Positions 1 to 64,000 of a stretch of DNA of 64,000 nt are shown one piece after another. The position numbers were made by a program, and so were the translations under genes. The stretch covers positions 56,482,001 through 56,546,000 of the forward strand of contig NC_083223.1 in the NCBI RefSeq assembly GCF_032191835.1, read 5' to 3'. The notes below the pieces were generated by a model. That model ran no database searches. It had not been told where the DNA came from and was given only the letters and a program-made list of their open reading frames with translations. Source of the DNA: Heteronotia binoei. Its lineage: Eukaryota. The stretch's first letter is position 1, and each line of letters starts with the position of its first letter.

Positions 1-187
1 TCTGTTTGTGAATCAGTATTTAGCGAAGTTGAAGCTCAGGCAATGGATGCCCTCGACCTCCCAGGATGTTTCCGAACCAGAAGCCACAGTTACTTGCGTG
101 CCATTCAGGCAGGTTACTCCCAAGATGATGAATGTATCCCTGCAATGGCATCTTCCAATATCACCTCAACAATCAGGTCGACAACAG
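1..187 (+). CDS. DLGAP2: DLGAP2 coding exon, 5' end outside window (SVCESVFSEVEAQAMDALDLPGCFRTRSHSYLRAIQAGYSQDDECIPAMASSNITSTIRSTT)
   Basis: Frame from position 1 matches recalled DLGAP2 'VCESVFSEVESQAMDALDLPGCFRTRSHSYLRAIQAGYSQDDEC'. Donor ACAG|gtaaga at 187/188, phase 1. Confidence 0.95.
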
Positions 188-1170
188 GTAAGATCAGCTG
201 TGCAATGAGCAGTTTTACATATGAAAATTTGCTAATAAGAAATGTAGCATATGAAATGAAGAATCTATACACCTGTGTAGCCATTATGACTTCTTGTACA
301 GAAAAGTACTATGCTGAATAACTCTTTTTGCTTTTAATTTTTGTATTTTGTTTAGTTTTAATTATATCTTTAGTTTTGTTTTACCTCTGACTGGCTTTCT
401 TATCTCCAATGTATAACCAGTGCATACCATAGTCAGGTTTTGTTCCTAATGAATTGCAGAAGGAGGTATATCCAGATAAAAGAGGCTAACAAGTTACATA
501 ATTAGAGCAAGAAGTTTATGCTTCTAGTTATATGGCTGACAGGAAGAGGAAAAAGAGTAAAGAAGGATGAAATCAACCTGAGAAGTATATTCAGGAGATA
601 AAGAAGGAGACAGCATTTAGAAGATTAGAAAGAAAGTAGCATCCACACCTCTATTTAACTAGCTTTATTCTTTTGCCCCCCCCCCCCCCAGAGCTAACTT
701 CTTTTGTACACTTAGCACTGTATATTCCAACAGGCTTTTCCCTGTGTTGCATTCATTCTGAACCTAAACACTGTCCTTGGAAGCCAATGGTGTTGATTTA
801 ATCTTCATAAAGCGTACTTATTTTTCCCAGTTCTTAGCTCTAGTCTTATAATAAGCTGATGCTCATTATAATATACAGTAAAATTGCATCAGTTGCTTTA
901 TCATTTCTCTTTGCTCTGAGGAGAGTCTGAGAGCAAAAAAGCAGAATTTAAAAATATGGTTCATCTTCTAAGCAGTCACACACACTGAAATCTTAGAAGG
1001 CTGTGCTTAGAAGGCTGTGAAGATGCTTGCTTTATCATATACAAAATTGTCCCTTTAATTCATCATAGATCACTACTACTCCCTTATTTTTGTGGACTTG
1101 AAATGCTTTTACAGTTCCTTCCCCCACAAAGCTACTATTAAATGGCTTCATTATTTTAGAACTACTGTAC

Positions 1171-1722
1171 AGCCGGGCCTCCGGGGACTGCACTGGCTGC
1201 CAATAATATACTGAGTCCGGTACAAGGTGCTGGTTATTACCTTTAAAGCCCTATATGGTTAGGACCTGCCTACCTTAGGGACCGTCTCTTCCCATATGTT
1301 CCCCAGAGAGTACTGCGATCTGGCTCCCAAAATCTGCTCGTAATTCCCGGGCCAAAGGAGGCCTGGTTGAAGTCAACCAGGGACAGGGCCTTCTCAATAA
1401 CAGCCCCTTGCTGGTGGAACCAGTTACCGGAAGAGGTCAGGGCCCTGCGGGATATTGGACAGTTCCGCAGGGCCTGTAAGACAGTCCTCTTCCGGTTGGC
1501 CTACAACTGACCGGCACCAAATTACCAAAATACTGAAGAAAGTTTATAGATAGCGCACTGTTGGATTTATGTACTGATTTTAAGGTTTTTAATGTTTTAA
1601 CTATGTAAATCGTTACTGTATTTAAAATTCGAATTTCATTGTTAGAACTTTTGTGTTGTGAGCCGCCCTGAGCCCGCTTCGGTGGGGTAGGGCGGGATAT
1701 AAATTAAATTAAATTAAATTAA
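1171..1722 (+). mobile_element. 5'-truncated L2 LINE, 3' end
   Basis: Encodes an LHWLP..YKVLVITFKALYGLGP-type C-terminus. Similar to the copies at 22028 and 47852. Ends in a (TAAAT)n tail. Confidence 0.88.
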
Positions 1723-1908
1723 AAAATAGAAGGAAAAAATATAATATTGACCACATGCAGCAGAAATCTATAAATAAATATATTCTATATACTAATAATG
1801 AAGTCATCAAACTCTTTGGATAATTAAATCTGGTGACTGGAGCTGAGAAGGGGCAAAACAGTTCTTTCTACAAACCTGAATAGGGCCCAATTACAGAAAA
1901 ATGTGAAA

Positions 1909-2045
1909 NNNNNNNNNNNNNNNNNNNNNNNNNNNNNNNNNNNNNNNNNNNNNNNNNNNNNNNNNNNNNNNNNNNNNNNNNNNNNNNNNNNNNNNNNNNN
2001 NNNNNNNNNNNNNNNNNNNNNNNNNNNNNNNNNNNNNNNNNNNNN
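1909..2045. other. Assembly gap (N run)
   Basis: Run of N. Confidence 1.
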
Positions 2046-3317
2046 CAAATTCATTTGTTTTGAGGGATGGATCTGACATACATGAGACCTTGTTGGGCCA
2101 GGTCATGTGTGTCATAAAATGTAATACCAGATAGCAGAGATACAAACTTTAAAAAAGACATATACATTTAAAGATTATTTTAAAGCTTAAAACATGCTTA
2201 AAATATTAGCACTCTTGCAATATTTTGTTTAACAGTCTCTGATAACTGAGACCTCTTGCTCTGAATTATTGCTTCAAAATCTGGTGACAATGTCTGTGCT
2301 GTAGCAATCTTGAGAATGTTGTCCAGGTGTTGTTCAGGTATGTATCTGTAAGATACAAACCTACTTTTGATGTATTGACAGTCATTACAGAAACTCATGG
2401 TCAGTGGTTTGAGCCTAAGACCAAAAGCAAAAGATGAAATGGCTGGGCACTGTGAGCTTATGTATAGAAGTTGCTTCATGTGCTGGTCAAGAACATGAGA
2501 AAGCACCATGACACCGAGTGAGGGCTATGTGTTTGTCTACAAAACTATATTCTTCCCCAGAGAAATAACTACAACTCCTGTGAGGCAGTGCAAGAACATA
2601 GAGACAGCAATGTATAGTGGTCAGTATCAGCCTACTTATATGGGAAGTCTAAGTTTAAAAACTCTAGTCTACAAAGTAAATGTACTGGGTGAACTTGGTC
2701 TGGATGCACTCTCTCAGCCTAATCCACCACATTGGCTTGTTATTTCTCTTCTTAATAGTTCACATTGCTTTCCTACTGAGAAAGACTGGATTATGAAGGC
2801 ATGAATACAGTGAAAAGGGGGATGCAAACCCAGTTGTATCCAGGAGAGCCCTGGCATAATGAGCCAACAAATCTCTCTCTCTCTCAGGAAAAAGCTCATA
2901 CCTTGAATAAAACTTCGTTGGCTTTAAAGGTTCTTTGTATCCTTCCTTGCAATTGAAGGAACTGGGCAAAGGAAGCTCTTCCCTCCCTCCCAGGGAACGA
3001 GAGGAAGGAGCATCAGCCAGTAGAAGGAAGAGGGGTTTAGCTCAGTAGCTCTGCTGTGCAACTGAGAAAGCCTTGCAAAGCAAGATCTCCCTCCCCACCC
3101 TTACTTCCCAAGGAAGGAGCCTCAGCCAATAGGAAAAAAATAGAGGCTTTGCTCTGTAGTTCCTGTGTGATTGAGCAAACCTGGCAAAGCAAGCTGTGAT
3201 GCAGAAACAGAGAGAGAAGAAAGTAGATGACAGGAAGTTGCTAGGAACTTGACAGGAAGTGATAGGCGCCCTCTGAGGGTTGGATACAGCCCATGGCTGC
3301 ATATTTAACACCAGCAG
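2046..3317 (-). mobile_element. Internally deleted hAT (Charlie-like) transposon with a transposase C-terminal remnant
   Basis: Ends match the MITE at 52140-52623; one TIR is cut by the gap. Minus ORF 2198-2509 has EQHLDNILKIATAQTLSPD, and another frame has SVMTVNTSK, both typical of the hAT dimerization-domain C-terminus. Confidence 0.75.
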
Positions 3318-3851
3318 TAGAGACTGTTGGGGGTGGGGGATGAGAGAAAGAGAAAGTTTAAGATAGAGGGACAGATAAAGGTTGGTTGGAAGGAAGGAGA
3401 GAGATAAAGTGGCCCACTCCAGTTTAGGAAATTCTTAGAGATTTGGGGGGTGAGGACTGGGAAGGGTGAGGTTTGAGGAGAGGATCAACCTCCAGAGTTG
3501 CCAGGTCCAACTCAGAAAATATCTGGGGACTTTGGGGTAGAACTGGGGAGAGTTTGGGGATGGAATCAGGAGACTTTCCCATTGCCTAAAATAAAGAAAT
3601 ATAATACAGCAGTGCCTCTTAATTCAGTCTTCATTTCCTCATCTTCCAGCAGCTGTACTGCCATTAATGAAGGTGAACATGAATACACACACACACACAT
3701 GCACAAAGCAGCCAAAATAAACACAATTTGCAAGCATACGCTTTTGTGATCTCATTGGTGCAATTTATTCACAGGCGTTGTTGAATTAACCATCTGCTAT
3801 ATTTCAACCAGCTTCTTCACAGTAACAGGAAAGGAGAGCAGCCTAGGGGAT

Positions 3852-4480
3852 CAGCACTGGCACCAGGGTTTTTGGCACCCTAGGCGAGTGCCTCCAAGCA
3901 CACATGCTGCCACGCTGCCCCCGATCAGCCTTCCAGGTCCATGCAGACCTGGGAAGGCTGAGTGAGGGTGGCAAGGTGGCATGTGCGCTTGGAGACTATT
4001 GGAGTCAGCCAGCCCTTCCTGGCTGCGGTGCACCCACTGCCACATCCCTGCTGCCTTCCTGGGTGGTGGTGAGGGTGAGTGTGGCTGCAGCAGGGTGTGC
4101 TACAAAGGAGGGATGGCCCCAAGCACATGTGATGCGTCACCCCTACTCAGCCTTCCTGGGTCGTGCTTCCATTGGAAGCACACACCTATGAGGACTGAGC
4201 AGGGGTGGGGCAGCACGTGCACGCAGGGGTACTCAGAGTCAGCCCTCCCTTGCTGCGGTGCACCCTCCACCACACTGACCCATTACCCCCCCTCAGCCCC
4301 CTCTCCCTGCCTGCAGGCCGCCAGGCTCAACGGTGAGGTGGGGGAAGGTGGCAGAGTGGTGGGTGAGTGTAGTGGCAGGGAAGGGGCAGCAGGGGCAGCA
4401 GGGTGTCCTCCACCCACACCTGTGGCCAAGTGGCACTTTAGGTGGACACCTACCTGGCCTACTGGATTGCACCAGCTCTG
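3852..4480. mobile_element. Non-autonomous hAT (Tip100-like CAGGGCCGG-type TIR)
   Basis: Perfect 8-bp TSD TAGGGGAT (3844-3851, 4481-4488). Imperfect TIRs CAGCACTGGCAC / CAGAGCTGGTGC. Confidence 0.85.
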
Positions 4481-4888
4481 TAGGGGATGGAGTTTTTCTC
4501 CATTCCATAATCAGGTTCTAGTTAATTCCATTTTACTGTACACAAAACTTCTGAAACCAATGCAAAACAAACAGAGGGACTGCACTGGTTTCTCTTCCTT
4601 TCTCACATGGTTCATACACTCACTGGGAAGAGCCACGTGGCTCTGCTTGCTCACTGCACACATTCAGCTTTCCTCCAGCTTAGATTTAAAGGCACATGCA
4701 CAGTCCAAAACACAAGGTTGCAAGGTTCTTTTGAGCTTGCTGAGGTTTAAAGGCAAATTGTGACTGTTGGGGCGGAGCTTATTCCCAAACGCCATCTGCC
4801 TGCCAGTGGAGAGGAGACCGAAAAACCAGGAGGATTCCCTGCTGGGACCTGGAGGCTGGCAAGCCTAGCAACTTCAGAGGGGTATAAT

Positions 4889-5087
4889 CAGAGCTTTTTT
4901 AGCAGGAACATACAGGAACGCATTTTCCGGCTGTCTTGGCATCAGAGGGTGTGGTCTAATACGCAAATGAGTTCCTGCTGGGCTTTTTCTACCAAAGAAG
5001 CCCTGTGTGAAACAATGGTAGCATCAGAGGGTGTGGCCTAATATGCAAATGAGTTCCTGCTGGGCTTTTTCTACCAAAAAAGCCCTT
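4889..5087. mobile_element. hAT MITE, CAGGGCTTTTTT family
   Basis: Perfect TSD GGTATAAT. Reverse-orientation relative of 18206-18379. Confidence 0.88.
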
Positions 5088-6182
5088 GGTATAATGCCAT
5101 AGATTCCACCTTCCAAAGCAGCCATTTTTTCCAAGGGAGCTAAAGTTGCCAATTTTGAGGTGAGGGCTGGAGAACATTTAGAATTAAACCTGCTCTGCAG
5201 ATGACAGCGATCAGTACCCTTAGAGAAGGTGGCTGCTTTGGAGATTAGACTCTGATGTTGTACCCTGCTGAGACTGTATCCCTTCTCAAACTGTGCTCTC
5301 TGGAGACTCCACCCCCAAATCTCCAAGAATTTCCTGACCTGGAGCTAGGAACCCTAAGGGCAAACTGATTTCTGTAGCTAAAAGATCTGTTGTGATTCAG
5401 GAAGAGGGGAGGAACTGTGAGGACTTTCAGGAAAGTGAAAGTGGAAAGGGTGGAGGAGTAGAAAATGAGATGCCTCCTGCAAGTCCTTGCAGGGTCTCAC
5501 TTGTAACTCTTAATATCCCTTACATCTATTTTTATGCTCTTAACTGTACAGTTTTCATTTTCTAATAGGTACTTGATTTTTAGTGGAGGTGAATTGTAAA
5601 ATAAGCCCATGGGAGCCATTCAGATGCAATTCATCTTACCTTATTTCTACACGCAGTCAGCTCAGATGAAGGCCTTGGTCTCCTAATCCTCCTCCCTACT
5701 CTCACCATTCTGCCCTCACCACAACAATGCACAAAAGTGAACACTCTGGGAGATCACTGTCCAATGAATGTACTGTGTGTAGAGAAAGTGATTGCACAAC
5801 ATGTTGTACAGCCTGGAAATCTGCTGTGGAGGAGTGGGGAAATATTCAGGTCACAAATCATATACCATTTGCAGAAGTCCTTTTAGAAGTTCAGAGGGCT
5901 GCATCACCACATGTACAATCACATGCCACACTTGCAGTGTTCTAGGTTGTAACCTATACCACATAGTTTTCACTCAGAGGCGGTAGAGCCAGAGGTCTCC
6001 TAATTTATAAGGCCCACAAACATGAAAGTGAAGGTCTTGGGCATCAGTGGTTAATCTGTTCATTTTACACAAAAGTATGTTGGAGATAAATGATCACTTG
6101 GGAGACTGAAACCTCACAAAAAAGAGATGAACTGTCTGAAGTGTACCACTTCAGATTGGAGGCAGGACATTTGTATTAGGAT

Positions 6183-6485
6183 TAGGGTCGCCAAGTCCTC
6201 CGCGGCCTCTGGTGAGGGACATTTGCATGTGCGTGATGCGATGACATCATAGAGTTTCCCTATCAAATTGCTAGAGTGCCCAGGAAAACCATAGAGTTTT
6301 CCCAGAAGCACCTAGAGCGGCCGGTGTGCATTGTCACCAGTGCGATGACATCAGTTGTGAGTGATGTCATCATGCAAGCAATGTTGGAATGGGGTCCCCC
6401 CCCCCACCAGCCCAATGCGGGCCAGCGGGCTGGGGACCTCTGGAGTGGGAAAATCCTTGCCCCACCCAAGAGCCTGGCAGCCCTA
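6183..6485. mobile_element. hAT MITE, TAGGGTTGCCA family
   Basis: TIRs TAGGGTCGCCA / TGGCAGCCCTA. TSD ATTAGGAT vs ATTAGGAG (7/8). Confidence 0.8.
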
Positions 6486-6563
6486 ATTAGGAGCGTGTGT
6501 TAGGGCATACCCAAGCTGAAATTATACCTCTAATTAGTTCAGCAATATGTGGATTCTCTGAAA

Positions 6564-7345
6564 GGGTGCGGTCACATGTACCATTAGTGGCGACACAGCT
6601 CCGTCTCGCTGACGGATTAAATATGTTTGCCAACACATCCACATCTGGCAATCGAGCGTCATCCAGGGTCATTCCAACTTGCTGCGGATCAGTGTCACAT
6701 TAATTTGACAGCGCAGAAAGTCTGGCCCTTTTTCAAAAAAGCAGCACAAGATCAGCTTTTTCCTGTTTGGACAGCTCACACACAATACTTGGAATGTTTA
6801 CCACCCCTCCCACCTTTTTTTTTTAAAAAAAGCCTCAGCAGACATGTGCATTGCCAGATCATCCAGGAATCTGAGGTGACGTTTCTGCTTCTCCAATCAA
6901 CACAGGATCAGAGGGGGGGGGGGGGGACATTATCCCACTATTCAGAATAGGAAAAAAAATCTTTTTTTTCAATGTGGAGGATTTCCAGATATGACTGTCA
7001 CTGCCAATTTCTAGGAAAGTAATTCCTGGCAGTTCCTTGGTTTGAATCGGCAACATTAATTCCGGAAACTTTCCCCCTTCCCCCCTGCCTCTGAAGCAAC
7101 CTTCGATTTCCCAACTCCAAACAGTTGGGCGCATGTTCAATGGACCCCCTCCCCTCCCAGAAATCACCATCTGATCACGCATGCTCCAAGAAAAGAGCTT
7201 GATAGTATTGGATGTCTGAATGCTCAACAACAGAATGAGTAGCATTCTTGGATGCTCGTCTGAACGACCCTGCATCGAATCAATATTGAGCAGTTCAAAT
7301 TTGAGCGCTACACACCCGCTTTTAATGTGATGTGTGACCGCACCC
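6564..7345. mobile_element. Old element with 13-bp perfect inverted ends, possibly PIF/Harbinger-derived
   Basis: GGGTGCGGTCACA at 6564-6576 and its reverse complement at 7333-7345, with AAA on both flanks (possible 3-bp TSD). Confidence 0.5.
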
Positions 7346-7784
7346 AAAGAGAACTTTCTGCCTTTCTTTTTTTTTAAGTAAGTCTCTGGCTCTCTCTCTT
7401 TTCTGGCGCTCTAATCGAAAAGGAATATCTCCACAATGGATTGGACTAGAAACATACTTTTTAATTTAAAAATGAAAGTTGGGAATTCAGAGAACCTGGT
7501 ACAGATATTTCTACACTTTATATCAATATAATGCTGTTTAATTGTTCATTTTTTAAAAAGCCCCCTAGCCGTGGAGAAGAAACTACCACTGTGAATACAT
7601 AAAGGTGACTTATACTGAATCACACCACTGGTCCATCAAAGTCAGTATTATTTATTCAGATTGGCAGAGGCTCTTTAGGGTCTCTGGCTGAGGTCTGTGG
7701 CAGCAAGTAGGAAACAATAGGTTGGATCCCATCATTTTTTTCTCAGTCTCTCTCAATTCCTTTCCTTATTACAACCACTGTTAC

Positions 7785-8155
7785 TAGGGTTGCCAGATCC
7801 TGACAATGTGCAGGGGGTGGGAGGGAGCCTTTTGGGAGTGTGGTGGTGCTACATGATGTAGTTACATCACACAGAAGCAGTGTCATTACATCAGGGACAT
7901 CAGAAGGCTCTGGGTTGGGTTTTTTTTTTGCAAAACTCTATGATAGAATTGCCCTCAAACCATAGTTTTGCCTAAAAACCAGAGTGTTTCTGCATTACAT
8001 CCCAAATATGATGACATCACTTCCACATTATGTCATCATGTTGGGGATGTCACACAACAAAGTCACTGTTTGGGGTGGGGTTTCCCTACTAGTCAGCTGG
8101 CTAGAAGCTGCCAGAACTGGGTGATCCCCTGTTGGGGCCTGGGGAATAGGCAACC
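7785..8155. mobile_element. TAGGGTTGCCA-family MITE, degenerate
   Basis: Left TIR TAGGGTTGCCA and a partial right end (taggcaacc). No TSD found. Confidence 0.6.
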
Positions 8156-8435
8156 AGAGAAGAGTCACATGGGATGTGGAGCTGGAGAGCAAGTGTGGGC
8201 ACTGTGTACTACTGACTCCTGTGACAGAGTGAACCACTTTTCAAAACAACTTCCACTCTCAAAAAACATCATTGTAGTACTTCCAAGAATCAATTTCTGG
8301 GGAATGGCAGCACTACCTGTCAGACTTGACTGTTATCCATGAAGGTCCCACAATCCTCAGCATAGCTTTTTGAGTGCTCCTTTTTTGGGTGCACCAGTGA
8401 AAAAGCTTCGGAACCCATTACATGGAAAATTCTCG

Positions 8436-8926
8436 CTGGGTCCAGACCAGCAGCTTCAGGCTCACAGGAGGCATCTCAAATGGGGCCAGATCCTGGGTTG
8501 CTCATTTCCCACACGGGAGGCACTTTGAAGCGGTCAGATGGCTGTTGCACACCATCCCTTTGCCATGGTTTGGGTTTCTTTTTTTCCATACATTTTAGTA
8601 GTCATGTGCATATGTGCACAAGCACTCTGGGCAGTTTTTTTTAAAAAGAATACTGGTGAGCACCTAGAGTGGATTGGCAGGTTCACACCACCAATCCACC
8701 TCACTTGAGTGCTCTCATGTTCAGACACCTGGAAAGACGGATGGCATGCAGCAGAAGGATTTGTTACCACTTCATAAGTGCTAGCTTTTTTAGCCACCTC
8801 AGAGACGCTGGAGGACGGTGTGAGTACGGGAGTAGGATGGGAAGCAGATGCGCATGTTTGGTCTTGATTTTTAAATCTGTCTGCGAGCTGTTTCTGTGTA
8901 GGCTTAAAATGCTGGTCTGGACCCAG
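8436..8926. mobile_element. MITE with 17-bp perfect inverted ends
   Basis: CTGGGTCCAGACCAGCA at 8436-8452 and TGCTGGTCTGGACCCAG at 8910-8926. Confidence 0.6.
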
Positions 8927-9031
8927 TCTCTGTTATGCATATTTTGTTAAATGATGTTGTTTCTGATCCAAAATATGAACCTTCTGATATGTAGTTGACT
9001 GTTGCTGTTACAGTACAGAGACCCTATATGC

Positions 9032-9156
9032 CAGAGGTGGCCAACGGTAGCTCTCCAGATGTTTTTGTCTACAACTTCCAGCCATTGGCCATGCTGGCTG
9101 GGGCTGATGGGAGTTGTAGGCAAAAACATCTGGAGAGCTACCGTTGGCCACCCCTG
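9032..9156. mobile_element. 125-bp palindromic hAT MITE
   Basis: TIRs CAGAGGTGGCCAAC / GTTGGCCACCCCTG. TSD CTATATGC vs CTTTATGC (7/8). Confidence 0.88.
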
Positions 9157-10370
9157 CTTTATGCAGTACTCATTCCATTCATTATGGTGGGGACAGCATT
9201 GCATTTCAATGTTATATCATGTAATGGAAGCAAAAATAGATATGGATCATCTTTCCACCATTACTTGAAATATAAAAGAGTGATACAGCATACTGTCCTC
9301 CGGAATTCTGAACAGGTTACAGGTCAGGGAATAAACTGAAAATTCACGTAGGTCACCATCAAATAAAAAGTTTATTACCTTTACAATTCCCTTTTATTTC
9401 TCTGTGCTGATGCTTTTATGAAGCATAAGAAATATAATATACCTTGATTGGCATTCTGCTGGCTATATGAAGTTCCTTCATTTTTTAAAAAAAAAATTGC
9501 ATAGCTCATTGTACTCCTGAAAGGTATCTTTCTTATCTCTAGAGTTTATCAGGTAATTTCTCGCTTTAATACTTCATCTCTCACACTTGTTAAGCTAAGT
9601 ACAATGATGCTTTCCAAACACTGTGAAATTCGGAAGGCTGAAAATCTGGATATGCCTGTGGGCATTGTAACTTGTAACTACTTGAATTATCCATACCACT
9701 GCACAAATCAGCTCTTGGCTTCTGTGAGAATGTAGAATGAGTAAAATATTCAAATGGGAATGAATATATATATCTCAGATCTACAAAGAGTGTAATGATT
9801 ATATGATACAGTGTGTTAAGTGAAACTTTCAGTTTTCAAAACAACTTATTAGCTTCTAAGTGATAGAGTAACTATTTGATATTGCTGCATTTGAAATGCA
9901 GCAGACAGCAGTTTCATTCCACATTATTTTCACACTTCAAATGACCATTTACTTATTAATTTAAAGCAACTCAAATTAAATGTAGTGCACCATGTTACAA
10001 ATAATTTTATGTGTATAGGATCTTTTTACGTAAAAGGCAGAAAGGTCATACTTCTGTTGAAAATGGATTGCTTTGAATATTCAGAGAGATTAATAATATA
10101 TCAGAGTAATGATTTTTGCTAATACACCAAGCCATAAAGAGGTTTCTTAGGAAAATAATTTCATTACTGTCTGAAATTGATATTGAGGTTATAGTCCATA
10201 TGCATCATTCATATCCCAATCACACAGTCTACACATACAACCATGCTAGCAGGGCAATCCTAAGAAGAGTTACATCTTTCCAAAACCATTAACTTAAATG
10301 GATTTAGAAGCCGCACAGAATTAGGGCTAAAATACACTTTAAGGTGTCACTTTAAAAGCCTCAGAAGTTG

Positions 10371-10612
10371 ATTCTGCTGATGGCAGACAAAGGGTAGAAG
10401 AGGGGGCTTCTGCTACTCCACCCCAGCTTTTCCCCTGAGCCTAAAAAACTCCCTAGGGGAAGTTATTTGCATTACTTCAGAGCTGCATGTCCACACACTC
10501 ACAGTTCCAAAGTTATGAAATAACTTCCCACTGGAGATTCTTTAGGCTCAGGCAAAAGGCTAGGGGAGGGAGCAGGAGCCCCTCCACCCATACTGCCTAT
10601 CTTCAGCAGAAT
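10371..10612. mobile_element. Old fold-back MITE
   Basis: ATTCTGCTGA / TCAGCAGAAT ends, with internal complementary blocks (ctgagcctaaa/tttaggctcag; gaagttattt/aaataacttc). Confidence 0.65.
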
Positions 10613-10625
10613 TAGGTACTGAGGC

Positions 10626-11633
10626 TGTGAGGGACTCTTAGGGTCAGCTTGGGGGAAGTGACCACTGTGATTTTTTTTCAGTCACTTTCACCCAGTACCT
10701 CAGACAACAAACTAAAATCAGAAAATAACTAAGCACCAGACATTTTCAAATTCAAAACCAAAAGTGTATTTATTGATTTACAAAGGCAGGGGAGGGTGTG
10801 AATAATTATTTGTTTAGCTATTAACAAATCAGTTGGCAGGCAGGATTTCAACTAAAAAGACAATCTCTAATCACCAGAGATGTTGGCATGCTGAAGTATT
10901 ATAAAATGTAAAACTGGCAGAAGATATACAAAACTAACAAGCAAATATTAAACAGGCAGGCAGTGCTTCTTTAGCACTACAAACACTCTATGCAGAGAAG
11001 GATTATAAAATAAAAAAGGGGTCACACACTCTTTGTCTTTCTCACTGAGAACTATCTGACTTGTGCCAGAATTTTCCCACACAGACGCTCTTACTAGCAT
11101 ATGGGCACACCCCGGACCTAAGTGATACCTCAGATCTCACATCTTTGAGTGCTATCTCACAAGCCCCACAATCCTGTGTGTCTCAGTCCCACTCAGCTAG
11201 TGTCCCTGTCTGTCTCCTGGGATTTCTCCTCAACCACAAGGATCTAGCCTTTCTCCTGGTGTGGTTGTGTGTTCTTAAATTAAACCAGGAGTCTGCCCTG
11301 AAGTGCTGATAGATCTTCTCAGCAGAGTCTTCAGTTTTCCCTCTGCTTCACTCAGAGGGGTTGTTCAGACGCACAGTATAATCAGTTGTCGCTGCTGTTT
11401 CATACCGGATTAAAAGTGACTGATCAGACAGCAACATCTTCCTCCTGGTATTAACTCATAGTAGCCCCCCCCCCCCCCCCGATTCCTTCTCGGAACCGGA
11501 GTACTTTGTTACCTGCTCCTTTGTAGTGTTTTTTGAGTTCTCCCATTTCACCTCATAGTTTCCCCGTCTGGATAGTTCTCGACCAACTTCCGGATGTCTG
11601 AAGGTTGTCCTGAAGCAAAAGGAGTCTCAGACA
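10626..11633 (-). mobile_element. Probable solo LTR
   Basis: TGT...ACA ends with imperfect inverted termini. Minus-strand AATAAA is followed by ttttgaattt.aaaa, as in the LTR at 60810. No clear TSD. Confidence 0.45.
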
Positions 11634-11807
11634 TCCAGTTTACGGTCACCATTTTTTTTATTACTTAGCGATATGTGCATAACTGCATAACCACATAATG
11701 TTTTAACCTATGCGCATACCACCAGACTTGAATGGTTCACCTAGGCCTGGCTGCTTGCTTCTGTTCAACAGTAGCCCACTTAAACAGTAGCCCTCTTATG
11801 AAGCCAT

Positions 11808-12022
11808 TGTTGTTTAGTAGTTAGAGTTTCTGGTCTTCCAGGTTAGAATTCCCATCTAGCTGCGGAAGCTCACTGGGTGATTATGGACGAGTGATCTACT
11901 TTCATCCTAATCTACCTCACAGGGTTGTTGTAAGGAGGAAAAAAAGAGGAGAGAAGACTAATGGAAGCTGCTTTGATCCCCACTGTGGAGAAAAGTGGAG
12001 TATAAATGAAGTAAATAAATGA
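11808..12022 (+). mobile_element. tRNA-derived SINE, degenerate
   Basis: tRNA-like head remnant, cctacctcacagggttgttg core, and (TAAA)n-like tail. Confidence 0.65.
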
Positions 12023-12819
12023 TAAATGTAGCTGAAGATGGGAGGCAGATAAAAGGTAGGTTGATTAATGGCTGAGAAGGAAAAAATAAAGCAGGGAAAA
12101 GGAAGAAGACATGGGGGCTGCCAAGAGGAGGGAAAGGTCAATGTTTTAACCTTGTAAAGTTTGTGACAAACATTATCATTTCCAAATCATTTTACCTGGG
12201 GTGAAATGGAGGACTGTAAGGTTCTAAAGAGGTTTAAAAATGTGTTTGTTAAAGACTCAGATCCATCTAACTTAAAAATCTGAAATGATCATGTGGAGGA
12301 GGAGCATTCTGAATTTATTCCCTTCATTTGTTGAAAATTCCCCATCTTTTGGTGATTTCATTCACAACAATGTCTTGACAAATATCCCATGATACGGTCC
12401 TCCCTTAATGGCAGTTAGGAAGAGGTCATACATTTTATTTTTCTCCATAAAACAGCTCTTTATCCTGATCTGTCATAGTCTTCTTCCTGGCATGCTAATT
12501 TTCTACACAAAGGAAATTCTGACTGCTTCCACAGAGAGGTTTTTCTACTTTAATTGTCCTTTCCGAAAACTCAGTATGGCTTTTTCACAGTTTTATTGTA
12601 GTCTTTTGGGGAAGAATGCAATCCAAGTACATTAGCACACCATCTGGATGGGAAAGTGTGCATTCTCAAAAGTCCCAGCCATTTTCTTACTGTCACCCTT
12701 TCAGGGCTGCCATTTAGCATGCCTTGCAAGTGGTGGGCTTTTTGAGGACTTATTTTTTAAAAAGTCGTCTCTATAGTTCTATAGCAATTAGTGATTTTTT
12801 AAAAGATCATTAGAAAGCC

Positions 12820-13000
12820 CAGGGCTTTTTTGTAGCAGGAACTCATTTGCATATTAGGCCACACACTCCTGGTGTAGCCAATCCTCCAAGAGCTTACAGG
12901 GCTCTTAGTACAGGGCCTAATGTAAGCTCCAGAAGGATTGGCTGCGTCAGGTGTGTGTGGCCTAATATGCCAAGGAGTTCCTGCTACAAGAAAAGCCCTG
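12820..13000. mobile_element. 181-bp palindromic hAT MITE, CAGGGCTTTTTT family
   Basis: Perfect TSD AGAAAGCC and a near-complete fold-back. Carries ATTTGCAT at 12845. Confidence 0.92.
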
Positions 13001-15897
13001 AGAAAGCCTTCCAGTGATGCAACAGCAAAAAAAGAAAGAAAGAAACAGAAAAAATGACAGCTGAGAGAGCCTGATGGAGGAATGTGTGCAGAAAACTCAT
13101 GCGAGGAAATTCTGTTGCTAATGGACCTGCCCTTGCATTCCAAGTGGCAATGGAAGGAACACAGAAAATTCTTGTCATGTGTAATCATCCTTGGATAAAG
13201 AACCACATTCAAGGATGTAACCTCCATTTGCAGTCTAATATGCTACTGAAGGAAGGCTGCATCGCATTATTCCTCAATATGTAGTTTATCTCTGAGTAAT
13301 GTATCAGGGTTGCACATCAAGAAATTAAAGAGAACTCATGATATTGATAAAGTAGGAGCCTTGTTTCCCAGCCATCATTGCTTCTGTCTTATCTTTTATT
13401 TGTTTTATACCTGTGGAAATAAAAACGGAACCATTCATTTAGCATGTGGGGGGGAAACCCATTTGGCAGGATCCTTATGTTCCAGCTTCCAATTACCTCA
13501 ACCAGTTGCTATATTAAATATTGCAAGTTTACAACATTTGATCTGAGTGTACAAAAAGGACACTTTGGATATTAACATGGAGTTCCAGAATAATTGGAAG
13601 GTCCAGAATTCCCAGTTAGACTTCCTCTGAACATGCATGGGAACCAGCAACTCCATAAATTAATGGAAACATTAAGATCAGCCTTGTTTTATACATCTAC
13701 AATTTACATTGTATCAGCATAAACGTGAGATACAGGGAAGCAACCAGATGTTTATGCTTTGAAATAAAGATTCCTATGCTTTTGTCGGTATGCGTTAATC
13801 TGTTCTAGGTTTTGCCAGTAACACATTTACTGGAAAATTTCTTCCATTATTAATGTCTGAATTTATATGTAGATTTCATTGTAACTAATATAGCATCTTT
13901 TGGTATTAAGTCTGAGATCCATCCCCCATTCTAATCATTTTTCCTATAATAAATCCTATTAATCTAAATGGTTCTTAAATACCAGTCAACTTTCTTCGGG
14001 TTGCATCTAAATCAAAAATAAAATGCACACACCAGCTCAATATGAAAACAACAGACTGAAGCCAAAGTTAAGTCTCAAGCACACTCTTAGTACTAAATGA
14101 AATAAACGAGTCTTGCAGTACATCCTGAAAATTGCCAAAGAGGTCCTGCCAGGCCATCAGGAGGAATGACTCCCAAGGGAAAGGCCCAAAATGAAAAAGC
14201 TCAGCTTCTGGACTCCTAAATTTTGATCCTGGGGAACGGGTAACAAGAGCTTTGCACTCGATTTCAGTTGCATTAGTGGGATAGGACTTGAAAGGCTGTC
14301 TTGAAAACAAACATCCTCCACTGTTCTATCTGGAGCTAAAGGTTATGGCCGGGTGGGGGGAGAGGCTAGCAAGTTTTGCTCTTGAGCTTGATAAAGTGAG
14401 CAAGAGTGAGATAGCATTCTGGAAGCAGCATAAGGGTCATGCTCCACAGAATTATGCAAATCCGTTTCAATCAGTCATCTCACTGACCCCATAAAACCAG
14501 CTGTTAAGAAGTCACTACATTTGGAAGTCAAAATTGTATAACTATATAGATGAACTGCAGGGAGTCCGTTCAAAAGCCAACCAGCTTTGGCTGGTGGACA
14601 CTTCTAGCCAGCAAAGACTAATACGAATGCCATTATACATTTGCCTATAATCCAGTTGGTCACATAGCGGGAAGAAATCTGATGCTACTAGACTCATAAT
14701 GGCCTCAAACATTCCTTCAAGGCCACCGGAAACATACAGCGGTGATGGTTGCTAAGCAATTAGTGCCCATTCTAATTATGCCTAAGGTGTGCTTTTATAA
14801 AGCGCAAGATTAATGATTAATTTGCTATAGTATCGATTCCCAACTAAACCATTATCCACAGTGCGTTGAAATTGCCTGAGAGCATGCTGACCATTTGGCA
14901 CATAAATACTATATTAGAATGCAGGAAACCAGCAGCTAAAGTTGTTTCTGAAGGTGCCACCATATGAAGAGCTTTCAACCCATTTCTGTGAACTTCGCAA
15001 CGGTGGAATGCAGTAGATACCATCATTATTAATTTTCAAGTGCTTTCCCCTAGCAATAACATTCATTGGTTTTTTATTTGCAGTCACGTTGCCACACATT
15101 GCAATGGTTTAGTGTATTTTAGGTCTTATTTATCATTGACGCTTTACAATGTGCAAACTAGTTCATTTGAGGACTACTATGATAGAAAAGCATGTTCAAT
15201 ATTGCTTAAACAAATTAGTAATCTTTCTCATTTGCAAAATTTTAAACTGTTACTGGCAGTGCTGTGCCTATGGTCTGTGATATAGAATGGGATCTACATG
15301 GATAATCTTTAAAATTACCGTGTCCAAATATAAAATATTAATTGTACGTCCAGCTTTAAAAGCAGAATTGACCTAGTATGCTGCACCAGAATAGGGCATT
15401 CCTTCTCTTTGGACCAGACTGAGTAGGGTTTCTGGATTTCATAGGAGACTGTACTTCTGTGTACAAGAAATAATTTTATAGCATGAAATGGACCATAAAT
15501 CGTAATTTGTGCTCAAAATGGCTGATTTGTGGTTCATTTCATTGTGTTGTGCCCGAATTGGAAAGTGAACTCGCTGTTTCCCGGGGCAGTTCATTTGGTT
15601 TGTTATTGGTTTGTTTCTCCAGACAGCCTGGCACCAATGTAATCAATTCCTAGGGAACAATGGAGATGGACTTCTGGGAGCCCTAGAAACACCCATAGCA
15701 GTTGCCCATAGCTTGATTGGCAGCTCTGAGAGCCCATCACAGAGTTTCTATTCTTCTCAATGGGAGCAAATAGTATTTATTGCCACACCCTGAGTCATCT
15801 GCTTTCATTTTGCATGCAGCTTCTGCAGGAGTTAGTCACATTGTGTGCTTGTTGATTTGACTGCTGCTGCATGCTAGAGTGTAGGGACTCTTTTTGT

Positions 15898-16846
15898 TAG
15901 GGTTGCCAAGTCCCATTTTTAAAATATCTGGGGACTTTGGGGGTGGAGCCAGGAGACACTGGGGTGGAGCTAGGGGGAGGGGGGGAAACGGCGCCGGGGA
16001 GCGTCGCTGCGCTGCCATGGCTGCTCCTCCGAGATGGGCTCAGGCTGGGCCCATCTCGGAGGAGCAGCTGCCGGGGGGGGGGGGCGTTGCGGCGGCGTCA
16101 CGTGCTCCGCCTCTGCATTGGAAAGGGGGGGGTTGAGGCGGGCCAGGAGCGTGGCGAGCCGCGAGTCCGGGTCCTAGAGGGGCCCGGATTCGCAGCTCGC
16201 CATGCTCCTGGCCTGCCTCCACCCTCCCCTTCTCTGGTTTGGCTGCTCCTCCGAGATGGGCTCAGGCTAGGGTTGCCAAGTCCCATTTTTAAAATATCTG
16301 GGGACTTTGGGGGTGGAGCCAGGAGACTTTGGGGGTGGAGCCAGGAGACACTGGGGTGGAGCTAGGGGGAGGGGGGAAACGGCGCCGGGGAGCGTCGCTG
16401 CGCTGCCGTGGCTGCTCCTCCGAGATGGGCTCAGGCTGGGCCCATCTCGGAGGAGCAGCTGCCGGGGGGGGGCGTTGCGGCAGCGTCGCGCGCTCCGCTC
16501 AGCCTCTGGGTTGGAATTCAGGGGGGTGGAGGCGGGCCAGGAGCGTGGCGAGCCGCGAGTCCGGGTCCTAGAGGGGCCCGGATTCGCGGCTCGCCATGCT
16601 CCTGGCCCGCCTTCACCCTCCCCTTCTCTGCTTTGGCTGCTCCTCTGAGATGGGCTCAGCCTGGGCCCATCTCGGAGGAGCAGCTGCGGGGAGGGAGGGG
16701 GCGGCAGCAGCGCGGCAGCGTTGCCCGCTCTGGGATGGGGTGCCCGCCGTTTCTCCCCCTCCCCCCGCTTCTGTTTTTGGGGGGAGCGGGGGAAGAGGGT
16801 GGAAAACCTGGCATCCCCCGCCAGAGCGAGAGGGTTGGGAAGGCTA
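15898..16846. mobile_element. CpG-rich 949-bp hAT (TAGGG family) with an internally duplicated left end
   Basis: Perfect TSD CTTTTTGT (15890-15897, 16847-16854). Left TIR TAGGGTTGCCA at 15898 and again at 16268. Right end TGGGAAGGCTA. Confidence 0.88.
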
Positions 16847-18205
16847 CTTTTTGTCCTCCAGCCCCACATTATGGGACAATGTTAAACATCTCTTCCAGCT
16901 GCCAATTGCTCCTCTGTGGTTTAAGGGACCTTAGCTCCAAGGGGAAGCTGTTTTGGGTTTGGGGTTGCCTGCTTCTGTGGTGTTTGGGGCTGTTCTTGCC
17001 CTGGCGGGCTCCATCACTGTCACCGCTGCTTGCTATGTGGCTCTCTGCTCTCTCTGGGTTTGGGGCCTGGCTTGCTGGAGGCTGCAGTCTCTGTGCCCAA
17101 GTAGCTGGGGCACTTCCTCTTCCTGCTACCTGCTGCCACAAGACTCTTTAGGCCCCTTGCTGGCCCTCACCTGGCTGCAATAAGTTGGGGGGAACTCAGG
17201 TGGTGGTGGTGGGGTGCATGCTGCCCCCTTCAGGAACTGGCAGTCAGGAGGGCCATCAGGGGAGTCAGGAAGACCCACCCCAGTCCTGGCCAGAAGCCGC
17301 CAGGACACTTCTACAATTTTATTTCAATTCCTAATTTATTTTGGTAGGCTTTGATTTGTTTTAATCACAGAGAACAAACCAAGTTTCTTGTGCCTCTGTG
17401 GTAACTCAGCCCCCCCCCATCTAATTCCCATCAAACTTAGACCAGGTAGAGGAAAGTCTGCTGAAGAATCTGCCACAAATTTGGCCTCTCTAGCCCACTC
17501 AGGGACCGTATTACCCCTTCCTGAACCAAATGAATCACAAATTGGTTCCAGAAATCTTTTTTAAAAAATGAATCAACATGAATCAATGACTTGGGTGACC
17601 AAACAAACCATGAACTGAAATGAACCACCATTTTCCCAGTTTGTACCCATCTCTAGTCTTAATTTCTCTTAATAGCGGTAGGAGAAGCCAAAGTTACTGA
17701 ATATTTTTGGCGTTTTGGTTTTGGCACTCAAATCCTTCCCTGTATTATGTCTTATGCATCTAGATATGTAAGGTGAAGAAAAGTTCTGCTCTCAAAGATA
17801 GTTCATGATAAGAGTTAAAAATAATATCATTTCACAGTTGCCCCTTGGGCAAAAACACTGTTGATATAAACACAATACTTTCTGTAGTCTAAATTAAAAT
17901 TATTAAAATGGATTGCGATGAGAGGAAATGATGCTATCAGTACAATCCTAAAGAGACTTACTCCAGTCTAAACCCATTAAAATGAACAGGCTTAGACTGG
18001 TGTAACTCTCTTTAGGTTTGCACTGTTTGAGAAGGTATGTGTTTCTCACACACCTTCATAGAGGCCCACAGTTAACATTCTTTTTTCCCTTTTTTAAAAA
18101 TCTTCTCTGCTGTCTTCATATATTTGAATACCGCAGCATTTGAATACCGTAGTCTTCCAGGTATTTTTGTTTGTTTGGAAATATTAAAATATTACTTACA
18201 GTAAC

Positions 18206-18379
18206 CATAGCTTTTTTTGTAGGAAAAAAACCAGCAGGAACTCATTTGCATATTAGGCCACACCCCCTGATGGCACCATTGTTTCACACAAGGCTTTTTT
18301 GTAGAAAAAGCCCAGCGGGAACTCATTTGCATATTAGACCAAGCCAGCTGGAACTGTGTTCCTGTTCAAAAAAGCCCTG
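18206..18379. mobile_element. hAT MITE, CAGGGCTTTTTT family
   Basis: Perfect TSD ACAGTAAC. Two ATTTGCAT octamers. Confidence 0.9.
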
Positions 18380-19261
18380 ACAGTAACAATTGTCAAGCAA
18401 TAATTATTATATTATCTATTAAACTCTCATCAATAAAGAATACATGTCAGCTATCAAATATTGCCAAATATCAACTGTTACATATTGAAATTATTTGACC
18501 ACACATGTTGAATGCAGACATCTAATAACTGGCAAATGTTCAGTCAATTCCTGGAGAGCACTGCAATCAAAAATTTGCAAAGGATAATTTCGAGAGTCTG
18601 TAGAGGATCAATTCACTTCAGTGTTTTCCTTTTATAAAATCTTTAATAAATTCCCAACCAAATAAATACTCCTCTCTGTATAATAATTTAGTGACTTCTG
18701 TTAAAATTCTTGATGTTAAATGTAATCACTGCATGTACACATTTAAACATATAAAGAAAAACTAATAAAATGAATATATACAAGGTTGACCACCATTGCG
18801 ATTCCCATTGAGACTCTGCTTAATTAGTATCGCCAGAGCTACAAGGTATGACTTCACACTTTATCCTTTGCAGCAAGTATAAAGAGCATATGTGGAAAGA
18901 TCTTTATAGATTCTGAAAGTAAGCCAGCTTTCACACAGATCAGTAAATTCTATTTCCTATCACAAGAGAATGGGGATTATCTAGAGAGAATGAGTTAAAA
19001 AAAATCCACAATGAAGCTGCTATCAATACGTAGCTGTCTTCAGAATGCTGTTTGCTACACTATAATTTGTTGCTAATGAACAGATCTAAAATAGAACCTT
19101 TTGTATGCATCCCATCAGCTGTTCTTTGGCTTTGCCTACATCTCTGTGCCTTCAATACAAGCATTCAAGTAGGTGACCTTGGTGTTTTGTTTGGTTTATA
19201 TATTTTGGCAAAGCAAGATTAACTCACCTTTAGTTTCACCAGCCTGGATTTCTCCTGCTTG

Positions 19262-20099
19262 CAGAGCCAACATGCCTGCTAGGTGACCTTAGGTGGTTGC
19301 CTAGGGTGCAGCCCTGGGGAGCTCCAAATTGGGTGCCCTCTGGGAGGGTGGGGGCCACCACTTCCCTCCTGGGGAATTTAAATCATGATCACAGGTAACG
19401 CTGGCAGAAGCAGCTGGCCTGACCTTCCTCTCCATTTAAAGAACCTGCCAACCATCTGGCCAACAGGGAGGGATGGTGGCTCAGTGGTAGAGCATCTGCT
19501 TGGTAAGCAGAAGATTCCGGCATCTCCAACTAAAAAGGGTCCAGGCAAATAGGCGTGAAAAACCTCAGCTGGAGACCCTGGAGAGCCGCTACCAGTCTGA
19601 GAAGACAATACTATGATGGGCCGAGGGTCTGATTCAGTATAAGGCAGTTTCATATGTTCATATGACAGGGTCTTTAAATCACACAGGAAGGGCAGCGGCC
19701 CGGCAGGGGCAACCTTCAAGCACCTTGTGGCTTGTAGGCTGCCTCCACCCCCACCGGCTATTCAAATCACATGGGAAGAGTGGCAGGAGCAGCCACTGCC
19801 CTTCCTGCACAATTTAAAGACCCTTCTGACGAGCTGGTCGGTGGGCTCTTTAAATGCAGGGGGAGGCCGGCCCAGCTACTTCTGCCAGTGATACCCATGA
19901 TTGGAAGAGTGCCCAGGAGCAGGCATTGGCCTCCTAGGTGATTTTAAGGCCTGCCAGCTGATCAGCAGGACCTTTTACAGGCATGGGAAGGGCAGTGGCT
20001 GTTCTTGGATGCCCTCCCACACTATTTAAATCACCTGGGAGAGAGGGGCAGCCCCCACCCTCCCAGCATAGGGCATCAGCAACCCTGGCACTGGCCCCG
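19262..20099. mobile_element. Non-autonomous hAT (Tip100-like) containing a SINE insertion
   Basis: Perfect TSD CCTGCTTG (19254-19261, 20100-20107). Ends CAGAGCC / CGGGGCC (reverse complement). Confidence 0.85.
19469..19664 (+). mobile_element. tRNA-derived SINE with (CATATGTT)n tail
   Basis: A-box-like GGTGGCTCAGTGG; B box deleted. ACAGGG direct repeat on both sides. Confidence 0.85.
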
Positions 20100-21602
20100 C
20101 CTGCTTGGAAGCAATGGTTTATAATATATTTATTTGATTGTTTCACAATTTCTTTCTAAAATGTGTTCCTGTATTCCGAAGGGATCTTCATTTACAATAA
20201 TTTAGACAACTCCATCATGTTTTTAAATGTGGCTTTGATTTAAAGCTATTGTGTAATTTTGAGGGACTTTTGCTTTTTTTTAGGTTCATTCCTGAGTATG
20301 CTCATATAGAGACTACTTCAGGGCCAAATTAAACCATTACTATTTTTAGAGTGTTGGGTCTCGATTTCCAAGCACAGCAGCTGCAGGGAATGGCTTCTAA
20401 AACAAGGACAGTCCAAACTGACTCTAAACACTGCCAGGGTGGAGGTACTGCTCCTGCCTCCCCTCATGCTGTTCTCCTGCATGAAAACTACCCCATTAAA
20501 AATCTGCCAAGAGAACATCATGATGTGGTGTCACTTCATGGGTTGGTAACAACTTGGTGCTTGCACAGGGGACTACCTTTACCTTTATATTATTACTAGT
20601 AACAAGGCCGGTTGTGAAGAAAAATACAATGGGCTCTAGAAAGAGGCTCTGGGTGAGTGCCCCCCCCCTTGCTGTCCTCCATCCACCCAAGCGAAGGCAT
20701 GAACTTCCCCTACGCACACCTGAACGGAAGCTGATGTCATCTGGAGAGCAGTTGTAATTCTGAATGATCCCCAACCCTCACCTGGAGATTAAACTGGAAG
20801 AGAGGATCACAGAGAGGTTGAGAACAGGGAAACACTGATATAATAACAAAATCACTAATAACAATTTATACCAAATTTATCAAATTTAAATAAAGTGATA
20901 TTAACACACAACTCATAAATTTTGTTATCAGTGAGTAAGAACTTCTCATAACAAATCATCCAATGCAACTGAGCACACATGAAACCTTATATGAAAATTA
21001 CTTCCATTATAGTGCAAAGTGCAAAAAAGTGCTTGTATATTGAAATTTTGGTTTCTAAATCCCAAAGTTCATTTCATAGTTTTTTGTAGAAGACCACCAA
21101 AACCGCCTGACAGAACCCGGTGCTGACTGATGGTTTGCCATGCCGTTTCAAATCTCTTTGTCAAAGAGGGGATGTCTGAAGTTCTTCCAAACCTTTTTAG
21201 TACACAAAAAATTGATTAATTAATAACACACGAATACGGGAATATACAAAGTTCTATATCATTTCCATTTTAAATAATTCACCATGGGTGGGGGAGAACC
21301 AATGCTATCCTTTTTTTTTCTCCTGTAGGGCACAGAGCAGCCTGAAAGAGAGGACATTTACTTTAAGGGAAATGGGAAGCCAGTGTGGTTAAAGTGTCAG
21401 CCTAGGATGTGGGCAACCAGGTTAAAATCCCTACACTGCCATGATGCTCACTGGGTCTCCCTTGGATAAAAATGTGTTGGGCAGAAAAGAACATCTCCTT
21501 CCCCTCTCCTGATTCATTTGAAGCTCTTCTGTATATCTTCATGAGCCAATTAATCCATACAATCATAAAGATGGGGAAAGGATCACAAAGTTCATCCAGT
21601 AT

Positions 21603-22027
21603 AAGTATTTATTTATTTATAAATTAAACTTTTAGACCACCCTCCCCTGTATATGCAAGACTCACGGAAGTGAACAACAATAAAATACGCTCATAAATTA
21701 ATAAAGAACAGTTCATAAAGTAAAATAATGCACATTTCCAGATGGCATTAAAAACTTTAGATTGCTCCACTGCCTCATGGGGCACAGATGAGGTTACTAT
21801 CCTCAACCAAAAGTCTGATGGAACATCTCTGCCTTGCAAGCCCTGTGGAACTGCATTAAGTCCCATAGGGCGTGGATATTATTCAGCAGAGAATTCCAAA
21901 AGGTCAGAGCCAGAGTCAAAAAGGCCCTGACTCTGGTCAGGGACAGCTGGATATATTTGGGGTTGGAGATCACCAGTAGTTTTTTCTCTGCAATGCATAG
22001 TGCTCTTTGGGGGGTATACATTCTATA
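21603..22027 (-). mobile_element. Old L2 3' fragment
   Basis: Degenerate RVRAF...WNSL...FHRACKAEMF C-terminus and (TAAA)n tail on the minus strand. Confidence 0.75.
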
Positions 22028-23530
22028 ACTGGTTGCTCTCATGGATGACCTCCAGAGGCATCTGGATAGAGGTGGCTCAGCAGTACTAATGCTTCTAGAA
22101 CTATCAGCCGTGTTTGACACGGTCGATCATCAGTTGCTGACCTGCCACCTTGCCGACACTGGGATACGAGGGTTGGCCTTACAGTGGCTCTCCTTTTTCC
22201 TTTAGGATCGGGGACAAAGGGTGGCGATAGGGGAGGAACTGTCCCGTTGGCACCCACTTGTGTGTGGTGTACCACAAGGGGCAGTTCTATCCCCAATGTT
22301 GTTCAACATCTACATGTGCCCCCTTGCCCAGACCGCCCAGAGGTTTGGGCTGGGATGTCATCAATATGCGGATGATACCCAGCTTTAGCTACTGATGGGC
22401 AGCCAGTCCAACTCCTCCATGGAAGATCTGACCATGGCACTTAAAGCTGCAGCACGGTGGCTCAGGCTGTGTCGACTGAAGCTGAATTCAATGAAGACAG
22501 ATGTACTGTACCTAAGTCGTGGCGGTCTGGGAACTGAGGTCTTACTACCGACCTTCGACTGGGCACCACTTACACTGGTGCCCAAGGTCAAAAACTTAGG
22601 GGTGTTCCTGGATTCCTCTTTAAATATGGAAGCCAAGGTGGCAGCAACTGCCAAATCAGCCTTCTATCATCTATGGCTGATAAGACAGTTGGTCCTCTAC
22701 CTCAAACTCAGCGACTTGGCGACAGTGATCCACGCCACGGTCACCTCAAGATTGGATTACTGCAATGTCCTCTACATGGGACTGCCCTTGGCTCGAACCT
22801 GGAAGCTTCAACTGGTGCAGAATGCAGCAGCCAGGTTGTTAATGGGCCTTCCTATACGGGAACACATTCAACCTGTACTGAAAGTGCTGCACTGGTTGCC
22901 TATTGTATACTGGGTTCGTTTCAAGTTGTTGGTTCTTACCTTTAAGGCCCTATATGGCCAGGGGCCTGCATACCTGAGGGACCGCCTTTCCCCACATGTT
23001 CCCTGGAGAGCACTTCAGTCTGGATCACAAAATCTACTTACAATCCCCAGCCCTAAGGAGGCCAGGCTCATGTCGACTAGAGTCAGAGCCTTCTCTGTAG
23101 TGGCCCCAAGCTGGTGGAATGAGTTGCCGGAAGAAGTCAGGGCACTGCGAGAGCTCATACAGTTCCGCAGGGCCTGTAAGACGGCATTCTTCCACTAGGC
23201 ATTTGTGAACTAGGCTGTTGGCCACTACAGTTTATAGCAACACGTGAACCACCACCGACAATCTGCTGTATAGCAGTTGCAGAGAGGATAATTTAAGATC
23301 TGCTATACAGAGAACTATAACATTGGAAAATGTGAGATCATGGCACCGAAGCATTATGTATTTTATGTCTATTTTACTCTATGTTTTATGGTTTTAATGC
23401 TGTATTATTACGTTGAATCATGCACATGCATGTCTGTGTGAGCTGCCTTGAGCCCACCTTGGCAGGGAGGGTGGGAAATAAGTGGAATAAAACAAAATAA
23501 AAAAATAAAATAAATACAATAAATACAATA
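22028..23530 (+). mobile_element. 5'-truncated L2 LINE (RT domain to 3' UTR)
   Basis: DDLQRHLDRGGSAVLMLL, GVPQGAVLSP and YADD motifs. ORF 22395-23198 contains RLDYCN and LQLVQNAAARL. A-rich tail. Confidence 0.93.
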
Positions 23531-23569
23531 TGCTTTTGCAGCTTCGTTGTGAATGCACCAGCAAATTCA

Positions 23570-23706
23570 NNNNNNNNNNNNNNNNNNNNNNNNNNNNNNN
23601 NNNNNNNNNNNNNNNNNNNNNNNNNNNNNNNNNNNNNNNNNNNNNNNNNNNNNNNNNNNNNNNNNNNNNNNNNNNNNNNNNNNNNNNNNNNNNNNNNNNN
23701 NNNNNN
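23570..23706. other. Assembly gap (N run)
   Basis: Run of N. Confidence 1.
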
Positions 23707-24774
23707 ATAATAATAAAAAATATGTAACCAAGTTCATAAAATGGGTATGCAGACCAATTGGGCAACCCCCCTAAATACTAATATCTAGATTTTTAATCCA
23801 CTCAATCACAGCTGGAGAGAGTTCAAAGAATTCCGTCACAATTCTAGCTCGCCTCTTTATGGTGCACCCTGTATAACACTAAAAGCTTCTGGCAGCCGAA
23901 CAATCATAGAATCTCCTGGCTACACCGCACACATGGAAGCAATCCAGTATAAATTCCTGCTTGGTACAGTACATCACTAGTGACAGCATCCCAACCAAAA
24001 GGAACTCCAGCATTTGTGCAAGTTGGCCACAAGATTTCATGAGTAAAGGACACCATTCTAAACAAGACTGATCATGTACATGGTCTCTGAAATTCCTTTT
24101 AATTTGGAATAATTATCTCATTTCATTAAACATGCTATGATTTTGTAACCTTTATTTATTGCAATGACAAAATCAAAAGTATGGGTATGGGCAGTAGATC
24201 GTAGTCCTAGAAACAGCAAAAATAATCCTATGAGATTCAAGGAAAACATTCAAGGGCAAGAGTGAAAGGGACAGGATTATAATGATGACGTAGTCATTTG
24301 ATTTCTATAATCCTAACCTCAAGGGAAATTTATGAAGACATGATTCAGAAACATTCAATCTTTGTGTATGTTACGGGATTAATCCCAGTAAATCTACAAT
24401 AAAAATAAATTATAAAATATAAATATTTATATTTGCATGCTATGGATAATTTATTCTGGAATAAATTTTGCTATTTACATAGATTTTTAATGACTCTTTC
24501 AAGAGGGTTCAGGCAAATATACTTTACTATAATTCTGTCCTCACTGTCTAAATGAGCATAAAGGGGAAGAAAATATTCAAGATACAAAGAAAATTTACGT
24601 AATTTTTTCATGAATGCAGGAGTCAAGTGAAAGCCCCGTGTTCTCTCATTTACCAGTCTCTCTACCCATATCCCATTATTCCTGTTGCTTTAGCTTGTCA
24701 CAGTTTTTGCATGTTCTTTATCACATGCAATCGAGCCACTGAATATTACATCACCACTGTCTACTTGCTAATCT

Positions 24775-25440
24775 CAATTTTATTTATTCATTTATTTACT
24801 CATTCATTTATAACTGCACCCTTTCCTCAACAGAGGACTTGAAGTGGTTTACAATATAGCATTAAAACTTAAAAAATAGATAATAAAACAGATAAATACC
24901 AATAAATACAATAAAACAAATTCTAATGAAAAAATCAATTGGTCATCAGCTCTGAGACAAACTGAACAGACAGACAGCTCACCCATTCTCTTAATTAATT
25001 AAATGCTACACAAAACAAGGCAGACATGCATGCCTTACAGACCCTTAATAGGACCTAAAGGCCATTAACCTTCTCGAGAATCTGGTTCCAGAGGGTAGGA
25101 GCAACCACTGAGAAGGTCCTTGCCCTCCTGGGCTATTTGTGGTCCAAGTACCTACAGGAGGCCCAATCACAGAGATCAAAGGTGGTGAGAGGGATCATAT
25201 CAGGAGAGGTGTCCCAAAAATATGAGAATCCCAGACCATTTAGGGCTTTATAGGTCATAATCAACATCTTGAATTTGCACCAGAAATCAATTAAGAGCCA
25301 GTGCAGTTGCCACAAAATTGGAATTATATAAGGCAACCAAGAAGACCTGTTTAGCAGTCTAGCCACAGGGTTGTGGATCAGCTGCAGTTTTTTGAAGCAT
25401 CTTCAAGGGTAGCCTTATGTAGAGCATGTCATCTGGGAAT
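24775..25440 (-). mobile_element. Old L2 3' fragment
   Basis: Minus ORF 25133-25366 (LHWL...FKMLIMTYKALNGLG) and a TAAA-type tail near 24780. Confidence 0.8.
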
Positions 25441-25808
25441 GACCATTGTATCACATGTAACTGAGCCAGCTGCAAGAACTGAACGAAACAAATAGGGAGC
25501 CGGTTGCCAGGCTCAACATAGACAATAAAATACTGCCTTCATTATCGTTGTCCAAGGAAGAGTGGGTGGAGCCACACTGCAAGGCTTTTGATGGTGTCCA
25601 TTGCTACAACCATAACAAGCCCAACAAAACTCTCTCTCTCTCTCTCTCTCTCTGTAGCAAGGCAAAATGTTCATACCTTCACTAAAACGTTGCTACTCTT
25701 AAAAGCACTCTTTGTAGCTCTCCTGATGGTGGGAACTGCGCAAAGGAAGCTCTGGCTCTTTCTTTCCTTCCCCGAGGCACGAGGAGGAGGAGGAACCTCA
25801 GCCATTCA

Positions 25809-26737
25809 CAGAGCCGGCGGGTTCATTAGGCAACATTTGGCAACTGCCTCAGGTGCCGGCTCTTCGGGGGCACATTGTTTCTGCTTCCTGAGGGGTTGGA
25901 GAAATTTTCTGGCCCCTCAGCAAGCAGAAACAAAGTGGGGCTTAACTTTCAGTCACCTGAGACTGAAAGTGCTGCTTTGTTTCTGCTTGCTGAGGCGTTG
26001 GAGAAATCTTCCAACCCGTTAGCAAGCAGAAACAATGCACTGGGCGCCCGGGATGGAAAGTGCCCCCTTGTTTCTGCTTGCTGAGGGATTGGTGAAATCT
26101 TCCACCCCCTTAGCAAGCAGAAACAAGGTGCCGGCGCTTACCATGAAGGTGCCGCTTGGCTTCTTTCAACCCGAAAGTGGCCTGTTGTCTTTTAAAAACT
26201 ATGCTTTTGGGAGGCTTCCAAGGAAGCCTAAAAAGAGTGTAGTGCAGGGGGAAAGTGGCGGCACAGCAGCACTCTTGTGCGCCACCTGCCGCTCTCTAGT
26301 TTCCCTTATGATGAGCATGAAAAAAACCGAAGGGCAGGCAGACATGGGCCAGCAGCTGTGGGAGGAGTGCGACTTGCGCTGATGGCTCGGCGCGCACCCA
26401 GTGCAAGGCCAGGACAAAGGCGGCCTCTTCCTTGGGCAGGCACAGCACGTCATCACGCAGGTAGGAGACGAGGCAGGCCAGCAGCAGCCACTCTAGCTGC
26501 ACACCCAGCCCATCAGAGCCAGCGGTGGCGTGGCGCAGAATGCTGTGGTGGGCGGCGATGGCGAGCGGTGCACACTTGAAGGTCCCAGTGAAGTCTTGCA
26601 TCTCAAGCGCCATGGCCCGCTCCAGGCACAACACCAGCCAGTCCATGCGCTTGTGGAAAAAAACCCAAAAGGGAGCTGGAAGGGGGGTGCGGTGCAGGGG
26701 TCTGCCTCTAGCAGCAGAACCCTTAGTGCTGGCCCTG
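25809..26737. mobile_element. 929-bp non-autonomous hAT (Tip100-like) carrying a captured gene fragment (Pack-hAT candidate)
   Basis: Perfect 8-bp TSD GCCATTCA (25801-25808, 26738-26745). TIRs CAGAGCCGGCG / CAGGGCCAGCA (8/11; all differences are transitions). Confidence 0.85.
26329..26655 (-). pseudogene. KLHL21: KLHL21 coding fragment (end of BTB and BACK domain), 109 codons without a stop
   Basis: ALEMQDFTGTFKCAPLAIAAHHSILRH...QLEWLLLACLVSYLRDDVLCLPKEEAAFVLALHWVRAEP...PQLLAHVCLPF aligns to recalled human KLHL21 CLDMQDFAEAFSCSGLASAAQRFILRH...QLERLPLARLLRYLRDDGLCVPKEEAAYQLALRWVRADP...PQLLEAVRLPF. Third codon positions are GC-rich. Confidence 0.85.
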
Positions 26738-27066
26738 GCCATTCATTGGAAGGAAGAGAGGCTTGTCTCAGTAGCTCTGCAGAGTGATTAATTGAGCCTG
26801 CGAACTTAAATCACCCAGCAGAGCTATAGAGCCAAGTTCCCTCATTGGCTGAGGCTGCTCCTCCCTCCTGCTCTCTTTGGGAAAAGGGAGGGGGGAGAGG
26901 GAAAGGCTGCTTTGTTGCTCTCGCTTATCTATGAAGAAACACAAAATGGCAACTGAAAAAAGCAGGCAAAGGAAAATGAAGCAGACAACAGCCAGTTGCT
27001 GGAGGGCCTGATTGGAGCCCTCTGCGGGCCTGATCTGGCCCCCAGGCCATATGTTTGACACCCCTG

Positions 27067-27175
27067 GTATAGTGGTTAACGTTTCAGACTAGGATCTCAA
27101 GGCCCCATTGTGTCCTGGAAATTCACTGGGTGATGCTGGGCCAATTACACATTCTCAGCCTAATTTACTTCACTG
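27067..27175 (+). mobile_element. tRNA-SINE 5' fragment abutting the hAT right end
   Basis: gtatagtggttaacgtttcagactaggatc head followed by the cactgggtga..ctgggcca core. Confidence 0.6.
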
Positions 27176-27962
27176 ACAGGGGCAGATAACTTTTTGATAA
27201 TCAAATGATAGTGTCAAACATTCCAGTAAGACTTTTACTCAGAGATGAGCCAGTTTCTCATTCCCATGTCTCCGTGTGCTTGTTTATAATCCAGGAGACA
27301 TTGCATCTTCGTCCTTAAAGAAGCACTCATAAGATCCAGTGGGGTATTAACCTCTCCAAAGGCCTCGTCTCACCTCTTATTCACACTTGCCAGGAAAATA
27401 GACATTCTGTTGAAAACTTATTGTTCCAACATAATCTCAGGTGGAGGGAGCATTTTCTCCAGTTGAAACACAAATCCTCCTGACACTGTTATAAAGGACA
27501 CCTGTCTTGTGCAGTGCCGAAGGCAACTATATTTTGAAAACAAGGCATGATCGAATCTTTGATGAATGAGCCTTGTTACACAGGAAGTGTAACATGCTCC
27601 TGTGCTTTTTCAGCAATAGGTAGTAAATGAAATCTAAGTGGAATTTTATCTCTGTCAGCCTAGATGCTTTCCACTTAGGTTAGTGTTTGTATTGATTCAT
27701 GAAAAGAAGGGTAATTACTGCCTTCAAATAACAGAGAATTTGTGGGGGAATTAGCATGTTGTATTGTTCTAATGTGACCTCCTTTCAGCTAAAATTTGAT
27801 GCCAAATCTAAATTGTCACCACGGAGCTTTGCTACAAGTATAATTTCCAGTCTAAAGAGCCATATGGCTTCTAAGAGTTATACAGTTCTTTCAGAGACAA
27901 TTCAATCAAATAGCAGGTTGGATGCAACCAGCTTTTTGACTGGTGAAAATGGATACATTGAC

Positions 27963-28160
27963 ATATGAAGCTGCCTTATACTGAATCAGACCCTTGTTCC
28001 ACCAAAGTCAGTATTATCTCCTCAGACCAGCAGCGGTTCTCCAGGGTCTCAGGCTGAGGTCTTTCATATCAACCTCCTACATGACCCTTTGAACTGGAGA
28101 TGCCTGGGATTGAACCTGGGACCTTCTGCATGCCAAGCAGAAGCTCTGCCAGTGAGTTAC
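27963..28160 (-). mobile_element. tRNA-derived SINE, same family as 19469
   Basis: B box GGTTCAATCC on the minus strand and a CATATG tail. Confidence 0.85.
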
Positions 28161-28793
28161 AGAACGGGTTTCTTTCAGCCACCAACAATGTCCATGAGAT
28201 CTTTATGGACAAAATCCATATGGGATGGTGCACTTAAGGAAGGGAATTAGGCAAGACTGAATGGAAAAACTGGCTGGATATAACTCATAAACTGAACATT
28301 TAGCAGACTTCTGCTAAATGCTATATGAATCCAAGTTCAAGAGTGATCTTTCATACACCAGCACAACAATGAACTTTCATTGCACGAGACCAGAGCTCAA
28401 TCATGGCCAGCATTCTATCTCATGCATTGGTCAACTAGTTCCTCTGGAGGTCCAACAGCAAGATGTAGAAGCCATGATCTTCCCCAAATGTCTAAATATA
28501 AGCATAGTAAATTCTACAAATTGCCAGTCTCCAAAACACTCTTTATAGTACTCAAGATTATCAAAGAACAAATTGACTTGTGAAACTGTCACACAGGAAA
28601 CTTGATCCATGTTGTATTGTTTTGCTGACAATTAAAACTCAAAGCATTGCTTGAATCCTCACTAACAGAGAGAAATATCCTCGCTATTTCTTGATAACTA
28701 AGTTTTACTGATCCATACAGAGTTATAACCTTCTAAACTCATTATTTTAAATGGATTTAGAAATGTGTAACTTCATTTAAAATTGCACTGTAA

Positions 28794-29079
28794 GGGCGTT
28801 TTCGCACTCACCTTCAGCCGGCGCGACCCCCCTCTTCACCGCGCAGGATCTGCGCGGATTTCGCACTAAACGCCACGGAGCAGCCGGAAGAGCCGGAAAC
28901 TCCCGGCGCAAAAGCCGCTCAAACGGAAACTGCCAAAAAGCAGTTTCCGTTTGAGTGGCTTTTGCGCCGGGAGTTTCCGGCTCTTCCAGCTGCTCCGCGG
29001 CGTTTAGTGCGAAATCCGCGCAGATCCTGCGCGGTGAAGAGGGGGGTCGCGCCGGCTGAAGGTGAGTGCGAAAACGGCC
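28794..29079. mobile_element. 286-bp near-perfect fold-back MITE (PIF/Harbinger-like)
   Basis: Two 140-bp arms with 4 mismatches and a 6-nt loop CAAAAA. Flanks are TAA and AAA. Confidence 0.88.
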
Positions 29080-30360
29080 AAAGTGAATTAAAAGAGACCT
29101 GTGTAAACTTAAGATGCCATTAATTTAGGGTTTCGGAGGTGTTTCCCCCTCTAAATTTTACTTGTATGATAACCTAAGGAATCATCCCAATAATGGCTTC
29201 CTGACAAGGAAGAAAACACGACAGCCTGCAGGTGAGGGGTGTAATGTTTGAATGCTTCCCGATGTAAATATACTTTTTTTAAAACAAAAATTAAAACTAG
29301 GAATAAGGATCTACAAAGAGGCTCTGGGTGAATGCCCCTTGCTATCTTCCCACGCACCCAGGTAAGGGCATTCACCTTCCCCAACACACACACCTCATGG
29401 GAAGCTGATCTCTGTCATCTGGAGAGCAGTTGTAATTCTGATTGATCTCCAGCCCTCCCATGGAGATTGGCAACAGTGGTTCCTCAGGAGGAAATGGCTG
29501 ATTTGGAGGGTGGTGTCTAGGGCATTGTACCTGAGGTCCCACCCCTCCTCAAACCCTACTCACTTCAGGCTCCATCCCTCAAATCTCCAGGAATCTGCTA
29601 ACCTGGAATTGGCAACTGCTAAGTCACATTGGCTGTCATAGGGGGGCTGCTACTGAACAGGAGCAAGCAGCCAGGCCTAGTTAAGTCATGCCAGTCAGGT
29701 GGCATCAAGTCATGCAGGGGGTACTATTAGGTCTAGGGTAGCCAACCTCCAGGTGGTACATGAAGATCTTCTGGGGGGCATTCAGAAATGTGAATCCAAG
29801 CTGCAAACTGAAATTATGTATCTGTTGATGTTGTTCAGTTACACAGTCGATTCTGACTCTGTGGCATTATACTCAGCTGAGGGCAACATCAGTTGTCTAG
29901 CAACAACCTCTGGCTAGCAGCTTCCCCAGTGAGGAGGAGGGAGGGAGTGACAGAAAAGAGGCTGCCGTTGTGGCCTCTGAGGAAATGCTTTGTGAGGCCA
30001 CCGTAGAGCAGCAGCCCTTTCTGAGGTGAGTTGATGGAGAGGACACAGAGGAGTATCTGAGATGTGTCTGTCTCTGAGGTAAGACTGTTTTGGTAGTTTG
30101 TTCAGTGTTCCTGGGCCTACAGTACATGGGGGATAGGAGAGTCAGCCAATGGGAACCCAGAGGTGGTGACTGACACATGATGGGCCAGTTATTTGTTTGA
30201 CTGACACATGATGGGCCAGTTATTTTATATATATGAGGTCTATAATAGTAATATTATAGACCTCCTTTGCTATACTAGAATTATACTTGCTGCGGATTTT
30301 TTTTTCTGTAGGAGGGCATTCAGAAATGTGAATCCAAGCTGCAATCTGAAATTATGTATC

Positions 30361-30813
30361 TGTTGATGATGTTCAGTCACACAGTCGATTCTGACTCTTT
30401 GTGACCCCATGGACAAAGTCACGCCAGGCCCTCCTGTCTTCCACCATCCTCCTAAGTCTGCTCAGATTTGTGTTAGTTACATCAGTAATGCTGTCCAGCC
30501 ATCTCATCTTTTGCCGTCTCCTTCTTTTTTTGCCTTCTGTCTTTCCTAGCATCAGAATCTTTTCCAGTGAGTGCTCCCTTCTCATTTGGTAGCCAAAGTA
30601 TTTGAGCTTCAGCATCTGACCTTCCAGGGAACAGTCAGGGTTGATTTTCCTTAGGACTGACTGATTTGATCTTCTTGTAGTCCAAGAGACTCTCAAGATT
30701 CTTCTCCAGCACCACAGCTCGAAAGCATCTATTCTTCTGTGCTCGCCCTTCCTTATGGTTCAACTGTCACAGCCATACATTACTACTGGGAATACCATCG
30801 CTTTGACTATATA
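30361..30813 (-). mobile_element. RTE-BovB LINE 3' end
   Basis: Minus ORF ...LEGQMLKLKYFG...SLEKILMLGKTEGKKRRRRQKMRWLDSIT...WRDFVHGVTKSQ and a CAA-type tail. Confidence 0.92.
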
Positions 30814-31309
30814 TCTATCTGTAGGACTCTGCAACCTCATTCCATTCCATATGTGGACCAGGCCCCCAGATCAGGTTTTTAGAGTATGATTCAAAATTAC
30901 TCACTCCAGCAAAGTCCCACTGATTGCAGTGGGGCTATACCAAAATGTATTTGTTTAGATATTTATTATACTGCTCTTCTCCTCAATAGAGACATGCTTT
31001 TCTCAAGCTGCTTACAACATCATTCCCTCCTATTCCTTTTCATCCACACAACAGCTCTACAAGAAAGTGACTAGCCCATGACAGAAACTGGCAAGAGCAG
31101 GGAAGGGGCTGCTGCTAAGACAGCAAGCTCCGCCCCTTCCATAATCACAGGCTCAAACAGTCCTGCTTATCTTCCTCTCTTCCTCACAGCAAAACAAATG
31201 AGTTCCTCTGGCCTAACATCCAATGCTGCTGGCTGGTTGGAACAAATAATTTAAGAGCCACATAGAATAAATGTCAGATGTTTGAGAACCACAAGAGATG
31301 AATGTCAGA

Positions 31310-31467
31310 NNNNNNNNNNNNNNNNNNNNNNNNNNNNNNNNNNNNNNNNNNNNNNNNNNNNNNNNNNNNNNNNNNNNNNNNNNNNNNNNNNNNNNNNNNN
31401 NNNNNNNNNNNNNNNNNNNNNNNNNNNNNNNNNNNNNNNNNNNNNNNNNNNNNNNNNNNNNNNNNNN
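31310..31467. other. Assembly gap (N run)
   Basis: Run of N. Confidence 1.
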
Positions 31468-31839
31468 AAGCTGCCAGCCAATTGGGCAGTGGGGGGCTTC
31501 AAGATCCACACAGTATGTGTAAAAGAGCCACATGTGACCACCCCTGACTTGGACTGAGATAGGGAACAATAGACTGCCGAGCATGTAGTAGGTAGGATCA
31601 TCTCGGAATTAATGGAAGAGTGATGAGGGGAAAATGGACTCTTTGTAATTTAGGGAAAGTTGAGTTGGACAAATGTGGAGTTCTGTTTTAGAGTTCAGGC
31701 AACTTACTGGTTAGTATCCTGGATAAGTAGTGGGGAGAAATTTACTGCACATTTTTATGAAAAGCTTAAGGAATCTACCAAGTGGTAAAATTCCCTTTAG
31801 TCCAGGGAAGAAGGAGATGGTACCGGTTAGTAAGGCTGA

Positions 31840-32290
31840 ATGAAGTCCTGGTGGATACAGTGCTCCGTACTTTTGACAGGGAGACATAATATTTGACTCT
31901 ATAAGGAGTCTAGATGTCATGTTGGATTCTGCCGTTGTGTTGGAAAAATAGATTAAAGTAGTGACCAAAAGCACATTTGGTCATCTCTCATAGAAATTGG
32001 CCCCATTTGGACTCGGCTGACTTGTATGCACTGATTACACTGGTTTAAAATGTATTATGCTGGCTGCCTATATATTTCCAAGGCTGAGACTCTCACATCT
32101 GCAAGATGGCATCTCTCAATATTCTCCAGTGCATTGCTTTTTTGTCACTCAGATCAAGGTTTGTGTAATGTGTCGGCACAGAAGCATATTCAGTCATTGT
32201 GTACTGAATGCAGAATGTTTTCTGCAGTGACTCCTGTATTCTGGAATGGCCTTCTTGGATGTATCATTGTAGACATCCTGATGCCATTGT
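31840..32290 (+). mobile_element. Highly degraded L2 fragment
   Basis: LDSAVVLEK*IKVVTKSTFGHL resembles the L2 LDSSLSMEAQV...SAFFHL segment. Confidence 0.5.
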
Positions 32291-33987
32291 GAGGCAGAGT
32301 TATTCAGAAGAATGTCCCTAATAGATGGGTAGTTGTTCTGAGCTAGCAACTTCTCAGCCAAAGCTTCGTCCAATTTATTTCTAAGGTCACCATTTTTTCT
32401 TTTTTCTAGCATGGTTCCTATATACACAGGTGAAAAGGCTGAAGAAAGTACAAGTGTTGGATTTCTGCTTCTCTTCATGCTGCTCTAGAAATCCAGGATA
32501 CTTGTCATAAAATTGGCACTTCAAGTTGTTATTTTCTTTCTTTTCCTTGTAAAGATTTTTGTGCTTGTATATCTGTTTCTGATAACTTTGTTCTCACATA
32601 ACTCCCATATGTCCTTTTTAATGTTTTAATTATTCCTAATAATAGTTTTAACATTGTGCAGGAGACCATCATTATATCAATGGGAAGCATTAAGATCAGA
32701 AGCAAAGTGGATGGTTTTTATGAATGACAATTGATATTTATTTAATAAGCTTTTAAAACTGTTGCTGTTCAGACTCTCTCTCTCTCTCTCTCTCTGGAAC
32801 AAACAATACATTATGCTGCAGGAATGTTTAATGACATCCCCACAGCCCCTTCCCTTTGCCAAACATGCACCTGGTGCTTTGTTATGCAACAGAGAAAAGG
32901 AATTCTGAACTCTTCTGCAGCCCATTTCACCCTCACGTGTTTTACCTCATAAAACAGATTTGGAACCCCTCCCACCCTGGCCTAAAAGAGCTAGGAGTTG
33001 GCAGAAATTCAGAGATAAATGGGGAGGAAAAAGAAAGGCCCAAAATTCCTTTCCTCCTCCTTCCTTCACTCCTTCATTTCCCTCCCCCACCTCTGCAAAT
33101 GAGAAAAGGCGATGGGGACTTCATTACATACAGCTGCAGTGTAAGGTGTAGTTTGCCCCTGAGAGGCTTGGAACAGTAGCAGTTTGGAAAAACCTTGTAA
33201 ATAAATATCTATAGTCCCATAGCAACCTCTAAGATGCTAAAGTTGCAGTTTTTTTCCTCAGTAAGATTCTTCCAGTGCGTTGCATTTGGCCCTGCTAGTC
33301 TGCACAAAGCGTGAGAATGCCATCCCCTTTTCACTAGGAGGCGAACTAATTTTTAACAGAATTTTTAAAAGTATCACAGTTCTTTCACCAGTTTTCTTTC
33401 TCTCACACAAATAACATTGACATGATTTTCTTAACTATTTCCTCTGACACAAATTTTAATTTATGGGAGTCCTGTTGGCATTTAGTCCAGACCTTACAAA
33501 ATTACTTTCATGTCACAGTTCTTTTACAATTGATCTGAAATTGGTTTTTGTCACTGCAGAGTCCTTGTCAACTTTGACCAGGAATGTGCTTATGTTCCCT
33601 TGTCAGGAAGCACCAGTCAATGATTATCTATGTACACAGTCCAGATTTTTGACCCTCCCTCTCTATGCGTAAACTGATTCATGTAAATTCTTTGCCAACT
33701 CCTTTTTCTTTTCTTTACTGTGCCTAGGGCTTCTAATTGGAGAACAAAAAGACATTCCTAGTCACTGTTTCTGTTTGAAATAAAATGAACCTGTTGCTAT
33801 GGCTACAGTTCTCCATATGACAGAGGATTTATGCTGATTGTAAGGTTTATAGATAACTATACTTTGTAACTCCTTCCCTTTTTTTTAGTCGCATAATCTG
33901 TCTTTTACCATTTGCCACCTCCCATGAATCACAATGTGACTTGTTATTAATCATGTTTTCTCTCCTCTTTCTTGATTCTCTTCATAG

Positions 33988-34337
33988 CTGTAACATACAC
34001 AAGTTACAAAAAAACGCCACCGCCTGTACCCCCTCGTACCACCTCTAAGCCACTTATCTCAGTTACAGCACAGAGCAGCACAGAATCAACGCAGGACGCC
34101 TATCATGATAGCCGAACTCAGAGGATTTCCCCATGGCCTCAAGATGGGCGAGGGATGTACAACTCTACAGACAGTTTGGATAGTAACAAGGCCATGAACC
34201 TTGCCATGGAAACTGCAGCTGCCCAGCGCCATGTGTCTGAGAGCCATAGTACCTCAGCGCGAACCAGCGACAAGGCCATCCTAGTGACAAAAGCTGAGGA
34301 GTTCCTTAAGAGTCGGCGTTCCTCTATAGGGATTCAG
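33988..34337 (+). CDS. DLGAP2: DLGAP2 coding exon (AVTYTSYKKTPPPVPPRTTSKPLISVTAQSSTESTQDAY...KSRRSSIGIQ)
   Basis: Acceptor ttctcttcatag|CT completes the phase-1 codon G+CT (Ala). Contains the SAPAP motif KKTPPPVPPRTT. Donor CAG|gtagcc, phase 0. Confidence 0.96.
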
Positions 34338-34859
34338 GTAGCCTGTCATTAACATCTGTTCTATGATGAGTTATTTGCCTCGGTTCTGTAAATAGCACTA
34401 AATGAGTCATTTGGCTTCAGTGGCTCTTCATAACCTGACAAACAGTCCCTGTCTGCTTAGCATTAATTTGAATTCACATCATGGCAATGTAGCCAGGCAG
34501 AAAAGTGTTCAGCTAACATGCAATACATGGAAATAAAACAAATGAATATATCTTCAGGATATTTTTGGGCAGGTTACCTGTCTTTAATGTTCACTATGAC
34601 AATTATACTGCATGGGCACTGTTGTATGATCTGTTCACTTCTCTGTTTTTCTGAGAATTCACAGTTCTTCACATAGGGTCCTGCTGCCAGTAATATTATT
34701 CAGTATAGTCCGGTGGTTCTCAAACTGGGGTTGAGGCCTCAAAAGTGCATTACTACTCTCTCATCAAATGGGGAGGGAAGGGCAAGGCCAGAAGTTGACA
34801 GAAAGACAGAGTAAAATGTCCTTCTAAGCTCATTGACATCAGTGGACATCAAAGTGGAC

Positions 34860-37800
34860 ATCACATTTCAGAGAGCTCTGAGAGAGAGCAGAGAAGCTCT
34901 GAGAGAGAGCAGAGAAATAGTGCTATAAAGGTGAGGTTTGGCTTTCTAAGCAGCTGGGGAAGTTGCTGAGAATTTCTGTGTTTGTGTGACTGCTGAAAAT
35001 TCTGAGTTTGTGGTTGCTGGGGAACTGCTGTCTGTTTGGTTTGAGTGGGTTGAAGGTGATCGAAGGTGATTGTTGCTGATTGATTAGGAGTAGCTATGTT
35101 CCCCACCCTCTTTGCATTATTAAGCTGAGCCTTGCCAGAGGCGTGAGAGCTAAAGGGCTCTTGGCCTGGGGGCTCTGTAAAAACCAGGAACCCAGATCCC
35201 TATTTCCTTGTGTTTCCAATAAGGTAAGTTGACCCTCCAGAAGGAGAGCCACATAAACAAACAGGATTTAAAAGGGGACTGTATATTTTTGGATAAAGCT
35301 GTCAAGAAAGTAGAATGCCAGCAGGGGGGTGGGGGCTTTCCAGTGTTTTGCACTGAGTGTCACATGTATGACTATCTGCCGACGCACAGAAGTCTTGGAT
35401 GTGTGCTTGATGCAAGGAGCTCCTGGTCCTCAGGGAACGAGTTTGTACCCTTGAGGCCTAGGTGACTGACCTGGAGAAGCAGAGACAGTCAGTTAGGCAC
35501 TCAAAGAAGACTCTTGGGGACGTATTAGATGAGCCCCACTCTGAACGTGGCAGCCCCGTTGCTGCCAGGGAGCGTGAGGGTCAAGAGGGAACAGGGCACC
35601 GTGCTGAGGATAAAGGGAATGTGCCCTCAGAAGGGACCTCTTCTTCAGTTGGTGAGCGGGTATCCTTTCATGCCAAGGAACCATCCCTGGGCAGGGAGAG
35701 AGGGGGAGTCTTGGTAGTTGGTGATTTGATCCTTAGGCAAGTAGACAGCTGGGTGGCAAAACCACGTACTGACCGTATGGTGACTTGCCTGCCTGGTGCA
35801 AAGGTAGCGGACATTACGCGTGTAGTAGATAGGCTGGTAGACAGTGCTGGGGAGGAGCCAGTGGTCATGGTGCATGTTGGCACCAATGATGTGGGGAAAT
35901 GCAGTCATGAGGTCCTGGAGGAAAAATTTAGGCTGCTAGACAGGAGACTTAAGGCCAGGACCTCCAAGGTAGCCTTCTCAGAAGTGCTACCTGTTCCATG
36001 TGCAGGGCTGGAGAGACAGGAACAAATTAGAAGTCTCAACATGTGGATGAGACGATGGTGTAGGGAGGAAGGGTTTAAGTTTGTTAGGCATTGGAATGCT
36101 TTCTGGAACAAGCAGGAGCTGTACAAGAGACGGTCTCCACTTGTCCCCAGATGGAACCAGTTGCTGGCGCTTAAAATCAAAAAGGTGGCAAAGCAGTTTT
36201 TGAACTAAATCTTGGGGGAAAGCCGACAGGAGATTAAATGTCTCTGGTTCGGGAGGACTCATCTCAAAGAGATGAAGGGTTAGCTCTTACTTTTCTACCA
36301 GGTAATGGATCAGAGTTGTCCACTGAGATGGTGATAAACAGTATGGAGTGTCTGCCAAAGTCTCGAGGTGGCAGGAGGAAGGTTGCGGACCTAACTTGCA
36401 TGGGAAATTATAGATGTTTATATACAAATGCTAGAAGTGTTCAAAGTAAAATTGGTGAGTTGGAATGTTTAGTGCTGGGGGAAAACGTAGACATTGTGGG
36501 AATTTCAGAAACTTGATGGAATGAGGAGAATCAGTGGGACACGGTGATTCCTGGATATAAGATATCGGAAGGATAGGGAGGGAAGGATTGGAGGTGGGGC
36601 GGCTCTGTATGTCAGAGAGGGTATACAGTCCAGTAAGACTGAGGTCAGAGAATTAGAGTCCCTTCTAGAAATGCTTTGGGTCGAAATAGAGGGCCCAAAA
36701 GGTAATTTAACTATGGGAGTTTGTTATCGCAACCAAATCAAAAGACAGAGGACGATTATAATACGATGGAAGGATTAAAGATAGCGGCTAAACATAAAAA
36801 CTGTGTCGTAATTGGTGATTTTAACTACCCGCAGATTGATTGGGTCAATACGTGTTCAGGTTGAGAGAAATAGATATAGTTTCTAGATGCTCTCAATGAC
36901 TGTGCTATGGAGCAGATGGTCACAGAACCTACCAGGGGTGGGGCGATCCTGGATTTGGTCCTAAGTAATGCCCAAGACTTGGTGAGAGATGTAAAAGTGA
37001 TTGTACCACTTGGAAGCAGTGACCATAACGTTATTGATTTCACCATTTGCATAAATAGGGAGTTGCCCCAAAAGACCAGCACAACCATGTTTAACTTTAA
37101 AAGGCGTAAATTCTCTGAGATGAGGCGGCATGTGAAGAGGAAATTGAAAGGAAAGGTAAATACAGTCAAAACCCTTGGGGAAGCTTGGAGGCTATTTAAA
37201 ACTACAATCCTAGAAGCTCAGATAAAATATATACCACAAGTTAGGAAAGGCACAAACAGGTATAAGAAAAGGCGTGCATGGTTAACAAACAAAGTAATGG
37301 AAACTGTAAAAGGTAAGGACTCTTTTAAGCGCTGGAAAGCTAGTCCAAGTGAAATTAATAAAAGGGAACACAGGCTGTGGCAAATCAAATGCAAGACTGT
37401 GATCAGGCAGGCAAAAAGGGACTATGAGGAGCATATTGCAAAAAAACATAAAGACCAACAATAAAAATTTCTTCAAATGTATTAGAAACAGGAAACCAGC
37501 CAGGGAGGCAGTGGGGCCCTTGGATGACCAAGGGGTAAAAGGATTACTGAAGGAAATGGCTGAGAAGTTGAATGCATTTTTTGCCTCCGTCTTCAATGTG
37601 GAAGATGAGAAGTGTTTGCCCGCTCCAGTACCACTTATTTTGGAAGGGATGTTGAAAGACCTGAGTCAGATTGAGGTGACAAGAGAGGAGGTCCTACAAC
37701 TGATAGACGAATTAAAATCTAATAAGTCACCAGGTCCGGATGGCATACATCCAAGAGTTCTGAAAGAACTCAAAGTTGAACTTGTGGATCTCCTGACAAA

Positions 37801-39102
37801 AATATGTAATCTTTCATTGAAATCTGCCTCTGTTCCTGAAGATTGGAAGGTAGCCAGTGTTACCCCCATCTTTAAAAAGGGTTCCAGAGGAGATCCAGGA
37901 AATTACAGGCCAGTCAGTCTGACTTCAATACTGGGAAAGTTGGTAGAAACCATTATCAAGGACAGAATGAGTAGGCACATTGATGAACATGAGTTATTTA
38001 GGAAGACTCAGCATGGGTTCTGTAAGGGAAGATCTTGCCTCACTAACCTGTTACAGTTCTTTGAGGGGGTGAACAAACATGTGAACAAAGGAGATCCAAT
38101 AGATGTCGTTTACCTTGACTTCCAGAAAGGTTTTGATAAAGTTCCTCATCAAAGGCTCCTTAGTAAGCTCGAGAGTCATGGAGTAAAAGGACACGTCCTC
38201 TTGTGGATCAAAAACTGGCTAATTAATAGGAAGCAGAGAGTGAGTATAAATGGGCAGTCTTCGCAGTGGAGGACGATAAGCAGTGGGGTGCCGCAGGGCT
38301 CAGTACTGGGTCCCATGCTCTTTAAGTTATTCATAAATAATTTGAAGTTGGGAGTAAGCAGTGAAGTGGCCAAGTTTGCAGATGACACTAAATTGTTCAG
38401 GGTGGTGAGAACCAGAGAGGAGTGTGAGGCACTCCAAAAGGATCTGTTGAGGCTGGGTGAGTGGGCGTCAACATGGCAGATGAGGTTCAGTGTGGCCAAG
38501 TGCAAAGTAATGCACATTGGGGCCAAGAATCCCAGCTACAAATACAAGTTGATGGGTTGTGAACTGGCAGAGACTGACCATGAGAGAGATCTTGATGTCG
38601 TGGTAGATAACTCACTGAAAATGTCAAGACAGTGTGCGATTGCAATAAAAAAGGCCAACGCCATGCTGGGAATTATTAGGAAGGGAATTGAAAACAAATC
38701 AGCCAGTATCATAATGCTCCTGTATAAATCGATGGTGCGATCTCATTTGGAATACTGTGTACAATTCTGGTCACCGCACCTCAGAAAGGATAATATAGCA
38801 TTGGAAAAAGTGCAGAAAAGGGCGACTAGAATGATTAAAGGTTTGGAACACTTTCCCTATGAAGAAAAGTTAAAATGCTTGGGGCTCTTTAGCTTGGAGA
38901 AACATCGACTGCGGGGTGACATGAACAGAGGTTTACAAGATTATGCATGGGATGGAGAAAGTAGAGAAAGAAGTACTTTTCTCCCTTTCTCACAATACAA
39001 GAACTCGTGGGCATTCAATGAAATTGCTGAGCAGTCAGGTTAAAATGGATAAAAGGAAGTACTTCTTCACCCAAAGGGTGATTAACATGTGGAATTCTCT
39101 GC

Positions 39103-39174
<72 letters not shown>

Positions 39175-39253
39175 GCCACTGTGTGACACAGAGTGTTGGA
39201 CTGAATGGGCCATTGGCCTGATCCAACATGGCTTCTCTTATGTTCTTATGTTC
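34860..39253 (+). mobile_element. Near-full-length CR1 LINE, disabled
   Basis: ORF1 has a zinc-finger start (FCTECHMYDYLP) and an SGNH esterase (VVGDLILR, HVGTND; 35462-36208). ORF2 has an APE endonuclease (CLYTNARS, GISET*) and RT (37424-39043; GVPQGSVLGP, KFADD), with stops and frameshifts. CR1 3' tail (TTCTTATG)n. The 5' boundary is approximate. Confidence 0.93.
39103..39171. repeat. (GT)n(TA)n microsatellite inside the CR1 3' end
   Basis: Directly visible. Confidence 0.98.
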
Positions 39254-41479
39254 TGTTTAGGGTTGGATTGCACCATAAATGACAAATTTGGTTTACCTTT
39301 GCATAAGGAGTATGATGGCCCTGAAATGCAGTTTGTTGCTAATCTTAATAAATACTAAACATGAAAAAATTCAATATGAAATCTCACATTAGTGAACATT
39401 AATCATGTTATGTTGGGGAAGGGGAAAGTAGCGTAGAGTTCCTTTGCCAGAGGGTCCTATTGCTATAGTTAAATGTTCTTGGTTTTGACCCTAAAGGAAA
39501 GGTTATCATGGCTTATTCTGACTGCCCTTCCCTTTTTCACCCCTAAAAGAAGACTACAGGACTTGAAGGAGTTATTGCAGACATATTCTTTATGATAGAA
39601 CTTGAAAATTTAGCCCAGTGGACTGGTGCTTAAAACCTTTGATATTGTTTGAATTTTATTTCTTTATTATTTGTTTTATCCTGCCCTTCTAACAAATTTA
39701 GAGTGCATAGTTCTCTCTTCCTCCATTTTATCCTCGTAATAGGCCTGTAAGGCCATTAATTTAAGAGTTATTGGTCCAGGATTCCCCTCTGAACTTCATG
39801 GCTGGGTGGAGACTTGAGGTCAGTAAACCTCCTAGCCTGAGGCAAATGTTATGGAAAAGGAAGCAAGAACTAGGTCTTTTTCGTTCTCTTTCAATGCTCT
39901 AACTACAATACACCCTGGCTCAGTAGTTCTTATTGCTAAGACAAGAAATGTTGTTCACTATATAATACAATGTGTTATTACGATAACGTATTAAACTATA
40001 GTGTACGACATTTCTGGTTTGCCTAGGTGTATGAGGTTATTCAGGTGATTAATTCACAAAGTTAATTCACTGTGCAGAGTTCACAACGGGTTTTCAAGTA
40101 GCTGTCAGTTTACTTCATCAGTGGTCACAAAAAGGTACTAGAAAATAACTGACAATTAATTAGAGGTAGTCCGGGTGACCCTATAAAGATTCAAGGTTCT
40201 CTGAAGCAAGAGGAGCATAAAAATGATCCCTAAATATTTGATTAATGTCATTAGGTTCAGCTCATCCGTTAGGAAGGCACATTTGCATCTTTTGACCTTG
40301 TACCTGAGTAGCACGGCAGCAGCAATTCCCCAGATAGCGCAGCTCTTTCGACCCCATCTCAGACTGAATGGAGGATGGAGTCACCCTGTTAAAAACCCTC
40401 CTCATTAAGTGGAATTAGTGTCCCTTTTAAACAAAAGCCATTCTACTGACAATAATTACTTCAAGTTTCAGGAGCTGCCACAAAAAGCTTCCTGAGTAGG
40501 TTTGTATAAATTTAAAGAGATCTTCTAAAAGTACTTTCCAGGGGTTGGCAACATGAAATTTCATATAAAATCCAAGGTCCTTAAAATGTGTTTGAGTTTG
40601 GACAGAAACCTGCCTATCCACCTCTGTCAAATGACTCTGCTATAGCTAGTGTATAGATGCCTAGAATGCAGTTTAGCATCAGCACAAAATGTTCAGGTCA
40701 GCTTTTCCCACCTCCCAATTGCTGAGGCAGTAATTAAAAATTGGACCTGTAATGATTCACACTGCAGTATACTGCAATGAAGGATGAGATGGGGTTTATA
40801 AAAGGGGGGGAGGCTTTGACAGATAATAATGAAAAGCACCTGATAGTGAGAGTTGCTAAAGACAAATTTCCTGCTCGAACAGGAAAGATGATGGTGGGTG
40901 TTCACATGTGCTTCTTACAGAGATTTGGTCCAAAACTGCTACTGTATTAGCATGTCCTTCCCATCTCTGTTCCAGCCCAGTTAAAACAGAGATTTGCTAT
41001 TGTCTCATCTAAGGTGATGACTTTTGCAATGACTGTATCTTGACTTTTTACTTGGTGTTTTTGGTTTGTGTGCTCACAAAATCTCTCAATACGTTTGTTC
41101 AACAATTTACACCGATACAGTCAAATCTCTATAGCAACAGGGTATTTGATGTTCAGCCTTTATTGCATGCTTTCAAGAACACTAAACGACAAACATTGTT
41201 TGTCAACGTTTGGGCTCTAAAAAGACTGAACTGTACATTTGCAATAGCACAATGACTTCCTTGCTATTTCTTTAGCAAATAATTCCATTGAAAATATTGG
41301 TCCCCAGGGTTGGTAGCATCCTTGAAATAATGAACCTGGAAATAGGCACTGAAATAACTAGAGTCAACTTTATTAACAGCTGACCTGCAAGAAGAAAACT
41401 TATTTTTGGAAATTTCTTCTCAAATCACAATGCACGTTTCCTTCAAGTTGCTCCTCTAGAGATAACTTCCCCATGCCTT

Positions 41480-43135
41480 TGAATGCAAGTTAAGCCCACC
41501 CTGGTTCAGATCTCAGCTCAGCTAGTTTCTCTGCCTTTACTCTCACTGCCTGTAGATCAGCTAGAGTGCCAGGAGGGACCAGCCCCACCAGTGAGTCAGC
41601 CTCAGTATTCACTGACGCTGCCCAGCCCATCAGAGAGTTCTCTCATCCATTTCCTTTGGACCAGCCAGCCATAAGGTTTGGTCTATGTATACCTCAGGGT
41701 TTGAATGTTCTTTCTTCCTCTAACTTCCAGCTAATTTTGAAGGCCCTGGTAAGTACAATCAAATCCTCAATCCTTGCATTATGTTCAAGGATTGCTAGAT
41801 AATTTCCCAAAGTTCTGGGCACTAAACCCCTCTCCCTAAGGCTCACATAAATTGCATGCAATGCTTCATTGATCTGGTCCAATCTTTTGCCAGTCATACG
41901 TAGGCCTACAATCCTGGAACTTTCTACAATATCAGCAGCTGGCTCTAGAACCAATGATGGGAAGTCTGCACAGCACCTGACGCATTGTTCTGGCTTCCCA
42001 CTTGCCACAGATGCTATTTGTCCAAAGTACTCTTTCTAGAATAAAATACTGAATCCATTATTTATGCCATGCAAGAAAGAAGATATTGTGCTTAAGACAC
42101 TGTAGAACAAAAGCCAAAACCAGTCCCTTAGCCTTTGGCGAGCTTGAAGTCTGAGACTAAAATACATGCGTGGAAGAGATGTTATTATTCTAGAATTTCA
42201 CTGTAATAGGTCATCGTGTCAGCCCAGAGGGGTTTTCTGTAGTCAATTTCAACTACTTATGTTTGCGCCATTTATAGAAGAAAACCTGTTTTGCCATATC
42301 TTTTGCCATGATTGCAACAAATTAAAGTAGCATGACTTTTTACTTTTAAACCCAGTTGTTTTGTAAACCCACAAGGATGGTTTTACCAATAATAGCTGCA
42401 CTTAGAACACCTGAATTTAACAGTTTTATTTGCATATTCATTAGATTAAATACACTCGTAGCTTTCACATTAAATAACGGTGAGGTGCCACTGAACTGCA
42501 CCTGTATACATTTCCACTAATAGCAGGATAGTTAATTACTGAATTTCTTAAATTCATGCTCCAATTTAACATGGGGTGTAAATGAACAGTAGTGGCATGG
42601 AGGAAGCAGATTAAGCTTCAGGCAGTGACTTACTATAACTCTTACTCTGTTCATTTAAAGCTTGTGGCGCTGAAGGAAGAAATCAACTGCCAATTCTAGT
42701 AAGAATTCCACATCGGTCAGTTATAGAGATCACCTAAGCAGAGAAATCATAATGACATATCTTCTAGTCCACAATAAGGTTGCAATGCCAAGTAGGGAAA
42801 CCTTGAAATAAATTTCTATTTTATAAATCCTGCAGCATACTTTGAACATTTACTGGAGTGGATCCTCTCCATATTCCTTCCCCTCCGCTGAGCAAGGTTT
42901 GACACTTTCCCCTAGCCTAAGACATCTTCCAGTTTAAGTAACTCTTTCCTCCAATGGACATGTAGTGTATCTTCTCTGACCACTTAAGTCTCCTACAACC
43001 AGGTATGACATCCTCTGCAAAGTCTTGGACTGGTTTAGATAATATAGTATCACTGGTAATCAGAAGCAAATGTAAAGGACAGTGGTCACTCAAAGTAAGA
43101 TCTAAGATCTCAAACCTAGTCATAAAATTCATTAG
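41480..43135 (-). mobile_element. Possible degraded LINE remnants
   Basis: Minus ORF 42917-43132 has TLSDHCPL (APE C-terminal SDH motif). The coiled-coil-like ORF 41694-42008 is unassigned. Confidence 0.35.
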
Positions 43136-43264
43136 AGCTGGAGATACTACAGTGTGTTTGCTCTTGTTCTAATCTTGGGATAGTATTATCCACACATTGC
43201 ATGACAGCTGAGGCACATGTGCGTTCAGTTAGAATTCCTCACATGAAATAAGAACGCACACAGG

Positions 43265-43458
43265 AAGCAGCTTTATACTGAATCAGACCATTGGTCCATT
43301 AATGTCAGTACTGTCTACTCAGGCTCGCACCAGCTCTCCAGTGTCTCAGGTAGTGGTCTTTCACGTTACCTACTGCCTTGACCTTTTAACTGGAGAGACC
43401 AGATATTAAACCTGGGACCTTCAGCATACAAAGTGGAGGGTCTTCTACTGAGCCACAT
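43265..43458 (-). mobile_element. tRNA-derived SINE, same family as 19469
   Basis: tatactgaatcagacc tail and ctactgagccac A-box end. Confidence 0.8.
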
Positions 43459-43620
43459 CTGCTCCCCACAAGAATTATGTGAGGGGGAGCTTCCCTAAAC
43501 CTTGAGGTACATGTTATAGGAAATTTCAGTTATTGCTCCCTGGCATATGGTTATTGCAAGTTTGTGGATCCATCCCATACACATGGTAAGTTTGCTTTAA
43601 AAAGCACATCTGTTTTTCTT

Positions 43621-43760
43621 ACCATCTCTAACCTGGATTGCCCAGTTTAGTCAGATCTTGGAAGCTTAGCAGAGTCAACCATGGTTAGTACTTGGATGGG
43701 AGACCGCCATCTAGGAATGTTACACAGAGTCAGGCAATGGCAAATCTAAGTCTGCTTTGA
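43621..43760 (+). mobile_element. 5S rRNA-derived SINE fragment (5S-Sauria-like)
   Basis: gatcttggaagcttagcagagtc...tggttagtacttggatgggagaccgcc matches the 5S internal control region, followed by ggcaatggcaaa. Confidence 0.75.
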
Positions 43761-44529
43761 CTTGATGGCACTTTCCACCACCATTTCTATAACCCAGCTT
43801 TCAGGTAGCTAAAATACAAATGTAATAAATAAAAATATAATAATTCATTCTAAAAATGTCTGTGTTATTTTCCATACTAGTTATTAAGGTTGCCTGACAT
43901 ATGCCGGGAGCAAGAAGTCTCCTGATCTCAGCTCCTGTTGCCTGCTGCAGCTCTAGCAAACAGCAGGAGGGGGGGGGGGACAAAAAGGAAATAAAATAGG
44001 TGTGATGCCTAGGAATTGCCAGAAACTTTGTGGTAGTGATGTAATGGAAGTAACACAATGCTGTCATGCCAATGGCCTCTGGCAGGCAATTCTACTAGCT
44101 ATGGTTAATAAATTTGTCACTGACAATGTGTCAGATATTGTCAGGACAGTTTTCTAGGAACCAAGCAGAATTATCATGGGTTTTAAATTATATCCTGTCA
44201 TTTCATGTATTCTTTTAAATATTATTGTCAATGATCAGATATATATTTTACAGACCCACCAAAAAAGCATAAAAACTGCTATTATGGTGCCATTTTATCT
44301 TTCTAAAAAAGGTCTGATAATCATAGTAAGTTTTTTTTTCCTGGTGTAATGGAATTAAATAACAGCATTGATAATCTTTAACACTGGTAAAAATAGAATA
44401 TAGTAGGTTCCAAAAATATGTGTCTATACTTCCTTTTTCATTTCCTCCTAGTGTTGCCTGAACTTTAGTTACTCACATTCTTCTAATTGTAGCAAATTAG
44501 ACCTATAAACCTTTGGTGGATTAGAAGCA

Positions 44530-45690
44530 GGTTAAACAACAGGAAGCATAAAGTAGGAATAAATAGGCAGTTCTCATAATAGAGGACATCAAGAACTGGG
44601 CTCCTGCAGAGATCAGTATTGGTACTGGTGCTATAAATCTGTTCAGAAATTATCTAGAAGTGGGGATAAGGAGCAAAGTAATTCTGCAGATTATACTGCA
44701 TTAGCAACCAAAGAGATCCAGGGGCTGTAGTATCTTCTTAGGAAAAGCTAATGAGTTTGGGCTTTTAAAATTTAAAGAAAAGACAACTAAGGGAAGATGT
44801 GATCGAGATCTATAAAATTACAAATGGGCTTCTATGAGACTCGCAGGAGGGAATCCCATCTCCCCTCCACTCTCTCGCCAAGCCCAGCATGGCCCATGGA
44901 CTCTCCAGCAGATTCTGCTGGGCCCAGCATGGCTCCCATGCTTTCCCTGGGCTGCTGAACCCAGCACGGCTCCGGAGCTGTGCATCTACTGCTGCCAGGC
45001 CCAGCATGGAGCCCCGGGGTGCACTACAGCTGCTGCTGGGGCCGGTGTAACCCCATGCTCGCCCTCGGCTGTGCCACTGCTGGGCCCAGTATGGTTCCCA
45101 GGCTTTCTGCAAGCCACTGGCAGTTTCAGCACAGCCTCCAGGCTCTCCCTGAGTGGCACTGCTGCTGTTGGGCCTACTGCATTTCTCAGGCTGTGCAGTC
45201 ACAGCCACTGGAGACAGGATGGAACCCCAGGCTGCACTGCTGCTTGACCCAGCATGGTTCCCAGGTTCCTTCAACTGCCAGAGATAAGTATGTTCTCTGC
45301 ACTGATGCAGAGAACACTATTTTAGTTTGGGAGCAATCTAAACCCCTGCCCCCATTATATTTTTGTAAATATTTAAGATTTTTCTGCAAACTTATAGGAT
45401 CCCTGAGTTGTCAGAAAAATCTTTTTAGCATCCACCTGGCCCCAGTCCATGAATTTAGATACCCTTAGGTGGGGGCTAGAGTTCACTAATAGATGCATGA
45501 GTTGGAGAAACTGGAGAAAGATCTCTCTCTCATAATACTGGAACTCACAGGCACCCAGTGAAGGGCAGTAAATCCCAATCAAACAAAAGGCAGTACTTAT
45601 TTACTCCAAGAATACTTAGTGTGTGGCATTCACTTCCTCAAGATGTATTAATGGCCACCAATTGGACTGGCTTTAAATGGGATTAATCCA
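44530..45690 (+). mobile_element. Old CR1 fragments interrupted by a GC-rich repetitive insert (about 44830-45490)
   Basis: Degenerate RKQRVGINGQFS...GSVLG and CR1 3' sequence on both sides of the insert. Confidence 0.6.
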
Positions 45691-45706
45691 GTTCTTTGCT
45701 TGTTGC

Positions 45707-46412
45707 TTGGGTTGCCAAGTCTAATTCAAGAAATTCTGGGGACTTTGGAGGTGGAGCCAGGAGACTTTGGTAGTGGAGCCAGGAGACGTTGGGGGCGAAG
45801 CCAGGAGCAAGGGTGTGACAAGCATAATTGAACTCCAAGGGAGTTCTGGCCATCACATTTGAAGGAACAGCACACCTTTTTAAATGCCTTCCTTCCATAG
45901 AAAATAATGGAGGATAAGGGCACCTTCTTTTGGGGCTCATAGAATTGGACCCCCTGGTCCAATCATTTTGAAACTTGGGGGTATTTTGGGGAGTGGCACT
46001 AGATGCTATACTGAAAATTTGGTGCCTCTACCTCAAATAACAGCCCCCACAGAGCCCCCGATACCTCCAGATCAATTCCCCATTATACCCTATGAGTATC
46101 GATCTCCACATAGGAAATAATGAAGTGCCCAGCAGAGATGTCCCTCCCCCATCCCCCACCCCTGTTTCTGGCAATTCTGAAGTGAGGGACTGGCATCTCT
46201 ACTCATGAGTTGCTGCCAACTTCTTCAAAGTAACACAGACACACCATCCCAAGAGGAAGCCTTTCCAATCGGAGACTGAAGCCTCCGGAGATGGAAAGTC
46301 ACATGGTGGCTGTGGAAGCGGGGCTCCCCCCCACTGACCAGCTGACTGGGGGCAGGAAGGAGCCTGGGAAAGCGGAAGAGCCCCTGCTGGGACCTGGGGA
46401 TTTGGAAGCCTA
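45707..46412 (+). mobile_element. Non-autonomous hAT, TAGGG family
   Basis: TSD CTTGTTGC vs TTTGTTGC (7/8). Same family as 50089-50972, opposite orientation. Confidence 0.85.
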
Positions 46413-46871
46413 TTTGTTGCCCAGTGGTATAGTGGTTGTACCAACCTGCAATGATGCCAGATATACATGGGTCATTATTCCTATGGCTGTCCTAACCCTG
46501 GAGGAGAAGGGGCAACACCACAGTCCACTTACACATCAGAGAGAAGAGCAGGGCTGCCAAGAGCCACCACAAACCCCAGGTAAAGTTTCTGTCTGGGCTC
46601 CCCATGTGACATGTGACCCTGAACAAAACCAAATATTATTGGCTTGCTGTTACCATCCATGAATAGAATAATAATTGTCCATTAGATTAAAAAAAAGTTA
46701 AAGGAAAAGGGCCAAGAATGTCGATGAATGAGTTTTACTTAATTTATTGACACAGTGCACATTGCAATAAGGTATGGTGTAAAAACAAAAACACCCACTT
46801 TCAAATAACCATCTAGCGCAGGTCAGCATAAACGGAGAAGAGATAGATTTGAAGAAATCTGGCTTTTCTCC

Positions 46872-47150
46872 TGTTGTGTCTTGCATTTCAGTCCCGAAAT
46901 TACAACACAGCGGACACTACGGAGGTGACCAGTGGAAGTCCACTGGTCCCCAGATGTAGTTCCGCAAATACGCTCCGCCAATCAAGATCTGTGGTGGGAA
47001 GTTTAACTGGCCAGGATTGTACCTGACCAGACTGAGGGTTGTTCTGGGATATGTATATAATCGGGACCCAGCCCGCGTTGCCTTGCCTTGTGATGTACTC
47101 GCTAATAAAGCATGTTGCCTTCAACACATCTCGTCACTCAGTACATTACA
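46872..47150 (+). mobile_element. Gypsy 5' LTR (279 bp)
   Basis: TGTTGTG...TTACA ends, TATATAA near 47054, AATAAA at 47104, PBS immediately downstream. Confidence 0.8.
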
Positions 47151-47151
47151 G

Positions 47152-47169
47152 TGGCGACGAAGGTGGGAT
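47152..47169 (+). promoter_or_regulatory. Primer-binding site complementary to the tRNA-Ser(GCU) 3' end
   Basis: TGGCGACGAAGGTGGGAT vs expected TGGCGACGAGGATGGGAT (16/18; tRNA sequence recalled). Confidence 0.75.
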
Positions 47170-47851
47170 TCTAGCCAGGTAACTCCCCAAGCTGACCTGG
47201 TCGGAGACGAGGAAGGCACACATTCGAGGGAGACAAAAGCGTCCGCCACCACCCCCAAGTGGGACGACAGGCCACCTTGCAGAGTTCGATCCCGCCAACC
47301 CCGATAGGTGGGAGACCTACACGGAGTAGGTCGATTGCTACCTACGAGCAAACATGATTACAGACGACAGCCGAAAGAGAGACGTGCTCCTGAGTATCTG
47401 CGGGGAGGCCACATTCGAGATCGCAATGGGTCTCTCGGCCCCTGCGAAGATCACGGAGAAAATGTATGAGGAGATAGTCAGACTCCTGACCGGGCACTTC
47501 TTGCCCCAGCCTTCCATCATCGCCCACCGATTCCTCTTCCACAAGAGGGATCAAGAGGTGGGAGAGACAGCTGCCGTCTACCTAACCGCCCTCTGCCAAA
47601 TCGCAGGGAACTGCAGCTTCGACAAGCTGGATGAAGCCCTGAGGGATCGCTTTGTCTGGGGCCTCCGAGACGAAGCAAAAGCTCTTCGCAAAGGAAGAGC
47701 TCACCCTCCAACTCGGCTTCAACGAAGCCACTGCATTCGAGAGAGCAACCAAAGCTTACAACAATCCGCGAGCAGAAGCCGTCCACCAGTGGGAGATGGC
47801 ACCGGGCAAAACAGAGGAGGAGGCAAACCAGCTACGTCGTCAACCAGGAAT

Positions 47852-49288
47852 TTATTTATTTATTTATTTATTTTGAGATTTATATTCCGCCCTTCCCACG
47901 AATGGCTCAGGGCGGCTTCCAACAATTTAATCAAACATAAAATTTAAACAATATTAAGTATAAAACAATTAAATATTTAAACAGTTAAAACTTTAAAACA
48001 GCATATTTCAATTTCCTGTAAACAGATGGCTGGCCAGTTACATCAGTTGTCATCATAGCTAGGTGTAGGCTAGCCGGAAGAGGGTCGTCTTACAGGCCCT
48101 GCGGAACTGCGCCAAGTCCCGCAGGGCCCTCACCTCTTCCGGCAGCTGATTCCACCATACGGGGGCCATAACGGAGAAAGCCCTTTCTAGTGGCTTTCAG
48201 ACGAGCTTCTTTTGGCCCGGGGATAGTGAGGAGATTTTGTGTTCCTGACCTCAGTGCTCTCTGGGGAACATGTGGGGAGAGACGGTCCTTCAGGTAGGCA
48301 GGTCCCAGGCCATATAGGGCTTTAAAGGTAATAACCAGCACCTTGTACCGGACTCGGTATATCACTGGAAGCCAGTGCAGAGTCCGGAGACCCAGCTGGA
48401 TGTGTCCCCACTTTGGGAGACCCAATAACAGCTGGGCCGCGGCATTCTGCACCAGCTGCAGTTTCCGGGTCCGGGACAAGGGCAGCCCCATGTAGAGGGC
48501 ATTGCAGTAGTCCAACCTTGAGGTGACCGTAGCATGGATCACTGTTGCTAGGTCGTCGCGTTCCAGAAAGGGGGCCAGCTGCCTTGCCCGCCTAAGATGA
48601 AAAAATGCAGACTTGGCAGCGGCTGCTATCTGAGCCTCCATCCTTAAGGAAGGCTCCAACAGCACCCCCAAGCTCTTGACCCTGTCCGCCGCCATCAGCG
48701 GCGCACCATCAAAAGCCGGTAGGGAGATCCCCCTCCCCGGGCCGCGGTGACCCAAGCAAAGGACCTCTGTCTTCGTAGGATTTAGCTTCAGCCCACTCAG
48801 TCTGAGCCACTCAGCCACGGCCCGTAATGCCTGGTCAAGATTTTCCGGGGCACAGACAGGTTGGCCATCCATCAGTAGATAGAGTTGGGTGTCATCAGCA
48901 TACTGGTGACATCCCAGCCCATACCTTCGGGCAATCTGGGCAAGAGGCCGCATGTAGATGTTAAATAACATCGGGGAGAGAACCGCCCCCTGGGGCACAC
49001 CACAATCAAGTGTGCGCCTCCGGGATAGCTCCCCCCCAATTGCGACCCTTTGTCCCCGACCTTCCAGGAAAGAGGAAAGCCACTGTAAGGCCAACCCCTG
49101 AATCCCCGCGTCGGCGAGGCAGCACGTCAGTAGCCGATGGTCGACCGTGTCGAACGCAGCCGACAGGTCCAACAACATCAGCACCGCCGAGCCACCCCGA
49201 TCCAGGTGCCGTTGAAGGTCATCCACCAGGGCAACCAACACTGTCTCCGTCCCGTGTCCCGGGCGAAATCCGGACTGAAATGGGTCAA
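47852..49288 (-). mobile_element. Young 5'-truncated L2 LINE inserted in Gypsy gag
   Basis: Minus ORF 48090-49388 with DPFQSGFRPGHGTET, LLDLSAAFDTVDH, YADD. (TAAA)n tail. AGGAAT direct repeat at 47846 and 49302. Confidence 0.95.
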
Positions 49289-50088
49289 GAGTGCCCACCC
49301 AAGGAATGGGGCCGAGAGTGCCCACCTGGCCACGAGCGACAGAGAAACCAGCCAACACCAAGTGTGCCAGCTGTGGGGATCCACACAAGTGCCGGGACTG
49401 CTCCTATCGCAACGTGGACTGCAGGAACTGTGGAAGAGTGGGCCACATAGCGTGGGCTTGCCGGGCCAAGGCCACCAACCACGGCTCGACCGATGCCTAT
49501 TCGACCGCATCGACTAGCCTGCAGGTAATGAACTTGCCCCTCACCACCCCAGATAAGGTCAGGGTGTCGGTCCTAATTAAGGGCACTCCATGCCTAATGG
49601 AGCTGGACTCGTGCTTCTTCATCTCCATAATTTCGGAGGAGTCTCTAAGAAAACTTTGTCCTCGACTGCGACCGGCGGACCTCATACTGCGGGACTTCCA
49701 AAAAAACCCTGTACAGATTTTGGGTTGGGTCACTCTGAAACAATGAGTCCCCCACCTCCATGAGCAGGTGCTTTAAAACAGCCCAGGAAGTGTCTCGTCT
49801 GTGCCAGCAAGTAGCACTCATTCAGAGCACCCCGACTGGCCAGTGTAAACAACAGAAAAAATGTGTGTGGGGGGGGGGGGGGGATGAGCAATCAAAATGA
49901 ATAATCAGAATCAGTTCCAATGTATGTAGCAAGAACACTGCAAGGCTTTATCCATTAAATGTAGGCGAGACACTGGGAATAAGCCCCATCGAATATATTG
50001 ATGCATACCAATGTAAAGATGTTTAAGAGGGGAAGGAAAGCAGGGAATATGTAGAAAGCCCATCTAAGCTAAACTGTACTGTGCTGGC

Positions 50089-50972
50089 TAGGCTTCCCAA
50101 AGCCTAGGCGGGGGACCCCCGATTTGGAGCCTCCTCCCCCCGCTCGCCAAAAATCTGGAAAGCGGGGGGGAGGGGGAATGGCGTCCCTTCCCACCCAGCC
50201 CTGATCCCAGCAGCTTCTCCTCACTCCTTCCCTTCCCACCGATCCCCGATGCTTCTCCTCGTCCCTTCCCTTCCCACCCCGGATCGCAGCAGCTACTCCT
50301 TGCCCTTCCCTTCCCACCCAGCCCCGATCGCAGCAGCCATTCTTCCGTTTTCCCAGGCTGCTTCCCACCCCCAGTCAGCTGGCTGGCGGGGGGGGGGGGA
50401 AGGCTCGCACTGCCTGCAAAGGACCATGTGCCTTTGCACCTCCGGAGGCTTGATTGAAAGGCTTCAATTTGGGATGGTGAGTCTGTGTTGCTGTGAAGAA
50501 GCTGGCAGCAACTCGTGAGTAGAGAGGCCAATCCCCTGCATCAGATTTGCCAGAAACGGGGGGGAGGGAGGAGGAGAGGGAAACGTCTTCATTATTCCCT
50601 ATGTGGAAATCGATTCTCCTAGGGTATAATGGGGAATTGATCTGGAGGTTTCGGGGGCTCTGGGGGAGCTGTTTTTTGAGGTAGAGACACCAAATTTTCA
50701 ATATAGTATCTAGTGCCTCTCCCCAAAGTACCCCCCAAGTTTCAAAACGATTGGACCAGGGGGTCCAATTCTATGAGAGGGTGCTCCTATCCATTATTTC
50801 CTATGGAAGGAAGACATTTAAAAAGGTGTGCTGTCCCTTTAAATGTGATGGCCGGCACTCTCTTGGAGTTCAATTATGCTTGTCACACCTTTGTTCCTGG
50901 CTCCGCCCAAATGTCTCCTGGCTCCACCCCCAAAGTCCCCAGATATTTCTTGAATTGGACTTGGCAACCCTA
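50089..50972 (-). mobile_element. 884-bp non-autonomous hAT, TAGGG family, with an internal ~38-bp minisatellite
   Basis: Perfect TSD GTGCTGGC. TIRs TAGGCTTCCCA / TGGCAACCCTA. Four CCTTCCCTTCCCACC units at about 50180-50340. Confidence 0.9.
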
Positions 50973-51293
50973 GTGCTGGCTGACAGAGAGCCCCAGTTTA
51001 GGGCCTTCAAGCTGACTTTGGCCCCTGGGAATTTTGCCCCTCCTCCCGCCTCCCTTTCTCAGTGGCCCTGTGCAGGAGCAACAGAGGAGCAGACAGAAGG
51101 GGCAACCAGTACTAACTCCCTATAAGATAAAGGAGTTCTTTAAAAGGATACATTGGGAGAAAAGGCCTATTCTGGGGTAGGAACTGGAAGTGGTTGAGAC
51201 TGGGAGATAATAGGCCTCTGCTAAAGTAGGTGAGAGAGAAAGCAGCTAGTTGGTACCCACAGAAAGCTAGGAAGAAGAATAATGGCTTTCCCA

Positions 51294-52020
51294 TAGGGTT
51301 GCCAACCTCCCCAGTCCAGGTAGGGTTCTCCCACTTTTGTAGACTCCTTCACACTGCTGGCCAACAGGAGAAGCCCCACCCCCAAACTTTGTCCCAACAG
51401 TAAACACTTGCAGCTGCCCCTCTCCCTCCCCTCCTACGAGATTTAAAGGGCTCTCCAGCTGATCAATGTAGAATGTGGCCCACCAATCTGCTAGATGACC
51501 CTTTAAATCATGCAGGAGGGGACGGAGAGGCCTGTAGGCCTGAACTCCAAATGGTGATTCACTACCTGAAATTCAGGCACACAAACCCCCTGTTCACCAA
51601 AAGCATTTAAAGGGTCCCTTTGAATGATTTTGGCAAGCTGGGCAAGGCCTTGTGCACCTGAATGCAGGCACACAAAACCCCTGCTCACCAAAAGCATTTA
51701 AAGGGTCCCTTTAAATGCTTTTGATGATAGGGGCAATTGGACCTCACACACCTGCATTCCAAGCAGCATTGCCACTTGGAGTTCAGGTGTGTGGCTGGTG
51801 ACTGCCTCCCTCCCCTCCCCTCCTGCAGGATTTAAAGGGCCCTCCAGCTGATTGGTGGGCCATGTGTTCCCTGGATCAGCAGGAGGGTGTTTTACATCTT
51901 GCAGGAGAGGACGGAGTGGCCGCAGGTGGTCCTTGATGAGGCAGGGCTTAGGGTCAGGGACATCCACAACATGATGCCATCATGTTGGGGACATCCCCTC
52001 CCCCTCCATGAATGCCCCCC
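51294..52020. mobile_element. TAGGG-family element with internal palindromes; right end not defined
   Basis: Left TIR TAGGGTTGCCAAC and the repeated hairpin caaaagcatttaaagggtccctttaaatgcttttg. Confidence 0.55.
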
Positions 52021-52139
52021 CCAAAAAAAATTTCCCACCAGGGATGAGCTCTACTTCCCCAAAGTCACTGTGTGAGTGGAGTAGAGATTTGAACCTGGGT
52101 TTCCCAGGTTTTAGCTACACTTGGCTATATGATCTAGGG

Positions 52140-52623
52140 CAGGGGTGTCAAACTCATTTTTTATGAGGACTGGATATGACATAAATGAGACCTTGTTGGA
52201 CCGGGCCATGTCAGGCTGGGCCATATATGTACCTATTTAAGATTAGGTAGCAGAGATATAAACTTTATAAAGGACACACACACAATTAAAGATTTTAAAA
52301 AAATGCTTAAAATAGCACTTGGTCTTAAAGGTGCTTTCTTTATATTTCTCCCATGAGATCCAGGGAACTGGGCAAAAGAAGCTCTGGCTCTTTCCTTCCT
52401 TCCCCAGGGGACCAGGAGGGGGAGGAGCCTCAGCCAATGGAGAAAATAGAGGTTTTGCTCTGTAGCTCCTGTGCAATTGAGTGAGTCTGGCAAAGCAAGC
52501 TGTGATGCAGAAGGAAGCAAGAGAGAGGGAGAAGGAAGCAGACGACAGCCAGTTGCTCAGGGGGCTGATAGGATCCCTTTGGGAGCCTGATTTGGCCCCC
52601 AGGCGGCATGTTTGACACTCCTG
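52140..52623. mobile_element. 484-bp hAT MITE (Charlie-like)
   Basis: TIRs CAGGGGTGTCAAAC / GTTTGACACTCCTG. Left flank ATCTAGGG fits the nTCTAGAn target preference; the right copy is not conserved. Confidence 0.85.
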
Positions 52624-53518
52624 GGGATTTAACCATGTGAAATAGTCATTAGGATTTCTTTCCTCTTTTTGCAGGCACATGATGTTATGGGGTACCCTTT
52701 ACCCACTTGGAAATCAAAAACTCTTATCGCCTTTTGCTATACTTTGGAGACTTGTTTTCCCTCTTCACTTTCCAGTTTTATTTTTGTGCACTTGGCACTA
52801 AAATATTTACTTTGCCAAATTGCATAGAAAATCCTCATTTGGCACTGGTTTCTGCTTCTAGGCATGGCAAGCGAATGAAAGGTATTAAAATGTGAAAGTA
52901 ATCATTGGGGTATTTAGTCAGTGTCAGCATTGGCAAGCTGCACAGAATGATAAGTTGGAACAGTAGAAGTCCTTGTGTCGGTTTTCTGGCACCAAGAATG
53001 CAGTGATATTTAGAACTATTAAAATATAAATTAAAAGTTCAATTTTGATCATCTTCTTAAAGACCAGAAACACCTATGGTAATGATGTCTCAAGCAAACC
53101 ACAATCTGGAACTTACTTGTTTTTCATTTGGTCAAAAGCCAGTGGAGATTTTTCTGTGTTCTCACTTGCCAACTACATCAGTCTTCATCAGTATACACAA
53201 TTAGTAAAGTTTTTAAGTATTGACATGCTGTTTTTCCATTTCAAAATCTCCAAAGTGGCTGAATAAAATGATAAAATTATGATGTTTGGGGAAAATATAC
53301 AGTAACATTGTGTACTTTCCAACTTTAAGCAACTTGAAGCTCTTTCAGTTAGTATGCATCTTGGTTTCAATCTGCTTATTCCTCTCTCAAATCTAGCAAG
53401 CAGTCCTCCACATCACTGTAGGTGAAAAGCCAATTATAGAGCTGGCCGCACCATTATAGAACATTGTTAGATCAAAGACTCTGACCCCTATCAGGCCTCA
53501 CTTCAGGCAAACCAAGAG

Positions 53519-53800
53519 CAGAGAGCCAGTTTGGTGTAGTGGTTAAGTGCACAGACTCTAATCTAGGAGAACTGGGTTTGATTCTCCCCTTCTCCACATG
53601 CAGCTGCTAGTATGACCTTGGTCAGCCACAAGTCCTCAGCAGAGCTGTTCCTCTCAAGAGCAGTTCTGGGAGAGCTCTCTCAGCCCCACCTACCTAACAG
53701 GGTGCCTATTGTGAGGGGAGGAAGGGAAAGGAGATCGTAAGCACTCTGAGTGAAGGGTAAGGTATAAATCTAATCTTCTCCTTCTCCTCCTCCTTCTTCT
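53519..53800 (+). mobile_element. tRNA-derived SINE
   Basis: A box TGGTGTAGTGG, B-box-like GGTTTGATTC, cctacctaacagggtg core, simple-repeat tail. Confidence 0.85.
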
Positions 53801-56395
53801 AGATCCATTCACAGTCATGGGAAAGCAGTCTTAATAGGCACAGGCTTTTTTTTAATTCTTGCTAAGTTTTGCTTGTTCACTTATAATAATATTATATTTA
53901 AAAGAAGAATATTTTGAAACTTTCTTAGCATTAAAGCTTATCTTTTTAAAATATAATTTAAACTGTTGAAGTAACTTCTATCTATGACCAAAGATTAGAA
54001 TTTGAGAGGATTTCAAAAAAGTAGTACAAAAACTGCCCTTTGTTGATCTGTTGGTTGTATCTGTTACATGTACCTTTTCATTTTGATGCTGTTTTAAATT
54101 TCACTCCGTTTCCATTAAAAATACTTATGCAGTCCAGTGAGTTATTTTGGGGGAGCTGAAATACAATTTCAAGAACAAAAGGATTAAAATTGAATTTCTT
54201 CAGGATTTTACTATGTACTCTGTTTGCTGAACTGATACAAATTTGGAGTGAAACTATATCATAGAAAGAAAGGATCAAGTCAGGCTTCCTTGGAAGAAAA
54301 GCAAAGCTCAGACACAAACACAAGACCAGCTGTAGGAATCCAGCGCAACAGATATCTGCTAAGATGCCAGGACCACAAAGAGCTCATTTCCTCAGCAGTG
54401 CCAAATTGCACAGAACCCCAAAAGGTTAAAGAGACACTGTGAAAGAGGTTTCAGATTCTCATCTCTTCCAGTTTAAGCAAGTCCACTTAAAGTGCCTTGC
54501 CATTGGCTACTGAAATCCTGAAACCAGCACTACATACATAGGACCCCCCAGACACATTAATTCCCCATGAATAAATAAAATACATGCTACTCCCAAAGCT
54601 TTCTGAACCAGGCTTTTAAACAAGCAAAAGATGAAAGGAAGGCCATGGAAACAGGTGAGATGGAGGAACAAAGAAAGGCAGCTTGACTACTGCACTGACA
54701 ACTGGACAGAAGAAGGGCTAAAAGAGCAATCCTAAGCAGGTCTACTCTGGATTCTACTATGGTCTATTCAATAGGCCTTACTCCCAGGAAAGTGTCCTTA
54801 GGATTGCACTGTACAATGGACTGCATTGTAAATCAAGGAAGCTGCTACCTAGCATGACTAGGTGTTTGTGGCCTCTAGTTCCAGCTTGTACCAAAACCAG
54901 ACTAGACATACAAAACAAATCCAGGGATGCTGAGTTGACTGTGCTCAGAAGTCTTTAGATTCTGGCATGTATCACCCAGCCTGTTTCATGATCCAGGATG
55001 CTTTGGCAGCACAGATCCCCTTGCCCTGGAGTTATTCTCTGTCATGATCCAAAAAGAGAAATAATAACGCAGTCACACCATTATATAAATATGTTCATGT
55101 CTTAAATTATCCATGGAATTTTACTGTAATATTTAATTATATTATTAGCATTTTATTTTACTGAAGCGAGTTATATTATTCTGCCTAAATGGTTTGTCAA
55201 GTTATATAATAAAACAAAGATGCCAAGCTTGACTAAAATTAGGGTGATTTTTTTTGTGTGCTGAACTGATCATTATAAATGATAACAAAAGGGTTTATTT
55301 TCTGTTTTGTAAAATGGATTACCTTACTACTTTCATCAGACATTGAATGATTTGAATTGTTTTATTTCACAAGATGTGTCTTAGGCTGTGATTCCATCTC
55401 TTTGGAAGTTATGTGCACTGAAAAGCAGCAGAACTGATTAATATGTTTTTAGACTCAAGTTTTTAGGAATATTAACAGGTGGGAGACCTACAAGGACTTG
55501 CTGGGGGCATTTCATTTCCTCTCCCCCACTCTTGCCTCTTTCCCTTTCCTGAAAGCCCCTATAACTTTCCTTTTCCTGCTGCTTTCTCTCCTTCCCACCC
55601 AACACCCAACTACCTTTATCTACCTTCTGCTTTCAACCTTCCTCCCACTGGCAGCCCCTCCCCAGAAAATTATGGCCCAATTGTGTGTTACTGGCTGCTG
55701 GTCCAGGCCATTGTACAGGTGGGAATCTGCAAGGACTTGCATGAGGCACCCACTTTCCTCTTTTATCTCCCTCCCCATACACTATTTCCTTTTCCCCTTC
55801 TCACTGAGAGAGCTTCCATGGCAGAGTGGTGATTTGAACCTGGGTTTCCTAGATCCTAGCCTGAACCTTTAGCCACTACACTGCACTGGCTTTAATAGGA
55901 GTGGCTGCTGTTGAACTAAAACAAGCAGCCAGTCCTATGTGAGTCATGCTCGCTGCATGGTGTCAGGTAACTCACTGGTTGCTGCCAGGCCTAGCCCAAA
56001 GGAGTCCTTACATAAACATCAAAACTGCTCCGGAAAAGGCCCTGCCTTTTCCTGACAGAGACCAAGGCTTGATGGCTGACAATACTGTTGTTGTTAACTT
56101 TCAACCCTGACAATGCCCACTGTAGAAAGTGTTCCATTTCTTAAAGCTACAGACACTTCTTATATTACTGGGGGGTTAACCCCCCCATCCCCCCCCTTTT
56201 TTTAGATTTTAGATTTTTATGAAAGCCTGCAGCTTTTTCAGGTCTTGTCTGTCCATGTCACCTGTCTCTGGATTTAAGTATCCAGATTTAGCCACATCAA
56301 GAATCAGTTATATTGTTTTTAGTAGTCACTGAGATAGTAATAATCTTAGATTTTCAATGTTCACTTCTGTAGATTTATCTTTTGTGTTGAACTAG

Positions 56396-56481
56396 GTGGA
56401 AGCAGCAACTGATTCAGATACTGAGAGCAGAGGTCTACGCGAATATCATTCTGTTGGGGTGCAAGTTGAAGATGAAAAACG
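56396..56481 (+). CDS. DLGAP2: DLGAP2 coding exon (VEAATDSDTESRGLREYHSVGVQVEDEKR)
   Basis: Acceptor actag|GTG, phase 0. Donor CG|gtatgt, phase 2. Peptide matches recalled DLGAP2. Confidence 0.95.
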
Positions 56482-56505
56482 GTATGTCCAACAGAGACAC
56501 AAATT

Positions 56506-56621
56506 CAGAGGAGCTAGCCGTGTTAGTCTGTTGCAGCAAAATAGTAAAGTGTCCAGTAGAACCTTTAAGACTAACACATTTTATTGTAGCATAAGCTTTT
56601 AAGAAACATTGCTTTCTTCAT
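56506..56621 (-). mobile_element. Penelope-derived short insertion with a degenerate hammerhead-like motif
   Basis: 14-bp direct repeat CAGAGACACAAATT (56492-56505, 56622-56635). Minus strand reads CTGATGA-stem-AAAAGCTTATGCTA. Confidence 0.75.
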
Positions 56622-57105
56622 CAGAGACACAAATTGTGTGTGTTTCTGTATGCAAGAGAGATTAAAAATACATATAAATAATGAGAAATGTATTTGAATG
56701 TCTTACCATGTGTTTTATGCATACTAGTACTTTAATCTTACAACAAAACTTTGGATAACTGTGAATCCCCCCCCCCCTTTAGACATTTGTATTTACAATT
56801 CATTTATTTGCCTTTATTTGGGCTAATGATAACATGAGCTTCAACAGGGTTTGAAATTATTTCCAGGGAACTCGCACGTTTTGTTTTCTAAAGTGGGAAC
56901 AAATCAATATTTGCTTCCAAATGTGTTTTATATTATTTTCATTCATATTTTTATTGAGAATGGTAGTAACAATGTATTCTTTATTCAAATAAACATAATC
57001 ATTCTGGATCAATATTGCTGAAAAATAAATGGTGGGGGGAATCCTGATTGGTACCACGCTTACTGTATTTTGATAATGTGTGAGTTTGTTTTCATTCTAT
57101 TCCAG

Positions 57106-57521
57106 ACATGGACGGTTTAAGCGCTCAAATAGCGTAACAGCAGCTGTTCAGGCTGACCTAGAACTTGAAGGCTTCCCAGGACATATAACAATGGAGGATA
57201 AGGGACTTCAGTTTGGTGGCTCATTCCAGCGGCATTCAGAACCTAGTACCCCTACTCAATATGGTGCAGTAAGAACTGTACGGACACAGGGGTTGTTTAG
57301 TTACAGAGAAGATTATAGGACCCAAGTAGACACTTCCAATCTTCCACCACCTGAACCCTGGTTAGAACCAGCCATTGAAACAGTTGAAGCAGGACGGATG
57401 TCTCCTTGTCGAAGGGATGGGTCTTGGTTTATGAAGTTACTACATACTGAGACAAAGAGAATGGAAGGATGGTGTAAGGAGATGGAGAGAGAAGCGGAAG
57501 AAAATGATCTTTCTGAAGAAA
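57106..57521 (+). CDS. DLGAP2: DLGAP2 coding exon, start of the GKAP/GH1 domain (HGRFKRSNSVTAAVQADLELEG...CRRDGSWFMKLLHTETKRMEGWCKEMEREAEENDLSEE)
   Basis: Acceptor ttctattccag|A completes CG+A (Arg). Donor GAAA|gtaaga, phase 1. The next exon (ILGKIRSAVG...) was not seen before 64000. Confidence 0.96.
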
Positions 57522-60500
57522 GTAAGAGCCCATCTTTGTATCTCATACTTACCATTTTTAATTTTATTTTAAGATATTTATGTGATTCATGATAATGTTT
57601 CACTGGTATTTACATGAAATGATTAATGAAATTACTAGGATAGACTGGTAAAATATCCATTGAGACTTGGTTCTGAGAACTAATAGTACAATCCTAAACA
57701 GTTCTTCCCTTCTAATTCCATTGACTTGAATGGCTTTCCATTCCAATTTCATACTAAGAGTGGCATCCAGGAATACTTTCCTAGGAGCAAGTCCCCTTGA
57801 AAAAATTTGAGTAGGATCCTGAGTAGACCTGTGTAGGATTGTTCTCTAAATTACAAGTTATCTAAGTAGGGAGATTGTTGTTTGATGATATACTTACATC
57901 TTGATAATTCCTGTTTGGTGCACCCTAATCAGTACTGCTTTTATCTGCTCTTAGGTGATCAGACTTTTGAAGATGTAACATTGACTTTTTATAATGGCAA
58001 AAAAAAATCACAGGTGCATATTATACCTTGTTATCAGGAGCTCTATTATGAGAAAAATTCACAAATGTTTACTATTTGGGTGAAAGTGATCCCTCAGAAT
58101 GGGATACGTCTCTAATCACAGGGTTACAACAATGAGAGAGGTTTTTTCTCTACTGAAATTCACCTTTTTTAATATAGTCCCATAGGGACTGACTTTCAGA
58201 TATAAACAGTACTGTGAATGTGATACCAAACATCCCTGCCCCAACTCAAATACTGCCACTACTAGGTCTCTTAAAAAGAAGAAACTTGGAAGATCTCCCT
58301 CCCTTTTTTAAAAAAAGTAATATTTCCTTCAATATAGCAGGAAATTAATTTTAAGAAATCAATAGTTAGTACTACTATAATATAAAAAAACAGAGAGAAG
58401 GGGGACATTAATCCCAAATTCATTATATCTTTCTATGATTTTAAAGTCAGAATTTCATTCTAGAGAGTAACCATTTCTGAATTAAAATATGATTTAGTTT
58501 GGAACCCATTATGTTTGGGAAAACATGAAACCATTTACATTAAAAAAAACCCAACAACATACAGCTTCTATACATGAAAATAGGATGCAGTGCTTTGACT
58601 GACACTCTCCACCCTGCCTTAGCAGAAAAAGGGCATGTTGCTAGTGATTCTCCCCACATATTACTGAGGGCAGCAGCACTCTATTTTATTTTGTTTTTAT
58701 TCTGTCTTGTTTTATTTACTATTTTCATCATGTTTGGCTATCTTTAAAATGGGAGGGGAGAAAAATTTCAACCTAGAACAGACCAAAAAGATTGGGGAGA
58801 AAGGGGGGGGGGGGGCTTATATATATTTATCACTGTCAATTAAGAAAAAGCTAAAATTATATTCCAAAATTTTAATTGAACTATATATATTAAAAACTGT
58901 GCATCAGAAACATCAACATTTGGTTACAATTCTCTAGTGTAAAAATATTTTTTTAAATAAAATTGCATTTGTACCCAGCATCATGGATTGGAAAGAATGT
59001 GCTACTTCTTTCCTTTAAAATCTTAACAGGCAGCAGGTCCTAAAGTGAGTCACATACTTTTCTTGTGTAGAGCAGGAAGCAAGAAAGTAAAATCTCACCA
59101 GTTAATGCAAGCAGTGGTTGGCTATGAAACTGAGCCTCTGGGTGGACCATTCATGAAGCAATTTTCTGGCCAATAAAGTTTAATTTAATTCTTGTTTAAA
59201 ACAGTGGAGCAGCTTGTTTTGAACGTTGATCTTCTGCGCATTTGGTAACTCTTGACTCTTTGCCCTCACTTCATTTTTTTCAGGTGTATTTATCTGCCTA
59301 TGTTGACTGAATGTGTCTACCAAGCCTACATAGTACAAGCAACTAGTATAAAAATAATAGTCAATAGGAACATAATAACATGAGTCTCATTTCTCTTTGA
59401 ATATAGGAAATTATTTACCTCAAATGTAAATCTGTGTGGAAATGAGAGTGACATAATGTATGGCTCTTTTTAAGTCTGTTAAATCTTCCAGATGAAATTC
59501 CCTGGCCTAGCACATATAGTCTGTGGATTTTTGTGCACCTACAGGTTGATATGCATGTATTCAGGGTGGCATAGAAATACCATAGCCTGAAATAATATAG
59601 ATTCTTGTGGTAGCATAAGACTAACAAATTTATTGCACCTTGAGCCATAATAAATCTGTTGATGTTTAAGATGCACAAGAGTCTATTGTTTACACTGAAA
59701 CAAACAAACATCACTTACTCCTCTGGAATTTGGCTCAGCCTGAAATATATCTTGATCTACTGACATAATATTTATTGAGACATTTATGTTGTGCCTTCAT
59801 CATTGAAAACTGCAAGATGCCTCATATGTATATAGAAATCCCTTGAAAAGAACAAGTTATCTTGGCCAAGGTAACTATTCATGCACCACTACTTCCAGCA
59901 ATGAAATATTGTTTGGGGTAATTTTTATGGAAATGGCCGTATATGCTTGCTTTTCTTTGTATATTGATTTCAGCTGGGTATATTATTCTCTAAGAAAAAA
60001 CAATGCATCTGCAGTGTCTCATTATACTTTATTGTGCAATGTTTATGCTAGCAAAGTGTGAGATGAATTCTATGAAACAATTGTCATCCATGTAAAGCCT
60101 CAGTTTCTGGAACAGTCAAGGAATAACTCAAATGAAAATTTAAACAGACTTTTGTGAATACTGTACAAGAATTAAAAATATGCCTTAATTCTTTCTCCTC
60201 TCACTTGTGCCTGAAATTTAAAGCAAATCAATACATCATTGTACTATTTAAATAATTTTAAATCAGGTATTCCTTATATGGCTTATTGCTGTTTCCTTAT
60301 AGCACATGTTCTTGCTGTTTTCCAGAATCACAATCTGTTTACTCTCTTAGACAAAAATGAAGGCAAACCAACAAATCTAACGCATTTAGAATTTGTAGTG
60401 GCCCAGTTGAGACTCAATAAATCTTTGCTGTTGTTGCTGCTTGCCTGAAATTACCAAAATGAAAGGCTTGCTGATCTCCTTGAAGATCACAATGAATGGA

Positions 60501-60616
60501 TGGTGGGCTGCATTGGGTTTGTTTGTCCTAAATTGTGCAAGGTACATAACTGTTGTCAACAGTACATCAATTCCAATAACTAAAATTCTGTTCACTATAA
60601 ATTTAGTGTGTTTGTG

Positions 60617-62710
60617 TGTGTGTTAAATGCCATCGTCGCTTCTGGTTTATGGTGACCCTATGAATCAATGATGTCCAAAATGTCCTATTGTTAACAGCTT
60701 TTCTTAGGTCTTGCAAACTGAGAGCCATGACTTCCTTTATTGAATCAATCCATGTTATGTAGGGTCTTCCTCTTTTCCTTTTACCTTCAACTTTCCCGTT
60801 ATTGTTTTCTGTAATGGACTGCACTTTTTAAAAACTTAGAAGTGCTGTACAAACAGATAAAGGAATGCGAAGGCTTAATTCCTCAGGGATCCTTGAGTGA
60901 CAGCCTGTTCCAAGAGGTCTAATTAATTATCATCTGCTGAACAGAGAAAGACTTCTGAACAGGACGCTGAGGAGAATTCAGTCTGATTTCAGCACTAGTT
61001 GAGAAGAGTCAGCCCTGACTGAGAGCGGTTGAATACCATTCAGGCCAAAGAAAGGGTAGACCTTCTAGTGAGAGGAGAATTTCCATACCTAGTCGAACAG
61101 GGAGTTAGCTGTGAAGAGTGAAGAGATCCTTGGTCTGGTGTGATTAGAAACTGCCTTTAGAGACCTTAAGAGTCAGTTAACGATGAGTACTGGTGTTTCA
61201 AAAGAAGGCGTTTGAATATTGGAAAGAGTGTACCAGCCTTCTGGAACCCAAAAATTTTAGAGATTACTCAAAGAAAATGTACTAGAATGTTTAGGAAAAC
61301 ACTGGAACAAAAGCCTCTCTGCATAAAAGATTTAAGTCACTGTGAATGGCTTAAGAAACTCTCATTAGCCTGATACATAAGAACTAAATTCTGTGCATAT
61401 ACTGGTTTTATCTCAGAAATTTCAACCCCTGATTTCTCCTGACCTTTCTCCGTGATTTTAAATAAAATATTCTGTTATTTTTGAATTTCAAAACACATCG
61501 AGTGCCATTTAAGTTAGTTTAAGCTAAAGTGGGCTCCTGATCCTTCCCTCAGGTTCCTGGGTTGAGCCAACACCCAAAATATCATGCTGTCAAAGGGCGG
61601 GACAGCCACAGTTTATCAGCAAAGAAAACACATTTCTAGGGTGGCTCACTCAGTAAAGGGAAAGGAAAATACAGGGGAAATCTTGCTTCTGAGGGAGGGA
61701 AGTGGACGGGGCCATCATATCTTCTATTTTAGTTTGATCACATGAGAAAACAGGAGTTTTGTCTTTTTATTATGTGACCAAAGTACAATAACCCCAGTTT
61801 AGTCATTTTAGCTTCTAGGGAGATGTCAGGCTTGTTTTGATCTAGAACCCATTGATTTGTCTTTTTAGCAGCCCACAGTATCTGCAACACTCTCCTCTAA
61901 CATGACATTTCAAATGAATCACTTTTCTTCCTGTCTGGTTTCTTCATTGTCCAACTTTTACATACATATGTAGAAATGGGGAATACTATAGCATGAATTA
62001 ATTTGATCTTGGTTGCCAGCGACACATCCTAACACTTCAGAATCTCTTCTAGCTCCTTCATGACTGCCCTTTCCAGTCTCAGTCTCCTTCTGATTTCTTG
62101 GTTGTAGTCTCGCTTTAGTTGATGATGTAACTAAGGAAATAGAAAATCTTGAACAATTCTGATTTCTTCATCATCAACCTTAAATTTATGTGATTTCCCA
62201 CTAGTCATTATTTTTATCTTCTTGATGTTCAGCTGAATCCTGCTTTGACAGCTTCCTGCTTTAACCTTAATTAGGAGTCATTTCAAGTCTTCACCGTTTT
62301 CTACCAGTAATATGGTGTCATCTACATATCTCAAATTGTTAATGTTCCTTCTACCAATTTTCACTCCACCCTTATCTAAATCTAATTCAGTTTTCCTTAT
62401 GATGTGTTCTGCATATAGATTGAACAGACAGAGAGATAAAATAAATCCTTGTCTGACACCTTTGCCAATTGGGAAACCATTCTGTTTCTCCATATTCTGT
62501 CCTAACAGTAGCCTCTTGTTCAGAGTACAGATTGTATATCAAAACAATCACCTTTGCCTTGTCTGACACCTTTGCCAATTGGAAACAGTTCTGTTTCTCC
62601 ATACTTTGTCTTAACAGTAGCCTCTTGTCCAGAGTACAGATTGTACATCAAAACAATCAGATGCTGTGTTACTCCTCTTCTTTTAAAACCAACTATAACT
62701 TTTCATGATC
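60617..62710 (-). mobile_element. RTE-clade LINE 3' part, split by a solo LTR
   Basis: Minus peptides GKVEGKRKRGRPYITWIDSIKE and GKGVRQGFILSLCLFNLYAE...NNLRYVDDT. (CA)n tail. Confidence 0.85.
60810..61720 (+). mobile_element. Solo LTR (911 bp)
   Basis: TGTAATGG...CCATCATA ends, AATAAA near 61462, flanks TTTTC / TCTTC. RTE sequence resumes on both sides. Confidence 0.7.
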
Positions 62711-62755
62711 CAAGTTAGAGTCCAGTGGTACCCTTAAAACCAACAAAGTTTTATT

Positions 62756-63094
62756 CAGGACTTTTTTTGTAGAAAAAGCCCAGAAGGAACTCATTGGCAT
62801 ATTAGGCCACACCCCCGGATGTCACCAGGGGTGGAATACTAGCAAGAGCTCCTTTGCATATTAGGCCACACCCCCTTCATGCAGCCAATCCTCCAAGAGC
62901 TTACAAGGCTCTTTTCTGTAAGCTCTTGGAGGATTGGCTACATCAGGGGTGTGTGGTCTAATATGCAAAGGAACTCCTGCTAGAATTCCACCCCTGGATG
63001 TCACCATTGTAAGGAGCTCATTTGCATATTAGGCTACATCCCCTGGTGGCAAGTCAGTCAGAACTGCATTCCTGCTAAAAAAAAAAAGCCCCTG
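62756..63094. mobile_element. CAGGGCTTTTTT-family MITE inserted in a Penelope-derived remnant
   Basis: Perfect TSD GTTTTATT (62748-62755, 63095-63102). Confidence 0.88.
62826..62996. mobile_element. 171-bp palindromic hAT MITE nested in the previous MITE
   Basis: TIRs CAGGGGTGGAAT / ATTCCACCCCTG. Perfect TSD GATGTCAC. Confidence 0.92.
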
Positions 63095-64000
63095 GTTTTA
63101 TTCAAGGTATGAACTTTCATGTGCAAGAACACTTCTTCAGATACACAGAAATGGAAGATAGCCATTCAAACTTATGGACTGAGGCTGAGCAGTAAATTAG
63201 CACATAACATGATGAAGATATTTTAAGATATGCGGAGACAAAACAGGAATAACAGGTTAAGTTTATAGGGTCAACAGTTGTATGTGTTTATTTAAGGGGG
63301 AACAACAATGAAGCAATGTATGTCAAAATAGGAGATAAATGTGTGGGAAAAAATTCTTTCTAGTTGTGGGAAGTTAACTGAGACTCCATTTCCCTGTGTA
63401 ACACTGCACCCCACCCCAAAAAAATAAAAAATGCTGTTTGTCACCTTCATGCTTGAGAGAAGACAAATGGAGTGTCACAATGGAATTTCAGTTGTGACTG
63501 GGTTAACTTCAGAGCTTGTTTTTAGCTGCCAGCTTTTTCAGGCTGGAATCTAAAAGCGCTGGTATTGTTGTCCCAAGCCAACCATGGCTGTCAACTGAGA
63601 TATTTTGAGAAAACGAGGGGGAAGTATAGCCTGTTGTTTCCTGCTATTCACTCTGGTGATTGGCCTTTGCCTACAAGCTGCTGACTGTGTACACACTTCA
63701 CAGTAGGCCAGGTTGTAGATTTTCCTAATTCTCTGAGGCTGTTTCTAAGATTCATGTGCATCTCAGTATGACAAACAGTGATCGGCCAGGTAATTCACTA
63801 GACATGGCATGGGAATCCCTAACAACAGTATCCTTAGAGTTCTTGAAAATAGACTGCATCCTTTTTATCATGGAATTCTATTGAAAGAGAAATGCATCTT
63901 TCAATATACTGGAGTCACTCATCTGAACAAACTCATCTGACAACCTCTTATAATGCTTGGTTTTATAACTTCTGGCTTTCAGGATGCCAGCAGGATGTAT

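Follow-up and report, generated by a model that had tools for sequence, protein, structure and literature searches.

We found that a 929-bp non-autonomous hAT-type transposon within the genome of a gecko, Heteronotia binoei, carries a fragment of exon 1 of the host gene KLHL21, and that further loci of the same genome carry the same fragment between the same junctions. We hold it probable (roughly 0.9) that capture, mobilization and neutral decay form a single account of these loci, which would then represent a multicopy Pack-hAT subfamily. According to this account, 313–314 bp of KLHL21's first exon, which is GC-rich, would have entered a high-copy non-autonomous hAT-type element on a single occasion; the likeliest route is a template switch while the element was replicated or a double-strand break was repaired. 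The chimera, having both termini, would then have been mobilized to at least seven loci by a hAT transposase acting in trans, apparently in one burst. One copy would have landed in an older, truncated hAT MITE, and the cargo copies would subsequently have decayed neutrally, without detectable function. This nested copy lies in the stretch of 64,000 nucleotides that we analyzed (contig NC_083223.1, positions 56,482,001 to 56,546,000; hereafter the window), and its features are collected in Table 1 together with those of the other cargo-bearing copies.

The element was read directly from the sequence as a 929-bp unit at window positions 25809–26737. Its boundaries read ...CCTCA GCCATTCA / CAGAGCCGGCGGG ... 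GTGCTGGCCCTG / GCCATTCA TTGG..., with slashes at the two ends of the element. An earlier note on this DNA had described such a unit, bounded by terminal inverted repeats (TIRs) and a perfect 8-bp target site duplication (TSD), and both were confirmed: the 10-bp TIRs (CAGAGCCGGC versus CAGGGCCAGC) are identical at 8 of 10 positions, and the two copies of the TSD GCCATTCA agree at 8/8, a match expected by chance at a fixed position with a probability of ~1.5e-5.

Table 1 Features of the 929-bp element, its host repeat and the other cargo-bearing copies. Positions without a contig prefix are window positions; query positions refer to the 929-bp element.
Feature	Position	Strand	Observation
Outer hAT MITE, left part	25605-25800		paralogs align from 25605 on at 89-93% identity
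Left TSD copy	25801-25808		GCCATTCA; single in 13 outer-element paralogs
5′ TIR	25809-25818	+	CAGAGCCGGC; same terminus in other family members
Three subterminal palindromic units, each ~65 bp	25871-25937, 25973-26039, 26066-26128		inverted repeats; repeated matches in other copies to query positions 63-326
Internal backbone, common to cargo-free members	26137-26310		query positions 329-506
Left junction segment, ATGAGCATGAAAAAAACC	26311-26328		second copy of the element sequence standing right of the cargo, from alignment of Pack and non-Pack members
Captured cargo, KLHL21 exon 1	26328-26641	-	83% identity to G000:C18:21770143-21770456; Pfam BACK
3′ arm of the element	26642-26727		query positions 834-919; cargo-free members match 837/849-929
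Right junction segment, ATGCGCTTGTGGAAAAAAACC	26645-26665		original element sequence, duplicated at the left junction
3′ TIR	26728-26737	-	GCTGGCCCTG, reverse complement CAGGGCCAGC
Right TSD copy	26738-26745		GCCATTCA
Outer hAT MITE, right part	26746-27066		ends in terminus ...GTTTGACACCCCTG
Cargo-bearing copy, complete, 868 bp	C1:214087038-214087905		TSD CCTCCTCT / CCTCCCCT
Cargo-bearing copy, complete, extra palindromic units	C6:61881730-61882854		TSD TGCTGCCG / TGCTGCAG
Cargo-bearing copy with internal deletion	C5:147914855-147915527		TSD GGTATGAG / GGTATGAG
Cargo-bearing copy, 5′-truncated, 3′ tip lost	C11:83673094-83673675		TSD not determinable
Cargo-bearing copy, truncated at both ends	C3:99292317-99292813		TSD not determinable
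Cargo-bearing remnant across the right junction	C4:54293575-54293728		TSD not determinable

When the 929-bp element was used as a query against this genome, ~1,627 first-look candidates were obtained, and the best 40 of these were scored. Typical members of this inner family match only query positions 1–506 and ~849–929, with a number of palindromic units that differs from member to member. The cargo is absent from most of them, positions 520–833 finding no match there, and the cargo is enclosed by transposon sequence, since query positions 1–506 and 834–929 match cargo-free members. The family termini read CAGAGCCGGCG... and ...CGCCGGCCCTG, with a TIR consensus of CAGRGCCGGC, and among the five members whose TSDs were checked, one of them cargo-bearing, the duplication matched at 8/8 in three and at 7/8 in two. 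Elements of the hAT superfamily have short TIRs starting with YARNG, and the termini of the inner element (CAGAGCCGGC, CAGGGCCAGC) fit this start. Judging from the TSD length of 8 bp and the CAGRG termini, the inner family is therefore hAT-like. The hAT dimerization domain (PF05699) gave 2,623 first-look candidates in the genome, and dozens of the matches lie inside uninterrupted frames of ~940 aa (for example at C10:48526048, C8:81710164 and C1:35329283), so that an autonomous hAT family seems to have been active here in recent times.

The unit had also been proposed to sit inside another hAT whose sequence resumes on both sides, and the two flanks indeed proved to be parts of one repeat. This outer family is non-autonomous, ~1.33 kb long, with the TIR CAGGGGTGTCAAAC and 8-bp TSDs (8/8 in three paralogs and 7/8 in three more), and the flanks, searched separately, gave >3,000 first-look candidates genome-wide. 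Because its paralogs extend further left, the window copy of the outer element is 5′-truncated at 25605; a (CT)12 run at 25630–25653 lies within its left part. At many loci the matches to the left and right flanks overlap by exactly 8 bp, and a query in which the flanks were joined as an empty site aligned without a break to at least 13 paralogs at 89–93% identity. All 13 aligned paralogs have a single, uninterrupted 8-mer at the site (GCCATTCA in 10, a one-base variant in 3) and thus serve as empty sites. Given the TSD, these empty paralogous sites and the existence of other cargo-bearing copies, mis-assembly of the 929-bp unit appears very unlikely. The outer copy diverges by 3.8% at non-CpG sites from a consensus that is itself biased, and the private non-CpG divergence of the cargo is ~5%; these values are equal within sampling error, and the chronology of the nested insertion is therefore uninformative. 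KLHL21 itself has an element related to the outer repeat ~800 bp upstream of its start codon.

The assignment of the cargo to KLHL21, which the earlier note had proposed, held up in the protein comparisons. In this genome the cargo peptide has its best non-self match in an open exon of 483 aa on contig 18 (E 3.6e-41), other KLHL-like matches being far weaker (E 5e-5 and 4e-4), and the product of this exon, counted from its Met, is 84–86% identical to the named KLHL21 proteins of birds, Thamnophis and Hemicordylus. The window peptide is itself 64% identical to residues 121–220 of Thamnophis KLHL21 (E 4e-37). A host-gene fragment is present as had been proposed, at a length of 313–314 bp or 104 codons rather than 327 bp and 109 aa; it occupies query positions 520–833 on the minus strand and shares 83% nucleotide identity over 314 bp, and 74% amino-acid identity, with its parent on contig 18. 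Two further searches added little: a word-index protein search with a 119-aa fragment gave no match at E ≤ 1e-3, the fragment being too short and too diverged for the index, and a PDB sequence search returned a weak KLHL3 match alone (E 0.23), which is uninformative beyond a fold family of the BTB-BACK type.

In the parent protein, Pfam places BTB at residues 19–122, BACK at 132–235 and the first Kelch motif at 281–316. The cargo corresponds to parental residues 121–224, that is, the BTB–BACK linker and most of BACK with essentially no BTB, so that only the BACK half of what had been called a BTB/BACK segment stands. Pfam BACK (PF07707, E 5.9e-9) is the only domain detected in the 148-aa open reading frame (ORF) on the minus strand at 26296–26742, and the combination of BTB, BACK and Kelch that makes up the gene is not found there. 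The ATG that opens this ORF (26740–26742) comes from the host repeat and the right-hand TSD, outside both the element and the cargo; the 148-aa ORF therefore arose by chance, through fusion of sequences on the two sides of the insertion boundary. The parental segment has 78% GC and 55 CpGs in 313 bp and belongs to a first-exon CpG island.

Three other KLHL21-like matches were considered as Pack copies and set aside. At C5:158236791-158236895 and C3:119918364-119918464, the match (75–80% nucleotide identity) runs past the cargo boundary and reaches into the 'LPFVRRFYLL' region; both loci probably belong to the exons of KLHL paralogs. The third match, at C4:138805044, belongs to a separate, younger duplicate of the KLHL21 5′ region that is not bounded by inner-MITE termini. 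This partial duplicate (G000:C4, ~138,803,917-138,805,135) is ~1.25 kb long, 94% identical to the contig 18 locus, and spans ~800 bp upstream of the ATG and the first ~150 codons, which encode the BTB region. One of its homology boundaries falls 21 bp inside the terminus of the CAGGAGTGTCGAAC-type hAT MITE upstream of KLHL21, and the copy may have arisen by segmental duplication or by a further capture associated with a transposon.

Both capture junctions are identical in all cargo-bearing copies. The left junction reads ...AAAAAAAC / GAAGGGCAGG and the right one ...CCAGCCAG / TCCATG, which may also be written ...GCCAGCCAG / TCCATGYGC..., whereas the cargo-free members read ...CCTTACGATG-ATGTCACTTTTAGTGATGTCATCGTGGCRYGCACT-ATGYGCRYGYGAAAAAAAAC-AAAAGGGAGCTGG... 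An internal hairpin of the cargo-free members (ATGTCAC...GTGATGTCAT) is deleted in the cargo-bearing copies, and a segment of ~20 bp, ATGYGCRYG(YG)AAAAAAAC, flanks the cargo on both sides (window 26311–26328 and 26645–26665). The left junction shows a single nucleotide (C) of microhomology, and none is evident at the right. The presence of the same two junctions in all cargo-bearing copies argues for a single capture, and the combination of a bracketing duplication with the deletion of the hairpin suggests that a template switch took place in the course of repair or replication, a mechanism that we infer from the anatomy of this one pair of junctions. A polymerase copying the element would have jumped to KLHL21 exon 1, copied ~314 nt there and returned to the element ~20 nt upstream of the point at which it had left; such an event could be either abortive gap repair (SDSA) or template switching at a replication fork. 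The cargo would in this way have taken the place of the internal hairpin, bracketed by a duplicated element segment of ~20 bp.

The proposal that a host exon fragment was packaged in a hAT and then amplified as a family was borne out by the search for other copies. Including the window, the cargo is present at no fewer than seven loci, and the six further carriers have the same junctions; since the best candidates were scored, these counts are lower bounds. Both termini are kept in four of the seven (the window copy and three others), each of which has a different 8-bp TSD, and in the three end-complete copies outside the window the TSD matches at 7/8, 7/8 and 8/8. The 600-bp flanks of different copies showed no mutual similarity at E ≤ 1e-5, as expected of independent integrations rather than segmental duplicates. 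Taken together, the common junctions, the different TSDs and the unrelated flanks indicate one capture followed by transposition. TIR-transposon sequence to either side of non-transposon DNA, an unambiguous parental copy elsewhere in the genome and, for the multicopy class, one chimera at several loci with distinct TSDs are the features that Tan et al. (2021) use for Pack-hATs, and all three were found here. The mobilization was presumably effected in trans by a specific hAT transposase.

The tree of the copies against the parental exon, which had been suggested as a way to date the capture, is a star without any supported internal fork, in which the branch of the gene measures 0.046 versus 0.13–0.31 for the branches of the copies. 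Pairwise divergence between copies is 19–24%, and more than half of the CpGs have been lost (55 in the parent versus 16–26 in the copies). At non-CpG sites the K2P distance is 6–10% between copy and gene and 9–15% between copy and copy. At seven sites the present-day gene differs from almost every copy, and these may be either changes of the founder or later changes in the gene. Private non-CpG changes numbered 20/373 at first, 22/455 at second and 27/351 at third codon positions (5.4, 4.8 and 7.7%; chi-square ~3.0, 2 df, p ~0.2), and this even spread indicates that there is no codon-position constraint. A stop codon or a frameshifting indel interrupts four of six copies; the frame is open in the window copy (104 codons) and in the second copy on C1, which is unremarkable at this GC content. 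When each copy was compared with the gene, dN/dS ranged from 0.21 to 0.43, which taken at face value would imply constraint. Values below 1 were not accepted as a sign of selection, however, because the figure is confounded by the constrained branch of the gene itself and by heavy CpG decay at third positions. As far as their sequences go, the cargo copies are decaying passengers with no sign of function. With 1–2e-9 substitutions per site per year, a rate that is assumed and not measured in this species, the private non-CpG divergence of ~5.9% would date the burst, very roughly, to 30–60 million years ago. In two metatranscriptomic runs, contigs fell heavily on the outer repeat, mostly on other copies of it, some of them bridging the empty site. 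No RNA contig of these two runs (8% and 7% word share) lay on 26296–26679, and no RNA run was found to contain the cargo by itself, a result that weighs neither way.

These data bear on several other ways in which a KLHL21 fragment might have come to lie inside a MITE. The cargo could have entered a resident MITE once, by gap filling independent of transposition, leaving a single-copy Pack-TIR that was never mobilized. Although this is the common route to Pack-TIRs in animals, where 4 of 370 are multicopy (Tan et al. 2021, PMC8277862), it is extremely improbable for a cargo that occurs at seven loci with identical junctions and that lies, in four of the copies, between both termini, with flanks that are unrelated and 8-bp TSDs that are distinct. 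Several copies could likewise result without any transposition if one chimeric locus had been duplicated, whether segmentally or by the assembly. Nothing specific speaks for it beyond the general possibility of such events in large, repeat-rich assemblies, and we find it hardly credible: homology between the copies ends exactly at the TIRs, their 600-bp flanks share nothing at E ≤ 1e-5, each complete copy has an 8-bp TSD of its own, and the pairwise divergence of 19–24% rules out recent assembly duplicates. Insertion of a KLHL21 retrocopy, that is, a fragment of a processed pseudogene put into the MITE by LINE machinery, might be suspected from the A-rich runs on both sides of the cargo and from the LINE reverse-transcriptase ORFs within the window. 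Yet the A-run belongs to the MITE and is present in cargo-free members, and the run at the 3′ end of the cargo was copied from the MITE. Read along the coding (minus) strand, moreover, the A-runs are T-runs, with no poly(A) after the coding sense, and the cargo is internal to one exon, with neither an mRNA 3′ end nor an exon junction. We accordingly give a retrocopy almost no credence.

A different question is whether the cargo, however acquired, has been put to use, either as an exapted BACK mini-ORF or by giving rise to antisense or small RNAs that act on KLHL21, with some of the copies under selection. The 104 open codons of the window copy within the 148-aa ORF, the one other intact copy and the dN/dS values relative to the gene speak for such a reading. 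Against it stand the four broken copies among six, the even distribution of private non-CpG changes over codon positions and the loss of most CpGs. Long ORFs are, in addition, expected by chance at 65–78% GC, and other frames are open here too; the lack of an RNA contig on the cargo in the two RNA runs is a weak negative. No autonomous activity is known for a BACK domain lacking both BTB and Kelch. A functional cargo is thus most unlikely, and neutral decay of a mobilized Pack-hAT cargo remains the preferred reading.

Animal genomes have been surveyed for gene capture of this kind: in 100 of them, Tan et al. (2021, Nat Commun, PMC8277862) found 370 Pack-TIRs, 208 of them associated with hATs, and the earlier note overstated the case in calling such capture rarely described in amniotes. 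Of the four multicopy cases, three are from Xenopus tropicalis and one from the American alligator; the Pack-hAT-N8_XT of X. tropicalis has three copies with distinct TSDs and carries 291 bp of 5′ UTR, while the only lizard surveyed (anoCar2) yielded zero Pack-TIRs (PMC8277862). Replication-fork template switching was proposed for the multicopy Pack-TIRs (PMC8277862). The gecko subfamily resembles these vertebrate multicopy Pack-hATs in having both TIRs, a few hundred bp of a host gene with an identifiable parent, and copies with distinct 8-bp TSDs on several chromosomes. It differs from the cases of that survey in its squamate host and, relative to the frog Pack-hAT-N8_XT, in its coding cargo (the BACK region of KLHL21 versus 5′ UTR) and its copy number (at least 7 versus 3); it is also old, with ~6% private non-CpG divergence, whereas the pipeline of Tan et al. 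targeted young cases. What is new is the squamate host, the coding cargo and a copy number above that of the published frog example, the process of gene capture itself being already cataloged in animals. Capture of gene fragments by DNA transposons is a recognized route of exon shuffling in plants, while the animal catalog is recent and consists almost entirely of single-copy, transposition-independent cases. The gecko subfamily adds an amniote case in which every step is legible, from the parental exon, the junctions and the cargo-free relatives to the seven copies and the nested insertion with its empty sites.

The nearest mechanistic parallel comes from plants. Maize Ds elements that contain gene fragments or filler DNA are said to have been described by Du et al. 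in 2011 as products of abortive gap repair of Ac/Ds, and the abortive-gap-repair model is reportedly that of Rubin and Levy. As in maize Ds, internal sequence of a hAT was here replaced by foreign DNA, with short junction duplications as the signature of template switching in repair; unlike in the gecko, where the mechanism would follow from one pair of junctions, the plant has a known autonomous partner, Ac. With plant Pack-MULEs and Pack-CACTA elements (PMC8903248; PMC5861414) the subfamily shares GC-rich gene fragments between TIRs, their subsequent amplification and the non-functional state of most copies; it is unlike the Pack-MULEs in being a hAT with an 8-bp TSD instead of a Mutator element with 9–10 bp, in its far smaller measured scale and in its animal genome. 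Among squamates, the 'hobo' hATs of Anolis incorporate filler DNA (Novick et al. 2011, PMC3014272) and are thus also hATs with captured internal DNA, but their filler consists mostly of other transposable elements; we found no mention of exon, host-gene or gene-fragment filler in that paper.

The cargo is first-exon, CpG-island DNA, it is present in at least seven copies, and many hAT frames in the genome are apparently intact. On these grounds one might tentatively suppose that hAT MITE families of this gecko repeatedly capture and amplify CpG-island or first-exon DNA throughout the genome, a reading that we consider possible but rather doubtful. If true, it would provide a vertebrate counterpart of the rice Pack-MULEs and allow tests, in an amniote, of the mechanism by which DNA transposons shuffle exons and of its consequences. 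The subfamily is of value because it documents an example, can serve to date hAT activity in geckos and hints at a Pack-hAT phenomenon that may be larger in this genome.

The window contains LINE-type ORFs as well. Reverse-transcriptase domains (PF00078) were detected at 37424–39043 on the plus strand and at 48090–49388 on the minus strand, and an ORF at 35462–36208 on the plus strand, upstream of the former, has a GDSL-esterase-like domain, as found in ORF1 of some LINEs of the CR1/L2 type.
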